From positions 192,001-256,000 of the forward strand of contig CAWGZR010000005.1 in NCBI GenBank assembly GCA_963827165.1: DNA of 64,000 bases, read 5' to 3'. The position numbers and the translations under genes are program-made. Below are positions 1 through 64,000 of this stretch, piece by piece (position 1 is the stretch's first letter; every line of letters starts with the position of its first letter). The DNA comes from Candidatus Bathyarchaeota archaeon. GTDB lineage: Archaea; Thermoproteota; Bathyarchaeia; Bathyarchaeales; Bathycorpusculaceae. The notes beneath the pieces are model-generated. The model was not told the origin of the DNA. It saw only the letters and a list, made by a program, of their open reading frames with translations, and ran no database searches.

Positions 1-153
1 GTAGCTGGGCAGACTGGATTTTCCCAACAGGAAAATGATGTCTAGTTTTAATGACTAGTATTAATGTGACGTTAAAATAAAATATCATAACCATTATTAT
101 TTTAGTGTTGTTAGTGCAATAGTGTTATATAGTGTGGATTACAATAGTATTTT

Positions 154-465
154 GTGAATCAAATGTCAAATCTGGAAAAAAATATTCACAAAAAAATAAT
201 AGCAAAAGCTACTCCAGTAAAAGAAATACCTGAAGGAAGAAAACGAGTCAAGATTCCGGAGTATGACGCAGTTTTCAAGCAGATTATTGAAAGCCCAGAG
301 GAAATGTTCAAGGTTGAAGTGGAAGGCAAAACAGTAAGATCCCTGTACGCACCGTTTTCATTCAGAGTCAAATTATATAACAAGATACCCAATAGAAAAT
401 TCAACGTTGCACTTAGAGTCCGAAACAAAGAAATCTACATAGTCAAACAGGACAAAAAGGCATAA
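154..465 (+). CDS. Hypothetical basic protein, possibly DNA-binding or mobile-element derived
   Basis: 103-aa Lys-rich ORF in an AT-rich stretch; no recognised family. Confidence 0.55.
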   Translation: MNQMSNLEKNIHKKIIAKATPVKEIPEGRKRVKIPEYDAVFKQIIESPEEMFKVEVEGKTVRSLYAPFSFRVKLYNKIPNRKFNVALRVRNKEIYIVKQDKKA

Positions 466-542
466 TCTCTCAATTCGTCTTGCGGTTGCCAACCAGGTTC
501 AACCCAACTCGTTTCATCATAACAACAATTTGGGAGCCGCGT

Positions 543-1136
543 CTACTTAACTACGCGATAGTGCATATGGATTACTCCCGAAGAAGACTCAATTATTCTG
601 GTTGTCTTAAGTTCAACTATGTTGGCGCCTTCATGATAGAATAGTCGCACTCCATCACCTAAAAGAAAAGGCGAAATGTGTACATTAATTTCATCAAGAA
701 GCCCTGCTTCGATACACTGCTTGGCGGCGTTAGCACCCATTAAACCCACCTTCTTTCTGCCTGCCACCGCTTTTGCCTGCTTGATTGCACTCTCGATTCC
801 GTCAGTAACGAAGGTAAACTTGGTTGCCCCTTTCGGCACCGTAATCGGAGGCCTATATGTAAGCACAAAGAAAGGGACTGGAAGAAAGAAGCTTCCTTAC
901 CATGCCTGCGAAACATCATAGGTTCGCCTGCCTGCAACCATTGCACCCAAAGTTCTTGCCCCTTCATCAAAATATTTTGCGTCTTCACGTGAAAGTTTGA
1001 ATTTCAAAGTTTCGGTGCTAAAGGCACTGGGGGTATCACCATTAAAGTACCAGTCAAAAATCCTGCCAGGATTATCTTTCGGATCAGCGATAAACCCGTC
1101 AAGCGACATTGTAACATCCCAAATAACCTTCGCCAT
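543..1136 (-). pseudogene. Dihydrofolate reductase / RibD C-terminal family protein interrupted by an in-frame TAA
   Basis: ORFs 897-1136 (MSLDGFIA, GRRTYD) and 543-866 (GLLDEINVHISPFLLGDG) share a frame; junction reads QAW-TAA-GSFFLPVPFFVLT. Confidence 0.85.
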
Positions 1137-1579
1137 TTCACTCGCCGCTAAAAAATCGAATATTTGTTCATTTAACCTTCGCTCGCGATAGCATTAAAGT
1201 TTACTGGTAAAATATGAAAAGATTTTTCGAAGTCATTTTACTTTCTAAATAGCATTTGGCTGCATAATTATGGGTTAGTTTCTTTCCTCACGTTAGCCTT
1301 TCATGTTTCATTGTTACTTTTAGAACAACTGTAACTACTATCACCGCGGCTAATCCGCCATAACTACATGGAGTACTTGCATCCAACTTGACTGTTCTGA
1401 TGGCTGAGTTGTGCCTACTTGTGGAGGGGGAGGGCTTCCTTGACCATTTGATCAAATGTTGATTACCGCAAAACTGCTGACCTAAGCCGCCAACGACAAC
1501 CCGACCTAGCTTTCGGCATCATCCACAAATTTCCGTAATCCTTAACCGTCGCCTTTCACGTATAACTTTACTAAAGTTT

Positions 1580-2326
1580 ATGCTAAGAGGTAACCGTTTG
1601 ACGGCTGCACGAAATATTTGGAAGAATGAGTATTTCAAAACTGTGGTTGCAGTCGTTTTGATCGTCGCAATAGTTTTTGGCTTGTTTTTCGGCTTACGGG
1701 CAGCTTTGAATACTCCCGACCCAGCATTAACGGTTGTCAGCGGCAGCATGAGTGTACCCTATGACGCAGCCGACTACAACTTCTGGCTAAACATTGAGAC
1801 ACCGTTTGATCGAACCTTAAGCGTAGGCGACATCATAATTATTCAAGGAGTTAACCCCAAAGACCTAAACACGAACTACCCAAACAGCGACATCATTGTC
1901 TTCCATGAACCCGGCGACTACGGCACATTAATTGTACACCGCATCGTACGTGCCGAAACAATTAACGGCACACTATACTTCATTACAAAAGGTGACGGGA
2001 ACGGGGACAAAAATCCTTGGCCTCAAACACCGACGTCAGGATTCGACACGTGGGACAGCAACAACCCGCCCGGAGTACCGGCAAGCTATGTGGTCGGCAA
2101 GGTGATTATGCGTATTCCATGGTTTGGGTGGGTGACAATATTTATCCATGATAACCAGTGGGGTTTACCAGCAATAATTGTAATAATCATGTTGATTGCA
2201 ATCGTTGAATTTGTTGTGCCTGTGCTAAGAGAAAAGAAGCCTCAGCAAGACCAGCAAAACCAAGCGCCGCCGCAAAACCCTAATGAGCCTTCAATCGCTA
2301 TTTCTCATCTTTGCGCACTCTTGTAG
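1580..2326 (+). CDS. Signal peptidase I, archaeal/ER (S26B) type
   Basis: N-terminal TM, VVSGSM (Ser), IVHRIV (His), TKGDGN, C-terminal TM. Confidence 0.9.
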   Translation: MLRGNRLTAARNIWKNEYFKTVVAVVLIVAIVFGLFFGLRAALNTPDPALTVVSGSMSVPYDAADYNFWLNIETPFDRTLSVGDIIIIQGVNPKDLNTNYPNSDIIVFHEPGDYGTLIVHRIVRAETINGTLYFITKGDGNGDKNPWPQTPTSGFDTWDSNNPPGVPASYVVGKVIMRIPWFGWVTIFIHDNQWGLPAIIVIIMLIAIVEFVVPVLREKKPQQDQQNQAPPQNPNEPSIAISHLCALL

Positions 2327-2501
2327 AATCCGCGGAGCTCTTCCGTTTTTTTTGGCATTCTTGCCTAAGCAAGATTCATGCTTTAGACCAAGAAAACAAC
2401 CTAAAAACGCGCACAAAGGATAACCTGCTTGTCATTCAAGGTAATCAAATAGGTCAAAATCTAACTGAAGAATTAAAAGAAAACTAACGAAAAATGGGAT
2501 T

Positions 2502-3386
2502 TTAGACTTGTACGCCTTGGGTTGGGTCTTCGATGACTTTTTGGAACTCAGCTATCAGCTTCTTTGTTATGGGTCCGGGTTTGCCTGTGCCGATTTGTCG
2601 TTTGTTGACCTCCCGGATGGGCACCATCTCCATCGCGGTTCCTGTGAAGAAGGCCTCGTCTGCGCTGAAGACCATGAATGGCGTCAGGTTGGTGACTGAT
2701 AGTTTTATGCCGAGTTCGGCGGCGAGATGACTCACAACGTCAGCGGTGATGCCTGCAAGGGCCCCTACCGAAGTTGGCGGAGTCAACAATTCACCGTTTT
2801 TAACGATGAAGACGTTTTCGCCAACGCCTTCAGCTACGCAGCCGTTGCTGTCAAGGCAGAGAGCTTCGTCCACGCCGCATGCATTAGCTTCGATCTTTGC
2901 AAGGACGCTGTTGAGGTAGTTGAGTGACTTTATTTCGGCTGAGGTTGAATCCACAGTGTTCCGTCTAACCCAAGAAAACATTGTTGTTATGCCTTTTTCT
3001 TTAGCATTGCCTGCTCGGATAGAGATTGTGTCCGTTATGATTATAATGGTTGGTTTAGGGCATTTACGTGGATCTAAGCCTAAGTCTCCAACGCCTCTGC
3101 TGACGACTAAACGGATGTAAGAGTTCTTCATCTTGTTTCTTCTAAGGGTTTCAACGACGGCTTTTGACATTTCTTCTTTTGTTAGCGGTATGTCCAGAGT
3201 TATGGCATGTGCTGAATGATAGAGGCGATCCACATGCTCTTTTAACTTGAAGACAACGCTGTTGTACTCGCGGATTCCCTCGAAAACCCCGTCACCGTAG
3301 AGAAATCCGTGGTCAAAGACCGAGATTTTGGCCTGTGACTTAGGGTAGTACTGACCATCAATGTAAACTTCTGGTTCGGTGCTCAT
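2502..3386 (-). CDS. ilvE: Branched-chain amino acid aminotransferase
   Basis: DHGFLYGDGVFEG, IKSLNY, EAFFTGTA motifs. Confidence 0.95.
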   Translation of the reverse strand: MSTEPEVYIDGQYYPKSQAKISVFDHGFLYGDGVFEGIREYNSVVFKLKEHVDRLYHSAHAITLDIPLTKEEMSKAVVETLRRNKMKNSYIRLVVSRGVGDLGLDPRKCPKPTIIIITDTISIRAGNAKEKGITTMFSWVRRNTVDSTSAEIKSLNYLNSVLAKIEANACGVDEALCLDSNGCVAEGVGENVFIVKNGELLTPPTSVGALAGITADVVSHLAAELGIKLSVTNLTPFMVFSADEAFFTGTAMEMVPIREVNKRQIGTGKPGPITKKLIAEFQKVIEDPTQGVQV

Positions 3387-3462
3387 TTGACTTCACGTTC
3401 AATGTTTCATATTATTCGGTTGTTTGATATAGTTTATGCAGATGATACGTATATTTCGTTTG

Positions 3463-5361
3463 TCAACCATGGAATTGTGGCCGCTTGGAAAGGTACAACG
3501 GCAAAGGCAAAGGCTTGAATGGTTTACAAGCGATTTTCTCAGATACCTTAGCGATTAACTCTTCAACAGTCATTGTCTGCTGCTGACCCTTGAGCCCGCG
3601 TTCCCGAACGGATAAGTTACCTGACTCAATCTCTTTCTCACCCACCACAACGATGTAGGGCACCCACTCCTGCTCGCCTTCACGGATCTTTTTCTGCAAG
3701 GTAGACGCGCTGTCATCTATGTCCACGCGTATGCAGTGCGACGTGATTTGTCCCGCGAGCTCCTCTACCTTATCCAGGTATTTGTCAGAAATTGGGATAA
3801 GCCGAACCTGAGTCGGCGAAAGCCATAGAGGCAGCATTGGCGCTTTGCCAGCCATTTGTTCACGGTAAGCCTTCTCCAAAAGCGCGTAAATGTCCCGTTC
3901 GATGGCGCCGCTTGGACTGCAATGCAGAATCAGCGGGTACTGTTTTTCGCCTTTCTCGTCGACGTAGGTTATTTCGTAGCGTTTGGCGTTTTCAACGTCG
4001 ATTTGGTCGGTGCTAAGAGCGGCGGCTTTGTCTTGGTTGTCGACGAAGTTTAGGTCCCATTTGAGGACGAAGTAGAAGAACCGCTCGTTCCATACTTCAG
4101 CCAACATGGGTTTGCCAAAAGCCTTCACGATTTCAGTTATGAACTCTCTGTGCTCATCGTAGAAGGAACGTGTGAAGCGCATCGCGACTTCGTAATCATC
4201 TTTTACAAGCCCGATGTCGTTTAGAACATCAATGCTTAGGTTAAAGCGAACCATGAACTCTTTCTTGGCTTGATCCAAATCAGCGCATAAGGCGTGGCAA
4301 TCAGGCATTGTAAAGGCTCTAAGGCGTTTTAAACCGACGACTTCGCCGCTTTTTTCTCGTCTAAAACTGTATCGCGTCAACTCGTAAAGCTTGATGGGCA
4401 GTTGCTTGTAACTTATTTGTGCGTCGTGTGCCATGAGGAATTGCCCGAAGCATGCTGCAAACCGCAGGAAGAGTTCTTTGTCTTCGGATTTAAGGGTGTA
4501 TTGGCGGGCTGGGAATCGGTTAAGGTAGCTGGCTAGGCTCGGATGGTTGAAGTCGTACATGATCGGGGTTTCAACTTCCATGCCTCCGTAAGCAGCCACT
4601 CGTGTGGTAACGTACTGTTCAAGTAGCGACTTAATCATGCGTCCCTTCGGATACCATCTGATGTTTCCAGGGTCGCTTCCTGGTTCGTAATCAGCTATCT
4701 CTAATCTTTTCATCAATGTAACGTGCGGAGGCATCACGGTGACTGCTCGCGCTTTCTTAATCTCGTACTGAGAAAACTTTTGTAAATTAACGTGTCCTTT
4801 GAACTTGAACTCTTCAATAGGCACCAAGGAGCCATCAGGCATCAGGACATTCCAAAATGACTTCATCTTCTCTTCAGCTTTCAATGCTGCGGAAACTGGC
4901 TCCTCCTCTTTTTTGCAGACAACTTCTGATTTACCCGCTGCTTCAGCTACAACGGGTCCGTAGCTGCGTGCCTGTTCAGCAAGCGGGTGACCCTTTATGG
5001 AGATGGTGAACTGCTTGTTCCACCCGAATGGAGCCCGATAAGTCTCGATTCCTTTCTCATTCGCGTAAGCTTCCATATCCTTTATGATTTTGAGCGCTTG
5101 GCTTGGGTTGCTGAGATTGCTGCTCAAATGAGCGAATGGGTAAATGAGTATTCGATTGGTTTTCTGTTTCCCTAAAAAGCCGCGGACATCATCTATGGCT
5201 TTCTGCGCCGTGGAACCGTTATCGCCTTCTTCTACGGCAGTGAAAAGCACTACGACTTCTTCAAAGCGATTTTCTTTTATCTCCGCTTCTTCGGCAATAG
5301 CGATTTCTTTTTGGACAGGTTTAAAAACAATAAAGTTAGAATGCAACTGAAGTATTCGCAT
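3463..5361 (-). CDS. thrS: Threonyl-tRNA synthetase, archaeal type
   Basis: Archaeal editing domain (YPFAHLS, RAPFGW), FAACFG, RLRAFTMPD, HCSPSG. Confidence 0.97.
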   Translation of the reverse strand: MRILQLHSNFIVFKPVQKEIAIAEEAEIKENRFEEVVVLFTAVEEGDNGSTAQKAIDDVRGFLGKQKTNRILIYPFAHLSSNLSNPSQALKIIKDMEAYANEKGIETYRAPFGWNKQFTISIKGHPLAEQARSYGPVVAEAAGKSEVVCKKEEEPVSAALKAEEKMKSFWNVLMPDGSLVPIEEFKFKGHVNLQKFSQYEIKKARAVTVMPPHVTLMKRLEIADYEPGSDPGNIRWYPKGRMIKSLLEQYVTTRVAAYGGMEVETPIMYDFNHPSLASYLNRFPARQYTLKSEDKELFLRFAACFGQFLMAHDAQISYKQLPIKLYELTRYSFRREKSGEVVGLKRLRAFTMPDCHALCADLDQAKKEFMVRFNLSIDVLNDIGLVKDDYEVAMRFTRSFYDEHREFITEIVKAFGKPMLAEVWNERFFYFVLKWDLNFVDNQDKAAALSTDQIDVENAKRYEITYVDEKGEKQYPLILHCSPSGAIERDIYALLEKAYREQMAGKAPMLPLWLSPTQVRLIPISDKYLDKVEELAGQITSHCIRVDIDDSASTLQKKIREGEQEWVPYIVVVGEKEIESGNLSVRERGLKGQQQTMTVEELIAKVSEKIACKPFKPLPLPLYLSKRPQFHG

Positions 5362-5376
5362 GGCAACTCACTTCTT

Positions 5377-5592
5377 TTAGTGACCCCAACGCAACCTATC
5401 AAGCGTCTTATCCTTTTTAGTCTTCTTCTTATACTCTTTATAATGCTCTTTGCAGATGAAAACGCGTTTTTCCTGGCTGCTAACACTTAAGCCGGCAGCC
5501 TTGACTTTGTCAGTTGTGATGGAGCGGGCAGCCTCTCTGCTGCAACCTGAAACGCTACATTTTACTCCTTTTTCGATGCGACCCACAGTCAA
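5377..5592 (-). CDS. Small basic Zn-binding hypothetical protein
   Basis: CSVSGC...CKEH motif, Lys-rich tail, directly upstream of thrS. Confidence 0.75.
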   Translation of the reverse strand: MTVGRIEKGVKCSVSGCSREAARSITTDKVKAAGLSVSSQEKRVFICKEHYKEYKKKTKKDKTLDRLRWGH

Positions 5593-5627
5593 CGCCTCAG
5601 TTCACTATTTTTATTCAGTAATGCACG

Positions 5628-6557
5628 CTATTGCTTAAGTTCCTTTTCATACAAAACCTTGGCTCTCTGGTAAATTTCTTCCGTCTTCCCAAAGTAGGTG
5701 GGACCAATTCCTTCCACAACAAACGAGGCAGCGGCAGATCCAACACAGGCACACCATATTGACTCTTTCTGTCGAAGGTACTCAGTCAGGAAAGCACCGA
5801 TAAAAACGTCTCCTGCACCAGTCGGGTCGACAAGAACCTGTGAAGGGCAAGCGGCAATATTGAATTGCGCGCCTTCAACGGAGAGCACTGAGCCCTTAGC
5901 GCCCAACGTGACAATCACAGTTCCAACACCGAAATCGTGAACAACCTTCAACGCAGCCTTGAGATCGGATTGATCTGTTAAGGCAAAGATTTCCGCTTGA
6001 GAAGACTTGTAAATGTTGATTAAACTAAGTATTCGTTTGTCAACCGAAGCGCTTTCAGTTACGTTTCCAGCTTTATCGAAGCTTCGAAGCAGACCCTGCG
6101 GATCCAGCGACAAAACGCTTGTACATTGCTTGAGACGCTCGATTACTTCGAAAGATACTTCGTTGGCGATAGGCGCAACATGAACCGATTTAGCTTTTAG
6201 ATACTCAGGCAAATCCGCCAACTCTATTGGAGCGCCTTTGCCCTTTAAACTCAGGGTTCTCTCAGACAAATCTTTGGTGTAAGCTAGCTCAAAGCTCGTT
6301 GAAGACTCATCAGTTTTTTTGATAACAGCTGAAAGATCGATGCCTTCCTGCCTTAGCCACCAAAGGTAGGCTTCTGGGAAGTTGCCGCCGACTTTTGAGA
6401 TTACTGATGTAGTCGCATCCAAGCGTTTGGCGGAAAGTGAAGTGTAGGTTGCAGCGCCGCCTAGAATAGTAAATGGGGCGGTTCTGCTGGGCAGTAAAAT
6501 CGTGTCGATGCATAAGTGGCCGACAACCGCTACATCGACGTTTTGAAGCACTCCCAA
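5628..6557 (-). CDS. PfkB-family carbohydrate/nucleoside kinase
   Basis: GGAATY, DPTGAGDVF signature. Confidence 0.93.
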   Translation of the reverse strand: MGVLQNVDVAVVGHLCIDTILLPSRTAPFTILGGAATYTSLSAKRLDATTSVISKVGGNFPEAYLWWLRQEGIDLSAVIKKTDESSTSFELAYTKDLSERTLSLKGKGAPIELADLPEYLKAKSVHVAPIANEVSFEVIERLKQCTSVLSLDPQGLLRSFDKAGNVTESASVDKRILSLINIYKSSQAEIFALTDQSDLKAALKVVHDFGVGTVIVTLGAKGSVLSVEGAQFNIAACPSQVLVDPTGAGDVFIGAFLTEYLRQKESIWCACVGSAAASFVVEGIGPTYFGKTEEIYQRAKVLYEKELKQ

Positions 6558-6605
6558 ACCCCTTGAAGATATTATGTGGTCATCAAAGATATAAATAACT
6601 AACAG

Positions 6606-6971
6606 TTACGATTGAAGTAGCAGTATTGCCTTTGCCAAATCGCCTTGGCATTCCTCAAGCGCTTCTTTGGCCTTATCCAAGCTTTTGCCAGTTTGATCCG
6701 CCACTAGCCGCACATCCTCTTCAGAAAAAGTTGGCTGCGTTGCTTTTGCTGATTGACGTTGAGATGGAGCTTGCTCTGAAACCTCGCCGCCGATAACCTG
6801 ATACATTTTTTGACCCTGAACTTCTAAAATTGCTACTTGAGGTTCATCGATAACAATGTCTTTTGTATTTGTTCTGATTATAACTTGCTGGACATCCGGA
6901 ACAGTATCCATGTTCATACCCATTCTCTGCATCATACGTCTTTGCTCTCTTGGATTCATCCGCTTATTCAC
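6606..6971 (-). CDS. nac: Nascent polypeptide-associated complex protein
   Basis: MNPREQRRMMQRMG N-terminus; UBA-like C-terminus EEDVRLVA...GDLAKAI. Confidence 0.95.
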   Translation of the reverse strand: MNKRMNPREQRRMMQRMGMNMDTVPDVQQVIIRTNTKDIVIDEPQVAILEVQGQKMYQVIGGEVSEQAPSQRQSAKATQPTFSEEDVRLVADQTGKSLDKAKEALEECQGDLAKAILLLQS

Positions 6972-7259
6972 TGGTCTTCACTTCCCAGAAGTATCTGCAA
7001 TAGAACTTGATATAAACCTTAACTTTCCCTAAGCTTTTTCCGTTTGTTTTTGTCCAAAAATGGTTTTTGGGATTGATCAAACGGAATCGGAATGCAAGCC
7101 TTAACGGTCAACACGACGCCAGCTTTAGTTGACATTGACGACCAACCAAACAACCCACGGCTGGACCCACACTAAAGACGAAATCCCAGTTGCAGTCGCC
7201 ATTTCCTCAATGCAAATAAAACATGCACTAAGCTCAGATGGACGATTCGCCTTAAGAAA

Positions 7260-7727
7260 TCAATTCTTAAGTGCGCCATGGCGCACCTTAACAGCTACCC
7301 CGCTCTTGAACGCCTTCATTTCCACGCTTGAAAGCATAGCCTTCCCGACGGCCAAAACTGTCCCGTTTTCATCGACGACAATTGCTTCGTCACTCGCGCG
7401 GATCTCAGGATCTACCTCAGTTACGTGCACTGCGAAAACATCTCCGCCCTCAGCAATATATTTTGAGACATCATTTTTCACGGTTACAAAACAATGGGCA
7501 AAGACAACGTTTTCAGCAATGAATTGGGCAGCTTTGACGCTTAGTGAAAGCAAGCCGTCGGTGGGTCGAAGGGTCGCGAGTCTGTTCCCGCCCAAGTTGA
7601 TGAATCGGATTCTTCCGGTTTTTGGAGAATGTTCGGTCTGTACATTTTCTGGAAACAGCTTTGTGCCTACGCCTTTTCCAAATTGGTAGTCGGCGATGGC
7701 TCTTATTTTCGCAAGCTCGTTCTCCAA
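7260..7727 (-). CDS. PUA-domain RNA-binding protein (TGT C-terminal-like)
   Basis: IADYQFG, TGRIR, GDVFAVHV, GVAVKVR. Confidence 0.9.
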   Translation of the reverse strand: MENELAKIRAIADYQFGKGVGTKLFPENVQTEHSPKTGRIRFINLGGNRLATLRPTDGLLSLSVKAAQFIAENVVFAHCFVTVKNDVSKYIAEGGDVFAVHVTEVDPEIRASDEAIVVDENGTVLAVGKAMLSSVEMKAFKSGVAVKVRHGALKN

Positions 7728-7813
7728 GTTTTCACCGTCAACATGTTTTTGGGGCTTTCGACAAGTATAAACATAACAAGATAATAAACAGTGTGAAAGG
7801 TGAAAAGTTTACA

Positions 7814-8341
7814 TTGAGATGCGAGGTCTGCGGACACAAAATCCATACAGAACCGGTAACTGCGATAATTGAAGGCGCACGGCTGACCGTTTGCGTAGAA
7901 TGCGCAAAACATGGAAAAATAGTCCACCAAGAAGAAGTAGCCCTTCCAAAGCCCACTCAGAAGAAAACTCTGGTGCCAATGGCCGTGATGCAGAAGAAAC
8001 CCGCGGTTGTCAGCGTACAGATAACTCAGGAACTAACTCAAGACTACGCGAATAAAATTAGGGTTGCTCGTGAGAAACTGGGGTTAACCCATGACGAACT
8101 GGGTAAAAAAATCAACGAGAAAGCGTCAGTTTTAAGAAACCTTGAAACGGGCAAGATGGAGCCGAACAACCAGTTGGCCTCAAAGCTTGAGCACATGTTA
8201 AAAATCAAGCTGCTTATCCCGATCTCAGAAGAAAAAGCCAATCAGATTCCCAAATCCGCCAACCAAGAGTTAACGTTGGGCGACCTTATCGAGATAGATG
8301 AGAAAGACGCGGAGGCGGCTACTAAACGAAAGCCGTCATAG
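7814..8341 (+). CDS. mbf1: Archaeal multiprotein bridging factor 1 (Zn ribbon + HTH)
   Basis: CEVCG...VCVEC Zn ribbon, IRVAREKLG HTH, LTLGD; likely TTG start 7814 after AGGTGA. Confidence 0.93.
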   Translation: MRCEVCGHKIHTEPVTAIIEGARLTVCVECAKHGKIVHQEEVALPKPTQKKTLVPMAVMQKKPAVVSVQITQELTQDYANKIRVAREKLGLTHDELGKKINEKASVLRNLETGKMEPNNQLASKLEHMLKIKLLIPISEEKANQIPKSANQELTLGDLIEIDEKDAEAATKRKPS

Positions 8342-9597
8342 TTCAGCGTCGCCTGAACCGTGAAGAATCAAGTTTACCTGAACTCAAAAGATTGGCGGAA
8401 TCCGCAGGGTACTTCGTAGTTGCTGAAATGGAACAGACGCGATTGCCCGACTCGCGCTATCAGATAGGTGCTGGAAAGGTTGAAGAGCTTGCGCAGATGG
8501 TGCAGGAAACCGGCGCGGGCAAGGTTATTTTTGATAATCAACTGAAAACTCGTCAAACATACAATTTGGCAAAAGCCACTCATATAGAAGTCATTGACCG
8601 CTTTCAGCTAATTCTTGAAATCTTCACTAGAAGAGCAACAACAACGGAAGCCCAACTTCAGATTCAACTGGCAACCTTGCGAAATGAACTTAAACATTCG
8701 AAGGAAAAAGTTAGGTTAGCCAAAGGCAGCGAGCAACCGGGCTTTATGGGTCTTGGAGCCTATGAAGCAGACGTCTACAGCGACGCAATAAAACGGCAGG
8801 TTCAAACAATCAGCAAGAAACTGACTAGAATCAGGGAAAAAAGAGTCTTGCATCGAGAAAGGCGAACGGAGCTGGGCTTTTTGACTATTTCACTAGCAGG
8901 GTACACCAAATCTGGGAAAAGCTCTTTGTTCAATGCCTTAACGGAAGCAACCACCGTAGTCGACAAAGCGTTGTTCACTACCCTATCAACAACAACTAGG
9001 ATAATGGAGTTTTCTAATCGCAAGTTTCTCCTCACAGATACGGTTGGCTTCATTGACCGTTTACCCTTGTCTTTAATTGAAGCGTTCCACTCTACTTTGG
9101 AAGAAACAATCTTTTCAGACCTAATAATTCTGCTTCTGGACTTAAGCGAGCCAATGGACAAAATAGAGAAAAAATACAACGTGTGCCTAGAAACAATCGA
9201 CCGTTTGGGTGCATCGGGAATTCCAACCATAACCGCCTTGAACAAGATCGACTTGATCAGTGAGGAAGAAAGAACCCAAAAACTCGACGCCCTTAAAGAC
9301 AAAACCAGGAACCCAATTCTTCTCTCTGCAAAGTGCCAAACAAACCTTGATTTGTTGAGGGCGAGAATACTGAAAATGCTTGAAAACTACGTTCAAGCTC
9401 AGTTTTCTGTACCGTTAAGCGACAAGACAATGCCTTTTATATCGTGGGTTCACGGGAAAACAGACGTTAGAAATGAAAAGTTCACTAATGATTCAGTTGA
9501 AGTGGTCTTCGAGGCTACCCCTGAGATAGCGGATCATGTGAGAAGAAAAGTGGAAGAATTAAATGGCAGATTCGAAACCAACCCAAAACCCAAGTAG
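8326..9597 (+). CDS. hflX: Ribosome-splitting GTPase HflX
   Basis: GYTKSGKS, TTLSTT, DTVGF, NKID; HflX-like sequence extends upstream of the called TTG (8392) to ACG at 8326 (xKAVIVQRR...ELKRLAESAGY). Confidence 0.93.
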   Translation, partial: TKAVIVQRRLNREESSLPELKRLAESAGYFVVAEMEQTRLPDSRYQIGAGKVEELAQMVQETGAGKVIFDNQLKTRQTYNLAKATHIEVIDRFQLILEIFTRRATTTEAQLQIQLATLRNELKHSKEKVRLAKGSEQPGFMGLGAYEADVYSDAIKRQVQTISKKLTRIREKRVLHRERRTELGFLTISLAGYTKSGKSSLFNALTEATTVVDKALFTTLSTTTRIMEFSNRKFLLTDTVGFIDRLPLSLIEAFHSTLEETIFSDLIILLLDLSEPMDKIEKKYNVCLETIDRLGASGIPTITALNKIDLISEEERTQKLDALKDKTRNPILLSAKCQTNLDLLRARILKMLENYVQAQFSVPLSDKTMPFISWVHGKTDVRNEKFTNDSVEVVFEATPEIADHVRRKVEELNGRFETNPKPK

Positions 9598-10147
9598 CAC
9601 ACCTCAAGTTGTCGTGTTAAGGTGGGGTCATAGACCGCAACGAGATGTGCGATTAACCACTCATGTAGCCTTAACATCAAGAGCTCTGTGTGCTTCTGGC
9701 TTCATTCTTTCAGACGTGAGAGATCCAAATATAGAAGAAACAGTGCGAAAGATAACTGAACATTGGGGCGGAACGTTTCAGTTCGAAATGGGAACTCCTT
9801 GGAAAAAAGCTGTCCGCGACTGGAAAGCTAAAGGCGGCGCAATAGTTCACTTAACAGCTTATGGGGAAAACATTCAGGCAAGCGATGTGTTGAGCAGGAT
9901 TAAGAGCTTAGGCAGAGACATCTTGATTATTGTTGGTAGCCAGAAGGTTCCAGGCGACTTCTATTCAAGCGAAGTATCAGATTTCAATGTCTCGATTGGG
10001 AATCAGCCGCATTCTGAGTGCGCTGCTCTCGCTATCTTTCTCGATCGTTTCTTTTCAGGTGAAGAGTTAACTGTGGATTTTGAGAAAGCCAAAATGAGGA
10101 TTGTTCCAAAAGCGAGGGGAAAAGAGATCAAAAATGATGGTGAATAA
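9563..10147 (+). CDS. trm56: tRNA (cytidine-56-2'-O)-methyltransferase aTrm56
   Basis: GHRPQRDVRLTTHVAL, VHLTAYG, GNQPHSE. Confidence 0.95.
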   Translation: MADSKPTQNPSSTPQVVVLRWGHRPQRDVRLTTHVALTSRALCASGFILSDVRDPNIEETVRKITEHWGGTFQFEMGTPWKKAVRDWKAKGGAIVHLTAYGENIQASDVLSRIKSLGRDILIIVGSQKVPGDFYSSEVSDFNVSIGNQPHSECAALAIFLDRFFSGEELTVDFEKAKMRIVPKARGKEIKNDGE

Positions 10148-10214
10148 CTTTAAATGGGCAAGAACAGTTTTATTATAGAAAGTTTCATTATTGTGTGTAA
10201 GGGAACACTAGGCT

Positions 10215-10727
10215 ATGTTATCGACTATTGATGATGCAACCTTGATGAAAGTTGCGGTAGCATTGGGAGAGGAAGACGCTGTCAAACTTATTGAGTACCT
10301 CAAAGGCGTAGACGAGATAACTGATGATGAAATTGCCAACAAAATAGGCATCCGCCTCAACACAGTACGCAAAATCCTCTACAAACTCTACGATCATTCT
10401 CTTGTGAGCCTAAGAAGAACACGCGATCCCAAAACTGGCTGGTTCATTTTCCACTGGAAGCTACAACCCGACCAGCTTGAAGGTTTTATATTAAGCCAGA
10501 AAAGGCGCGTGCTTGAAAAACTCAGCGTAAGATTAGAATACGAAAAGAACCATGACTTCTATTACTGCGGCAGTCCCGAATGCAAACGGGTTCCTTTTGA
10601 AGAAGCTGTCGAAGTGGTTTTCCACTGCTCAGGCTGCGGCAAACCTCTTGTGCATTTTGCAAATGAACTAATGATAAATAAGCTTTCAGAGAAAGTTGAG
10701 ACGCTAAGGAAGGAACTCGGTGAGTGA
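10215..10727 (+). CDS. tfe: Transcription factor E alpha
   Basis: Winged helix VRKILYKLYD...GWFIFHW; Zn ribbon YYCGSPEC...FHCSGCG. Confidence 0.95.
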   Translation: MLSTIDDATLMKVAVALGEEDAVKLIEYLKGVDEITDDEIANKIGIRLNTVRKILYKLYDHSLVSLRRTRDPKTGWFIFHWKLQPDQLEGFILSQKRRVLEKLSVRLEYEKNHDFYYCGSPECKRVPFEEAVEVVFHCSGCGKPLVHFANELMINKLSEKVETLRKELGE

Positions 10728-11250
10728 GTCGCTTCCTACAAGGGAGCAAGCAATTGAACTTCTTCGAAAAAACAACTGTTCACCCCAAGTCATCAGCCAC
10801 TGCAAAGCAGTTGCAGACTTATCTTTAGAGATAGCAAACCAACTCAAAAATAAAGGCTTAAAGTTGGATCTGCAAGTAGTTGAGACAGGAGCTCTTTTGC
10901 ATGATATCGGACGTTCAAAAACAAACGCAGTTGACCACGGAATGATCGGCGCCCAAATAGCTCAAGCAGAGGGTCTTCCAGCGGCTGTTATTGGGATAAT
11001 TAGGACCCACGTTGGCGGGGGATTCACAATAGAAGAAGCAGTCGAATTCGGATGGGAAAAAGACGTTTATGCACCCGTGAGTTTGGAGGAGAAAATCGTT
11101 TCATATGCTGACAAACTGATTGACAACTCAAAAGGCAAACGCGTTCCCATAAACGTGGAAATTAAACGTCTTCGAGCAGCAGGGCACAAAGAAGCCGCAG
11201 AAAGAGTTAGAAGGCTTCATGAGGAAATAACAGCGTCCTTGGAGAATTAA
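10720..11250 (+). CDS. HD-domain protein (TIGR00295-like)
   Basis: LLHDIGRS, HVGGG, EEKIVSYADKL; conserved position after tfe. Confidence 0.9.
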   Translation: MSESLPTREQAIELLRKNNCSPQVISHCKAVADLSLEIANQLKNKGLKLDLQVVETGALLHDIGRSKTNAVDHGMIGAQIAQAEGLPAAVIGIIRTHVGGGFTIEEAVEFGWEKDVYAPVSLEEKIVSYADKLIDNSKGKRVPINVEIKRLRAAGHKEAAERVRRLHEEITASLEN

Positions 11251-11252
11251 CG

Positions 11253-12038
11253 ATGACCGACTTAACTTTGCTCGCGAAAGCACGTAATCCAAAACAACTG
11301 AAACAGGTAGAAGACCTGCTAAAAGCCGAGTTCGAAAACTTGGAGTTAGACTTTAAAGTTTTAGGCGCTCCCGTTAACAAGTGGATCAAAGTTTCTCTTT
11401 CAGGGGAAGACGAAGTCATCGCAACAAACTACATCAACAAGGAAATAGGCACCTGCCCCATAAGCATAAAAAAAGCCGAAAAATCCTCCATCTTCAAGGG
11501 ATTCATCACAAAATTTGATGCGGCCAAAAACGAGCTTGCTGTCGACGTCGGAATTTTTGAACCAAAAATAACCCTCGCAACTATCGCACTACCCTACTTG
11601 CAGGCTCAACTTGCAGATGGGAAGAAACTGGATTTGAAAAAAATTGAGGAAGCATACGGATTGCATGAGAATTCGCCAATATCAGTCAAGGTAATTGACT
11701 TAACAAGCGCAGATGGAGATGAGCGACTACAAGCAGAATTATCGACAGCTCAAATAGAAAAAATGCGTCTGTGGCAAGATTCTTTTTTGGATAGGCTAAT
11801 TATTTTGGGGGCGACGGCTGGTGAAGTCGAGGAAGTGCTTGAACGAACTCGGCTTACCCGAGATGTGATTGACGTTGAGCGGCTGGGTTTGTTTGAGTAC
11901 GCTTTGACGTGTAAGCTTGGAACTGACGCGGCAGGATTGATTCCGAAGATGGGACGATATATGCGAAACACGGTTTTTGTCGTTTTTAGCCCCAAAGAGG
12001 TTTTCCGCCTTAACGGTAAAATACCATTAATCGTATAA
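11253..12038 (+). CDS. DUF2110-family protein
   Basis: DVIDVERLGLFE...CKLGTDAAGLIPKMG; conserved tfe neighbour. Confidence 0.8.
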   Translation: MTDLTLLAKARNPKQLKQVEDLLKAEFENLELDFKVLGAPVNKWIKVSLSGEDEVIATNYINKEIGTCPISIKKAEKSSIFKGFITKFDAAKNELAVDVGIFEPKITLATIALPYLQAQLADGKKLDLKKIEEAYGLHENSPISVKVIDLTSADGDERLQAELSTAQIEKMRLWQDSFLDRLIILGATAGEVEEVLERTRLTRDVIDVERLGLFEYALTCKLGTDAAGLIPKMGRYMRNTVFVVFSPKEVFRLNGKIPLIV

Positions 12039-12350
12039 GTCGTTTACATTATTACGTAAATAATCTGTTATCCGAATAGAGTTAATAGAAGAAGGGAGAG
12101 AAGATAATTATGAGTCAAGGGGAAGATATTGGAGACAGAAGAAAGTACAGAATCGACATAGGAGCTTATGGCAGCATAGGCATTGAATCGCCTACTAAAA
12201 AAGAATGCCTGGAGTTTTTCATGGAAGTCACGAAAACATGACGTGACTCAAAAATTGATGAAGCCGTAAGATAAGCACCCAATCAACGGATAAAACACCA
12301 GTTCTCTTAAACCTAAAGTAGAGGGAAATTAAGCTGGCATTTTTATTTTT

Positions 12351-12506
12351 TTAAAGAACATCGTGCTCCTCTTTGCAATGGGTTTCATAGTCTTCTCGGT
12401 TATCGTAGATCATCTGGTCTAAAGGACATTTGAATTTCTTATGCTCTGTCATTTCAGGCTCCGGAATGGTTATGTTAGATTCTTTCCTTGAACGGTTTTT
12501 CGACAC
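12351..12506 (-). CDS. 51-aa C2H2-like zinc-finger microprotein (absent from ORF track)
   Basis: GAGGTGA SD then GTG; translates MSKNRSRKESNITIPEPEMTEHKKFKCPLDQMIYDNREDYETHCKEEHDVL. Confidence 0.65.
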   Translation of the reverse strand: MSKNRSRKESNITIPEPEMTEHKKFKCPLDQMIYDNREDYETHCKEEHDVL

Positions 12507-12618
12507 AAAATCACCTCGCCGCGAGCTTTACATGAAAATCACGCTGGAAAACTAATAACGTTATGTTGTTGCAAAGGAGCTACAACAATGAGTTCTAGGA
12601 ACCCAAAGGTGGCGAATG

Positions 12619-13026
12619 CTATGGAGTCTTTTTGAGGGCTTCTTCCAATTGCTCAAAACTCTTGACCACTTTGTCAGAGTGCGCTATTATCCATGGGCTT
12701 AGGCAGCCGATTTCGGAAACCACGATGATTCTTTTGCCTTTGCGTTTCGCGTAGAACATTTCCATGCAGGCTCCGGCGGAAAGAATCGGCAGGTAAACGA
12801 CCATTATGTCGCATCGATCCGCGTCGTCCAGATCCCGCTGGATAAAATCAAACGTGGGAACCTTGTCCCACCAGCACCTCTCATCTCCCTGATAGAGAAT
12901 TTTCTCTCTTTTCCACGGATCAATAACTTCAAACCCTGCTTTTGTCAAGATTTCGGTGATTTTCGGCCTGTACTCCTGATGGTTTTCCATGCCCAGAATA
13001 GGCCCTGCAATAAACACTTTCTTCAT
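12619..13026 (-). CDS. Nucleoside 2-deoxyribosyltransferase-like protein
   Basis: VFIAGP, DLDDADRCD, SAGACMEMFYA. Confidence 0.8.
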   Translation of the reverse strand: MKKVFIAGPILGMENHQEYRPKITEILTKAGFEVIDPWKREKILYQGDERCWWDKVPTFDFIQRDLDDADRCDIMVVYLPILSAGACMEMFYAKRKGKRIIVVSEIGCLSPWIIAHSDKVVKSFEQLEEALKKTP

Positions 13027-13421
13027 GTAACGTCACCGAATGTTGTAATGATATTCAAGTTGCGTTTTTCATAAACTTTCTCCTTCACAGATAGTTGGTT
13101 TTTTAAGCTTTGACCGCAATGAGCGTAAAAACTCTAAGATTTTAGGGGCAATAAATAAGTACAAAACTGCCTATTGGTATAATCAAAGTATTTTGCAATG
13201 AGGAAATTTTGTGGGTTAGTAACAGTTTTGATTTTGTGTTCGGTCGAGCGGATTTGTAATTTTTCTTTTTTTGTTGTGGAGCCTAAATCAAGCTCAACCT
13301 AAATTGTTTCCCAAGTCAGATGACTGGGGCAGGCGTAAGAAAATGGTGTAAACCGATTCATTCCTAATTCGTCTGCTTTCATGCTATTGAAAATCGGGCA
13401 AAACTACACGGCATTGTTTGC

Positions 13422-14636
13422 CTAGGGTTTCTTATTTTTGCTTTTCTTCATGAACGCTTCGAGCGCGTTGAATGCTTCTTCTAGTTCCGCTATTGGCGGA
13501 AGGAAAACTATTCTCGCGTGGCCTTTGCCGTAGACTGGGTCGAAGCCGGAGCCGTTTACGATGAGCACGCCGGTTTCTTTTAGGAGGCTGACGACGAAGT
13601 CCATGTCGGTTTTCCACGTTGTACCTATATCGTGGATCTTCGGGAAGATGTAAAAGGCGCCTTCGGGTTTGGTTGTGCTTATGCCTTCGATTTCGTTTAG
13701 GCGTTTCCACGAGTAGTCCCGTCGCTGCCTAAGGCGGTCAACGATATCCTTAACCATTTCCTGCGGCCCGTTAAGTGCTGCGTTTGCGGCTATCTGCACC
13801 GGTGTGTTGGCGCAAATGCGGATTCGGCATTCCTTCTCGACGCCTTCCTTGAGTGTCTGAAGTTTTTCGCCTTCCCCTTTAAAGTACATGTAGCCAAGTC
13901 GCAGCCCAGTCATCTGGTAAACTTTGGAGAACCCGTTTAATCCGATTACTGGCACGTCCTTAGAAAGGTAAGCTGCACTGTAGAATTTTTTCTCGTATGT
14001 CAACTGATCATAGATTTCGTCGCAGACTACGGGTAAGTCATGTTCGCCCGCGATGTCCAGGATTTCCTTTATCGTTTTCCTGTCGTAAACTGAACCCGTC
14101 GGGTTGTTGGGGTTAATCATTACTATGGCGCGAGTTTTCTTGTTGATTTTGCTTCTTAAATCATCGATGTTTGGATGCCAACCTGTCTCCTCGGTAGTTT
14201 CATATGAGACAGGTGTCCCGTCGAAGAATCTTGTATAGGAGATGTAAGGCGGGTAGGTTGGACCTGGGAAAAGGATTTCGTCGCCTTTTTCAACTAAGGC
14301 GCCTAGAATCATCTGAATTCCTTCCGAAATCCCTTCTGTAATGAGCACTTTATCCGCCGTTATGTGTACGTTGTTGACTTTTTTCTCTTTTCGAACTATG
14401 GCTTCTCTAAGGTCTAGTCTTCCTTCTGAAGGGGAATAATAATTATCGTCTTTCTGGACAGCAGCGCAAAGGGCGTCCTTAACGTTTTGCGGCGTTTTGA
14501 AATCGAATGCTGCGGGGTCGCCGATGTTCAAGTAATAAATTTTTCTGCCGTCTTTTACGAGCTGTGTAGTGTGCTCTATGACGTCACGAATGGCGTATTC
14601 AATGTTTGAGGCTCTGCTCGTTACTTTGACACCCAA
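13422..14636 (-). CDS. Class I/II PLP aminotransferase (alanine aminotransferase-like)
   Basis: EYAIR, LNIGDP, NPNNPTG, DEIY, NGFSK, GLRLG. Confidence 0.92.
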   Translation of the reverse strand: MGVKVTSRASNIEYAIRDVIEHTTQLVKDGRKIYYLNIGDPAAFDFKTPQNVKDALCAAVQKDDNYYSPSEGRLDLREAIVRKEKKVNNVHITADKVLITEGISEGIQMILGALVEKGDEILFPGPTYPPYISYTRFFDGTPVSYETTEETGWHPNIDDLRSKINKKTRAIVMINPNNPTGSVYDRKTIKEILDIAGEHDLPVVCDEIYDQLTYEKKFYSAAYLSKDVPVIGLNGFSKVYQMTGLRLGYMYFKGEGEKLQTLKEGVEKECRIRICANTPVQIAANAALNGPQEMVKDIVDRLRQRRDYSWKRLNEIEGISTTKPEGAFYIFPKIHDIGTTWKTDMDFVVSLLKETGVLIVNGSGFDPVYGKGHARIVFLPPIAELEEAFNALEAFMKKSKNKKP

Positions 14637-14862
14637 TTTTCGTTACCTGTACCCCAGACACTTACAAGATGGAAAAAATAAATCTTCCCTACCGACAATG
14701 CGGAGTCATGAGGAGCCACACCCATTTAGAAGCAAGAGGCAACAATTTTCAACAGATTGTCTCAAGATTGGTCCTCGCAATGTCGTTGTTTGCATAACAC
14801 TAATATTGACACAAAAAAACAAGATAGGTTGAGGTATGCGCACCTGATCAGAGGAGTCCGGG

Positions 14863-16305
14863 TCAATATGACCGTGCAAAGTACACAGTATCCTTAGCTT
14901 TTTGCCCGCAGTATATGCAATTGTCTTTCGGTTCTTCTTTCTCGAAGGGTAAAACCCTGATCGTTGCACCCGTCTCATCTTTGATTTTGGTTTCACATTC
15001 GGCGCTGCCGCACCAAGCTGCTTTCAAGAAGCCTCCTTTGTCACAGAGCACCTTCTTGAACTCGTCGTAGCTATGTACTGTGCTGGTTTGTTGCTCCATT
15101 TGGGCTTTGGCTTTCGCATATAGGTTTTCTTGTATTTCCTGCAGAAGTTTCTCTGTGGCTGATGGAATGTCAGCTTCTTTAACCGGAGTTTTTTGTCCGT
15201 TGTCTCGTCTTACCATTACGACTTGTCCTTGTTTTAGGTCTCGGGGACCAATCTCGATTCTGACAGGGACTCCTTTGAGTTCCCACTGGTTGAATTTCCA
15301 GCCGGGCGTGTACTCTTGACGGTCGTCCAAGATGACGCTAAAGCCCTTGGCTCGAAGAGTCTCAGCAATTTCTTTTGCTTTGGCAACGATTGTGGCTGCT
15401 TCAGCGATTTTGAATAAAATGGGCACTATGACGACATGGGTTGGTGCCACTTTAGGGGGGATGACTAAGCCTTTGTCGTCGCCGTGAACCATAACCATCG
15501 CGCCGATGAGCCGTGTGCTTATGCCCCAGCTGGTTTGCCAAACTTGATGATCCATTTTGTCCTCGCCGATGTATTTGACGTCGAAGACTTTGGCAAAGTT
15601 CTGTCCAAGGTTGTGGCTGGTTCCCATCTGCAAGGCTTTGCCGTCAGGCATCATCGCTTCTAGCGATGTTGTGTAAACTGCACCTGCAAATTTTTCGCTT
15701 TCGCTTTTGACACCGGTGATGACTGGGATGGCGAGGTAGTTCTCAATGATGTTCTTGTATTCGTCTAATGCGTACCTGACTTCTGATTCGGCTTCCTCTT
15801 TGGTGGCGTGGGCGGTGTGGCCTTCCTGCCAAAGGAACTCTCTTGTGCGCAGAAAAAGCCGCGTGGATTTTGTTTCCCACCGAACGATGTTGCACCACTG
15901 GTTGATCTTTATGGGTAAGTCTCGCCAACTCCTGATCCATTTGGAAAATGTGGCGTACATTATTGTCTCGCTTGTGGGTCTGATAGCTACTTTCTCTTCA
16001 AGCTCGCTTTCTCCACCCTGGCTTATCCAAGCTACCTCAGGGGTAAAACCTTCAAAGTGCTCAGCCTCTTTCTTTAGCAAGCTTTCAGGGATAAAGAGTG
16101 GAAAGTACACGTTACGGTGACCCGTGGCTTTGATTCTTTGGTTGAATGTTTCCTGGATTTTCTCCCAAACTGCATATGCATCCTCGCGGATTATCATGCA
16201 TCCTTTGACAGGCGCATAATCTGCAAATCCAGCTTTCAAGATGACTTCCACATACCATTCAGAGAAATCCTGACTTTTCTTAACGGTAACTCCAGTATCA
16301 GACAT
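14863..16305 (-). CDS. proS: Prolyl-tRNA synthetase (archaeal/eukaryote type)
   Basis: RPTSET, FLRTREFLWQEGH, QTSWGISTR, C-terminal FARSY. Confidence 0.97.
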   Translation of the reverse strand: MSDTGVTVKKSQDFSEWYVEVILKAGFADYAPVKGCMIIREDAYAVWEKIQETFNQRIKATGHRNVYFPLFIPESLLKKEAEHFEGFTPEVAWISQGGESELEEKVAIRPTSETIMYATFSKWIRSWRDLPIKINQWCNIVRWETKSTRLFLRTREFLWQEGHTAHATKEEAESEVRYALDEYKNIIENYLAIPVITGVKSESEKFAGAVYTTSLEAMMPDGKALQMGTSHNLGQNFAKVFDVKYIGEDKMDHQVWQTSWGISTRLIGAMVMVHGDDKGLVIPPKVAPTHVVIVPILFKIAEAATIVAKAKEIAETLRAKGFSVILDDRQEYTPGWKFNQWELKGVPVRIEIGPRDLKQGQVVMVRRDNGQKTPVKEADIPSATEKLLQEIQENLYAKAKAQMEQQTSTVHSYDEFKKVLCDKGGFLKAAWCGSAECETKIKDETGATIRVLPFEKEEPKDNCIYCGQKAKDTVYFARSY

Positions 16306-16570
16306 GACTCAATCTCTTCTTCGCTGTCTTTACAGCTACAGAATATAAAACCGTAACGGCGACAACACAAAAAAGCCTTAAAAAATTCCGGAGAAAAGCC
16401 GCGTTTTTAGCGGCGTAGCTCCCGTTTTGGGTAGTCTTTGCACTCGTAGATTCGCAGCTGCCTTTGAGGTTCGATGCGGCATCTTTTGCGCGCATTCTTA
16501 CGTCTTATGAGGGGGGCAAACCCGAAAAATGGGCATTTGTTGCATAGTGTACTCGTGTATGTTCCTCCAC

Positions 16571-17766
16571 TTACCGTGTCATCATGCGTCTGAACAGCGG
16601 AACCGCGATTGCAATCATGACCGCACCGAACGCTATTAAGATTATCAAGTCAGTTGAGATTGCTGGTACTCCTGCGCCTAGCACCATCACTTTTCGCATG
16701 GCATCAGCAGCGTACGTTAACGGTAGGAATTTCGCTATGTCTTGCATGTACCAGGGCATCTGCTGTAGTGGGAACATCACTCCGCTCAGAAACATCATTG
16801 GAAACATCAGCGTCATCATCATCATCTGCGCGGTCTCTTGGTCCTTAGCCAGCGACGTCAAAACGATGCCTAAACCCACGAACGAGAATACCCTAGCAGC
16901 AGCAAAGCAACCACCAGAAGCATGCTTCCATGGATCACAACGCCAAATATTCCCAGAGCCAAAGCCATTACAATGACCCCTTGAATTAACCCACGACCAG
17001 TCTGTCCTAAAGCTTTTCCCAAGATGATAGATAACCGGTTGATTGGAGCAACCATCATGCCATCCATAGTACCGACCTCTCTCTCTTGCGATATCGCGAC
17101 TGGCAACCCTGTCATGACGCTCATCATTACCGTCAACATAACCATGCCTGGTGCGATGAAACTAAAGTAGCTAAAGTTTGCAGGGGCCGGAACAGTGTAA
17201 GGCTGAACGATGGCAAGAGAATTATTCGCTGTAAGGTTTGAAGAGAGGCTTTGAACTCTTAACTGTGCGAGTTGTGTGCCTAAATTGCTGATTTCATCTG
17301 AAACGGCTGCCCGCAGTTCTGATGATACGGTGGGATTAGACTGGTCGGTTATCACAATCAGCGTTCCCTGTTCTCCATTCATGACGCTTGCCGAGAAATT
17401 ACTTGGTATAACTACGGCGCCATCTATTGTCCCCTTTTGAATCTCGCTGTTTATATCCGCTATACTTGAGCTACTGGACAGCGTAAGGAAGTGAGTCTCA
17501 TTGTTCATGATATTAAAGCCGTTTATGAAAGCTTGGCTTGGAACAGTGCTATTGTTAAAACCTGAATCTTGATTCACCACTGCAAAAGGCATGCTGTTTG
17601 GCGCGCTGCTGCTGGAAGGATAAATAAAGCCAACCATAACCATCATGAACAGCGGCATCACTATAAGTAGAACTAAGCCGAGTCTGTTCCTGAAAAGTTC
17701 AGTTAAATCTTTCCAAGCAATTCGGCAAGAATGTGAAAGAATATTTTTTGCACCCATGTCTATCAC
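16571..17766 (-). pseudogene. ABC-2 type exporter permease split by a 1-nt frameshift (real or assembly error)
   Basis: N-part 16870-17766 and C-part 16571-16879 join as LLLG-VFSFVGLG if one G is added to the GGG near 16891-16893. Confidence 0.8.
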
Positions 17767-18782
17767 CTGATCCTACCTTGTGCTGGTTGACCAAACCGCC
17801 TTTGTTCCATGGGTATTTTTTCAGTTGCGCTGTCTCGCACCTGATGACCCGTAATGTGAAGGAAAACGTCTTCAAGAGTCGGCTGCAAATTCTCCATGGA
17901 ACTTATTTTTCCACCGTTTTTCCGTATGGCGTCGATTATGTTGTCAAAAGCCTCGTTTCCATGAACCAAAACTTTTATTTCATTTGGGCTCTCTTGAGTA
18001 ACAGAATCCGCGCATTCAAGCGCCTGAACTTTTGCTAAGAGGTCCGGGGAAAGATTAGGTATATTCAGTTTTATTATGGTTGTATCCGCTCCGTTTATGA
18101 TTTTTTTCAAGTTCGGCGACGTGTCTAATGCCACAATTTTCCCGTGGTCTACAATGGCGATGCGGTCACACAACAGGTCAGCATCAACCATCATGTGGGT
18201 TGTTAACACAACTGTAGTCCCGTTTTCCCTATTCAGTTTTCTGACGAATTCTCGGATTTCAACCGATGACTGAGGATCTAATCCAAGGGTTGGCTCATCC
18301 AAAAATAACACCTGAGGTAAGTTAAGTAACGCTCTGACTACGTTCATTCTCTGCCGCATACCGGTCGAAAAAGTGCCGACTTGCGAGTTCTTCCACTGGG
18401 TCAACTGTACGAGTGCAAGCAGGTCATCTATGCGTTTGGTTAATTCCGTTTTTGGAATGTTGAAGAGGTTACCGAAAAACCATAAGTTTTCTCGAGCGGT
18501 TAGGCGGTTGTACATTATCATTTTTTCGGAGACTATGCCGATGAGCTTTCGGACTTCAGTGTCTTGTTTAGCTATGTCATAGCCGCCAATGATGGCTGTT
18601 CCTCCAGTGGGCTTGGCTAATGTCGATAGCATCCGCAGGGTTGTGCTTTTGCCCGCGCCGTTGGGTCCGAGTAAACCAAAGATTTCGCCTTTTTTGACGT
18701 TGAATGTGATTTTGTCTACGGCAGTGAATTCGCCAAACTTTTTAGTCAGTTCTTTTACTTCGATTATCGAGTCAGTTGACAT
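17763..18782 (-). CDS. ABC exporter ATP-binding subunit (DrrA-like)
   Basis: GPNGAGKST, FSTGMRQR, LDEPT; ATG at 18782. Confidence 0.93.
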   Translation of the reverse strand: MSTDSIIEVKELTKKFGEFTAVDKITFNVKKGEIFGLLGPNGAGKSTTLRMLSTLAKPTGGTAIIGGYDIAKQDTEVRKLIGIVSEKMIMYNRLTARENLWFFGNLFNIPKTELTKRIDDLLALVQLTQWKNSQVGTFSTGMRQRMNVVRALLNLPQVLFLDEPTLGLDPQSSVEIREFVRKLNRENGTTVVLTTHMMVDADLLCDRIAIVDHGKIVALDTSPNLKKIINGADTTIIKLNIPNLSPDLLAKVQALECADSVTQESPNEIKVLVHGNEAFDNIIDAIRKNGGKISSMENLQPTLEDVFLHITGHQVRDSATEKIPMEQRRFGQPAQGRIR

Positions 18783-18813
18783 TTTGAAACCTCGATGTTG
18801 GATATTATTCAGT

Positions 18814-18845
18814 GCAATATATTGCGGTAAAATATAAGTATTACC
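18814..18845. promoter_or_regulatory. Candidate PadR operator in the divergent promoter
   Basis: Perfect palindrome GCAATATATTGC (18814-18825) next to GGTAA-N10-TTACC, between the ABC ATPase and padR. Confidence 0.45.
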
Positions 18846-18871
18846 CAAATACAATATAGATTTGAAACGCC

Positions 18872-19447
18872 ATGGCAATGGAAAAAGAAGAAAAAACTAC
18901 AGAAAACTGGATGAAAGAAGCGCAGAAAGGCTACATTCGTATGGGAGTCCTAATCCTTCTGAACAAAAAACCTTTCCACGGCTACGAAATCATGAAGGAA
19001 ATCAATAGCCGAACAAAAGGCTTTTGGCAGCCCACTGCCGGAGGTGTTTACCCGATCTTGCGTGACCTAGAGAAATCAGCGTACATCAAAGGAGAATGGC
19101 AGCTCAATAAAAACCGCAAGATAAAAGTTTACAAAATCACTGAGTCAGGAGAACTTATTTTAAGACGAGCAATCGTGAAAGAAACGGAAATCTTCAATAA
19201 CATCGGTAGCCTTTTCCGAGAATTCGCCAGGGACGTCCTCAACATGGAAACTGTAACTGTTATGCCGAACCTGCCATCTCCCCTTGCTGCTTTCTTAAAA
19301 GAGACGTCTGGCGAAGAAAACCTCAAACAACTGGAACTTGAGCGAAAACACGCTTACGAAACTTTCAAAATGATGCAGAAAAAACTCGAAATGATTGACA
19401 AGCAAATTAGAGAAATCAAGAAAAAAGCAGAAAATCCTTCGCCCTGA
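18872..19447 (+). CDS. PadR-family transcriptional regulator
   Basis: HGYEIM, GGVYPIL, KVYKITESG; C-terminal coiled coil. Confidence 0.92.
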   Translation: MAMEKEEKTTENWMKEAQKGYIRMGVLILLNKKPFHGYEIMKEINSRTKGFWQPTAGGVYPILRDLEKSAYIKGEWQLNKNRKIKVYKITESGELILRRAIVKETEIFNNIGSLFREFARDVLNMETVTVMPNLPSPLAAFLKETSGEENLKQLELERKHAYETFKMMQKKLEMIDKQIREIKKKAENPSP

Positions 19448-19996
19448 CACCGCAACAGCAGGAAGCAAAAATATTTTTTTGCAACCGCTTCTAATAGCCT
19501 TCCAAGAAAGTTAAATCGATTGATAGATGAATTTTACACTCACTTGCTAATTATTGACAAAAACGATAGGAAGATCCTCTGCAACCGTTAAGAGTGGGCT
19601 TGGAACGCAGTTTTTAGGAAAGTCGGGTTGCAACCAAATGGGCAGAGAATCTGTTGTTTTATGTGGCCGGATAGAAGCAGGCATTAGGTTGGCTGATTTT
19701 GTTGAGCGCTTCGCTGAGGCTTTGAGGATTTAGGCTGAAAATTTGACGGCGAAACTTGTTTTGAAAAGTTTGTTCCATAAAAAAACTTAGGCTAACGGGC
19801 AATTGGAGATGACATTAATCAATTCATCAACCTCGCGAAAAGCTACTAACCCCAAACCTTCCGATGAGTTTTCGAAGTTTTTGGGCACACATCGGGGTTT
19901 CGGCGCAGAAAGATATCTTGCCGTTCAAACGGCGCTGCAGTTGGTGTAAACAATTAAATGGGTGACTAAGGTATTTGCTCTTTAGAAGTGATCTGA

Positions 19997-20320
19997 ATGT
20001 TCCGCGTTAGAGTTAACAAAATCGAGTCGAACCGTGACTTAGACGGTAACCTTGGAAAACGGATTGAACTGCTTGAAGAGCGGGAACTCAACCCATACGT
20101 GCTGCGACCGCAATCGGACGAGGCTAAAATGGCGCAGGATATCATGCAAGCACTACAGCAGCAAATGCCTTTCCTTCCGCAGAAAACCCAGCTTGCCACC
20201 CCAAAAATCGTACTGTTCCTAACTGAGCAAGAATGTGATAGCTTAGGAATAAACTTCGACGTAAATCAAGTCTACGAAGTCGCACTACAAAACCAAGGTA
20301 TCTGTTTTAGGAAAGTTTAA
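19997..20320 (+). CDS. Arcadin-1 homolog
   Basis: KRIELLEEREL...AQDIMQALQQQMPF...PKIVLFLTEQE...FDVNQVYEV resembles Pyrobaculum arcadin-1 as I recall it. Confidence 0.75.
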   Translation: MFRVRVNKIESNRDLDGNLGKRIELLEERELNPYVLRPQSDEAKMAQDIMQALQQQMPFLPQKTQLATPKIVLFLTEQECDSLGINFDVNQVYEVALQNQGICFRKV

Positions 20321-20645
20321 GAATTTCTTTTCTCATCTGCCGCAGCGCAGCATGCTTAGGGTGGAAAGACAAAACAAACATCATGCTTCTTAATTTTGAG
20401 CTTATTTCGTCTAAACCAGACATTTTCCCTTCATCACAATAAAGCGGAATAGGCACGTCGTCGCCGTCGTCTTCATAGTAAACGTAGATCGGTGTTGCAG
20501 ACCCGTGGAGCTTGACCATTTCGAAGTTTAGGTTTAAGCGTTTGGCCGTTTGCTGTGTGGCATCTCTAACCGATTCCAACCGTTTCCGTTGGGGAGAAGC
20601 GCTTGAAGCGTAAATCATCAACTTCCCGTTACTTTCTTTGAACAT
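20307..20645 (-). CDS. Hypothetical protein
   Basis: GGTGA SD before ATG 20645; coding-like motifs IYVYY, PIPLYCD, MMFVLSFHPKH. Confidence 0.7.
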   Translation of the reverse strand: MFKESNGKLMIYASSASPQRKRLESVRDATQQTAKRLNLNFEMVKLHGSATPIYVYYEDDGDDVPIPLYCDEGKMSGLDEISSKLRSMMFVLSFHPKHAALRQMRKEILKLS

Positions 20646-20827
20646 GACACAGTCACCATCAGCCATTCTGCCTGGAACTCTTTTAAGGTAAGCACTGAAG
20701 CGACTGTTTACGGAGGTGGAGGGGTGGCTGAAAGTGAACACAATTTAGGGGTTGTGACTGTAGGAATGCAACAACATCTGCTTAAATTTAAAGGAAAATT
20801 CTTTCTCTTAGTGTGAGGTGAAAAAAA

Positions 20828-21253
20828 ATGGCGATTGGCGAAAAACTATGGGAAGGCAAAGCCAAAAGTGGCGCAGGCTTCATTAAGTCCGTTGGAATGG
20901 ACGGTGTTACTTCAATCTTTACTTTTACGGCTAAAATGATGGGCATGGGCAAAGCGAAAGGCGTAGACTGCAACCTAAATGTGACAGGCAAGAGCATGAT
21001 GCCTCCTAAGGGCATCGGATGGTCGAAAGACCAGGGAATGCTCATGACAATGACGGGCGATATGGGCATAGTGAAAGGAGTTAGCATGATGAAGATGGAG
21101 ATGGGCAAGAACCCGACAGCTGTAGGTCTTTGGACTTTCATGACGATGTCCGAAAAACTAGGTTGGCTTAACGAAACCATTACTCTTGTCACTTTTGAAG
21201 CTACGGACCCAATGTGGACAGAAATCAACATTGCAATCTGGGAATGGAAATAG
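20828..21253 (+). CDS. Met-rich hypothetical beta-barrel protein
   Basis: GAGGTGA SD; alternating beta pattern, WEWK end; about 18 Met in 141 aa. Confidence 0.75.
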   Translation: MAIGEKLWEGKAKSGAGFIKSVGMDGVTSIFTFTAKMMGMGKAKGVDCNLNVTGKSMMPPKGIGWSKDQGMLMTMTGDMGIVKGVSMMKMEMGKNPTAVGLWTFMTMSEKLGWLNETITLVTFEATDPMWTEINIAIWEWK

Positions 21254-21262
21254 ACGTAGGAG

Positions 21263-21727
21263 TTGATTTTGACGCAGCAAGAACATTGGCAGATGCCGGA
21301 TTGGTGGTGCAGAGAACAACGCCCAGAAAACGACAACGCATATTTTGAGAACATGAGTCGAGTGATTTTTCAGGAAGGCTTAAACTGGCATGTCATCGAC
21401 AACAAATGGTCAACCACCCGAAAAGCTTTTGCAAATTTTGACATAAACAAGGTCTCATGCTTCACAGCATCAGACGTTGAAAGTCTACTCAAGGACGAAG
21501 GCATCGTGCGAAACCGATCCAAAGTCGAAGCAATCATATACAACGCACAAGGATTCAAAGCCATAAAAGAACACTACAAATCTTTCCAAGCCTACCTGGA
21601 CAGTTTAGACAAATCCAACAATTACGATGCAGCCGTCAAAGACTTAACAAGTAAATTCAAGCACATAGGTCCAGCATCGGCAAGCCTTTTCTTATATACA
21701 GTCGGCGAAAAAATCAAAGCGTGGTAA
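21263..21727 (+). CDS. tag: DNA-3-methyladenine glycosylase I family
   Basis: FQEGLNW, AFANFD, GIVRNRSKV, FKHIGP. Confidence 0.88.
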   Translation: MILTQQEHWQMPDWWCREQRPENDNAYFENMSRVIFQEGLNWHVIDNKWSTTRKAFANFDINKVSCFTASDVESLLKDEGIVRNRSKVEAIIYNAQGFKAIKEHYKSFQAYLDSLDKSNNYDAAVKDLTSKFKHIGPASASLFLYTVGEKIKAW

Positions 21728-21799
21728 AAAACAACTTTTTCTTTTTTTCCTTGGTTAGTTTTTTAATTAGGGTGAACTGGTGTATTTTGAGAAAGATTC

Positions 21800-22087
21800 A
21801 TGACTAAAGTTCGGGCGCACATCTTTGTTAGCGGTTTGGTTCAAGGGGTTTTCTTTAGGCAGAAAACAAAGCAGATGGCTGAGAACCGCGGGGTAGGGGG
21901 TTGGGTGCGCAACTTGGATGATGGCCGTGTGGAAGCAGTTTTTGAAGGCGAAGAAACTGATGTCCATGCTTTGATGGATTTCTGCAGGAGGGGACCAAGT
22001 GGGGCTAAGGTTTCCGACGTTGAAGTTGCATTCGAGAAGTTTTTGGGTGAATACAAAAATTTTAAAGTTACTTTTTTTAATCCTTGA
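21800..22087 (+). CDS. acyP: Acylphosphatase
   Basis: VSGLVQGVFFR, GWVRNLDDGRVE. Confidence 0.95.
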   Translation: MTKVRAHIFVSGLVQGVFFRQKTKQMAENRGVGGWVRNLDDGRVEAVFEGEETDVHALMDFCRRGPSGAKVSDVEVAFEKFLGEYKNFKVTFFNP

Positions 22088-22118
22088 AAAACGAGGGGAT
22101 TAACTAGATTGAGTTAAC

Positions 22119-22532
22119 TCATGTTTTTTTCTTGGGAACTCTAAAATGCGACTCTTTTCCAGCGCTGATGTATTCTCCGCCCATACCTCGAACTGCGGAG
22201 GCAATTTTTGCAAATTTCTCAGAACCAAGGAAACCCATTAGTTTAATTATTATGTAGTCGCCTTTTTCTTCAAAACCTAGTAGGCTTTCTAGTTCTTCGG
22301 GAAAAGACATGCGAATATCATCCAGTGTTCGCAGCTTTTGTCCAGTAGCTGGCGTGGCGGGGGCTTGAACCGTTTGGATAGTCGGTTGCACCGGTGGGTT
22401 GATTTGTCCAGTTGCGAGAGACTTCAGCGACGCGGAAACGGATTTCAACTCTTCAGAAACCTTGGCCAACTTAATGGTAAGCTCTTCCACTTTGCCTGCC
22501 AACTCATTTAGCTTTTCCTTGTCAGTGCTCAA
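22119..22532 (-). CDS. Hypothetical protein: coiled coil + P/T/Q linker + small alpha/beta domain
   Basis: Heptad N-terminus, low-complexity linker, C-domain FAKIASAVRGMGGEY...HFRVP. Confidence 0.75.
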   Translation of the reverse strand: MSTDKEKLNELAGKVEELTIKLAKVSEELKSVSASLKSLATGQINPPVQPTIQTVQAPATPATGQKLRTLDDIRMSFPEELESLLGFEEKGDYIIIKLMGFLGSEKFAKIASAVRGMGGEYISAGKESHFRVPKKKT

Positions 22533-22626
22533 CCTTAAGGCTCCCCTTTAAACTCCTAAATAATCCCAAGAAGCTTATTAATTGTTTGCAACCTCAAATC
22601 AAACTAAATCCTGGAAAGAAACGGGC

Positions 22627-23664
22627 ATGATTGAAATTGATGGGAGCCAAAAAAGCGGCAGCGGAACGATACTTCGCCTCTCGGTAGCATTATCAGCTAT
22701 TACAAACCGGCCGCTTCATATTTTCAACATTAGGCAAAGCCGCCCGCAACCTGGCTTAAAACCTCAGCATCTCGAAGCCGTGCTAACAGCGGCCAAACTA
22801 TGTAGCGCTAAAGTGCAGGGGGCTTCTTTGGGTTCCAGGGAACTCTGTTTCACACCTCAGCAAATAATAGGCGGCAACATCGAAGCGGAAATAGCGACGG
22901 CTGGAAGCATTCCTATGCTGCTTTTGGCGGTGATGCCGATCTGCTTATTCGCTGACAACCCCGTGCACCTTCACGTTGCCAAAGGAGGAACCGACACCAC
23001 TCATGCGCCAACCATCAACTACATGCGAAACGTGCTTTTGCCAACACTGGAGCAAATGGGAGCCGAAGTCGACTTAACTGTTCAGAAATACGGCTACTAC
23101 CCGAAGGGTATGGGTGAAGTCGCGGTAACCGTTAAACCCAATAAAAACCTAAAACCAGTATTCTTTGAAGACTTTGGCAACCTAAAAAGTGTGGGCGGCG
23201 TTTCCGTCTGCACCTTTCTGACTGACCGGCAGGTTGCTCAAAGACAATCAAAAGCAGCGGAATATTACCTCTCTCAAAACGGTTATGCTGCTGAAATTCA
23301 AGTGATAAATGACGAGTCGAATCGCTTCCAAAAGGGAAGCTCTATTGTTCTGTGGGGTAAAACCGACACAGGACTAATAGTAGGAGCTGACGCAATAGGG
23401 CAATTGCGCAAAATGGCAGAAGATGTGGGAAGAGAAGCCGCTGAAAAACTCGTCGCAGAATTATCGGCTCGACCGACCGCAGATGTTTTCTTGGCTGATA
23501 TGCTCATTCCCTACATGGCGTTAGCGCAGGGTAAATCAATTCTGTTAGTACGAACAATTTCAGAGCATATTGATTCGAACATTTGGCTTATGGAAAAAAT
23601 CTTGAACGTTAAATTCATCATTCAAAAGGTGAACAGTATCTACAGAATAGAAAAAAGCAGTTGA
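22627..23664 (+). CDS. rtcA: RNA 3'-terminal phosphate cyclase
   Basis: IEIDGS, RPQPGLKPQH, GGTD, YYPKGMG. Confidence 0.92.
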   Translation: MIEIDGSQKSGSGTILRLSVALSAITNRPLHIFNIRQSRPQPGLKPQHLEAVLTAAKLCSAKVQGASLGSRELCFTPQQIIGGNIEAEIATAGSIPMLLLAVMPICLFADNPVHLHVAKGGTDTTHAPTINYMRNVLLPTLEQMGAEVDLTVQKYGYYPKGMGEVAVTVKPNKNLKPVFFEDFGNLKSVGGVSVCTFLTDRQVAQRQSKAAEYYLSQNGYAAEIQVINDESNRFQKGSSIVLWGKTDTGLIVGADAIGQLRKMAEDVGREAAEKLVAELSARPTADVFLADMLIPYMALAQGKSILLVRTISEHIDSNIWLMEKILNVKFIIQKVNSIYRIEKSS

Positions 23665-23668
23665 TTCC

Positions 23669-24739
23669 ATGTCTAAAGAAGCATTTTGCGTTAAGGTTTC
23701 AAAGAAAGAAGGCGAAAAAATCATAGCGTTAGCTATCAAGCTTGGGCTTTTAGACAAGTCATTGGAGATACAACGGGAAGAAACCAACCTATGCATCCCT
23801 TTTAACAAACAGCCAAATGACGATGAACTGGAGACGCTGAAAGCTGAAGTGCCCGATTATCATTTGGAAACCCGAGTTTTTACCCAAAAACAAGCAACGG
23901 CAGGAACGCTCATGCAAACTCTTGAAGGAAAGCTGCCACCACATTTACTGAGTAGCCTCCCTCAAGCATTAGATATAATCGGCGACATAGCAATTCTTGA
24001 AATTCCGACTGAACTTGAAGAGTTCGAAAGGCCAATCGGCGAGGCAATCTTGGAGACGCATAAAAACATCAAAACAGTGCTTGCAAAGGCAGGAGCAATA
24101 AGTGGCACGTTTCGGCTGCGTGAATTCAATTTTGTCGCTGGAGAACGCAAAACCCAAACGGTTCACAAGGAATTCGGGTGTCAATTCCATGTCGATGTGG
24201 CTAAAGCGTATTTTTCGCCACGGCTCTCCCACGAGCATATGCGCGTAGCTTCGCTGGTGCAAGAGGGAGAAACAGTTACAGATTTGTTTGCTGGAGTAGG
24301 ACCCTTCTCCGTACTAATCGGCAAAAAGAACCCGAAAGTGAAGGTCTACGCTGTTGATCTTAACCCAGAAGCCGTTGAGCTGCTCAAGGTAAATGTTAGG
24401 GTTAACAGGGTTGAAAACAGAGTTTTTCCCATTCTCGGAGACGCAAGGGAAATCGCGACAGAAAAACTTGAAGCCTTAGCTGACAGGGTCATAATGAATC
24501 TGCCTGAAACCGCCATTGACTTCGTCGACGCGGCATGCCGAGCAATCAAGCCTGAGGGCGGAATAATACATTTTTACGGATTTGTCCGTTCGCCTGACAC
24601 GGCCGAAAACCAAAAACTTCGATTTGGCGCAGCCGTCGAGAGGGCTGGCAGGAGGGTTGATTCGGTTCTTTGTGTCAGAAGCGTTCGCGAGACCGCGCCG
24701 TATGAGTCGCAGATTGTTTTAGACGCCAAAATCGTCTAG
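23669..24739 (+). CDS. trm5: Trm5/Met-10+ family tRNA methyltransferase
   Basis: DIIGDIA, YFSPRL, DLFAGVGPF, VIMNLP. Confidence 0.88.
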   Translation: MSKEAFCVKVSKKEGEKIIALAIKLGLLDKSLEIQREETNLCIPFNKQPNDDELETLKAEVPDYHLETRVFTQKQATAGTLMQTLEGKLPPHLLSSLPQALDIIGDIAILEIPTELEEFERPIGEAILETHKNIKTVLAKAGAISGTFRLREFNFVAGERKTQTVHKEFGCQFHVDVAKAYFSPRLSHEHMRVASLVQEGETVTDLFAGVGPFSVLIGKKNPKVKVYAVDLNPEAVELLKVNVRVNRVENRVFPILGDAREIATEKLEALADRVIMNLPETAIDFVDAACRAIKPEGGIIHFYGFVRSPDTAENQKLRFGAAVERAGRRVDSVLCVRSVRETAPYESQIVLDAKIV

Positions 24740-25170
24740 ACTTTTACGATCATCGTTATTTTTATTTTCTGTTTGGGATCTTTGAGTTTTTCAACAAATT
24801 CTCTCGACAGATTGCTTGACGATTTGTCTGCATAGATTGCTGTAGTTCGGTCTGAGATATAGTCGCTTTTTCTAATTACAATGTCGGTCGGGTGGGTTAG
24901 AAGCAGTTTTGGGGAGCCATATGCGTTTATCTGCACTATTGAGCCTTCAGCTTCAATCAAAATCGTGAGCTTTGCGCCTGGCTTTTTCAGTTTTTCCTTG
25001 AATCCGTCACTTAAATCTGGTCCAGCTTTGTCAGCTCCAACGGCGACAATGCAGTCACCCGTTTTAGAAAGATGCTTCTCTTTTGTAAACATTAACGTTG
25101 ACGGATGAATGGCTTGAATGTTGGTGTGCCCAAAAGCCAAAACAATTTCTTCCGCTGGGTTAGAATTCAA
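24736..25170 (-). CDS. DUF371-family protein
   Basis: GHTNIQAIH, GDCIVAV, IRKSDY. Confidence 0.88.
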   Translation of the reverse strand: MNSNPAEEIVLAFGHTNIQAIHPSTLMFTKEKHLSKTGDCIVAVGADKAGPDLSDGFKEKLKKPGAKLTILIEAEGSIVQINAYGSPKLLLTHPTDIVIRKSDYISDRTTAIYADKSSSNLSREFVEKLKDPKQKIKITMIVKV

Positions 25171-26133
25171 TTATTCATTAACCTCTATTGAATCGACTTT
25201 GCCATCTCCGTCCAGATCAAACCCCTGAATCACAACCGCGAACGGATCCTGCCCCTTGTATTTCTGCAGGGTTTTCTTCCAGAAATTAGTCAAGGCCAAA
25301 ACGCAGGCTTTCGTTCCGACGGCTTTGTTGCCTGCTAAAATGACGACGCGTTTTGTTTTATCCCAGGGGTTAACGATTTTGGCGATTAAGCCCGAAACAT
25401 CCGAAGTGTAGACCTGCAAGGTTTTTTCTGAACGTAACCCGCCAAGAAGGAAGCCTTGTTCGGATGATTGCATTATGAATTTAATAGGTAAGTACTCGTT
25501 AATTTCTTGTGTGAGCAGGTTTGTGCCTGGTCCACCGACAAGGATCAAGTTGTTTTTTTCTTCTTTCTCCACTTTAACATCAACGTCCAGTTTAACCGCG
25601 AATTCACTAGGCATTTTTGCGAATTGCCCCAGAAAAAGAGCTAAGTGCGCCGCGTAATGTCCGTCTCGTGCGCTAGTTTTGAATGGCCCGTGAGGTAGTG
25701 GGCTACCTACAACTATTTTACCGTCGAAGACACCGTTGCATATGAATTCTTTGAAGAAATCTTGAAGCGGCTTATCCAAACTTAAAGTGCACATGTTCTG
25801 AAGGGGTTTATAGCCGTTGGGAAGCTCAATCCCGAAGGCGGATGAAACGGTTTTATAGTATTTCGCTGTCGCACCCTTCTTTTTTTCTTCCCGCTCAACA
25901 GTTATAGCACCTGCTTTTGCAAGCTTTCTTATGTGGTAATAGATTTTTTGTTCGTGCATGCCTAGCTGCTTCGCGATTTCTAAGGGGTACATTTCTTTTT
26001 TTGAAAGCATTGTTAGGATTTTCCAGCTGAGGTCGCCGAGGATCATTTTAAGTTTTTGTGAATCATTTATCATGATGATTTCTTTTATTTGCTGAGTGTC
26101 ACCGTTGTCTTCGAGCAAAAGTTTCTTACCCAT
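25171..26133 (-). CDS. ArsR-type HTH regulator with S-layer-like C-terminal domain
   Basis: wHTH YYHIRKL...AKYY; NLILVGGPGTN; terminal DLDGDGKVD. Confidence 0.8.
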   Translation of the reverse strand: MGKKLLLEDNGDTQQIKEIIMINDSQKLKMILGDLSWKILTMLSKKEMYPLEIAKQLGMHEQKIYYHIRKLAKAGAITVEREEKKKGATAKYYKTVSSAFGIELPNGYKPLQNMCTLSLDKPLQDFFKEFICNGVFDGKIVVGSPLPHGPFKTSARDGHYAAHLALFLGQFAKMPSEFAVKLDVDVKVEKEEKNNLILVGGPGTNLLTQEINEYLPIKFIMQSSEQGFLLGGLRSEKTLQVYTSDVSGLIAKIVNPWDKTKRVVILAGNKAVGTKACVLALTNFWKKTLQKYKGQDPFAVVIQGFDLDGDGKVDSIEVNE

Positions 26134-26348
26134 AATTTAATCCTGATGAGTAAGATAATAGTACTATAAAAAATTTATTTATAGTGGTGAAAAAAAACAG
26201 ACCTTACTTGAGCCTTCGGTTGCACGCTTGCATGGAAAAACAGCACAAACCGCTACAACTTTTGTTTTAGCAGTCAAACTGAAATCTTAAAAAGGCTTAT
26301 TACGGAAACTTCGGCACTTAAAGTCATACATTCATCGAGGCTTATGAT

Positions 26349-28178
26349 ATGTGCGGAATATTTGGATGCGTTTTAAACGAGGGAAACGCCGCTCCCCTAA
26401 TACATAGCTCACTTAAACGGCTTGAATATCGAGGCTATGACTCAGTTGGCATAGCGACAATTTCTGACGGCAAGATTTACCTTAAAAAAGATCAAGGAAA
26501 AATCGATGAGGTTCATAAAATCTTGAACCTTGATGATTTGCCAGGCGCAATCGGGATCGGTCACACTCGTTGGGCAACCCATGGTGCACCCTTAAAAGTT
26601 AACTCTCACCCTCACTCCGACTGCACTGGCGAAATAATGGTTGTGCACAACGGAATCATCGAGAACTTCATGGAACTAAGGGCGGAACTGCAGAATCTTG
26701 ACCACACATTTGTTTCCAAAACAGACACAGAAGTAATCCCACATCTAATCGAGCAAACCATCAAAAAGAATCCACATCTCTCCTTTGTCGACGCCGTCCA
26801 AGAAAGCCTCAAGCGCCTAGAAGGATCATACGCTCTAGCCGTAATCTCCACAAAAGAACCCGACAAAATAGTCTGCGCCAGAAATGAAAGCCCCTTAGTT
26901 TTAGGTATCAACGGAAAAGGTGTTTTCTGCGCTTCTGATATCCCAGCTTTTCTACCCGTGACAAACAAGGCAGTCATGATAAACAACGGCGAAATGGTTA
27001 TTCTGTCTGCCCACGGCTACGAAATCAAGAAGATCCAGGATTCCAGTCCTATCGTTCGGGAACCAATAACTATCGAGTGGTCGGCTGAAATGGCTATCAA
27101 ACAAGGCTACCCGCATTTCATGATAAAAGAGATTCATGAGCAACCTGAAACGTTGCGCAACACCCTACGACTGCAGGAGCATTATTTGGATTTGTTGACC
27201 ACTTTCCTAGATCGCGCTAACGAAGTTTTCTTGGTCGCGTGTGGAACAAGCTACCACGCTTGCCTGGCGGCTTCCTATATGTTTTCTAAGCTTGCGTTTT
27301 TGCCTACTTACCCTGTTTACGCTTCAGAATTCGTAGAACAACATGGCAAGTCAGTTAGCATCGACAGCACTATCTTAGCGGTTAGCCAGTCAGGCGAAAC
27401 AGCTGACACCATAGCAGCCGTCACTTGTGCCCAACAACGTGCAGCCACCATTCTAAGCCTAACAAACGTCATCGGCTCTTCTCTTACACGTGTTTCCCGC
27501 GTTTACATCGGCACACAGGCTGGTCCAGAAATCGGGGTGGCAGCTACGAAGACTTTTACGTCTCAGCTTTCTGTGTTGGCTCAGCTTGCACTTAGGTTAG
27601 CGAAGAAGAGAGGCAAAGTTTCCCAGGATGAAATCGACAATTTGGAAGAGAACTTGGCAAAGTTACCCGACATCGCAGAAACAATAGTCAGGACTCAAGA
27701 AGAAAAAGTTAAGCAGATCGCCCAAAAATACAAGGATAACAAAGTCTTCTTTTTCCTTGGCAGAGGAATCAGCACCGCAACCGCTTTCGAAGGCAGGCTC
27801 AAACTCATGGAAATAGCCTATATCCCGTCGATAGCGTTCCCAGCTGGCGAAAGCAAACACGGCCCAATCAGCCTTGTCGAAAACGGGTTTCCAGTGGTTT
27901 TCGTCTGCCCCAGAGATGACTGCCACAAGACGCTTATCGGCAACATCATGGAGATGAAAGCCCGAGGCGCCCAAATAATCGCAATCGCAGAGGAAGGAGA
28001 CGAAGACATCAAATCGTTAGCCGACGACTACATCGAAGTCCCCAATGGCATTCCAGGAGTACTCTCGCCCATACCCTTCGCCCTACCCCTACAACTCCTA
28101 GCGTATTACACTGCACTGGCGAAAGGATTAAACCCCGACATGCCAAGAAATCTTGCGAAATGCGTTACTGTAAAGTGA
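26349..28178 (+). CDS. glmS: Glutamine-fructose-6-phosphate aminotransferase
   Basis: MCGIFG, GHTRWATHG, SQSGET, PRNLAK. Confidence 0.97.
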   Translation: MCGIFGCVLNEGNAAPLIHSSLKRLEYRGYDSVGIATISDGKIYLKKDQGKIDEVHKILNLDDLPGAIGIGHTRWATHGAPLKVNSHPHSDCTGEIMVVHNGIIENFMELRAELQNLDHTFVSKTDTEVIPHLIEQTIKKNPHLSFVDAVQESLKRLEGSYALAVISTKEPDKIVCARNESPLVLGINGKGVFCASDIPAFLPVTNKAVMINNGEMVILSAHGYEIKKIQDSSPIVREPITIEWSAEMAIKQGYPHFMIKEIHEQPETLRNTLRLQEHYLDLLTTFLDRANEVFLVACGTSYHACLAASYMFSKLAFLPTYPVYASEFVEQHGKSVSIDSTILAVSQSGETADTIAAVTCAQQRAATILSLTNVIGSSLTRVSRVYIGTQAGPEIGVAATKTFTSQLSVLAQLALRLAKKRGKVSQDEIDNLEENLAKLPDIAETIVRTQEEKVKQIAQKYKDNKVFFFLGRGISTATAFEGRLKLMEIAYIPSIAFPAGESKHGPISLVENGFPVVFVCPRDDCHKTLIGNIMEMKARGAQIIAIAEEGDEDIKSLADDYIEVPNGIPGVLSPIPFALPLQLLAYYTALAKGLNPDMPRNLAKCVTVK

Positions 28179-28317
28179 AAATACTCTAAGTGTTGGTATT
28201 TATCACTTATACAGCCTAGTTTTCTTTTTTATATCTTCTAATGAACTCAGCGGTACCAAGATGGCCAGCTTTGAAAATCAATCTTTGATCTAGAGGCATA
28301 TTTTCTTCCAGTGACTA

Positions 28318-28363
28318 TTTGATATGATTTGATACGTTTTAATACGTTTTGGTACGTTTTGAG
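28318..28363. repeat. Degenerate 10-bp tandem repeat (TTTGATACGT-like, about 4.5 copies)
   Basis: tttgatatga-tttgatacgt-tttaatacgt-tttggtacgt-tttgag in the glmS/fen convergent gap. Confidence 0.75.
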
Positions 28364-28664
28364 ATCATAGTTGCAAATGCTCCAAGCCCCAAACTAAGAA
28401 AGCAACCCAAAACACAAAGAAAAATTCGCAGAATTTCCCACACCTTTTTAGTCAACGTCATCGCAAATAAAGACGCATTTTAACTATCTTTCGCAAATTC
28501 AAACCCGATTCAAGCCCAATCACGAGCGAAAAACTGGACATTTCGAACCTGCATGTTCAATTTACCCTATCAAACGACTTTTGCGGATCGACTAATGGAT
28601 TCACTACGATTGGAGCAAAATAGGCCAAGCATCTAACACTTGGCGTGACCACGAGACTGTCGGG

Positions 28665-29693
28665 TTAGCCGAACCATTTCTCCAATGATACCTTCGCCTT
28701 CTGCTTCTTGCTGCCCGTCATCATTTTCTCCAAGGATTTTCTGACACGATCTTCCGAAAATTCTTTTTGTCTCACCATCAAATCCACAACGCCTTCAACG
28801 TTTGGCTCGCACCATTTCAGCTTGTAGTTGTCTGTTACTTCGGGATGCAGGAAGATTTGGCGTATGCAGTTTGGCTCAACCGGGAAAGAAGGGTTTTTGA
28901 TGTGTGGGAGAGCATCTTCCAGCGTACCGTATTGCTTCACCAATTTGAGCGCGGTTTTTGGACCCAGCCCTTTTATGCCGTCAGGGTTGAAGTCTGTGCC
29001 GATGAGGATACCGACGTCGATGAGTTGCTCATAGGTTAATCCTGTTTCACTTAGAGTTTTTGCAAGTTCCATCACTTCAGGTACAACTTCAATGTAGACG
29101 TTGCCGCGTTTTCGCCTGCCGGAAATCGTGATGTTCCGAAGCATTTTTGGAGCTCCAAAAAGCAAACTGTCATAGTCTTGGCTTGCACAGTAATCCGAAT
29201 CGCCTTTCCGTGTCATGTGCGCAGCTTGAGCTTCCCCTTCGCTTGGTGCACTTATCCACGGCAACCCCATGAGCTCCAAAAGCTTGCGGCTATCCTCTTG
29301 CATGTAGTCTTTCATGCTTGTCGACGCCTGAGCAAACATAAGCATCTTTTCAGTGTCGCCTTTAGCCGCCGCCTTCTCGTAGCTTGCCACCGCTTGAACC
29401 TTAACCTGCCTGCGCCTCTCGATCTCAGCCGTCTTCAAAGTGGGCGGAATTCCATCGAAAACATAAATCGGCTTCAGCCCCATTTCCACCAAGTTGCTTG
29501 TGCGGTAGAATAAGCCGCTTAGGTGGCTGGTGATTTTTCCCGCGCTGTCTTTTAGCGGTGTACCGTCGGGTTGCCTGATGATTGAGAGGAACTGGTAGAT
29601 AGCGTTGTAGGCATCTATGGCAATTATTTTGCCGCTTAAATCCTCGAGTTTAACGGGGGTTTTCGGAACAAGGTCTTTGAAGTCCACGCCCAA
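28665..29693 (-). CDS. fen: Flap endonuclease 1
   Basis: IDAYNAIYQFL, EGEAQAA, SQDYDSLLFG, PIP box KVSLEKWF. Confidence 0.97.
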   Translation of the reverse strand: MGVDFKDLVPKTPVKLEDLSGKIIAIDAYNAIYQFLSIIRQPDGTPLKDSAGKITSHLSGLFYRTSNLVEMGLKPIYVFDGIPPTLKTAEIERRRQVKVQAVASYEKAAAKGDTEKMLMFAQASTSMKDYMQEDSRKLLELMGLPWISAPSEGEAQAAHMTRKGDSDYCASQDYDSLLFGAPKMLRNITISGRRKRGNVYIEVVPEVMELAKTLSETGLTYEQLIDVGILIGTDFNPDGIKGLGPKTALKLVKQYGTLEDALPHIKNPSFPVEPNCIRQIFLHPEVTDNYKLKWCEPNVEGVVDLMVRQKEFSEDRVRKSLEKMMTGSKKQKAKVSLEKWFG

Positions 29694-29978
29694 AACTTAT
29701 CACAAGTAAAATAGGCGAAAAACTTTCTTAATAAACTTGCGAATGGCCCTTAATTTCTGGACTTGCAAACTTGATTTGGGGAAGAATTAAACAAGATAGC
29801 AGAAAATCTGAAGAAAATATCGAAATGCTGATCGGAGCGTTGAAATTCGAAAAAAATGAACGCTGGACATGTTGTTTTCAAGCCGACAAATCCCATGTTG
29901 AACTAGCGATTATTCAGATTCGTTGAGCATAGTAGATATAAGGAACCCTTACAATTTAGAACCGCAAGAGATGTCATT

Positions 29979-30167
29979 ATGACAGAAAGACAATCAGCAC
30001 TTTCCTTGGTTACCTGCACAAGCTGCGGCAAACCAATCCCGCCTGGCAGTGAATCGACAAAATTCCTCTGCCCAAACTGCGGAGAAATCCAAATAAAACG
30101 CGACGGAAAATGCCGCAAGTTCGGACGCATCTACAAGTGCCCAAAATGCGGTTTCACTGGACCATAA
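29979..30167 (+). CDS. Zn-ribbon protein (DUF1610 type)
   Basis: CTSCG, CPNCG, YKCPKCGFTGP; upstream of EF-1beta. Confidence 0.9.
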   Translation: MTERQSALSLVTCTSCGKPIPPGSESTKFLCPNCGEIQIKRDGKCRKFGRIYKCPKCGFTGP

Positions 30168-30179
30168 GGGCGAGTTTGC

Positions 30180-30455
30180 ATGGGCAGCGTTATAGTAACC
30201 TACAAGATTTTTCCAGAAGATATAGTTCCGAGCTTTGAAGCCTTAAAAAAAGCGATTGAAGGAATAACGCCCGAGTTCGCATCCATTGAAGGATGGGGTG
30301 AGGAACCAGTAGCGTTCGGCTTGGTAGCTCTTCTTGTTCAGCTCAAATTTCCAGAGGACAAGACTGGCATCGTTGACGAATTCGAAGAAAAACTAGGAAA
30401 GTTGCCAGGAGTAAGCCAAGCGCAAACCATGTTCTTGCGCCGAAGCAGCAGATAA
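30180..30455 (+). CDS. ef1b: Elongation factor 1-beta
   Basis: KIFPED, EEPVAFGLVAL. Confidence 0.92.
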   Translation: MGSVIVTYKIFPEDIVPSFEALKKAIEGITPEFASIEGWGEEPVAFGLVALLVQLKFPEDKTGIVDEFEEKLGKLPGVSQAQTMFLRRSSR

Positions 30456-30608
30456 ACCGCTCAATGCGTGGTTCCCGCAAAGAACCCGTTTGAATCCATG
30501 CTTATGTTCACCTGAAAGTTTCAAACGTTACGCTTGAAAGTTTATATAGGTTTAAATGATCTTTTCCACTCATTACCTTTAAGCGTAAGATTATTTGGAG
30601 GATTCTGT

Positions 30609-32813
30609 TTGAGTGAAATTCAACTACGCGTTGGAGATGCACGACAAAGAGACGTGGGCAGAGGAATCGCCCGCATAGACCAGCGAACAATGCAGAAACT
30701 TGGCATAAGCGCTGGCGACGTAATTGAAATTATCAATAAACGCACGACGTCGGCTATCGCTTGGCCAGCTTACAGCGAAGACCAAAATCGAGATATCATA
30801 CGAATCGACGGGTTCACTCGCAAGAACAGCGGCGTAGCCATAAATGAATATGTTGTTGTGCGTCCTGCAAAAGTCAAGACGGCTTTGAGTTTAACTTTGG
30901 CGCCAGTTGACATGCGTCTAAATGTTGATGAGGACTTCACAAACTTCGTGCGCAACCGCCTCATGGAACGAACCCTTGTCGAAGGCGATACCACCCTAGT
31001 AATGATGCTGGGGCACGCCATACCGTTCACCGTTTCAAAAACCCGTCCACACGGCATAATAAAAGTCACCACAGAAACACACTTAACCATTCTAAACGAG
31101 CCAGCCCCCGAAGGCAAAGGCTTACCAAGAACAACCTACGAGGACATAGGCGGCTTACGTGAAGAAATCCAACGAGTCCGCGAAATGGTCGAGTTACCGC
31201 TAAGACACCCTGAGCTTTTCCAGAGGCTAGGCATAGAGCCGCCGAAGGGTGTTCTGCTTCATGGCCCTCCAGGCTGCGGCAAAACACTGCTTGCTCGAGC
31301 AGTCGCCAACGAATCGGAAGCAAACTTCTACTCTATTAACGGTCCCGAAATCATGAGTAAATTCTACGGCGAATCGGAAGCAAGGCTAAGAGAGATTTTC
31401 CAGCAAGCCCAACAGAACGCTCCAAGCATAATATTCGTTGATGAACTTGACGCGATAGCGCCTAAACGCGAAGAAGTCACAGGCGAAGTTGAAAGGCGCG
31501 TTGTCGCGCAACTTCTTGCCTTGATGGATGGCTTGAGCGGAAGAGGAAACGTCATAGTTATCGGCGCAACTAACCGTCCAGGCGCACTTGACCCGGCCCT
31601 ACGTAGACCGGGAAGGTTCGACAGGGAAATAGAAATTAGCGTACCCGACAAACGCGGAAGATATGAGGTATTACAGATTCACACTAGAGGCATGCCGCTT
31701 CACGGCCTCGAAAAACCTGAAAGCGAAAGAACCTCAGAAGACGTTGACCTCAAAAAACTCGCTGACATGACACATGGCTACACGGGCGCTGACTTGTCGG
31801 CTTTGAGCAGAGAAACAGCTATGAAAGCACTCCGCAGATACTTGCCACAGATTAATCTTGAAGAAGAACGCATTCCACCCGCGGTGCTGGAGAAAATGGA
31901 GGTCACGATGGAGGATTTCTTGGGCGCCTACAAAGAAGTTACGCCTACCGCGATGCGTGAAGTCTACATTGAAGTCGCAACCGTGCATTGGACCGATATA
32001 GGCGGTTTAGACAGCGTCAAAGAACACCTCAAAGAATCCGTCGAGTGGCCAATCAAGAACCCTGAAATGTTCACGCGGCTCGGCATAAGGGCACCCAAAG
32101 GCATCCTGCTTTATGGTCCACCTGGCTGCGGCAAAACACTGCTTGCTCGAGCAGTTGCAACAGAAAGCGAAGCCAACTTCATATCCATAAAGGGACCTGA
32201 AGTCTTCAGCAAATGGCTTGGCGAATCAGAAAAAGCGATTCGCGAAGTCTTCCGCAAAGCTCGAATGGCAGCGCCATCTGTTATATTCTTGGATGAAATA
32301 GATTCTCTTACGCCGAGGCGTGACATGGGCATGTCTGACAACGGAGCCTTCGAAAGAGTCATAAGCCAATTACTAACAGAAATGGATGGCATAACAACCC
32401 TGCAAGACATAATAATCATCGCTGCGACGAATCGCCCCCACATGGTTGACCCCGCCGTACTTCGCCCGGGCAGATTTGACCGCCTAATCTACGTGCCTGA
32501 ACCCGATGAAAAGAGCCGCCTGCAAATCTTTATGCTTTACACGAAGACTATGCCAATTTGCAAGGATGTTGATTTGAACCAGTTGACAACCTTTACGAAG
32601 TACTATTCAGGCGCCGACATCGAATCTTTATGCCGCGAAGCAGCAATGCATGGTTTGCGCCGAGATGTACAATGTAGCGAAGTTACAATGAAGGATTTCC
32701 TTGATGCCCTGAAAGAGATGGGACCTTCAATTAGCCCCGACATGGAAAAATGGTACAAGGGCTTCAATCAACAGTTCCGACAAGTACAAAAGCCCCAAAC
32801 ACCCGTTGCGTAG
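30609..32813 (+). CDS. cdc48: CDC48/VCP family AAA+ ATPase
   Basis: [11 protein letters not shown]-domain, two GPPGCGKT Walker A motifs, RPGRFD twice; TTG at 30609 after GGAGG. Confidence 0.96.
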
Positions 32814-32825
32814 AAGGAAAACTGT

Positions 32826-33056
32826 ATGCCTCAAATGAAAACTTGGAAAACGCGACCAGACTACTTTGTTGCTTTGGAGATACTGAAGAAAAAAGGCGAC
32901 ATGACAGACGACGATTTGTTCAATGCTATTAAAGGAGAATTCGAAGACTTAGGCTTCAAAGATTTCAACAACATGCTACTCAAGCTAGAAGTTACTGGCA
33001 AAGTCCGCACTTCATCTTTGGCTCGTGGAAAACGTCGAATCGAGCTAGTACAATAA
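32826..33056 (+). CDS. Small winged-helix-like hypothetical protein
   Basis: 76 aa, three helices + hairpin (LLKLEVTGKV...RRIEL); 12 nt after cdc48. Confidence 0.75.
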   Translation: MPQMKTWKTRPDYFVALEILKKKGDMTDDDLFNAIKGEFEDLGFKDFNNMLLKLEVTGKVRTSSLARGKRRIELVQ

Positions 33057-33066
33057 CAATGATACG

Positions 33067-34317
33067 ATGACCCAGTACACAATCCAGAAGACAGACTCTG
33101 CGCCAGACGCAGTTGTCATCGGAGGTGGACCTGTCGGTTCCTACGCAGCCTTGAACTTAGCAAGAGCAGGCATCAAAGCCACTGTTTTTGAAGAGCACCC
33201 CAAAATCGGATATCCATCTCACTGCGCTGGGCACCTAAGCATCCGAAGCCTAAAAGGCATGGGGCTCTATCCGCTTCCTAAGGGCATAGTTGAAAATACT
33301 TTTCGCACAGCCAACTTCTACTCGCCAAAAGGCACAAAGTTTTCACTTCACCTTTCGCATCCCGTGACAACCGCTTTAGATAGGGCACTTTTCGACCAAT
33401 ATTTGTCTGAACAAGCCGAGAAAGCTGGAGCACGTTTTGTCCTCAATAAACGTGTCCAATCCCTTGTTATCCGTGACGGCTATGTCAAGGGAGTAAATAT
33501 CCAAAGCGGTAGCGGACGGCAAGAGCAGGTTTCGGCCAAGATAACAATAGATGCTGAAGGCATTTCTTCTCGGCTTTTGAGGCAAGCAGGTTTGAAGGCT
33601 TTGAAGCCTGAGGGACTGGTTTATTCGGTTGAAGCCGAAGTTGAAGATGTCCGCGATATTGAACTCGACGCTGTGGAAGTTTACTTCGGCAAATCCTATG
33701 CCTCTGGCTTTTACGGTTGGCTCATCCCAAGGATGAACGGTACGGCGAAGTTGGGTTTGGCTACTAACAAGGGAAACCCCAGAGACTGCCTTCAAGCGCT
33801 AATAACCAAGCATCCTGTGGCTTCCAAACAGCTGGGTCATGCCAAAATAATGCGGGTCAACTACCACGCAATAACCTTGAGCGGTCCAATAGAGAAAACT
33901 TATGCTGATGGATTTCTCGCCGTCGGCGACTGCGCTTCTCAGGTTAAACCGACCACAGGCGGCGGAGTAATTTTCGGGTTAACATGCGCAAAAATCGCTG
34001 CAGAAACAGCCAGCAAAGCCACGCGGGAAGGCAATGTGTCCTCTGAGATATTGCGGTCTTATCAGAAGCAATGTTCTGACCTGTTGTGTTTCGATTTCTC
34101 CGTTATGCTTAGGCTCAGAAGATTTCTTAACTCACTGTCTGACGACAAACTAGATGAAGTGCTTCGGGTTTGCTGCAAACTGGGCGTAGACAGAGCCCTT
34201 AGCAATGTGGATGAAATTGATTTTCAGGGAAAAATGCTGCTTAAAGCGTTGGGGAAGCCTTCCATGATAGCGGCTTTTGCGTACTTTGGGCTGCTTTATT
34301 TGTTTGCAAACCCTTAA
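33067..34317 (+). CDS. Geranylgeranyl reductase family flavoprotein
   Basis: GGGPVG, HCAG, YGWLIP, GDCASQVKPTTGGG. Confidence 0.9.
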   Translation: MTQYTIQKTDSAPDAVVIGGGPVGSYAALNLARAGIKATVFEEHPKIGYPSHCAGHLSIRSLKGMGLYPLPKGIVENTFRTANFYSPKGTKFSLHLSHPVTTALDRALFDQYLSEQAEKAGARFVLNKRVQSLVIRDGYVKGVNIQSGSGRQEQVSAKITIDAEGISSRLLRQAGLKALKPEGLVYSVEAEVEDVRDIELDAVEVYFGKSYASGFYGWLIPRMNGTAKLGLATNKGNPRDCLQALITKHPVASKQLGHAKIMRVNYHAITLSGPIEKTYADGFLAVGDCASQVKPTTGGGVIFGLTCAKIAAETASKATREGNVSSEILRSYQKQCSDLLCFDFSVMLRLRRFLNSLSDDKLDEVLRVCCKLGVDRALSNVDEIDFQGKMLLKALGKPSMIAAFAYFGLLYLFANP

Positions 34318-34351
34318 AATCTTGGATGTTTACCTATAGCCGGGAAATGCA

Positions 34352-34714
34352 ATGGGTGAATTTGAATACAAACAAGTGCTTGTCTTCCGCACAGATTTAC
34401 AGATGAGTAAGGGAAAGATTGCAGCGCAGGCTGGCCACGCAGCGATTTGCGCGGCTCAGGCAGCTCACGAACAACATAAGAAGTGGTGGGAAGCGTGGAT
34501 GTACGAAGGGATGCGGAAAATCGCTGTTAAGGTTCCAGGTGAAAAGGAGCTTGGCGAGTTGGAGGAGGCTGCGGATGAATTGGGTTTGCCTCATGCGTTA
34601 ATTGTTGATAAAGGCTTAACTGAAATCCCTGAGGGGACAGTAACATGTTTGGGAATTGGTCCCGCACCTAACGGGTTGGTTGATAAGTTAACTGGTAAGC
34701 TTTCCCTGCTTTAG
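34352..34714 (+). CDS. pth2: Peptidyl-tRNA hydrolase 2
   Basis: MSKGKIAAQAGHA, DKGLTE, GIGPAP. Confidence 0.96.
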   Translation: MGEFEYKQVLVFRTDLQMSKGKIAAQAGHAAICAAQAAHEQHKKWWEAWMYEGMRKIAVKVPGEKELGELEEAADELGLPHALIVDKGLTEIPEGTVTCLGIGPAPNGLVDKLTGKLSLL

Positions 34715-34724
34715 GCGAAAAGTT

Positions 34725-36095
34725 TTGGCTATTCCTCCCATTGACCGAGAGCTCGGCATCGAAGTTTACTTGACTAAAAGCTTAGGCGTTGGCGGTGTTA
34801 TTCGCGAAGATGTCGAGGATTTTGTAGTTGAGGAAGTGCTTGTTGATGGTTCTAAAGCGAAGGTGGACAGGTCTGTTCCCATTAGTGTTCTGGGTTCCAC
34901 CTCTGATCGGAAGCGGTTTTTGCTATGCGTATTGGTTAAGCGGAATTGGGACACTTTAATCGCCGTCAAAAACATTGCAAAGCAGTTTAGCGTTGATCAG
35001 AGCTACATCCAGATTGCAGGCATAAAAGACGCCAAAGCCGTTACGGCTCAACACATAACAATTGATGGCGGCTCAATAGAGGACGCTTCCAAAGTCAACG
35101 TCAAAGACATCCAAGTTATCCCAGTGGGATACCTTCGTGAAGCGCTTTCAACCTACTATTTGCTCGGCAACAACTTCACTATAAAAATCAAAGCCATAGA
35201 CCTCCCAAAATCAACTGTTAAAAACCGCATAACCCAGACAATCAAACAAATCGACGCTCAAGGCGGCATTCCGAATTTCTTCGGGCACCAACGCTTCGGA
35301 ACCATCCGACCAATAACGCATCTGGTTGGAAAAGCAATCGTCAACGGTGATTTTAAAGAAGCTGCGATGCTTTTTTTGGCTAAATCCAGCCCTTATGAGC
35401 ATCCAACATCAAGGCAAGCACGCCAGGAACTTCAAGTTACAGCAGATTTTAAGATGGCTCTGGAGAATTTTCCTCGGCAACTGCGATTTGAAAGGCTAAT
35501 GCTTGGCCACTTAGCAGATAGCCCGGAAGACTTCGTCGGCGCATTCCAGCAGTTACCAGTTAAACTTCAGGAGCTATTTGTTCAAGCCCACCAATCTTAT
35601 CTGTTTAACCGTTTCCTCAGTGAGCGACTTCGCCACGGTCATATTTTGAACAGGGCTGAAGTTGGCGACTGGGTTGTGGGTGTGGAACGTTCGGGTTTGC
35701 CGTTGACGAAAGTGGCAAAAATTGTTTCAACTGAGGATAAGGCAGAGGTTAACGAGCGAGTCAAAGATGGGAAAATGCGTGTTGCTTTGCCTGTAATAGG
35801 GATACGCCAAAAGCTGTCGGAGGGAGAAATGGGGCAGATTGAGCGAGGCGTTCTTGAAGAGGAGAGGATCAAACTTGAAAACATCCGAACCAACCAACTC
35901 TCAGGCGTCGGCGGTAAAGGGGGCTTGCGTACTGCAGCGACCCCTGTCAGAGAATTCAAATTCAATGTTTCAGAAGGTGAGAATGGGAAAGGCTGCGAAG
36001 CAGAGTTTAGCTTTATGCTTCAGAGAGGGTGCTATGCTACTGTTTTGCTGAGAGAAATGATGAAGCCTCCTGACCCGTTAAAGGCTGGCTTCTAA
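34725..36095 (+). CDS. truD: tRNA pseudouridine-13 synthase
   Basis: EDFVVEE, AGIKDAKAVTAQ, PNFFGHQRFG, GCYATVLLRE. Confidence 0.95.
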   Translation: MAIPPIDRELGIEVYLTKSLGVGGVIREDVEDFVVEEVLVDGSKAKVDRSVPISVLGSTSDRKRFLLCVLVKRNWDTLIAVKNIAKQFSVDQSYIQIAGIKDAKAVTAQHITIDGGSIEDASKVNVKDIQVIPVGYLREALSTYYLLGNNFTIKIKAIDLPKSTVKNRITQTIKQIDAQGGIPNFFGHQRFGTIRPITHLVGKAIVNGDFKEAAMLFLAKSSPYEHPTSRQARQELQVTADFKMALENFPRQLRFERLMLGHLADSPEDFVGAFQQLPVKLQELFVQAHQSYLFNRFLSERLRHGHILNRAEVGDWVVGVERSGLPLTKVAKIVSTEDKAEVNERVKDGKMRVALPVIGIRQKLSEGEMGQIERGVLEEERIKLENIRTNQLSGVGGKGGLRTAATPVREFKFNVSEGENGKGCEAEFSFMLQRGCYATVLLREMMKPPDPLKAGF

Positions 36096-36107
36096 CGATA
36101 GCTGCTT

Positions 36108-36590
36108 TTATTTGATGAATACAGTGGATGGCTCATTCTTGAGGAGACTTTGCGCAAATGCTTCTGCTTTTTTTAGGTCTTCTTCGTTTGGTCTGCCTTT
36201 TTGGGTGCCGCCGCCGATTTTGAAAAGCCCATAAGTGTCAAAGCCCCCGCAGTTAAACTCTCCTAAAACAATGAAGCCTTTAGCCTCGAGTTTTTCCTTA
36301 AGTGACTTGTCTAATTTTGCAGCTGCTTTTCCCGTTCTACCGCTGGTGGAGAAAATAAATGCTTTTTTGCCTGCGGCTTGCGGGATTTTGTCTGCGAGTT
36401 CAAGGATGGGTTTACCAAGTTTTCCAAAGTAAACCCCAGAGCCGAAACCGACAAGCTCAAAGTTTCCAAGGGCGCTCACATCAGTTTGCTCGGGAGTTCT
36501 TATTTCCGCTCCGATGACCTTGGCGATTACATATGCGACTTTCTCAGTGTTTTTATGATGATAAGAATAAAGAATTATTGTGGAATTCAA
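36108..36590 (-). CDS. Flavodoxin-family protein
   Basis: SYHHKNTEKVA, GFGSGVY, GRPNEEDL. Confidence 0.9.
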   Translation of the reverse strand: MNSTIILYSYHHKNTEKVAYVIAKVIGAEIRTPEQTDVSALGNFELVGFGSGVYFGKLGKPILELADKIPQAAGKKAFIFSTSGRTGKAAAKLDKSLKEKLEAKGFIVLGEFNCGGFDTYGLFKIGGGTQKGRPNEEDLKKAEAFAQSLLKNEPSTVFIK

Positions 36591-36705
36591 TTAGGTACAC
36601 AACCTGCATTTATTGTGGCCGCAACCCGTATTTTAGCGCTAGGGTAGGTAAGTAATGTTGATAAGCAACTGGTAGCTTCTTTTTCTTTTAGGAAGCCTTT
36701 TTTTT

Positions 36706-37266
36706 ATGGAAAATGAACAGCCGCGGCAATGCATCATACCCCTTCATAAGCCAAGTACAAAAGAACTAGCGTTCTTTTTCGCTTCAGGCATACTTGTAAG
36801 CGTCCCTATGGCTCTGTTCTTCTCAAACGTTTATCCCTACGTCTCCCTCCTCATATCAACAGCGCTTCTGGCACCTTTCGTTGAAGAACTAGCCAAAGTT
36901 TTCCCGCTGTTCTACAGGCACGGCGAAACAGAGCGATCAATAGTAACTTTGGGCGTCTTAATCGGGCTTGGCTTCGGGATCTCAGAGTTTTTCCTCTACG
37001 TTGTCTTTTTAGGTGTTCCCCCGATTGCGAGGATTCCAGGCGTCATTTTCCATGCTTCAAGCGCATCCATAACCGCCTACGGCATCGCCAAAAAGAACCC
37101 GTTGCCCTATTACCTAATTTCGGTTCTGCTTCATGCAGCAAACAACTTTTTCGCGGTAACAAGCACCAGCATAGGCGTGTTTGTCGAGTTGCTGGTTGTG
37201 ATCGTCGCTTACCTTTTGGCTTGGAACTTTTACCATAAGGCTTCACCCGAAAAAATAGTTACATAG
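36706..37266 (+). CDS. PrsW-family intramembrane metalloprotease
   Basis: VEELAK, GLGFGISE, IFHAS, LHAANN; multiple TM segments. Confidence 0.85.
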   Translation: MENEQPRQCIIPLHKPSTKELAFFFASGILVSVPMALFFSNVYPYVSLLISTALLAPFVEELAKVFPLFYRHGETERSIVTLGVLIGLGFGISEFFLYVVFLGVPPIARIPGVIFHASSASITAYGIAKKNPLPYYLISVLLHAANNFFAVTSTSIGVFVELLVVIVAYLLAWNFYHKASPEKIVT

Positions 37267-37809
37267 TCAGCCTTTGTCCGTTCTTGCCAAATCGCGAAGT
37301 CTGTTGATGCCGTCTATTTGCTTGATGAAGTCAGCGACGCTTTTGGGAACAAGCTCCACCCAGCTATCATCGGCCTGAAGCATTTTCTCTCTAATAACCG
37401 TTGACATGTACTGTTTTCTGTCGAAAAACGGTATTTCCTTAATGGGATAGCCTGCCTCCGCGAAAAGCCTCTTCGTCAGAGGCTCATTGGAGTAGCAAAC
37501 GTTGAATTTTGGAGTGTATCCTTCCACCGCGCTCACCCACAGCATGTGAAGGTGAACATCTGGGACTGGAACAATCCACAGCTTTGATGGGTTCACCTTG
37601 GCCTCTTGCAGGGCGTATCTAATCATAACCAGACGTTCGCCAGCAGTAAACGGGTTGTTAAGGTTGTGACTGTATTGTGCACTGCCGATAACTATGGCTA
37701 ATTCATCGATTTCTTTGAGCACCGCCTTCACAGCGCCAAGATGCCCTAAATGGAAAGGCTGAAACCTCCCAACGTAAAGACCCCGGGTAACCAAGCCACT
37801 CATCGCCAT
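37267..37809 (-). CDS. nadM: Nicotinamide-nucleotide adenylyltransferase
   Basis: GRFQPFHLGH, NPFTAGER. Confidence 0.95.
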   Translation of the reverse strand: MAMSGLVTRGLYVGRFQPFHLGHLGAVKAVLKEIDELAIVIGSAQYSHNLNNPFTAGERLVMIRYALQEAKVNPSKLWIVPVPDVHLHMLWVSAVEGYTPKFNVCYSNEPLTKRLFAEAGYPIKEIPFFDRKQYMSTVIREKMLQADDSWVELVPKSVADFIKQIDGINRLRDLARTDKG

Positions 37810-37860
37810 TTGACGTTAAGCCCGGACTCTTTTATGATTTGTGTTCCCAAAAATCGGCGA

Positions 37861-38445
37861 TTAAACAAAATTCTTAAGGACATGTTCAGCTGGAAAAACC
37901 GTGAAGGCTACCTTATCCACCTGTACCTGTTTTGAAGTTGAAAAGCCTCTTTTCTCCTTGCTTAAGAACTCAACTTTAACCTTTAAGCCTCCGCCGTATC
38001 CGCCTAGCGATAGGTCAGTTTTGACGACTCTGTGGCAGGGAACGATGGGTGCGAACGGGTTTGAAGCCATGACGTTTCCAACGGCTCTCGGGCTACCGCC
38101 TACTGTTTTGGCGATTTCGCCGTAGGATGTGACAAAGCCAATTGGGATTTGCATGGTTGCCTTTAATACTTTTTGAGTGTATGTTGGAAGGGATGCGAAA
38201 GCTAATGGGAAAATAGCGTTGACGTTTTCTCCGTCGCAAATCCTCTTCAGGTTAGTCAAGGTTTCTTTGGCGAAGTCTGAGGGCTTACAGAAAACCTGGA
38301 ATGGTTCGCTATGTGGAATTATCTTCAGCAAGTTGCTCAAGAGCATTTGTTGGCTTACGTTAAAGGACGTAGCAACGATTTGCCCTTGATCGCAGGCGAC
38401 GCCGAACCAGACATCGTCAAGTTTTTGGGTGTAAACTTCAATCAT
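37861..38445 (-). CDS. ogt: Methylated-DNA-protein-cysteine methyltransferase
   Basis: SYGEIA, PRAVG, PCHRVV. Confidence 0.92.
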   Translation of the reverse strand: MIEVYTQKLDDVWFGVACDQGQIVATSFNVSQQMLLSNLLKIIPHSEPFQVFCKPSDFAKETLTNLKRICDGENVNAIFPLAFASLPTYTQKVLKATMQIPIGFVTSYGEIAKTVGGSPRAVGNVMASNPFAPIVPCHRVVKTDLSLGGYGGGLKVKVEFLSKEKRGFSTSKQVQVDKVAFTVFPAEHVLKNFV

Positions 38446-38567
38446 TTCTTTGCCTCCTCACTTTTTCATCGCTTTCTTGGCTTTCTTCACGACGAAGGAT
38501 GAGATTAATGGATATAAGTAACCTTAATAATTTGTCTTGTGTATATCAACGGGAAAAGGCGAAAATT

Positions 38568-39260
38568 ATGGAAGGTTATGGACCACAACTACCTGAAATA
38601 CCGCAGATTCCGCAGTACCCTCAGATGCAGCAAGATCAACAGCACCAGCAGGCTCAGCAGGGCGGAATGGCTTGGATGCCAGGCGCCACCACAGTAGGCG
38701 TTATCTTCAACGGCGGAGTATTGTTAGCCGCTGAAAAAAGAGTAACTTACGGTTATTTTGTCATGAGCAAAGGCGGCAAAAAAGTTTTCAAAGTAACAGA
38801 TCGCATTGCCGTAGCCTGCGCAGGACTCGTCGGCGACATGCAGATTTTAGCCAAGGAAATGGAGGCGCAAGCCAACCTTTTCGGCATGGACACAGGCAGA
38901 AAAATCACTGTACGCGCAGCAGCGAAACTTTTAGCTAACGTATTGTTCAACCGGCGGTACGCGCCACTTTTCACCCAAACAATCATCGGCGGTTTAGACG
39001 AGGATGGACCAGCACTCTTCGTACTTGACGTTTTAGGCTCACTTATACCTGACAAATATGCAGTTGTCGGCACAGGGACAGAAATTGCCATAGGAGTCAT
39101 CGAAGAAGCGTATAAAGAAACAATGAACGCTGACGAAGCGAAAGAACTAGTGATGCGAGCCATAAAATCAGCAATTAGCCGGGACTCAATGAGCGGCGAC
39201 GGAATAGACTTCCTCATAATAACCAAAGAAGGCATCAAAGAAGAATCCATAAAATTCTAA
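38568..39260 (+). CDS. psmB: Proteasome beta subunit, probably non-catalytic paralog
   Basis: ATTVG, AAEKR, AGLVGDMQ, RDSMSGDG; ATG at 38568. Confidence 0.92.
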   Translation: MEGYGPQLPEIPQIPQYPQMQQDQQHQQAQQGGMAWMPGATTVGVIFNGGVLLAAEKRVTYGYFVMSKGGKKVFKVTDRIAVACAGLVGDMQILAKEMEAQANLFGMDTGRKITVRAAAKLLANVLFNRRYAPLFTQTIIGGLDEDGPALFVLDVLGSLIPDKYAVVGTGTEIAIGVIEEAYKETMNADEAKELVMRAIKSAISRDSMSGDGIDFLIITKEGIKEESIKF

Positions 39261-39340
39261 ACTAACTTTCCCCTCAAAATTCTAGACTTAACAAAGCTAA
39301 GCGGCGCCTACGCGCCGCCGATGCAACGGAGCGAAAAAAC

Positions 39341-39964
39341 ATGTCGTTTGACCTAAGCTTAGATGAAGGAAAATTCTTAATCAACCTTGCGAGGACCACA
39401 GTTAAAGAGTATCTTGAGAACGGCAACATCGTCAAACCACCAAAAGACACACCCCAGAAAATGTTTGCCCGTTGCGGAGTTTTCGTCACGATAAACAGCA
39501 TCAAGAACGGTAACAAGCAGCTTCGTGGCTGCATCGGCTACCCTTACCCCACAAACCCTCTTATGGAAGCATTAATCGATTCAGCCATCAACGCGGCAAC
39601 TGAGGATCCGCGATTCGACCCGATAGACCTGGAAGAATTAAGCAACGTTGTTTTTGAAGTAAGCGTGCTGACGCCGCCTGAACCCATTGAAGTTGACAAC
39701 CCAAAAGAATACCTTGATAAGGTCAAGGTTGGGGAAGATGGGTTGATTGTTGAAAAAGGCTTGAGCAAAGGTTTGCTTTTGCCCCAAGTGCCTGTCGAAT
39801 GGGGTTGGTGTGAAGAAGAGTTTCTCTGCCAATGTTGCGCCAAAGCTGGGCTCCCCCCTGACACCTGGCTGACAAAAGGTACAAAAATATACAAGTTTAG
39901 AGCGATTATTTTTCAGGAAGAGTCGCCGATGGGCGAAATCAAACGCCTAACTCTAAGTCAATGA
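39341..39964 (+). CDS. AMMECR1-domain protein (TIGR00296-like)
   Basis: GVFVT, LRGCIG, DPRF, GLLLPQV. Confidence 0.93.
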   Translation: MSFDLSLDEGKFLINLARTTVKEYLENGNIVKPPKDTPQKMFARCGVFVTINSIKNGNKQLRGCIGYPYPTNPLMEALIDSAINAATEDPRFDPIDLEELSNVVFEVSVLTPPEPIEVDNPKEYLDKVKVGEDGLIVEKGLSKGLLLPQVPVEWGWCEEEFLCQCCAKAGLPPDTWLTKGTKIYKFRAIIFQEESPMGEIKRLTLSQ

Positions 39965-39969
39965 CGGGG

Positions 39970-41109
39970 TTAATCATGCAGGGTTTCGATAATCGTCTGC
40001 GCCCTATCTAAGCCCTTGAACCGGTTGGAAAACTTGTTGAGCGCCAACATGTTTCTATCAAAAGATTCCTGCTCGACCGCCATCCTCGCTACAGCCTTTT
40101 CCAGCTGCTTCCTGTTTTTAATCATTATTGAGCAGTTCATGTCTCGCAACTTGGCAGCGTTTCCTAACTGTTCTGGTTGAGTTGGGATGCAGATGCTCGG
40201 TTTTGCATACTTTATTGTTTCAAAGCAGGTTGCGTGTCCTCCACTGAAGATTACGAATTTTGCGTTTCTCATGTATTTCGCACGTTCTTCTGCGGACAGC
40301 CAAGTGTGAAGCTCGCAGTTTCCTATTTTGGTAGAGACTTTCTTGCCCGGCGTACCCAAACTGACGATGCATTTGGTTTTTATTTTTTTGAGGACTGGAA
40401 GAAGGGTTCTAAGCATTTTGGCTCGTGTGCCGGGCGGTCCGCTTATGGGTACAAAAATGTGTTCCTTTGACCCTTCAATGGGCGTTGTGTCAACAAAGCT
40501 TCCCACGTACTCAACTTTGCCGTCTAAACCCATGTTATCGAGGTTTCCGACGCTGTACTCGGAAATCGTATAAGGCGGAGGGTTGTCAGGGATGATTATT
40601 TTTGAGCATTTCTTAACGTACCTCTCAACAAGCCGTTCACCGGGGTTGAGGAAAGCAGAGAAGCCGTAGCTTGGTCTAATCATGTTGGCGATGTAAACTG
40701 AGGGGAACCCCCACCGTTGAGCGAGCCTAAGCGCGTTTATGTCTCCGTCTGCAATTAGCATATCTGGCGCCAACCCATGGATATTTTCCCTTAGGTCATA
40801 GTACCTATGGATCGTTTCCCATGCGTTGGAGTTCTTGATTTCCAACCTGTTAGTTTCAAAGTTGAACAGGGGAAGCGGCAGGAACAGGTTGACAAGGGAT
40901 GCGGAAGTGATTATGCCATAAGCGTTCTCATACCAAGATATCGGCGTACATTTGTAGACGTTGCTAAACTCCTTCTGCAGCAAATCATACGCTTTGCCTC
41001 CTGAAAAAAAGAACATTTCGTGACCATTATTCTTGAGTCGTTTCCCTAAGGGAATGATGCGTGAAACATGGCCTAAACCAAGCTCTGAACAACTAAACAG
41101 CAACCGCAT
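39970..41109 (-). CDS. GT-B glycosyltransferase (GT28-like)
   Basis: GLGHVSR, GGHAT, QPEQLGNA. Confidence 0.85.
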   Translation of the reverse strand: MRLLFSCSELGLGHVSRIIPLGKRLKNNGHEMFFFSGGKAYDLLQKEFSNVYKCTPISWYENAYGIITSASLVNLFLPLPLFNFETNRLEIKNSNAWETIHRYYDLRENIHGLAPDMLIADGDINALRLAQRWGFPSVYIANMIRPSYGFSAFLNPGERLVERYVKKCSKIIIPDNPPPYTISEYSVGNLDNMGLDGKVEYVGSFVDTTPIEGSKEHIFVPISGPPGTRAKMLRTLLPVLKKIKTKCIVSLGTPGKKVSTKIGNCELHTWLSAEERAKYMRNAKFVIFSGGHATCFETIKYAKPSICIPTQPEQLGNAAKLRDMNCSIMIKNRKQLEKAVARMAVEQESFDRNMLALNKFSNRFKGLDRAQTIIETLHD

Positions 41110-41208
41110 AGAAGATACGTATAAGGCGAAGATTTATTTTAACTATGCCCATATTCAACCCAAAAATAAAGTAAGCAGTTTTAAGCTAGTAGCAAACAGT
41201 AAATTGTT

Positions 41209-42078
41209 ATGTTTGTTCCCCGAAAAATCCGCGAAGATAAGCTCAGACAATTACTTGCTGACGACATTGGGTTAGGCGACGTCACAGTACAGGCGCTTAT
41301 ACCACCAAGTCTGACTGTGAACGCAGTAGTCATTGCGAAAGACGACGGCGTAGCCGCGGGAATCGAAGAAATAACTATTTTAGCTGAATATTTGGGGTTG
41401 AAAGTTAAGACTAAAGTGGCTGACGGAGAAACTGTCAAAAACAAGCAGGTGCTCATAGAAATTTCGGGCAACGCTCAGACTATTCTTTCCGCTGAGCGAA
41501 CCATGCTAAACCTGCTTTCTCGGATGAGCGGAATAGCCACGGCAACCTATGCTTTGACCGAGAAAATCAAGAAAGCAGGATTTAAAGCGAAGATTGCTGC
41601 GACGCGTAAGTCAGCGCCTGGGCTGCTTTACTTCGACAAGAAAGCAGTTGTCATCGGGGGTGGTGACCCTCATAGGCTCCACTTAGATGATATGGTATTG
41701 ATAAAAGACAATCACATCGCCGTGGTTGGGAGCCCTGAAGAGGCAGTGAAAAAGGCGAAAGCAAACGTTTCTTTCGCTAAGAAAATCGAAGTTGAGGTAA
41801 CCGAGGGGGCTGATGTTCTAAAGGTTGCGAGTGCGGGGGCTGACGTGATTTTGCTTGATAACTTTTCGGTTAAGCAGGTCAGGGAGGCTGTGGATTTGCT
41901 TGAGAAAGGGGGTTTTCTGGGCAAGGTGGTTCTGGAGGCTAGCGGCGGAATTGCTGCTGAAGACATCTTGGATTATGCAGCGGCGAAGGTTGACATCATC
42001 AGCATGGGGCAACTTACCCATAGTGTAAAGGCGCTTGACATTAGCCTTGAGTTAGTTGTCAAAGAAGCAACTTTTTAG
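41209..42078 (+). CDS. nadC: Nicotinate-nucleotide pyrophosphorylase
   Basis: RMSGIAT, TRKSAPG, LIKDNH, LLDN, EASGGI. Confidence 0.95.
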   Translation: MFVPRKIREDKLRQLLADDIGLGDVTVQALIPPSLTVNAVVIAKDDGVAAGIEEITILAEYLGLKVKTKVADGETVKNKQVLIEISGNAQTILSAERTMLNLLSRMSGIATATYALTEKIKKAGFKAKIAATRKSAPGLLYFDKKAVVIGGGDPHRLHLDDMVLIKDNHIAVVGSPEEAVKKAKANVSFAKKIEVEVTEGADVLKVASAGADVILLDNFSVKQVREAVDLLEKGGFLGKVVLEASGGIAAEDILDYAAAKVDIISMGQLTHSVKALDISLELVVKEATF

Positions 42079-42080
42079 CC

Positions 42081-42626
42081 TTAGATTAAAGGAAGCATTG
42101 ATTCCACTATAGCTCCGACAGCGAGTAGGGCAGCACAAACACCTATGAGGATCGCTACGTTTTTGAGTTCCCCGTAATTCTTCTGCATTAGCCTGCGAAA
42201 CAGCCAGATGCTTTCCGATATCGCTATTGAGTAGGCTGTAAATTCAATCCAAAATATCGGGTTTAGAAGTTCAGCTAAAAAGTAGATGAACGAGGGAATC
42301 CCCAATGTTTGAGATATGCCTCCTAAGTTGTAGCCTGTTGACGCGAAAGATACAACGCCGAATGTTGGTCCAACGATTGGGATGAACATGATTAGGCATA
42401 TCCGGAAATTGTTTAGAAAAATGAACTGAGGCACTGTTCCGCTTGCTTTCTCTTGACTAACTGTCTGGTTTAATTGATCGTATATTTGTGTTGCCGTGTT
42501 ATGGCTAATCGGAATCAAAGATCCGATGGCAGTTAACACAATAGCCGCTACAAGAACAAATAAGAACGTGTAGATTCTTTTTCGCCTTATTGAAGCCTTC
42601 GTCCAAAAGGACAAATCAAAGTTCAT
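42081..42626 (-). CDS. SpoIIM-like (DUF95) membrane protein, paralog A
   Basis: IFLNNFRICLIMFIP, IEFTAYS, VGAIVE. Confidence 0.8.
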   Translation of the reverse strand: MNFDLSFWTKASIRRKRIYTFLFVLVAAIVLTAIGSLIPISHNTATQIYDQLNQTVSQEKASGTVPQFIFLNNFRICLIMFIPIVGPTFGVVSFASTGYNLGGISQTLGIPSFIYFLAELLNPIFWIEFTAYSIAISESIWLFRRLMQKNYGELKNVAILIGVCAALLAVGAIVESMLPLI

Positions 42627-42982
42627 TTTCAGTCTTCTCTCGCTTTTTCGCAACATTTAACGTTGATTGGCAGTTCAGAGGGAGTACGAATTCCGCCAAT
42701 TTAAGTTTTCTTTTGAAACGCCAAAAACAAACACGGGAGTTTGTCACCAGAATTGTAGCGTTAGATCTAAAAGTCGCAAACCGAGAAGCAGGCTAATTCT
42801 CTATTCTTTTTAGACCTTGGTCAATATCGGTTATCTTTTCAACTATGGCTCGAGTAAAAGCAAAGTCCCGACATTTTTATCAAGATGACAATTTTTTTGG
42901 AGTTACCAAACACTATTTGCTAGCCTGCGTGCCGGATGGATGGCTCCTTGTACATCAACTTAGAAATTGGGAGAACAGAGGG

Positions 42983-43570
42983 TTAAAACCCAGCTTTTAT
43001 AGTTAAAGTCTCGATCACCGCGCCGACTATGAGCAGAATAGCCACTATTCCAATCAAGATTGCTAAATTCTTAAGTTCACGACGCCACGTACGCTGTGTT
43101 ATTCTGCGAAACAGCCAGATGCTTTCGCTCATACCTGTTGAGTAGGAAACGTATTCTATTGTGAAAACCACAGCGATGAGAGTTAACGCCAAAATTGCGG
43201 TTGACGGCGTCACGGCTGGAGTTGTCGCTCCTTGAAAGTTAGGGGAACTTTCTACCCTGAATTCAGCGCCTAAAGCAATGCCAGTGTCTAACATCACGAA
43301 TAGGCCGAAAACAGCTCCGAACAAGGGGATGAACATTCCCAAGCAAAGAGGGAAATTATTAAGAAAAATAGAAACTGCAAGCTGGACTGGTCCCAGTGTG
43401 GTGGTTTGGTTCACGTGGTTGTAGATCATCTGTGATTCTTGAGTACTTAGTGGCACAAAAATTCCGGCAATTGTCACAATGAAGGAGACGACGATGAACA
43501 AAATTACGAGGTAGATTCTTTTACGTTTTGAAGAAGCGTTTTTCCAAAAAGAAGGATAATCAAGATTCAT
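42983..43570 (-). CDS. SpoIIM-like (DUF95) membrane protein, paralog B
   Basis: IFLNNFPLCLGMFIP, IEYVSYS, VGAVIE. Confidence 0.8.
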   Translation of the reverse strand: MNLDYPSFWKNASSKRKRIYLVILFIVVSFIVTIAGIFVPLSTQESQMIYNHVNQTTTLGPVQLAVSIFLNNFPLCLGMFIPLFGAVFGLFVMLDTGIALGAEFRVESSPNFQGATTPAVTPSTAILALTLIAVVFTIEYVSYSTGMSESIWLFRRITQRTWRRELKNLAILIGIVAILLIVGAVIETLTIKAGF

Positions 43571-43584
43571 AGGTCAATGTTCAC

Positions 43585-44277
43585 TCATTTCACTGGTTTG
43601 ATTTGTAGAGCGCGAAATCCTCTTGCACAAGGGTTTAGCGTCTCTGTCAATTTAACCTTTCTTAAAATATCTTCAGCGTCCACGGCGAAACTCCTAACGT
43701 CATGTTCCGCGGCTATGAGAGAGTAAAGATAAACCCGGTTATCATGTAGTCTCGGCTGGCACATCACAGGTAGCCCCAACACCAAGGGTTTGCCTTCATC
43801 AACTGTTTTCTTGCAAGCAAACAAAATAGCCTCGGACCCAGCGGTTAACTCGGCGATTCTCACAGGGACGCTTTCTTTGCCGATGGCTAACATATCGATG
43901 CCGTGAACACGTTTGATTTCAGCTGCAACTTTTCTAAGCTGTGGAAGTATTTTGAGGATGTTTTTCCTCCCAGTTCTTGATGCACGTATGTTCACAAGTT
44001 CAACAGGAGATAGCTCTTCAATCGACACTCCTCCAAGTGACATATCCAAGTGGACGACGTCAGCTTTCATTTTGTCGAGCAAGCTTCTGCAAAGTTCAGC
44101 CTCGTGAACTATAACTTCAAAGCCGATTTCGACTTCTCTGAAAATTGGTTCAGCCAACCTGTATGATGGCTCCCTGTAAGGTGGTTCCACGAGTACTGAG
44201 GCGGAAGCAATAAGGAAACGCGGGTTGTATTGTTCGTCAAGTATCGCAGCCGCCGAATCCGCTGAAATAATCCTCAA
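43585..44277 (-). CDS. DUF4152-family protein (RNase H-fold putative nuclease)
   Basis: IISADS, DVVHLD, AIGKESVPVRIAE. Confidence 0.75.
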   Translation of the reverse strand: MRIISADSAAAILDEQYNPRFLIASASVLVEPPYREPSYRLAEPIFREVEIGFEVIVHEAELCRSLLDKMKADVVHLDMSLGGVSIEELSPVELVNIRASRTGRKNILKILPQLRKVAAEIKRVHGIDMLAIGKESVPVRIAELTAGSEAILFACKKTVDEGKPLVLGLPVMCQPRLHDNRVYLYSLIAAEHDVRSFAVDAEDILRKVKLTETLNPCARGFRALQIKPVK

Positions 44278-44338
44278 ATCTTCACCAACGCAAAGATTAT
44301 GTCGCGGGTGAAAAATAGGTTGCTCTCTTTGCTGTTGC

Positions 44339-44953
44339 TTATTTTAGGCATAAGGCCAAAATGTACATTTCTGAGCTTTTAGAGCGGCTTGCCTGAGGTT
44401 TAACGATCTTGACCGTTTCGAAACTTGCTTTTACTGTTTCAATGAACTCGTCAAGCAAGTCTCCTTGGAATACTTTTACAAAGAAGCTTCCTGAGGGACG
44501 CAACAGACATTGTGCGATTCCCAGGGCTCTTGTGGCTAAGTCGATTTGCCTTGCATGGTCAACTTCCCAAATCCCCGTAACGTTGGGCGCCGCATCACAA
44601 ATCACGGCGTCTGCTTTGCGGGGCAGAAAAGAGAGTATCTGTTGTACAATGTCTGGGTCAGTCATATCTGCAATTATCGTTCGAATGTACTCTTGCGTGA
44701 AAGGTTCAATTGGTTTAAGGTCAACGCCTAAAACAAAACCGTGGCTCCCAGTCATTTTCCTGGCGGCTTGAATCCACCCGCCTGGGGCTGCGCCTAAATC
44801 AACTACGACATCGTTTCTTTTTATGAACTGGTATTTATCGTTAGCTTGAACCAACTTGTATGTGGATCTTGAACGGTAGTTTTCTGCTTTTGCTTTTTTA
44901 TAGTAATATTCATTTTTTCTATCTCGGATCCAAGCCTTCGGCAACGGAGTCAT
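44339..44953 (-). CDS. rlmE: 23S rRNA Um2552 2'-O-methyltransferase
   Basis: YRSRS, DLGAAPGGW, KVFQG, ASRSKSSE. Confidence 0.95.
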   Translation of the reverse strand: MTPLPKAWIRDRKNEYYYKKAKAENYRSRSTYKLVQANDKYQFIKRNDVVVDLGAAPGGWIQAARKMTGSHGFVLGVDLKPIEPFTQEYIRTIIADMTDPDIVQQILSFLPRKADAVICDAAPNVTGIWEVDHARQIDLATRALGIAQCLLRPSGSFFVKVFQGDLLDEFIETVKASFETVKIVKPQASRSKSSEMYILALCLK

Positions 44954-45383
44954 CAGCCTCTTCTTCTATGTCTTGCACGCTTGGATCAGGCACAGGTGCG
45001 GGTTCTGCTACCGCGGGTGCTGTTTCAGCGGGTTCTTTTCCTAAGGAAATTATCCAGTCTGTTAGCCTTGGGCAGCTTTTTGGAGAAATAGCCGTCGTTG
45101 GGTCGCATCTTGCGTTGTCCGGGCAAAGTAAACATGGGCAATCAATGATGGTTTGGATCGAGGCGGGAAGCCTTTTGGGGTAAAGCCGATAGGTCCATCT
45201 GCCTTCCTGGAGCTCTTTTTCGCGACGGATCAGCCCTTTTTCTTCAAGTTTAATGGAGACCCTTGAGCCTTCCCGGCTGCTTGCGCCAAGTTCACGCCAT
45301 AAATCAGATTGGAGCACGCCTTGATAGCCTGTGTTAACTACATAATGGAGTGCTTTCTGTTCAAGGTCATTACGTTTAGGCAT
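44919..45383 (-). CDS. TFE-beta / RPC34-like protein (wHTH + Fe-S cluster domain)
   Basis: GVLQSDLW...GRWTY wHTH followed by PCLLC-x5-C-x10-C...W. Confidence 0.82.
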   Translation of the reverse strand: MPKRNDLEQKALHYVVNTGYQGVLQSDLWRELGASSREGSRVSIKLEEKGLIRREKELQEGRWTYRLYPKRLPASIQTIIDCPCLLCPDNARCDPTTAISPKSCPRLTDWIISLGKEPAETAPAVAEPAPVPDPSVQDIEEEADDSVAEGLDPR

Positions 45384-45468
45384 CTACTATCAATTCCAAA
45401 TAATGCAATTAGAATATAAGCGTTGAATCCAGATAAAAATATGTATCCCTCAATAAAGTTGGAATCCG

Positions 45469-46500
45469 ATGAAAAACATGCCTCAACAGCCGAAAAATAA
45501 TCGACGCTACTGTTTAGGGATTGAATCCTCAGCAGACGACTTCGGCGTCGGTGTAGCAACCTTCAACGGAGAAATACTTTCCAACAAGTCAGACAGCTAC
45601 ATACCGGCGGAAGGCGGGATTCACCCTCGGGAAGCTGCACGCCATCATGCCGAAGTCGCCGACAAAGTGGTTAAAGAAGCCCTAACCTCAGCAGGCATCA
45701 AGCCGCATGAGTTGTCAGTCATAGCATTTTCTCAGGGTCCAGGTTTAGGACCAAGCCTGCGAACAGGAGCCACTGTCGCCCGCGCCTTAGCTTCCTACCT
45801 CGAGATTCCCCTTGTCGGCGTCAACCACTCAGTCGCGCACATCGAAATTGGAAAATTGAAAACCGGTGCCACTGATCCAGTGACCCTTTATGCTTCAGGG
45901 GGCAACACTATGGTAACCGCGTTTGAAGCGGGACGCTACCGGGTTTTCGGCGAAACACTTGATATTGCACTTGGAAACTGCTTGGATGTTTTCGCACGTG
46001 AAGCAGGGCTTAGGCACCGCAAAGGTTTGCCACTTGGCGCCTCTGTGGAGCAGTTGGCAGTCGAAGGCAAAAAATTGGTTTCCCTACCCTACGTTGTGAA
46101 GGGCATGGATTTTTCTCTCAGCGGCTTATTGACAGCGGCAACCGCGATGTTGCATAAGGATTGCCAGATTGAGGATTTGTGCTTTAGCCTACAGGAACAT
46201 GCGTTTTCAATGGTTACTGAGGTCACTGAGCGTGCGTTGGCCCACACGGAGAAAAAAGAAGTTTTGCTAACGGGCGGCGTAGCCGCTAACAACCGTTTGC
46301 AATCCATGCTTGGCGTTATATCAAAGGAGCATGACGCAGCTTTCAAAGTAGTCCCGCTTGAGTTCGCTACCGACAATGGCGCCATGATTGCTTGGACAGG
46401 AATTTTAGCCTATACGCATGGGTTGACTACCCCGTTGGCTGAGAGCTTCGTGAGGCTTCGATGGCGGGTGGATAAGGTGGATGTGCCATGGACTCAGTAG
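45469..46500 (+). CDS. kae1: KEOPS subunit Kae1
   Basis: GGIHPREAARHH, GPGLGP, HSVAHIE, DNGAMIAW. Confidence 0.96.
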   Translation: MKNMPQQPKNNRRYCLGIESSADDFGVGVATFNGEILSNKSDSYIPAEGGIHPREAARHHAEVADKVVKEALTSAGIKPHELSVIAFSQGPGLGPSLRTGATVARALASYLEIPLVGVNHSVAHIEIGKLKTGATDPVTLYASGGNTMVTAFEAGRYRVFGETLDIALGNCLDVFAREAGLRHRKGLPLGASVEQLAVEGKKLVSLPYVVKGMDFSLSGLLTAATAMLHKDCQIEDLCFSLQEHAFSMVTEVTERALAHTEKKEVLLTGGVAANNRLQSMLGVISKEHDAAFKVVPLEFATDNGAMIAWTGILAYTHGLTTPLAESFVRLRWRVDKVDVPWTQ

Positions 46501-47147
46501 CTGAGAAATTTCTGATGAAGAAAGGGGCGGAAGCCAGCCTTTATTCAGCTGAGTGGCATGGACTCAAAGTCGTAATTAAAGTGCGAATCCCAAAAGAATA
46601 TCGCCCAGAAGCGTTAGACATGAAGATTCGAACGTACCGCACGGTGCATGAGCCGCAGCTGATGCATGAAGCCAAAGTCGCTGGTGTGCCGACACCACTG
46701 GTCTACATTGTTAACGTCCCAGAAGCCTCAATCACTATGCAGTACATTGAAGGCAAACAGATCAAGCAAATGATAAACAACGCTTCAGAAGACAGCCGGC
46801 GGGAACTTTGCGTTTCAATTGGAGAATTAATCGCCAAGCTCCACAGGCAAGGCTTAATCCACGGTGATCTAACGACTTCAAACATGATTCTAAATCCCGA
46901 AGGCAAAATTTTCTTCGTTGACTTCGGCCTGGGCGAAAAAAACAGCGAAGTCGAAGCTCGAGGCGTAGATTTGCATTTGATGAAACGGGCGTTGCAGAGC
47001 ACACATTACCAGTTTTGGGAGGAATGCTTCAGAAACGTGCTCGCTGGGTATTCATCAGTTTTGGGTACTGAAGCCGCAGAAAAGGTTTATCTGAAAATAA
47101 GGGAAATAGAGAGGCGTGGGCGCTATGTCGAAGAAAGAAAGCAATGA
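46488..47147 (+). CDS. bud32: KEOPS kinase Bud32
   Basis: GAEA, HGDLTTSN, DFGLG, RRGRY. Confidence 0.96.
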   Translation: MDSVAEKFLMKKGAEASLYSAEWHGLKVVIKVRIPKEYRPEALDMKIRTYRTVHEPQLMHEAKVAGVPTPLVYIVNVPEASITMQYIEGKQIKQMINNASEDSRRELCVSIGELIAKLHRQGLIHGDLTTSNMILNPEGKIFFVDFGLGEKNSEVEARGVDLHLMKRALQSTHYQFWEECFRNVLAGYSSVLGTEAAEKVYLKIREIERRGRYVEERKQ

Positions 47148-47760
47148 CCAAGGCTGTGAGATTACAGAAAAGGTTGTCTTTTTTGCTACAGGCAACATCC
47201 ACAAGTTCAACGAAGCCAAAATCATTCTTGGCACCTTCGGGTTTGCCGTGGCGATGCTTAAAGTTAAGGGCGAAGAGATCCAAAGTGACAGCTTGCAAGA
47301 AATCGCTGAGGCCTCGGTCATAAATGCTTACCGGCGCACTGGGCTTCCGATATTTGTGGAGGATGCTGGGCTCTTCATCAATGCTCTCAAAGGGTTTCCC
47401 GGACCCTATGCATCTTACGCCTACAAGACAATCCATAACAAAGGCATCCTCCGTTTGATGGAAAACGTCAAGGATAGAAACGCGCAATTCCAATCAGTTA
47501 TAGCCTATATAGACGAAGGTCTGCATGAACCGCAATGCTTCAGCGGCGAATCAATAGGCGAAATAACCCAAACTGAACGAAAAACAGCTGGAAAGGCCGC
47601 GTTTGGCTTCGATCCGATCTTTCAGCCAGCGGGATCCCGCAGATCGTTTGCCGAAATGACAATTGAAGAGAAAAACGGTTTCTCGCACAGGGCCAAAGCA
47701 ATTGAAAAGTTTGCAGAATGGTACAAAACCCAAAGATTGCCACGTAGCGTAATAGTTTAA
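47125..47760 (+). CDS. rdgB: Non-canonical purine NTP pyrophosphatase (RdgB/HAM1)
   Basis: ATGNIHK, EDAGL, FGFDPIF, SHRAKA; start position uncertain. Confidence 0.93.
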   Translation: MSKKESNDQGCEITEKVVFFATGNIHKFNEAKIILGTFGFAVAMLKVKGEEIQSDSLQEIAEASVINAYRRTGLPIFVEDAGLFINALKGFPGPYASYAYKTIHNKGILRLMENVKDRNAQFQSVIAYIDEGLHEPQCFSGESIGEITQTERKTAGKAAFGFDPIFQPAGSRRSFAEMTIEEKNGFSHRAKAIEKFAEWYKTQRLPRSVIV

Positions 47761-47837
47761 ATTCGGTTTTTTTCACGAGTGGGATTACTTTTAAATATTG
47801 GCTCAGTGTGGTTTAGGTGCAGTTTAAGGTGTAAAGT

Positions 47838-48278
47838 TTGCCAAAGCAGGAAAAAGGAAAATCCCATTCAATTCGCCCAGTCAGCAGGCGTCCTCCAAGC
47901 TGGTGCAAATATCAGCCTGAAGAAGTGGAATCATTCATAATAAAATTGGCTAAAGAAGGCCATTCAATGAGCAGCATAGGCACAATTCTTAGGGATCAAT
48001 ACGCGATTCCCCTCGTAAAACCAGTCGTAGGCAAAAGCATAAGCGACGTCCTGGAAAGCGCGGGGTTGGCTCCAACTATGCCTGAGGACTTAACGAACCT
48101 TATGAAGAAAGCGCAAAGCCTCGCAGTTCACCTCGACAAAAACAAGAAGGACCTGCATAACAAACGCAACATGCAAATCATCGAAGCAAGAATCCACAAG
48201 CTCTCGCGATATTACAAACGCGAAGGCGTCATAGCCAAAAACTGGAAGTACGAAGCAAAAATCGCGTCCGTAACCTAA
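47838..48278 (+). CDS. rps15: 30S ribosomal protein S15 (uS15)
   Basis: GKSHSIRP, IGTILRDQY, PEDL, LSRYYK. Confidence 0.96.
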   Translation: MPKQEKGKSHSIRPVSRRPPSWCKYQPEEVESFIIKLAKEGHSMSSIGTILRDQYAIPLVKPVVGKSISDVLESAGLAPTMPEDLTNLMKKAQSLAVHLDKNKKDLHNKRNMQIIEARIHKLSRYYKREGVIAKNWKYEAKIASVT

Positions 48279-48371
48279 ACGCTCCAACCAATTTTTTGAT
48301 CTATTTTCGGTTTTGGGTCAATGCCTAGCTTTAAATGTAATCACGCATTTTAGCCAAAGAGTGAAATCCAA

Positions 48372-49838
48372 ATGGCTATGCAGCAAGAACCAATCGACCG
48401 CTTCTTAGCCCAGGCAGCGGAAGCATCCAAATCAATCTTGGAAACAGCCAAAAAAGACGGCTTCATCCATGTCTTCTCGCATCTGGATGCCGACGGAATT
48501 GCAGCGGCAGGTGTAATTGGAAAAACCTTGTTCAGACTCAACGCCAAATTTAGAATCAGGATTACTCAGCAGCTTGACGAAAAAATCGTCGGTGAAATAG
48601 TCGCTGATAAACCGCAGCTTGTGATTTTCACAGATTTCGGAAGCGGGAATCTTAACCTCTTAAACAAGAAGATCCCAAACTCAAAAACGTTAATCCTTGA
48701 CCATCACCAGCCAAACGGAAACTCAAACAACACCAATTTCGTTCAAGTTAATCCGCATATGTTCGGAATCGACGGCGCATCCGACGTCAGCGGCTCAGGA
48801 GTCGCTTACTTCGTGTCCAAAGCAGTAGATCCCAAAAACGTCGATTTAGCCACTGTAGCTTTAGTCGGCGCGCTTGGTGATATGCAGGACAAGTACGATC
48901 AGAGAAGACTATGCAGCCTCAATGAGATAATCGTTGATGATGGAGTCGCTGCCGGCTTGCTAAAGGTTGAAAAGGATTTAACGTTCTTCGGCAGGGAAAC
49001 CCGACCGATCTACAAAATGCTTGCAACCACAACAAACCCGTTTATTCCCGGCTTGAGCGGCGAAGAAGACAAAGCCTTAGCCTTTCTTGCGAGCCTGAAT
49101 ATCCCGCTTAAGAAAGATGACAGGCCACGGGCACTATGCGACTTAAACGATGATGAAAGGAAAAGGTTGTGCTCTGCGCTTGCCGATCATTTGCTGTCTA
49201 AGGGGCTGCACATGGAAGTTGAGAACCTCATCGGCTGCATTTACGTTTTGACTAAAGAAGAACCCAACACGGCGTTGCGCGACGCAAGGGAATTCGCAGT
49301 TTTGCTGAACTCAACGGGGCGAATGGACAAACCAAGTCTAGGCATTGCAATCTGCATGGGCGACCGCAAAGCTGCCCTGGAAGAAGCCAACAAGATCCTT
49401 GAAGACTACCGCAAAAACATCAACAAATACCTCAGCTGGGTAGCGGAAAAACCCGAGCGCATGCGCGAACTCGACAGCATATACGTCATCTACGGCGAGA
49501 GCTTCATCAACGAAAAAATCATAGGAACCGTCTCATCCATAATAGTTTCAAGCCTGGCTAACAACGAAAAACCCCTTATAGCGTTCGCCAACGTCGAGAA
49601 GGAGGAGGCAGCTAAATTTTCTTCCAGAACCACCGAGGCAGCGATTCGCAAAGGAGTAAACTTGGGTGAGGTCATGCGGCTGGCTTCGGAAATGCATGAG
49701 GGCAAAGGCGGGGGACACAATATTGCCGCAGGAGCTCAGGTGCCGCTTGACGAGATTAACGGATTCATCAAAGATGTTAACGAATTGGTTGGCAAACAGT
49801 TGAAGGGAGAAAAGATTGGAAGCCACAATAACGCTTGA
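48372..49838 (+). CDS. DHH-family phosphoesterase (RecJ/GAN-like)
   Basis: HLDADG, TDFG, DHH, GALGD, GGGHNIAAG. Confidence 0.92.
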   Translation: MAMQQEPIDRFLAQAAEASKSILETAKKDGFIHVFSHLDADGIAAAGVIGKTLFRLNAKFRIRITQQLDEKIVGEIVADKPQLVIFTDFGSGNLNLLNKKIPNSKTLILDHHQPNGNSNNTNFVQVNPHMFGIDGASDVSGSGVAYFVSKAVDPKNVDLATVALVGALGDMQDKYDQRRLCSLNEIIVDDGVAAGLLKVEKDLTFFGRETRPIYKMLATTTNPFIPGLSGEEDKALAFLASLNIPLKKDDRPRALCDLNDDERKRLCSALADHLLSKGLHMEVENLIGCIYVLTKEEPNTALRDAREFAVLLNSTGRMDKPSLGIAICMGDRKAALEEANKILEDYRKNINKYLSWVAEKPERMRELDSIYVIYGESFINEKIIGTVSSIIVSSLANNEKPLIAFANVEKEEAAKFSSRTTEAAIRKGVNLGEVMRLASEMHEGKGGGHNIAAGAQVPLDEINGFIKDVNELVGKQLKGEKIGSHNNA

Positions 49839-50061
49839 GTACGCTGACGAGAAGCATGCAGAAGCGGTTGCCAACGCCGTTTCGCCAGACAATTTTAAAA
49901 CGCCACTCAAATTAGCCGTGAAAACCATGCTGAAGAAGAAAAAAGTGATCACAGTGATTCAATGTGAAAGCAAACTCGCCACTTTCACTGCAACAATTGA
50001 CGATTTGCTTTTCAGCGCAACCACAGCCGAAAAGGCGCTTAAAGCGTTTACAAAGATCTAG
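49816..50061 (+). CDS. pcc1: KEOPS subunit Pcc1
   Basis: AVSPDN, TFTATIDDLL; typical position after the DHH gene. Confidence 0.85.
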   Translation: MEATITLEYADEKHAEAVANAVSPDNFKTPLKLAVKTMLKKKKVITVIQCESKLATFTATIDDLLFSATTAEKALKAFTKI

Positions 50062-50226
50062 AAGCCAGAAAACAACGACAGATAGCGCCGCGGTTTGGGC
50101 AGTTGCTGCTCCAAAGCCCCACGGTTCTGATTGCTTGGGTCAAGTTCTAAATACACCCTGCTTTACTGTAAAGTAAATAAATAAGGGAAGACAACATTAA
50201 CCAAACTTCCACTCGGGTGTATTCGA

Positions 50227-52047
50227 TTGAAACGAATAAATGCAGTATTGATGATTACGGTTTCATTGTTAATGGTTTTCCTGCCTTTTGCTTTGTCGGG
50301 AATGGCTTTTGCCCAAACCTCAGGCTACACTGTCACGCAGGTTAACCATCAGATTCAAGTTTTGTACAGTGGACAAGTTATCATTCAAGACACAGTTTAT
50401 GTTTCGGGGCAAGTAACCGACGGCTTCACCATCGCGCTTCCTGCCCAATTCAGCGCTGACATCCTCAGTGCTGTGGCTTATGATTCAACCCATGTTTATC
50501 AGGTTAACCTTGGGGTGCAATTAGGTGACCGAAGCCTGTTTTACGGTGCTGAAGTCAACTTTAACGGGCAAACACCAAGCGTCTTCACGGTAGCATTTGT
50601 TCTCTCAAGTGGCGTGCTCAAACAAGTTGACTCGGGCACTTATTCGCTTAGTTTTCCTGCTTATCCGGGTTTAACAGAAAACGTTGGCAGCTGCAACGTA
50701 ACCCTAGTTTTTCCAGCCGCTCCAACTTTTATAGCCATTACTAAAAGCGACGGAAACGTCAACACCGAAAACTATGTCACACCAAATCTTGCGGCATACA
50801 CTTATTCCCCCGCAACTGCTGCGTTTCAAGTTAACAACGGTACCATCCAGATGGCTGACATAACCAATTTGGATCGCCAAATAAACATTGATCCAACAGG
50901 CAAAGTAAGCGCTTCAGACACATACAGGATCGTCGACAACTCGACCCTTTCGATGGATTCTTTTCTTTTGGACTTACCTATAAACGCCAAAAACGTAGCG
51001 ATAAAAGATGCAAGTGGTTCGACGCTCACAATTGCAAGCAACCAAAAAGTCAACGGGGCTCTGCAGGAAAATACCACTTTAATCACGCTCGTTGCAAGCG
51101 GCCAATCCGCTACCCTAACAGCCAGCTACAATCTGCCCAGTGCAACCGTCAAAGGATCCCAGTACACGCTCAGCAACTTGCAGCTTTTACCATATATCAA
51201 CTATTACGTTCAGCAAGCAACCTTCACAATTAACCCGCCTCAAGGAGCAAAGATTGTAACGCCTCAGTTATCCTCGATTGATGTATCCAGCACCCTCACA
51301 AGAACCGTCTTCCAAGATACCCTGACCCTAACAGGAAACGGAATAAGCTTCCTAAACTACGTCATGCCGCAGAGCAACACCATCCAATTCTCTTACACAT
51401 ACAATCCAATATGGGTCTCCTTCATGCCTACGTTTTGGCTTTCATTCGTAGCGGTCATCGGATGCATAGGCGCTGTTGTCTACCAGAAACGCAAACCAGG
51501 CGAAAGGCAACCAACGTTCAGAAAGATAAAGACTCCAGCTTCAAAGCCTAGCACCGAACCATTAGAAGAAGAGCAAATAGCAACTGTTGAACCCAAAGGT
51601 GCCCCGGCTGCCTCCGTCCAACGGCTCACTGGGAGCAGCGTCAGAGAATTCACCGACTCTTACGAGGACAAAAAACGCTTGAACGAAGAACTCCGATCTT
51701 TGGATTTAAGGGCACAGAAAGGAAAGATTCCAAGACGCCAATACAAGGTTCAACGAAGCGCAATAGAGACTCGCCTGGAAAATCTTTCGCGGAACACGCA
51801 GAGGACAAAGGAAATGCTCAAGAGTTCAGGCGGTGTCTATGCAGACTTAATCAAGCAACTTGACGCCGCAGAAGAAGACCTCGCGGAAGCTGAAGAAGAC
51901 ATTAAGAACTTGGAAGACCAGCAGAGCAAAGGCGAAATCTCAATAGAAGCTTATAAGAAAGACATTGGGGACTACCAGAAACACCGAGACAAAGCTGAAT
52001 CAACTCTTAACGGAATCTTGCTCAGATTACGTGAAAAATCACGCTAA
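50227..52047 (+). CDS. Ribophorin I (Ost1/RPN1)-like type I membrane protein
   Basis: Signal peptide, two beta-sandwich repeats (ITNLDRQINID.TG, LDLPINAKNVAIKD, YNLPS, PPQGAK), one TM, cytoplasmic helical bundle. Confidence 0.7.
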   Translation: MKRINAVLMITVSLLMVFLPFALSGMAFAQTSGYTVTQVNHQIQVLYSGQVIIQDTVYVSGQVTDGFTIALPAQFSADILSAVAYDSTHVYQVNLGVQLGDRSLFYGAEVNFNGQTPSVFTVAFVLSSGVLKQVDSGTYSLSFPAYPGLTENVGSCNVTLVFPAAPTFIAITKSDGNVNTENYVTPNLAAYTYSPATAAFQVNNGTIQMADITNLDRQINIDPTGKVSASDTYRIVDNSTLSMDSFLLDLPINAKNVAIKDASGSTLTIASNQKVNGALQENTTLITLVASGQSATLTASYNLPSATVKGSQYTLSNLQLLPYINYYVQQATFTINPPQGAKIVTPQLSSIDVSSTLTRTVFQDTLTLTGNGISFLNYVMPQSNTIQFSYTYNPIWVSFMPTFWLSFVAVIGCIGAVVYQKRKPGERQPTFRKIKTPASKPSTEPLEEEQIATVEPKGAPAASVQRLTGSSVREFTDSYEDKKRLNEELRSLDLRAQKGKIPRRQYKVQRSAIETRLENLSRNTQRTKEMLKSSGGVYADLIKQLDAAEEDLAEAEEDIKNLEDQQSKGEISIEAYKKDIGDYQKHRDKAESTLNGILLRLREKSR

Positions 52048-52107
52048 AACACCTAAAACCTTTTATTTTACTCACGAGCTTTTCAAGAAAATTAGAGGTA
52101 GACAAAA

Positions 52108-52287
52108 ATGGTAAAAATAGTTGTTGACCCTAAATGCACTGGCTGCGAAACATGCGTAAACACTTGTCCTGTCGGCGTCTACGAAATCAAAGACGGCAAA
52201 TCTACTCCATCCAAAAGTAGCGAATGCTTAGTCTGCAGAGCATGCGAAGCACAGTGTCCTGAAGGCGCAATTCAAGTAATCGAGTAA
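52108..52287 (+). CDS. 2x[4Fe-4S] ferredoxin (59 aa, absent from ORF track)
   Basis: CTGCETCVNTCP and CLVCRACEAQCP; GAGGT SD. Confidence 0.92.
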   Translation: MVKIVVDPKCTGCETCVNTCPVGVYEIKDGKSTPSKSSECLVCRACEAQCPEGAIQVIE

Positions 52288-52767
52288 AACCAGCTTAAGT
52301 TTAATTACGCGTGCATCTCTCAATTAACAGAGAATGAGAGATAAACCCCTTCTTTTAGTTAATTTTTGTTTTTCGTTTTCCGGCAAAAGTCGTAAATGAT
52401 TATGTCTGCTCTCGGGTCTTATTTGCAATTCTAATCTTCAATGTTCCAGAGAAATCGGATAATTTTTGAAATCTGCTCCACTGTCGCCTGGTCAGTTTTT
52501 TGTTCTTCTTCAATGTTTTTGAGGGGAATAGAGGTTACCATGAACAAAGGATATTGGCTGCTTTTGTAATAACGGTTATGTTGGCGTGTACTTCGAACTT
52601 CGAAGTGGCGCAAAAAGGGTGTGAAGCGTTTTGACATTTTTATGCCTATTTGCTCAGTCAAAGTCAGCTGTTGCGAACTACAATTGCCAAGTTTTGATGG
52701 CACAAGAGTAAAATGGCAGTTTTTGGCGGGTAACAGTTATATGGCAAAAGCGTCGAGTAGTGTCATT

Positions 52768-53043
52768 ATGGCAGACAAAATCCACTGTGCTCACATACTT
52801 GTCAAGACAGAAACAGAAGCAAAAAACATCAAAGGCAAACTCGACAAAGGAGAAAAATTCGGCGCACTAGCCAAAAACTTCAGTCAATGCTCATCTTCAA
52901 AGAACGGCGGAGACCTTGGTACCTTCACAAGGGGCAAGATGGTTAAAGAATTCGAAAAGTCGGCGTTTGCGCTCCAAAAAGGTCAGACTTCCGAACCTGT
53001 CAAGACACAGTTTGGGTATCACATAATAAAACGTCTAGAATAA
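52768..53043 (+). CDS. ppiC: Parvulin-type peptidyl-prolyl isomerase
   Basis: CAHILV, GGDLG, MVKEFE, TQFGYHII; ATG at 52768. Confidence 0.93.
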   Translation: MADKIHCAHILVKTETEAKNIKGKLDKGEKFGALAKNFSQCSSSKNGGDLGTFTRGKMVKEFEKSAFALQKGQTSEPVKTQFGYHIIKRLE

Positions 53044-53282
53044 GCAATTGCCCATCTAGAAGACAACTTGCCTAGCACATAACTCGTGATTTTGACTTTT
53101 TCTAAAAGGCAGTTTGATTCAATAAATTAAGGGTGAAAAGTTGGTCAAATATTTTTTTCGATGACTTTGACCAATAATAAATGAATAATTCATTTGCCCA
53201 CCCCAAACAATTGGATCTTGATTTTTGAAGCCTGAGTAGTCAATTTTTTCCATAGGTTCACGAAACCTAACGAGAGATATGC

Positions 53283-54989
53283 ATGCTGGTCACTGCTGGA
53301 GTCCTCGCGGGCTGGATTTATGGCGTGATAAGCATCTTCTTGCTCCCTTCCGCGGGGCAGCCGGGCTCAGGCTACATGGAAGTCGCAATCGGCATATTGG
53401 CGTTTGCATTGCTGGGAAGATACATCGAAGAGCTAATTCGACGTCGAAGCGCCGCTTCGATAAGAAAGCTGCTCGAACTTCAGCCAACTATGGCGAGGGT
53501 CATCAAAGATGGCAAGGAAACCGACATTTCAATTCACAATTGTTGTTAAACCGGGTGAAAAAATTCTGATCGATGGCACGATGACCGCGGGGTATTCGTC
53601 AGTCCATGAAGAGTTGCTCACTGGTGAAAGCATCCCCGCTGAGAAAACTGTCGGAAACGAAGTGGTAGGCGGCACAATCAACAAAACAGGACTCCTCACA
53701 ATTACGGCGACGCGTGCCGGCGAAACCGCCCTGTCACAAATTGTACATCTTGTTGAAGAAGCGCAGGCTTCAAGCGCTCCAGTACAAAGGTTTGCTGACC
53801 GCATCGTCAAATGGTTTGTTCCCATTATCTTGACCGCCGCAACCATTTCGTTCTCCTACTGGTTTATCACAAGCGGCAATTTTACAACAGCATTCTTGGT
53901 GTTGTTGGCTGTAATATTGATTTCATGTCCGTGCGCTCTGGAAATAGCAACTCCTACAACAATTCTTGCAATGTGTCGGAAAAGGCGCTGAATACGGCAT
54001 TCTCCTTCGAAATGGCGAATACGTCGAGAAAGCAAGAAAGCTAACGACAGTCGTCTTCGACAAAACGGGTACCTTAACAAAAGGTGAGCCAAGTGTAACC
54101 GACATCAAAACCTACAACGGTTTTAACGAACTGTCGGTGCTAGAGTATGCGGGCTCAGCGTAGAAGGGTTCCTAGCATCATTTGACGGAGGCAATACTTG
54201 TAAAACCTGAATCCGACAAAGCGCGCATCAACCAGGCAGATAATTTTGAAGCCTTACCTGGCAGAGGAGTTCAGTGTAGTGTCGGAACCAAAAAGGTCCT
54301 TCTTGGCAATCGCACCTTAATGCAGGAAAAAGGCGTGTCCCTCGGCGAGGCAGAAGCTGATTTGGAATTGTTGGAAACGCAGGGAAAAACCGTCGCTATA
54401 TTGGCTGTAGACGGCAAGAGTGTCGGATTAATCGCAGCTATGGATACCCCGAAGGAAAGTGCTGCCGAAGCAGTGAAGCAAATGAAAGATTGGAAATTGC
54501 AATTCTAACGGGGCGACAACGAGCGAACCGCACGGGCAATCGCAGACCAGCTCGGAATAACGCAAGTGTTCGCTAATGTTCTGCCTTGGCAAAAAGCCAA
54601 TGTCATCAAAGAGTTGCAGGCCAAAGGCAAAGTGGTGGCCATGGTAGGCGACGGAATAAACGATGACCCGGCATTGGCAACCGCCGACATCGGCATCGCA
54701 ATCGCCAGCGGAACCGGCATTGCAAAAGAAACCGGGGGCATAGTGCTCATACGGGACGACCTGCGCGGCGTGGCCCTAGGAATCGAACTCCAAGAAAACA
54801 ATGCGTAAAATCGATACAAACCTCTTCTGGGCTTTCGCCAACAACTCTATCATGATACCAGTTGCCGCTGCCGGGCTGCTCAACCCAATGTACGCGGCGA
54901 GGGCAATGGCGATAAGCAGCTTAACGGTGGTCAGCAACTCGGCTCTGCTCAAGTTGGCTAAATTTAAATCGAAGAAAGTTAATGACTAA
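53283..54989 (+). pseudogene. copA: Cu(I)-translocating P1B ATPase, fragmented
   Basis: At least six pieces carrying TGES, CPCAL, DKTGT, GDGIND, MAISS; several frameshifts and stops; N-terminus missing. Confidence 0.9.
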
Positions 54990-55017
54990 CCTAGACATTT
55001 TGGAGGTGAAAACTGAT

Positions 55018-55176
55018 ATGGCTAAAGATCCAGTTTGCGGCATGATGGTTGACGAGAAAACTGCTAAACTAAAATGCGACTACAAAGGTAAAACGTTCTA
55101 CTTCTGCGCGGATTCATGCAAAAAGACCTTCGAGAAGAATCCATCAAAATTCGCCGGCGCTTCCAAGAAAGCATAG
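55018..55176 (+). CDS. YHS/TRASH-domain metal chaperone
   Basis: DPVCGM, FYFCADSC; GGAGGTGA SD. Confidence 0.9.
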   Translation: MAKDPVCGMMVDEKTAKLKCDYKGKTFYFCADSCKKTFEKNPSKFAGASKKA

Positions 55177-55459
55177 GTCAATCAAGAGTACGCTTTTAGA
55201 TTGCTTTTCTTTTTGTTCGCGCTCTTTTTTTATGGCTTTTTCAATTTCTTCCCGTTTCATGTATCGGCTGATACGTGGAAAAGGTTCGTTGGTTTCCAGG
55301 TCGATTGGCAATTCCAGTTATGCATTTATAACCGTAATGAGCCTTTGAGAGAGCATTGCATAGTTCCTCCTTTTTCGTGGAAGCCCCTGCTATTTTTCGA
55401 TTTTCATTCCTTGTAGATCCGCAGCGGGTTTTTGGCTCACTTAGGTATCTGCGCCACCC

Positions 55460-56104
55460 TCAGAAGGCGCCCAAAAGTACGTGTTCAGCGAACAAATCTT
55501 CATTGAACGCCCCGACAAACTCAATTTTCTCATTGATAACGATTTTCGGCACGCCAATCACATTGTACTTCATGGCTAAATCGGGAAACTCGCCGCTGTC
55601 GATAACGTCTGCCTTCACCAATTCGCATTCAACCGCCAATTTGTGAGCAACTGCAGCTGCCGCAGGGCAGTGAGGGCACGTTAAGCTTACAAAGACTTGG
55701 ATGTGAACTGGCGATTTGACTTCTTTAAGAATCGATTTAGTATTCTCTGAGAGGTCGGTTGTACCTTTTGAAACTGTGATTATCGCTTCAATCAACGTTT
55801 GCAACTCGTACCCGTAAGGGATGCCGTAGAGTCTCACGCCGTAGTCTTTCTTGCCGATTATAGCCAATGCAGGTATCTTGTCAATTCCAAGTTCTTTGGC
55901 TCGGGATGCATCCGCCACAAAATCAAGAACCTCCAAGGTTATCTTGCTGTTGAGAGGCGGCAATTCCTGCACTAATGCTCTTGTTTGGCTGCAATATTGA
56001 CATTCAATCTCTTGAGTGAACATGATAATTTTGACTGGATCAACCAGCTTCTCATTAAAATCGACCTTAAGCAACTCTTTCTTGTCATCGGGGATCAAAC
56101 TCAA
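55460..56104 (-). CDS. Protein disulfide oxidoreductase (two thioredoxin folds)
   Basis: CQYC and CPHC, GIPYGYE, GVPK. Confidence 0.92.
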   Translation of the reverse strand: MSLIPDDKKELLKVDFNEKLVDPVKIIMFTQEIECQYCSQTRALVQELPPLNSKITLEVLDFVADASRAKELGIDKIPALAIIGKKDYGVRLYGIPYGYELQTLIEAIITVSKGTTDLSENTKSILKEVKSPVHIQVFVSLTCPHCPAAAAVAHKLAVECELVKADVIDSGEFPDLAMKYNVIGVPKIVINEKIEFVGAFNEDLFAEHVLLGAF

Positions 56105-56288
56105 AACCTAAACCTCCAAAATCTCTTGGCAATTCCACTAATAGACTAATTGCTCAGGCATATATTGATTTTCGAATTTTTAAATGGGCGAGGAAGCTTT
56201 CTCGAAAAAGAATTGTAAACACAATCCATATAAACGAAGGCAACTATCAAACTTTGATTTTTGCCTGTCTCTTTCGGAGATGTAAAAC

Positions 56289-56708
56289 TTGACTACAAAA
56301 ATGCATGCAAACGCTAAATTGATTGAGGGTTTCCAAATAATCCTAGATGACGGCGAGGCCCACAGCACAATCGTCGATCTTGCGCCTGACCTTGGAACCG
56401 GGTTAGGACCTAGCTCTCTTGAACTATGTGTGATGAGTCATGCGGGCTGCTATATCACGATCCTCGCTTTGGTCGCTAAAAAAATGCATTTAATACTCAA
56501 AGGCGCGAGGGTTGGGGTTGAAGCTGTGAAGTCGGAGGAAACTGGAACCATCAGTGAAGAAACCTTTGAGATCAGCATTAAGAGTGATGCGAATATGGAC
56601 AGGATTGAGCGCCTACATAAGTTAACACTCGAAACATGCCCCGTCGGGATACTTTTCGAGAAGGCAGGAGTAAAAATAAGCTACAAGCTAAACGTAACCA
56701 AGGAGTAA
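56289..56708 (+). CDS. OsmC-family protein
   Basis: GPSSLEL...AGC and CPV cysteine pair. Confidence 0.85.
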   Translation: MTTKMHANAKLIEGFQIILDDGEAHSTIVDLAPDLGTGLGPSSLELCVMSHAGCYITILALVAKKMHLILKGARVGVEAVKSEETGTISEETFEISIKSDANMDRIERLHKLTLETCPVGILFEKAGVKISYKLNVTKE

Positions 56709-56713
56709 AAATT

Positions 56714-57901
56714 ATGCCAAACGTCGTTTTGAAGGAAAATATAAACTGGGTCGGCGTGGTCGACTGGAACATACGTGATTTCCACGGATACACCACGAGT
56801 CGCGGCACCAGCTATAACGCATATCTTATCAGAGACGAAAAAACCGCGCTCATCGACACGGTGAAATGCAATTTCGTGGAAGAACTTGCACGGAACGTGG
56901 AAGAATTGACAGGTTTTGAAAAAATCGATTACATAATAGTTAATCACGTGGAGATGGATCATTCAGGTGGCCTTCCTGAAATCGCCAAGCTAGCGAAGAA
57001 CGCCAAAATAGTCGCGTGTCAGAGAGGAAAAGACGCGCTTGTCGAACATTACGGCGCCGAATTCAACAGCGTTGAAGTTGTCAAGACTGGCGATGAACTT
57101 AAGCTTGGAAAACACACGTTGCGGTTTTTAGAGACGCCGATGATACATTGGCCTGACAGCATGTTCACTTACGTTGTTGAAGACAAAATCTTGATGTCAA
57201 ACGACGCTTTCGGGGAACATTATGCGACCTCGGAACGCTTCGACGACGAGGTTGACCAGCAGGAACTCATGGAGGAAGCCCGAACCTACTTTGCGAACAT
57301 TTTGATGCCTATTGCGCCGCTGATCACACGCAAAATTCAGGAAGTTGTCCAGATGGGCATCCCAATCGAAATCATAGCACCTGACCACGGCGTTATCTGG
57401 CGGAAAGATCCCTCCAAAATCATCAACGCGTACCTCCAATGGAGCGCATTCACTTCAGTGCAGAAGGTCGTGGTCGTTTTTGATACGATGTGGGGAAGCA
57501 CAGATAAGATGGCGAGAGCCATAGAAGAGGGTTTGGCAAACGAAGGAGTCGAAGTCAAGCTTCTCAAACTCCGAGCGACGGACAACACAGACATCGTGAC
57601 CGAAATCTTGGAAGCTAAAGCCGTAGTCGTCGGTTCCCCAACCCTAAATAGCCAGATGTTTCCTACGCTGGGCTCCTTTCTTACCTATATAACTGGGTTG
57701 AAGCCTAGGGGCAAGCTCTGGGCGTTTTTCGGCTCTTTCGGATGGGGAGGTGGTGCTGTGAGGGGGATGGTGGAAACGGCCAAGAAAGCAGGCTTCGATG
57801 TCTACGAGCCAACAATCGAAGTCAAATACGTTCCAGACGAAGAAGACCTCAAAAAATGCTTTGACTTTGGACAACAAATTGCCAAAAAAATCAAAGCCTA
57901 A
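56714..57901 (+). CDS. fprA: Flavodiiron protein (FprA, O2/NO reductase)
   Basis: GTSYNAY, HVEMDH, HWPDSM, DAFG, PDHG, flavodoxin domain. Confidence 0.95.
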   Translation: MPNVVLKENINWVGVVDWNIRDFHGYTTSRGTSYNAYLIRDEKTALIDTVKCNFVEELARNVEELTGFEKIDYIIVNHVEMDHSGGLPEIAKLAKNAKIVACQRGKDALVEHYGAEFNSVEVVKTGDELKLGKHTLRFLETPMIHWPDSMFTYVVEDKILMSNDAFGEHYATSERFDDEVDQQELMEEARTYFANILMPIAPLITRKIQEVVQMGIPIEIIAPDHGVIWRKDPSKIINAYLQWSAFTSVQKVVVVFDTMWGSTDKMARAIEEGLANEGVEVKLLKLRATDNTDIVTEILEAKAVVVGSPTLNSQMFPTLGSFLTYITGLKPRGKLWAFFGSFGWGGGAVRGMVETAKKAGFDVYEPTIEVKYVPDEEDLKKCFDFGQQIAKKIKA

Positions 57902-58025
57902 CCCCCACCCCGCTTCATTTCTTTTCTGACTAAATCCTTACCAACGGAGCGGTTAGCCAAAGTGTTAATTTCTAAAAAAGACAGAAATGGAAAAAAGTGA
58001 AAAACAAAAAGGGTTGTTACGACGC

Positions 58026-58529
58026 CTACTTTACGAGCATGAATTTCTCTTTCGGCGTACTGCAGATCGGGCATTTATCAGGCGCGGATCCTTCAAACGT
58101 GTTTCCGCAAACTGGACACACCCAATAATCTGCTTTCGGCGGCTGCGTCTTGTTTTTCAGGGCGTCAAGCGCTTTCTGATACATAGCTGCGTGGATTTGT
58201 TCAACTTGATTCGCGAATTCAAAGCTTACTTCAGCTTTTTTGTTCCCTTCCTTCTTGGCTTCAGCGATGAATTCAGGATACATTTTTTTGAACTCGTAGG
58301 TTTCGCCGCTGACTGCTGTGCCGAGGTTGTCGCTGGTTGATTTCACATGTCCCATCACCTTCAGATGGTTGAGCGCGTGTACCGTTTCCGCTTCAGCTGC
58401 TGCCCTGAAAAGTTTAGCAATTTGGGGAAAGCCTTCCTCATCCGCTTTTTTTGCGAAGGCCAGGTACATTCGATTTGCTTGGGATTCGCCTGCGAATGCG
58501 TCCTTGAGGTTCTGTTCGGTTTTAGTCAT
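58026..58529 (-). CDS. rbr: Rubrerythrin
   Basis: AFAGESQA, ETVH, EQIH, CPVC...CPIC. Confidence 0.95.
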   Translation of the reverse strand: MTKTEQNLKDAFAGESQANRMYLAFAKKADEEGFPQIAKLFRAAAEAETVHALNHLKVMGHVKSTSDNLGTAVSGETYEFKKMYPEFIAEAKKEGNKKAEVSFEFANQVEQIHAAMYQKALDALKNKTQPPKADYWVCPVCGNTFEGSAPDKCPICSTPKEKFMLVK

Positions 58530-58809
58530 AAAAATCACTGCAAATACTAAAATAAAATGAAAGTTATAAGCTAATCTGATCGTACCAATTTCGTTTAAGT
58601 CGTAATGGTCCTCACAAAATGTATCTTCAAAGTATCGTATTTCCCAAGATATTTGGCACTACCTATCGTTACTTCTACTCCGTGAACTCAAGAAGTTGCA
58701 ACGAAACCGCAAAAAGATGGAACTTCGGGATAAATCTGGCAACAGCTGGTTAAGGTAAAGTATATTAGTGGTTCTATCCTTTGGTTTGGTTTGATTTTTG
58801 GTGAGTTTT

Positions 58810-59424
58810 ATGGAGAAGATAAAATCGTTTAGTCTACCTAAATTGCCATATGATTACAACGCGCTTGAACCGTACATATCCGAAGCCCAGCTTAAACTGC
58901 ATCATGACAAACACCATCAAGCTTATGTTAACGGCGCAAACGCGGACTTTGAAAAACTTGACAAAGCACGCAAAGAAAACGCTGAAGTCGACATGAAAGC
59001 GTTACTCAAAGATTTATCCTTCAACGTCGGCGGCCATCTTCTGCACTCGATCTTTTGGGAAAACATGGCGCCATCCGGAAAAGGCGGAGGAGGACAACCT
59101 AGCGGAAAATTAGCTGACATGATTAGCAAGGAGTTCGGAAGCTTCGATCAGTTCAAGAAGGAATTCACGAAGGCCGCAGCAACCACCGAAGGTTCAGGAT
59201 GGGCCGCCTTAGCGGTTCATCCATGCATTGAGAGGCCGCTGATAATGCAGATTGAAAAACACAACGTCAATCTTTACCCTGCTTTCCAAATCCTGATGGT
59301 TCTGGACGTTTGGGAGCACGCGTACTACGTTGATTACAAGAACGAACGACCCAAATTCATCGAAGCCTTCTGGAACATCGTTAACTGGGACAGAGTCAGC
59401 AAGACCCTCAGCCTTCAAAAATAA
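58810..59424 (+). CDS. sod: Fe/Mn superoxide dismutase
   Basis: [28 protein letters not shown]. Confidence 0.96.
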
Positions 59425-59505
59425 GACAGCAAAAACTGCCATTCTTTTTTCTTTCAGTTTTTTGGCACAATTCTCAATTCGCCTTTTTAATCTGATAAAG
59501 AAGGG

Positions 59506-60165
59506 TTAGTTTCCGCTTTCGATTTTCTTAAGCAAGTCGCTTTGTCTTTTGGAGTAAACCATTGATAACCCTTTTTGAAGGAAAATCGAGATCGCCGCTA
59601 TGCTTTTGGAAGGGTCATTCCGCATCTTAATTGAATACAGGTGCACAAGTTTGATTCCCACTCGTTCTTTGGAAATCTGCCCCGTTGTCAGCCGTAGGGC
59701 AATCGTTACCGCGTCGTTTATTGAACCGCCTGCAGCAACGATCCTGATTTTTTCAAATTTTGCTAGCCGAAGCAGGCTTATTGTAACTAGTCGCTCAAAT
59801 GTCGCTGACCTGCTTACGCTTACCGTTTGCTCGTCAAGATCTTCAAACCCTTTTTCTTCTTGTTCAGCTACTTTGGCGTAATCCCACATTTGCTTTTGTC
59901 CAAGATGCACAGAAATGGCAGCTGCTTTCCCGAGTGTAGGCGCTGTAAGATTTCCGATGAATATGTCTTCAAGGTGGACGTTGGCGATTTCTGACGCCAT
60001 GATTACGGCTGAACACGCAAGAAAAATACCGTCGTTTATTCCCACAACGTCGACTTCGCCTGCTTCCAATATTCCAGAAATTATGCTTTCAACAACATCA
60101 GTGGTTTTTGCTGAAGCATCCACGGGAAGAACTGTTATGACTTTGCCTTTTGGTTCGCTGATCAT
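59506..60165 (-). CDS. Tandem Alba-like domain protein
   Basis: Two roughly 90-aa repeats: EVDVVGINDGIFLACSAV...AAISVHL and KIRIVAAGGSINDAVTIA...AAISIFL. Confidence 0.65.
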   Translation of the reverse strand: MISEPKGKVITVLPVDASAKTTDVVESIISGILEAGEVDVVGINDGIFLACSAVIMASEIANVHLEDIFIGNLTAPTLGKAAAISVHLGQKQMWDYAKVAEQEEKGFEDLDEQTVSVSRSATFERLVTISLLRLAKFEKIRIVAAGGSINDAVTIALRLTTGQISKERVGIKLVHLYSIKMRNDPSKSIAAISIFLQKGLSMVYSKRQSDLLKKIESGN

Positions 60166-60237
60166 TCAGGTGCACCAGCATTATTTGGCGCATCTGCTAA
60201 TATAATGCTTGCCAATTTAAGAAAAAAGGCGAGCCGC

Positions 60238-60552
60238 TTAGTGCGGAGTGATTTTTATGGCTTGAGCCGGGCACTGCATTTCGCAAGCAAGGCACTGGAT
60301 GCAGTCCTGTTCGCGTGCTGGGTCAGATTTCTTTTCGCTTAGCGGGTGACCAGGCGATTCAGCCCAATCATACAGCGAAACGGGACAGACATCGATGCAC
60401 ACGCCATCTCCAACGCAGCTATCCCAATCTACCGCGCTTGTTGTTCCATGAATTCCCAGTTTCTGCGGGGCCACTACAGGTCCCCAAACTTTGTGTCCAT
60501 TATGTTCGCCAACAACTTGGCGTTTTGTTTGAAAATCAGGGTCTATTGGCAA
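60238..60552 (-). CDS. zfx: Zinc-containing ferredoxin (Sulfolobus/Thermoplasma type)
   Basis: GEHNGHKV...GIHG Zn ligands, CVGDGVC...CP, CIQCLACEMQCP. Confidence 0.88.
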   Translation of the reverse strand: MPIDPDFQTKRQVVGEHNGHKVWGPVVAPQKLGIHGTTSAVDWDSCVGDGVCIDVCPVSLYDWAESPGHPLSEKKSDPAREQDCIQCLACEMQCPAQAIKITPH

Positions 60553-60757
60553 AAAATTTCACCACTAAAAATCAGCCAAACGCGCCATATTAGGTTTTCT
60601 ACTTTTCAACGCCATCACTTTTACTCACCTCTCTACTAGCCCGCAATGTCGTTTGAAGTAGTACTTTAAAAGGCAAAAATAGTCCTTCTCCCGTCCTTCA
60701 CCATAAGGAGAACCAAGAGAATGTACAAGCAACCAATTTTCATAGGGGACGTGGACT

Positions 60758-61021
60758 TTGGGTAAAACAGTTGTATCATACCGAATTGCGATAGAAGATG
60801 AAATACGTATGTGGAATGGTTTTGCAAAGGCGTTAAGGATTGAAGATAGAGAAGCCTTTGAGGCTTTAATGGATGCCTGCCGTAGCTACGCTTCAGCTGG
60901 AAGCAACGCGACGCGGCCCATCATCTTTGAACCTATGGTCATCTCCATCCTACTGGCACAGCAAAAAAAAATTGTGCGTTTAGAGAAGGCGTTAAATGCA
61001 GAGCGAGCCAAAACAAGCTAA
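60758..61021 (+). CDS. Small alpha-helical protein of the family encoded beside archaeal PolB2
   Basis: MGKTVVSYR...EDREAFEALM...FEPMVISILL pattern. Confidence 0.7.
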   Translation: MGKTVVSYRIAIEDEIRMWNGFAKALRIEDREAFEALMDACRSYASAGSNATRPIIFEPMVISILLAQQKKIVRLEKALNAERAKTS

Positions 61022-61080
61022 AGGCTAGCTGCTGGATGTTTACCCTGTAACTTTGACTATTAGTTTTTTGGGGTCTTCCG
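60996..61080 (+). pseudogene. Possible 5' stub of a PolB2-type DNA polymerase
   Basis: ATG overlapping the upstream gene end; reads MQSEPKQAKG-TAG-LLDVYP (GWLLDVYP with W changed to stop). Confidence 0.45.
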
Positions 61081-61121
61081 CAAGACATTTTTGGGCAGTC
61101 GCCTTATTCTATGTGGTTTAA

Positions 61122-61901
61122 ATGTTTCAATACTACTTGCCTGTCGGAATGAGATATGCTACTCTGGAGGAAAGAAAACATTTCTACAGCAGCGAATTTG
61201 ACCTGCAACGGGTTTCGGAGTGGCTTGGCAACAGGAGCGGGCGGGTAAAGTTTGCAATTATCATGGGCAGGCACACAAAGATTTTCCCAGAAAAGTATCG
61301 GGAGGACGCCTCAACAACCATAATAATAGATGAGTACGCGGGACTGGAAGACGTGAGGAGGCAGATTTTGGAGTTTTTGCCTGAAGCAGTGTACTACGAT
61401 CGAAACGTCTACGACCAAAGCGAAATCAAGACAGGGCAGGAACTCGCCTTTGACCTTGACCCAGAAAATATAACATGCCCAATCCATGGTAGCTTGGCAG
61501 ACAAGATGAAAAAAGGGCAGGGTTTGAGTTTCTGCGAGTTGGAGTTGCAGATGGTTCAGAAGGAAGCAGTGAGGCTTTTTGATTTTTTGACCGCCCGTTT
61601 TTCAAGCGTTAAAGCGGTTTATTCAGGCAGAGGTTTCCACCTTCACGTTTTAGATCCGCAGGCTTACGGGCTTAGCGTTCAGGAAAGGCTAAAGCTTGCG
61701 CAGCGGGTGAAGAGCGAGGGCTTGCATATTGACGAGTGGGTTACTTCGGGAGAAATGCGCCTCATACGACTCCCATACAGCCTCAACGGGTTAGTGTCGC
61801 GAATTGTTCTGCCATTGACAAAAGATGAATTGTCAAACTTCGATCCCATCCATGATCCCCAGGCCCTGCCTGAATTTCTCGGCACAAAAGCCACTTCTTA
61901 A
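61122..61901 (+). CDS. Stand-alone archaeo-eukaryotic primase (PriS-like primase-polymerase)
   Basis: ELAFDLD, YSGRGFHLH, IDEWV, RLIRLPYSLN; CPIH...C. Confidence 0.85.
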   Translation: MFQYYLPVGMRYATLEERKHFYSSEFDLQRVSEWLGNRSGRVKFAIIMGRHTKIFPEKYREDASTTIIIDEYAGLEDVRRQILEFLPEAVYYDRNVYDQSEIKTGQELAFDLDPENITCPIHGSLADKMKKGQGLSFCELELQMVQKEAVRLFDFLTARFSSVKAVYSGRGFHLHVLDPQAYGLSVQERLKLAQRVKSEGLHIDEWVTSGEMRLIRLPYSLNGLVSRIVLPLTKDELSNFDPIHDPQALPEFLGTKATS

Positions 61902-62352
61902 CTGATTTGACTTGTCATATTCTTATGAAATAAGATCAGCAGGCGAACTGCAAAGAATTTTCTCATATAAAGAGCCAAGACAACAAATTCCGATGTCTTC
62001 AAGCAGGTCGAGAACTAAAACGTGGTTTTTCCCTAACCCAAACAGGTTGGAACCAAAATACCGTTGCCACTAACGAAAGATAAGCTAAAGAGCTTCGGCG
62101 CTGCCTGGCAAGACGCCTCAAGGTGACTTGGTGGGAAAGCTACTTTTTGACTTCTTTGGCTTTTTTCTCTTTCTTGCTGTAATAAGCTTTCTTTTTCTTT
62201 TCTTCTTCTGCCTTTGTCGGTTTAGCTGGTTTTGCCATTAAAACCCTCAATCAAATTATCCATAACTTGCATAAAAGATTTTCCAATCACAAAATTTGTT
62301 GAAAAGTTTATTTGCCTTGCCTCTTCTCCTTTTGTAGTAATGAGGGGTTGTT

Positions 62353-63726
62353 ACGGAGAAGTTTGACGTTATAGTTATTGGCTCAGGATCTGGCATGCTT
62401 ATTGCTTCAGCGGCTGTTGACCAGGGGTTGAGAGTCGCCTTGGTTGAACATGGAAAAATGGGAGGCACATGCATAAACGTGGGTTGTGTACCCTCTAAAA
62501 TGCTGATTTACCCAACAGACCTCATCGCCGCAGTCCGCGAGTCAGGAAAACTCGGAGTCCATGCAACTGTGGATACGGTTGATTTTAGCAACATCATGGG
62601 CAGAATGCATGCACTTGTCAACGAGGACTCTGGGCATCAAGCTTTAGCAGTGGAAGCTGAGCATAACATGGTTTGGTTTAAGGAAACAGGAGAATTTATC
62701 GCCGATTACACCATGCAGATCGGTCAGCACACGATTACAGCACCAAAAATCTTCATTGTTTCAGGAACACGCCACGGGTTGCCGCCAATCAAAGGCATCG
62801 ACAAAATCGGTTACTTAACCAGCGATACGGTACTTCAACTGCAAAAGCCGCCCGCAAGCTTACTGATCGTTGGCGGAGGCTACATCGGCATGGAATACGG
62901 CCACTTCTTCTCAGGAATTGGAACAAAAACCACTGTACTTCAAAGACCCAGCCGTGTGCTGCCAGATGAGGAACCCGAAATCGGCGAGTTGCTTCTAAAG
63001 GAGATGCAGAAACGCATGGAAATATACACAGGCATTGAGGTTTTAGAGGCCAGACAAGAAGGAGAAACCAAAACGCTTGTCGCCCAAAACCGTCAAGATG
63101 GAAATCAAAAGGAATTCAGCGCTCAATCAGTGCTTATCGCCACGGGCAGAGTGTCAAACGCTGACGTTTTGAAACCTGAAAAAACAGGCGTCCAGCTCGA
63201 TGAGAAAAATTACATCAAAGTTAACGAGTTTCTCGAAACTAGCAAAAAGAACATTTGGGCTTTCGGCGACGCCATAGGCAAACACATGTTCAAGCATGTT
63301 GCTAACCACGAGGCAGGAGTAGTTTGGCACAACTCCATTCATGACCATAAGGTTCCTATGGATTTCTCAGCGGCGCCTCATGCAGTCTTTACCCATCCGC
63401 AAGTTGCCTCCGTCGGCTTAAAAGAAGCAGAAGCAAAATTGAAGAACCACAAGATCCTCGTCGGAACAGCGTTTTACCGTGATACAGCAATGGGTGCAGC
63501 CATGGGCTTTCCTGAAGGCTTTGTGAAAGTTATTATTGAAGCTGAATCGGGCAAAATCCTCGGCGGACACATCATTGGCCCCGAAGCAGCTATTCTAATT
63601 CAAGAAATCATTAACGCGATGGTCTCCGAAACTGGAACTTACGCTCCAATCGCTCAAGGTATGCATATTCATCCTGCCCTGTCAGAAGTGGTTCAAAACG
63701 CATTCGGAAACCTTAAACTATCATAG
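62353..63726 (+). CDS. Pyridine nucleotide-disulfide reductase (dihydrolipoyl dehydrogenase / mycothione reductase-like)
   Basis: xEKFDVIVIGSGSG (begins at ACG 62353), GGTCINVGCVPSK, GGGYIG, HIHPALSE. Confidence 0.9.
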   Translation, partial: TEKFDVIVIGSGSGMLIASAAVDQGLRVALVEHGKMGGTCINVGCVPSKMLIYPTDLIAAVRESGKLGVHATVDTVDFSNIMGRMHALVNEDSGHQALAVEAEHNMVWFKETGEFIADYTMQIGQHTITAPKIFIVSGTRHGLPPIKGIDKIGYLTSDTVLQLQKPPASLLIVGGGYIGMEYGHFFSGIGTKTTVLQRPSRVLPDEEPEIGELLLKEMQKRMEIYTGIEVLEARQEGETKTLVAQNRQDGNQKEFSAQSVLIATGRVSNADVLKPEKTGVQLDEKNYIKVNEFLETSKKNIWAFGDAIGKHMFKHVANHEAGVVWHNSIHDHKVPMDFSAAPHAVFTHPQVASVGLKEAEAKLKNHKILVGTAFYRDTAMGAAMGFPEGFVKVIIEAESGKILGGHIIGPEAAILIQEIINAMVSETGTYAPIAQGMHIHPALSEVVQNAFGNLKLS

Positions 63727-63805
63727 GTCTCCTACCACCCCCCATTTTTGTAAATCTAAAAAGTTATATTGTCCCGCAAGAATCTCTTCTAGGAGTTGTT
63801 TTGTT

Positions 63806-64000
63806 ATGAATATTTCTAAGGTTGCTGGCAAGAACAATAAACATAAGGTTTTCATCTACGCACTGAGCACATGCGTCTGGTGCAAGATGACTAAGCAGTA
63901 CCTAAACGAGAACGACATCGAATATGAATATGTGGATGTGGATTTAGCCGACGAAAAAGACAAACAGAAAATTCATGAGACAATCCAGAGCAAAGGCGGC
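63806..64000 (+). CDS. Glutaredoxin-family protein (truncated by window end)
   Basis: ALSTCVWCK, YEYVDVD; frame open to 64000. Confidence 0.88.
   Translation, partial: MNISKVAGKNNKHKVFIYALSTCVWCKMTKQYLNENDIEYEYVDVDLADEKDKQKIHETIQSKGG

Follow-up and report, generated by a model that had tools for sequence, protein, structure and literature searches.

An ACG codon as the most likely start of hflX in an overlapping mbf1-hflX gene pair of Bathyarchaeia

The window analysed here is a stretch of 64,000 nucleotides from the genome of a soil archaeon of the Bathyarchaeia. Two of its co-directional genes, mbf1 and hflX as proposed here, overlap by 16 nt, and the second of them has no canonical start codon at its expected 5' end. 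The features of the locus are as follows.

7260..7727, minus strand: tgt-like gene with archaeosine-TGT-like C2 and PUA domains (Pfam TGT_C2 9.9e-25, PUA 8.4e-18), divergent, upstream of mbf1
7814..8341, plus strand: mbf1 (aMBF1), zinc ribbon and HTH; TTG start at 7814 behind GGTGA, stop TAG at 8339-8341
8311..8315, plus strand: GGAGG, the presumed Shine-Dalgarno (SD) sequence for hflX, within the coding tail of mbf1
8323..8325, plus strand: TAA in the hflX frame, which blocks any N-terminal extension in this genome
8326..8328, plus strand: ACG, the proposed hflX initiation codon, directly after the TAA
8326..8332, plus strand: A_CGA_AAG heptamer, read in the mbf1 frame, the same as the -1 shift site of Bacillus subtilis cdd
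8326..9597, plus strand: hflX coding sequence as proposed, 423 codons and TAG, with a 16-nt overlap with mbf1
8392..8394, plus strand: TTG, the first canonical in-frame start of hflX (codon 23) and the expected pick of a gene caller
9563..10147, plus strand: aTrm56 tRNA 2'-O-methyltransferase (Pfam Trm56 1.8e-44), whose ATG start overlaps the end of hflX by 35 nt
10215..10727, plus strand: TFE alpha, transcription factor E (Pfam TFIIE_alpha 4e-18)

When re-read from the sequence, the coordinates that the first-pass annotation had given for the junction were all right, and its observation that hflX lacks a canonical start was borne out: no in-frame ATG, GTG or TTG appears before TTG 8392, 22 codons past the ACG. 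Across the junction the mbf1 frame reads ACT AAA CGA AAG CCG TCA TAG, and hflX occupies the -1 frame, its codons beginning one base ahead of those of mbf1. The ACG is separated from GGAGG by a spacer of 10 nt and precedes the mbf1 stop by 13 nt. GGAGG is complementary to the 3' end of the 16S rRNA (...GATCACCTCCT; ...CACCTCCT), as expected of a ribosome-binding site. A hairpin over 8312-8338 that would place the ACG in its loop lacked significance (z -1.47), being equalled by 17 of 200 shuffles.

Both proteins are readily identified. MBF1 matches the NCBIfam aMBF1 family TIGR00270 with 144.2 bits (cut-off 110; 2.9e-42) over residues 1-160 of 174 translated, it matches Pfam HTH_3, and a CxxC...CxxC pattern is seen in its translation. 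The codon ahead of its conserved RCEVCG is TTG, ATG or GTG in 64 of 67 distinct loci. The last ~13 residues of MBF1, which carry the SD sequence and the overlap, fall outside the TIGR00270 profile. The product of hflX matches the equivalog family TIGR03156 with 283.6 bits (1.9e-84; cut-off 216.75), contains the Pfam domains GTP-bdg_N (from residue 14), GTP-bdg_M and MMR_HSR1, and is matched by HflX chains in the PDB, down to 3e-51. Since residues 4-351 align with positions 3-350 of the 351 in TIGR03156, profile position 1 would fall on residue 2, directly after the ACG. Solved HflX chains have 16-20 residues ahead of the aligned part. Judged by these matches, the sequence from the ACG onward is genuine HflX.

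The same evidence bears on whether HflX begins elsewhere. The candidates are ATA 8338, a near-cognate codon, and TTG 8392, the first canonical one, from which the protein would lack its N-terminal part. Both appear very improbable as the start. Beginning at TTG 8392 would cost the protein its first strand and, in GTP-bdg_N, profile positions 1-9, and the stretch 5' of this codon is conserved as protein and fits HflX profiles from residue 2-4. Moreover, the first canonical start downstream of the ACG is not conserved, lying anywhere from 3 to 140 codons away in relatives. As for ATA 8338, it sits 22 nt from GGAGG, and some relatives carry TTA or CTA there, at position 5. An error of sequencing or assembly, or a gene that died recently, was also considered, as a single C-to-T change would restore ATGA. 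This explanation is refuted. Of the 70 distinct loci, which derive from many assemblies, 62 have ACG as the start-position codon, and in relatives the reading frame is unbroken and conserved along its 423 codons. An independent assembly of contigs from a public run, possibly the source sample itself, also covers 8180-9600 with zero differences. The public-run data used here are Logan contigs, of which X2 has a gap at 8163-8350.

To follow the junction in relatives, 70 distinct hflX loci of the same Bathyarchaeia order were compared after four identical duplicates had been dropped; most of these loci come from one genus or family and are not independent. The codon aligned to 8326 is ACG in 62, ACA in three, ATG in one, and ATT, ACC, ATA and ACT in one each. 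GGAGG lies exactly 10 nt 5' of this codon in 62 of the 70, while the surrounding MBF1 residues vary. No canonical start occurs between the upstream stop and the aligned codon in 68 of the 70, the two others being L012, in which mbf1 is frame-broken, and L064. The in-frame TAA that precedes hflX in the window is not itself conserved, as the upstream stop is 1 to 104 codons away in relatives. The first-pass annotation had named ATGA in most relatives as a refutation of its proposal; it is present in a single locus. That locus, L072, differs at this codon from L027 of the same genus just by ATG versus ACG, with near-identical flanks; its ATG creates the classic ATGA overlap and its MBF1 is four residues shorter. 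The form that the first-pass annotation had envisaged, one C-to-T change away from the window, thus exists in nature. Furthermore, of 13 loci from other orders of the class in which mbf1 is upstream, 11 have ATG, GTG or TTG where the same strand begins or shortly ahead of it. It is most likely, from this comparison, that hflX in most relatives of the soil archaeon also begins at ACG.

Chance does not account for this codon. Among the Thr codons in the long ORFs of the genome, ACG is used least (16.5%), and its frequency of 62/70 at the hflX start, taken from the alignment, is in excess of that expectation. However, in the 48 loci with the mbf1 stop 13 nt downstream, an mbf1 Arg codon has the G of ACG as its middle base, so that mbf1 could account for part of the conservation. 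Of the seven non-ACG, non-ATG loci, five (L021, L026, L030, L068 and L074) show ATA or ATT in this place or next to it, and L070 and L071 have no clear near-cognate codon. The occurrence of ATA or ATT where ACG is lost is predicted neither by conservation of Thr nor by RNA editing.

If the mRNA underwent C-to-U editing, as happens in plant organelles, its ACG would become AUG and initiation would be canonical. In its favor, ACG is the only near-cognate codon that becomes AUG by a single C-to-U change, and it is also the codon enriched genome-wide (see below). But relatives without ACG have ATA, ATT or ATC there or next to it, none of which can be edited to AUG in this way, and mRNA editing is not known in archaea. 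Contigs from RNA libraries (X17 and X18) span parts of mbf1 and hflX, none of them within 8262-8584. Overall, editing seems a highly improbable source of the hflX start.

The preferred proposal of the first-pass annotation was a recoding switch, in which the GGAGG would stimulate a -1 frameshift at A_CGA_AAG and HflX would be produced, as the selected route, in fusion with MBF1. The heptamer is indeed that of B. subtilis cdd (PMC5009743), and the window carries it exactly and in the frame of mbf1; an SD-like GGAGG ends 11 nt before its CGA. The two cases share an identical heptamer, an SD-like sequence upstream and a downstream frame of -1. The difference from cdd is that neither the heptamer nor the frame relation nor read-through of the site is conserved in the hflX relatives; the ACG and the SD sequence are. 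The heptamer is usable, that is, in the mbf1 frame and before the mbf1 stop, in 47 of the 70 loci, but 23 loci lack a usable one. In 10 loci the mbf1 stop stands 2 nt ahead of the codon, and in one it forms ATGA; in four (L064, L065, L071 and L073) mbf1 is in the other frame, yet GGAGG is found 10 or 12 nt upstream, and three of them have ACG as the codon and L071 has ACT. Codon 2 is AGA, AGG or CGG in several loci, whereby A_AAG is lost and ACG and GGAGG are kept. Other orders have a separate HflX with an ordinary ATG start. A stable downstream stimulator is likewise missing from 8333-8430, which folds no better than shuffles (z 0.18). The caveat that archaea generally lack the inosine-type tRNA of the cdd mechanism was apt, as no gene for tRNA-Arg(ACG) was found among the 41 tRNAs, and the review PMC5009743 calls cdd frameshifting incidental. 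ACG followed by AAA and G yields the heptamer automatically, and we judge A_CGA_AAG to be a by-product of ACG-AAA-G(CN) and not the conserved mechanism. In the alignment of relatives the ACG and the SD spacing held up and a CGA-AAG readable by mbf1 did not. A recoding switch is unsupported as a conserved mechanism and is a most improbable route to HflX, though some incidental frameshifting could conceivably take place in the 47 loci that keep the exact heptamer, and traces of an MBF1-HflX fusion might arise there from this element as well. The junction is most simply regarded, from its sequence in the relatives, as an overlapping, probably coupled gene pair rather than as a recoding site.

Initiation at ACG appears not to be confined to hflX. 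The genome's own SD spacing to canonical starts peaks at 7-10 nt (17, 18, 15 and 15 cases), a range that includes the 10 nt of hflX. A scan of 44,795 in-frame codons located 5' of the first canonical start, in ORFs of at least 120 codons, found 113 with GGAGG 7-10 nt upstream. ACG was the most enriched codon behind GGAGG at this start spacing, with 13 observed versus 1.32 expected; at control spacings it made up 3/223. Three of the 13 candidates are paralogues. Of the 30 loci of a second gene, for a ferredoxin-reductase-like subunit (DHODB_Fe-S_bind), 15 have ACG at the Met position; the remainder have ATG (11), TTG (two), GTG (one) or could not be aligned (one). One of the 13 candidates, a TP_methylase gene, keeps ACG and GGAGG in 12 of 12 aligned loci, and in Pfam searches of the 12 candidates other than hflX it was the only one with a decisive N-terminal overhang. 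It was nevertheless set aside as ambiguous: the end of the upstream gene overlaps the site, and ATG or TTG is present two codons upstream in seven loci.

The genome, which is 94.5% complete, contains a standard initiator tRNA with A1:U72, a GGG/CCC anticodon stem and the anticodon CAT. No special initiator tRNA for ACG was found among its 41 tRNA genes, and the sole tRNA with a CGT anticodon is an ordinary elongator-type tRNA-Thr. The genome also encodes aIF1. The presence of this factor counts against initiation at ACG; the aIF1 of Sulfolobus rejects AUU (PMC4705826).

Taken together, the conserved codon and SD spacing, the ATG at the same codon in a sister species and the canonical starts in other orders, and the genome-wide enrichment strongly support the possibility, also raised at first pass, of initiation at ACG. 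We put the probability that hflX is a separate gene whose translation begins at ACG 8326 at roughly 0.85, based on comparative sequence data. The ordinary initiator tRNA (CAU) would read ACG with the middle base mismatched, and the protein would begin with Met. The weakness of the codon may be offset by the strong SD site, and ribosomes that end mbf1 translation probably supply initiation on hflX. The coupling is suggested by the position of the hflX start, 13 nt before the mbf1 stop in the window (a 16-nt overlap) or in a TAACG (10/70) or ATGA (1/70) overlap in relatives, and would yield a fixed, low ratio of HflX to MBF1.

Whether the weak start is itself a regulatory device, such that HflX output is set by the strong SD sequence, by the ribosomes terminating on mbf1 and by the stringency of aIF1, is more doubtful, and we regard it as a tentative and rather unlikely extension. 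Other near-cognate hflX starts (ATA, CTG and ATC) occur in separate lineages of the phylum, which fits with selection for a weak start. If the start is regulatory, HflX output would rise when initiation fidelity falls or when ribosome traffic on mbf1 shifts.

Textbook and review accounts of archaea recognize three start codons, AUG, GUG and UUG. A 2020 review has no mention of "ACG" anywhere (PMC7531240), a profiling study of H. volcanii left near-cognate sites aside (PMC7261190), and our literature search for ACG starts in archaea or Bathyarchaeota found no paper. An ACG start that is conserved across an order, placed by an SD sequence and recurrent in at least 10 other gene families of the genome would mean that the eukaryote-like initiation machinery of archaea permits a middle-base mismatch in vivo, and weak starts may serve to set the dose of translation-quality-control factors. 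It would also mean that standard gene callers systematically truncate or miss genes of the Bathyarchaeia, much as the lack of a normal start codon leads gene finders to truncate hflX. Among the uncultured archaea of soils and sediments, the Bathyarchaeia are one of the most abundant groups.

In bacteria, infC, the gene for IF3, starts at AUU, and it has in common with hflX a weak start on a translation factor gene; a regulatory weak start of hflX, if true, would parallel, in archaea, the feedback that acts on infC through its AUU. In E. coli, ACG as a start codon gives a protein with an N-terminal Met, as measured in 10.1101/063800, and such bacterial near-cognate initiation shares with hflX a codon one base off AUG behind an SD sequence, the initiator tRNA and the N-terminal Met. 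The ACG of hflX differs from the bacterial cases in being natural, conserved across an archaeal order and recurrent in other genes, and archaeal initiation employs aIF1, aIF1A and aIF2 but not IF3. Eukaryotic initiation at ACG and CUG, as reviewed in PMC4705826, likewise involves Met-tRNAi on ACG through a middle-base mismatch, with stringency set by e/aIF1-type factors. Eukaryotic cases, however, rely on scanning and Kozak context, whereas the ACG of hflX appears to be placed by an SD sequence 10 nt 5' of it in an overlapping gene. The termination-reinitiation pairs ATGA and TGATG of archaea and bacteria (PMC6728339) also consist of a co-directional stop/start overlap. Unlike those pairs, the window has an overlap of 16 nt, and its putative coupling would use ACG as the restart codon.

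The gene order around the junction has precedents. The mbf1 neighborhood of Crenarchaeota comprises hflX, tgt, tfe, pan, tfb and rpoG (PMC3062615, whose description of it does not mention the junction or the start codon). The window shares with it the tgt-like gene, mbf1, hflX and tfe. Among 60 loci sampled from the wider phylum, 29 have mbf1 upstream of hflX.

The first-pass annotation had offered two explanations for the lack of a canonical hflX start next to mbf1: initiation at ACG, or a -1 frameshift yielding an MBF1-HflX fusion. Both gene identities were borne out in profile searches, where the upstream open reading frame (ORF) matched aMBF1 (TIGR00270, 144 bits; cut-off 110; plus HTH_3) and the downstream ORF matched HflX (TIGR03156, 284 bits; cut-off 217), and the junction coordinates all proved exact when the sequence was read again. 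The features concerned are as follows.

7260-7727, minus strand: tgt-like C2/PUA gene
8311-8315, plus strand: GGAGG, Shine-Dalgarno (SD) site of hflX
8323-8325, plus strand: TAA, stop in the hflX frame
8326-8328, plus strand: ACG, proposed hflX start codon
8339-8341, plus strand: mbf1 stop, ending the mbf1-frame codons AAA CGA AAG CCG TCA TAG
9563-10147, plus strand: aTrm56 (Pfam)
10215-10727, plus strand: TFE alpha (Pfam)

These surroundings agree with the mbf1 neighbourhood of Crenarchaeota (PMC3062615). The ATG of aTrm56 lies 35 nt inside the hflX end (9563-9597), which makes mbf1, hflX and trm56 a series of three genes, each overlapping the next.

The earliest ATG, GTG or TTG in the hflX frame is TTG 8392, 22 codons past the ACG. 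HflX residues 4-351 align with positions 3-350 of TIGR03156, which means that the family profile begins on the residue directly after the ACG. The Pfam domain GTP-bdg_N begins at residue 14, and 16-20 residues precede the aligned part in solved HflX chains. Were translation to begin at TTG 8392, this conserved N-terminus would be lost.

The 16S rRNA of this genome ends in ...GGATCACCTCCT. In long ORFs across the genome, GGAGG stands 7, 8, 9 and 10 nt before the first canonical start in 17, 18, 15 and 15 cases, respectively, and any spacer outside 7-10 nt has at most 7 cases; the hflX spacer to ACG is 10 nt. The motif covers three mbf1 codons in a tail outside the aMBF1 family profile. Among relatives its bases are kept while the encoded residues vary, the one ahead of Glu being Ala, Gly, Glu, Ser, Thr, Leu or Lys, a combination that points to selection on the RNA rather than on MBF1. 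In a hairpin predicted at 8312-8338, bases of the SD region pair with 8332-8338 and the ACG falls in the loop; its score is not significant (z -1.47).

The ACG is not a sequence error: contigs assembled separately from a public run, which may stem from the source sample, span 8180-9600 with zero differences. The window (G000:C5:192001-256000) belongs to a genome of 94.5% completeness. For comparison, 74 hflX loci were gathered, comprising relatives within the same genus or order (L001-L030), loci from named metagenome-assembled genomes with HflX 75-93% identical and kinship unlabelled (L031-L054), and loci labelled as the same family or order (L055-L074); removal of four identical duplicates left 70. 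The aligned codon is ACG in 62 of the 70, ACA in three, ATG in one, and ATT, ACC, ATA or ACT in one each, and GGAGG lies exactly 10 nt upstream in 62/70. A canonical start occurs between the upstream in-frame stop and the aligned codon in just two, L064 and L012, the latter with a frame-broken mbf1. Among the first 30 loci, the next canonical start downstream of ACG varies from 3 to 140 codons away. ACG-less loci L021, L026, L030, L068 and L074 have ATA or ATT at or adjoining the position, a pattern not found in L070 and L071.

The same alignment, which the first-pass annotation had suggested, upheld the SD spacing but not the CGA-AAG site, on which the idea of a programmed -1 recoding switch drew. 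A_CGA_AAG (8326-8332) is indeed the heptamer of Bacillus cdd, and the review concerned terms cdd frameshifting incidental (PMC5009743). It is readable in the mbf1 frame ahead of the mbf1 stop in only 47/70 loci, and a second codon of AGA, AGG or CGG abolishes the slippery A_AAG in loci that keep ACG and GGAGG. The heptamer arises automatically from ACG, AAA and the G of an Ala codon; AAA accounts for 67.6% of Lys codons in the genome. Folding detected no structure downstream of the shift site (z 0.18). In 48 loci the mbf1 stop falls 13 nt past the A of ACG, in four it falls 10 nt past it, and in 10 of the 70 it lies 2 nt ahead of it, giving TAACG, an analogue of TAATG. The frame relation is inconstant, with mbf1 in the other frame in L064, L065, L071 and L073. 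The one-base C-to-T form that the annotation had envisaged exists naturally in a sister species (L072), where ATG replaces the ACG of its congener L027 within near-identical flanks, producing an ordinary ATGA overlap and an MBF1 shorter by four residues. Of 13 loci with mbf1 upstream in other orders of this class, 11 carry ATG, GTG or TTG at the same strand or immediately ahead of it, the exceptions being L087 (ACG) and L080 (ATC ATC). The latter reads GGAGG-N7/N10-ATC ATC, with no canonical start.

From this codon swap, the canonical starts of other orders, the stop positions, the heptamer loss, the ATA or ATT of ACG-less loci and the absence of structure, we conclude that the conserved mechanism is not a programmed MBF1-HflX fusion, though a trace of incidental frameshifting may occur in heptamer-keeping loci. 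Initiation of hflX at ACG, favored by the ATG of L072, the kept codon and SD site and a genome-wide enrichment of ACG, has in our estimate a probability of about 85% on this comparative evidence. Mechanistically it would then be an instance of near-cognate initiation, which is already known; the apparent novelty is an archaeal ACG start codon that is conserved and placed by an SD site, absent from print in the literature searched. That literature yielded nothing relevant on ACG starts in archaea or Bathyarchaeota (ACG sites may figure in Supplementary Figure S8 of PMC7261190). A 2020 review of archaeal initiation gives AUG, GUG and UUG as start codons, the term "ACG" being absent from it (PMC7531240); near-cognate sites made up about 30% of the putative alternative starts in Haloferax volcanii profiling and were set aside (PMC7261190); Sulfolobus aIF1 rejects AUU (PMC4705826); ACG initiates in E. 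coli, giving a product with N-terminal Met (10.1101/063800); and overlapping gene pairs can be coupled by termination-reinitiation (PMC6728339).

Sixty further hflX loci were sampled elsewhere in the phylum. In 29/60 the gene upstream is mbf1, and in 56/60 a canonical start immediately precedes the first strand. Of the others, L182 reads AGGAGG, 9 nt, ATA, and L228 reads GGAGGT, 10 nt, CTG, so hflX may have gained such candidate weak starts more than once; no clear candidate was found in L176 and L177. Distant HflX homologues (~33% identity; families f24/f21) occupy open frames of 608-666 codons, far exceeding HflX length, in genomes G063, G078, G115, G117, G120, G123, G136, G139, G145, G147, G150, G156 and G159. 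They have no mbf1 upstream, and L102 and L109 carry ATG codons just before the HflX part.

ORFs of at least 120 codons were scanned for in-frame codons that follow the upstream stop and precede the first canonical start. GGAGG stood 7-10 nt upstream of 113 of the 44,795 codons, and ACG made up 13 of these against 1.32 expected, the top ratio among all codons, followed by GCT (7 against 1.96) and ATC (6 against 2.0); of the 223 codons at control spacings, three were ACG. Among the 13 candidates are hflX and three paralogues. The ORFs in the first two lines below, where an ACG ahead of the first canonical start follows GGAGG at 7-10 nt, include those for a family-B DNA polymerase, a terminase large subunit, an HtrA-like protease, a cohesin-domain protein, a LysE-type translocator and P-loop paralogues. 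Coordinates in this genome (G000) are as follows.

C4:209885-212173, C5:26892-28127, C3:79463-80662, C5:658159-659868, C3:215388-216017, C13:1927-2361: candidate ACG-start ORFs
C5:330458-331135, C10:405130-405528, C12:76271-76948: three paralogous candidate ORFs
C5:158548-159384: ferredoxin-reductase-like subunit (DHODB_Fe-S_bind; L122, relatives L140-L169)
C9:50582-51403: tetrapyrrole methylase gene (L123, L127-L139)

For the ferredoxin-reductase-like subunit, ACG takes the Met position in 15/30 loci, in most of them behind a GGAGG at 10 nt; the remainder have ATG (11), GTG (1) or TTG (2), with one unaligned. In the tetrapyrrole methylase, the Pfam domain begins at residue 32, yet the first canonical start is residue 45; a conserved GGAGG-N9-ACG, a candidate start, overlaps the end of the upstream gene. 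The genome encodes aIF1. Its initiator tRNA(CAT) is of standard type, its tRNA-Thr(CGT) is ordinary, and no tRNA-Arg(ACG) is among the 41 tRNAs found. ARAGORN called one tRNA-SeC(tca), which may be false. The start codon of mbf1 shows the usual interchange (TTG 48, ATG 9 and GTG 7 of 67 loci). The aligned mbf1 start lacks a canonical codon in three of the 67, with ACG one codon upstream behind GGTGA in L020 and ATA one codon upstream in L027 and L072.
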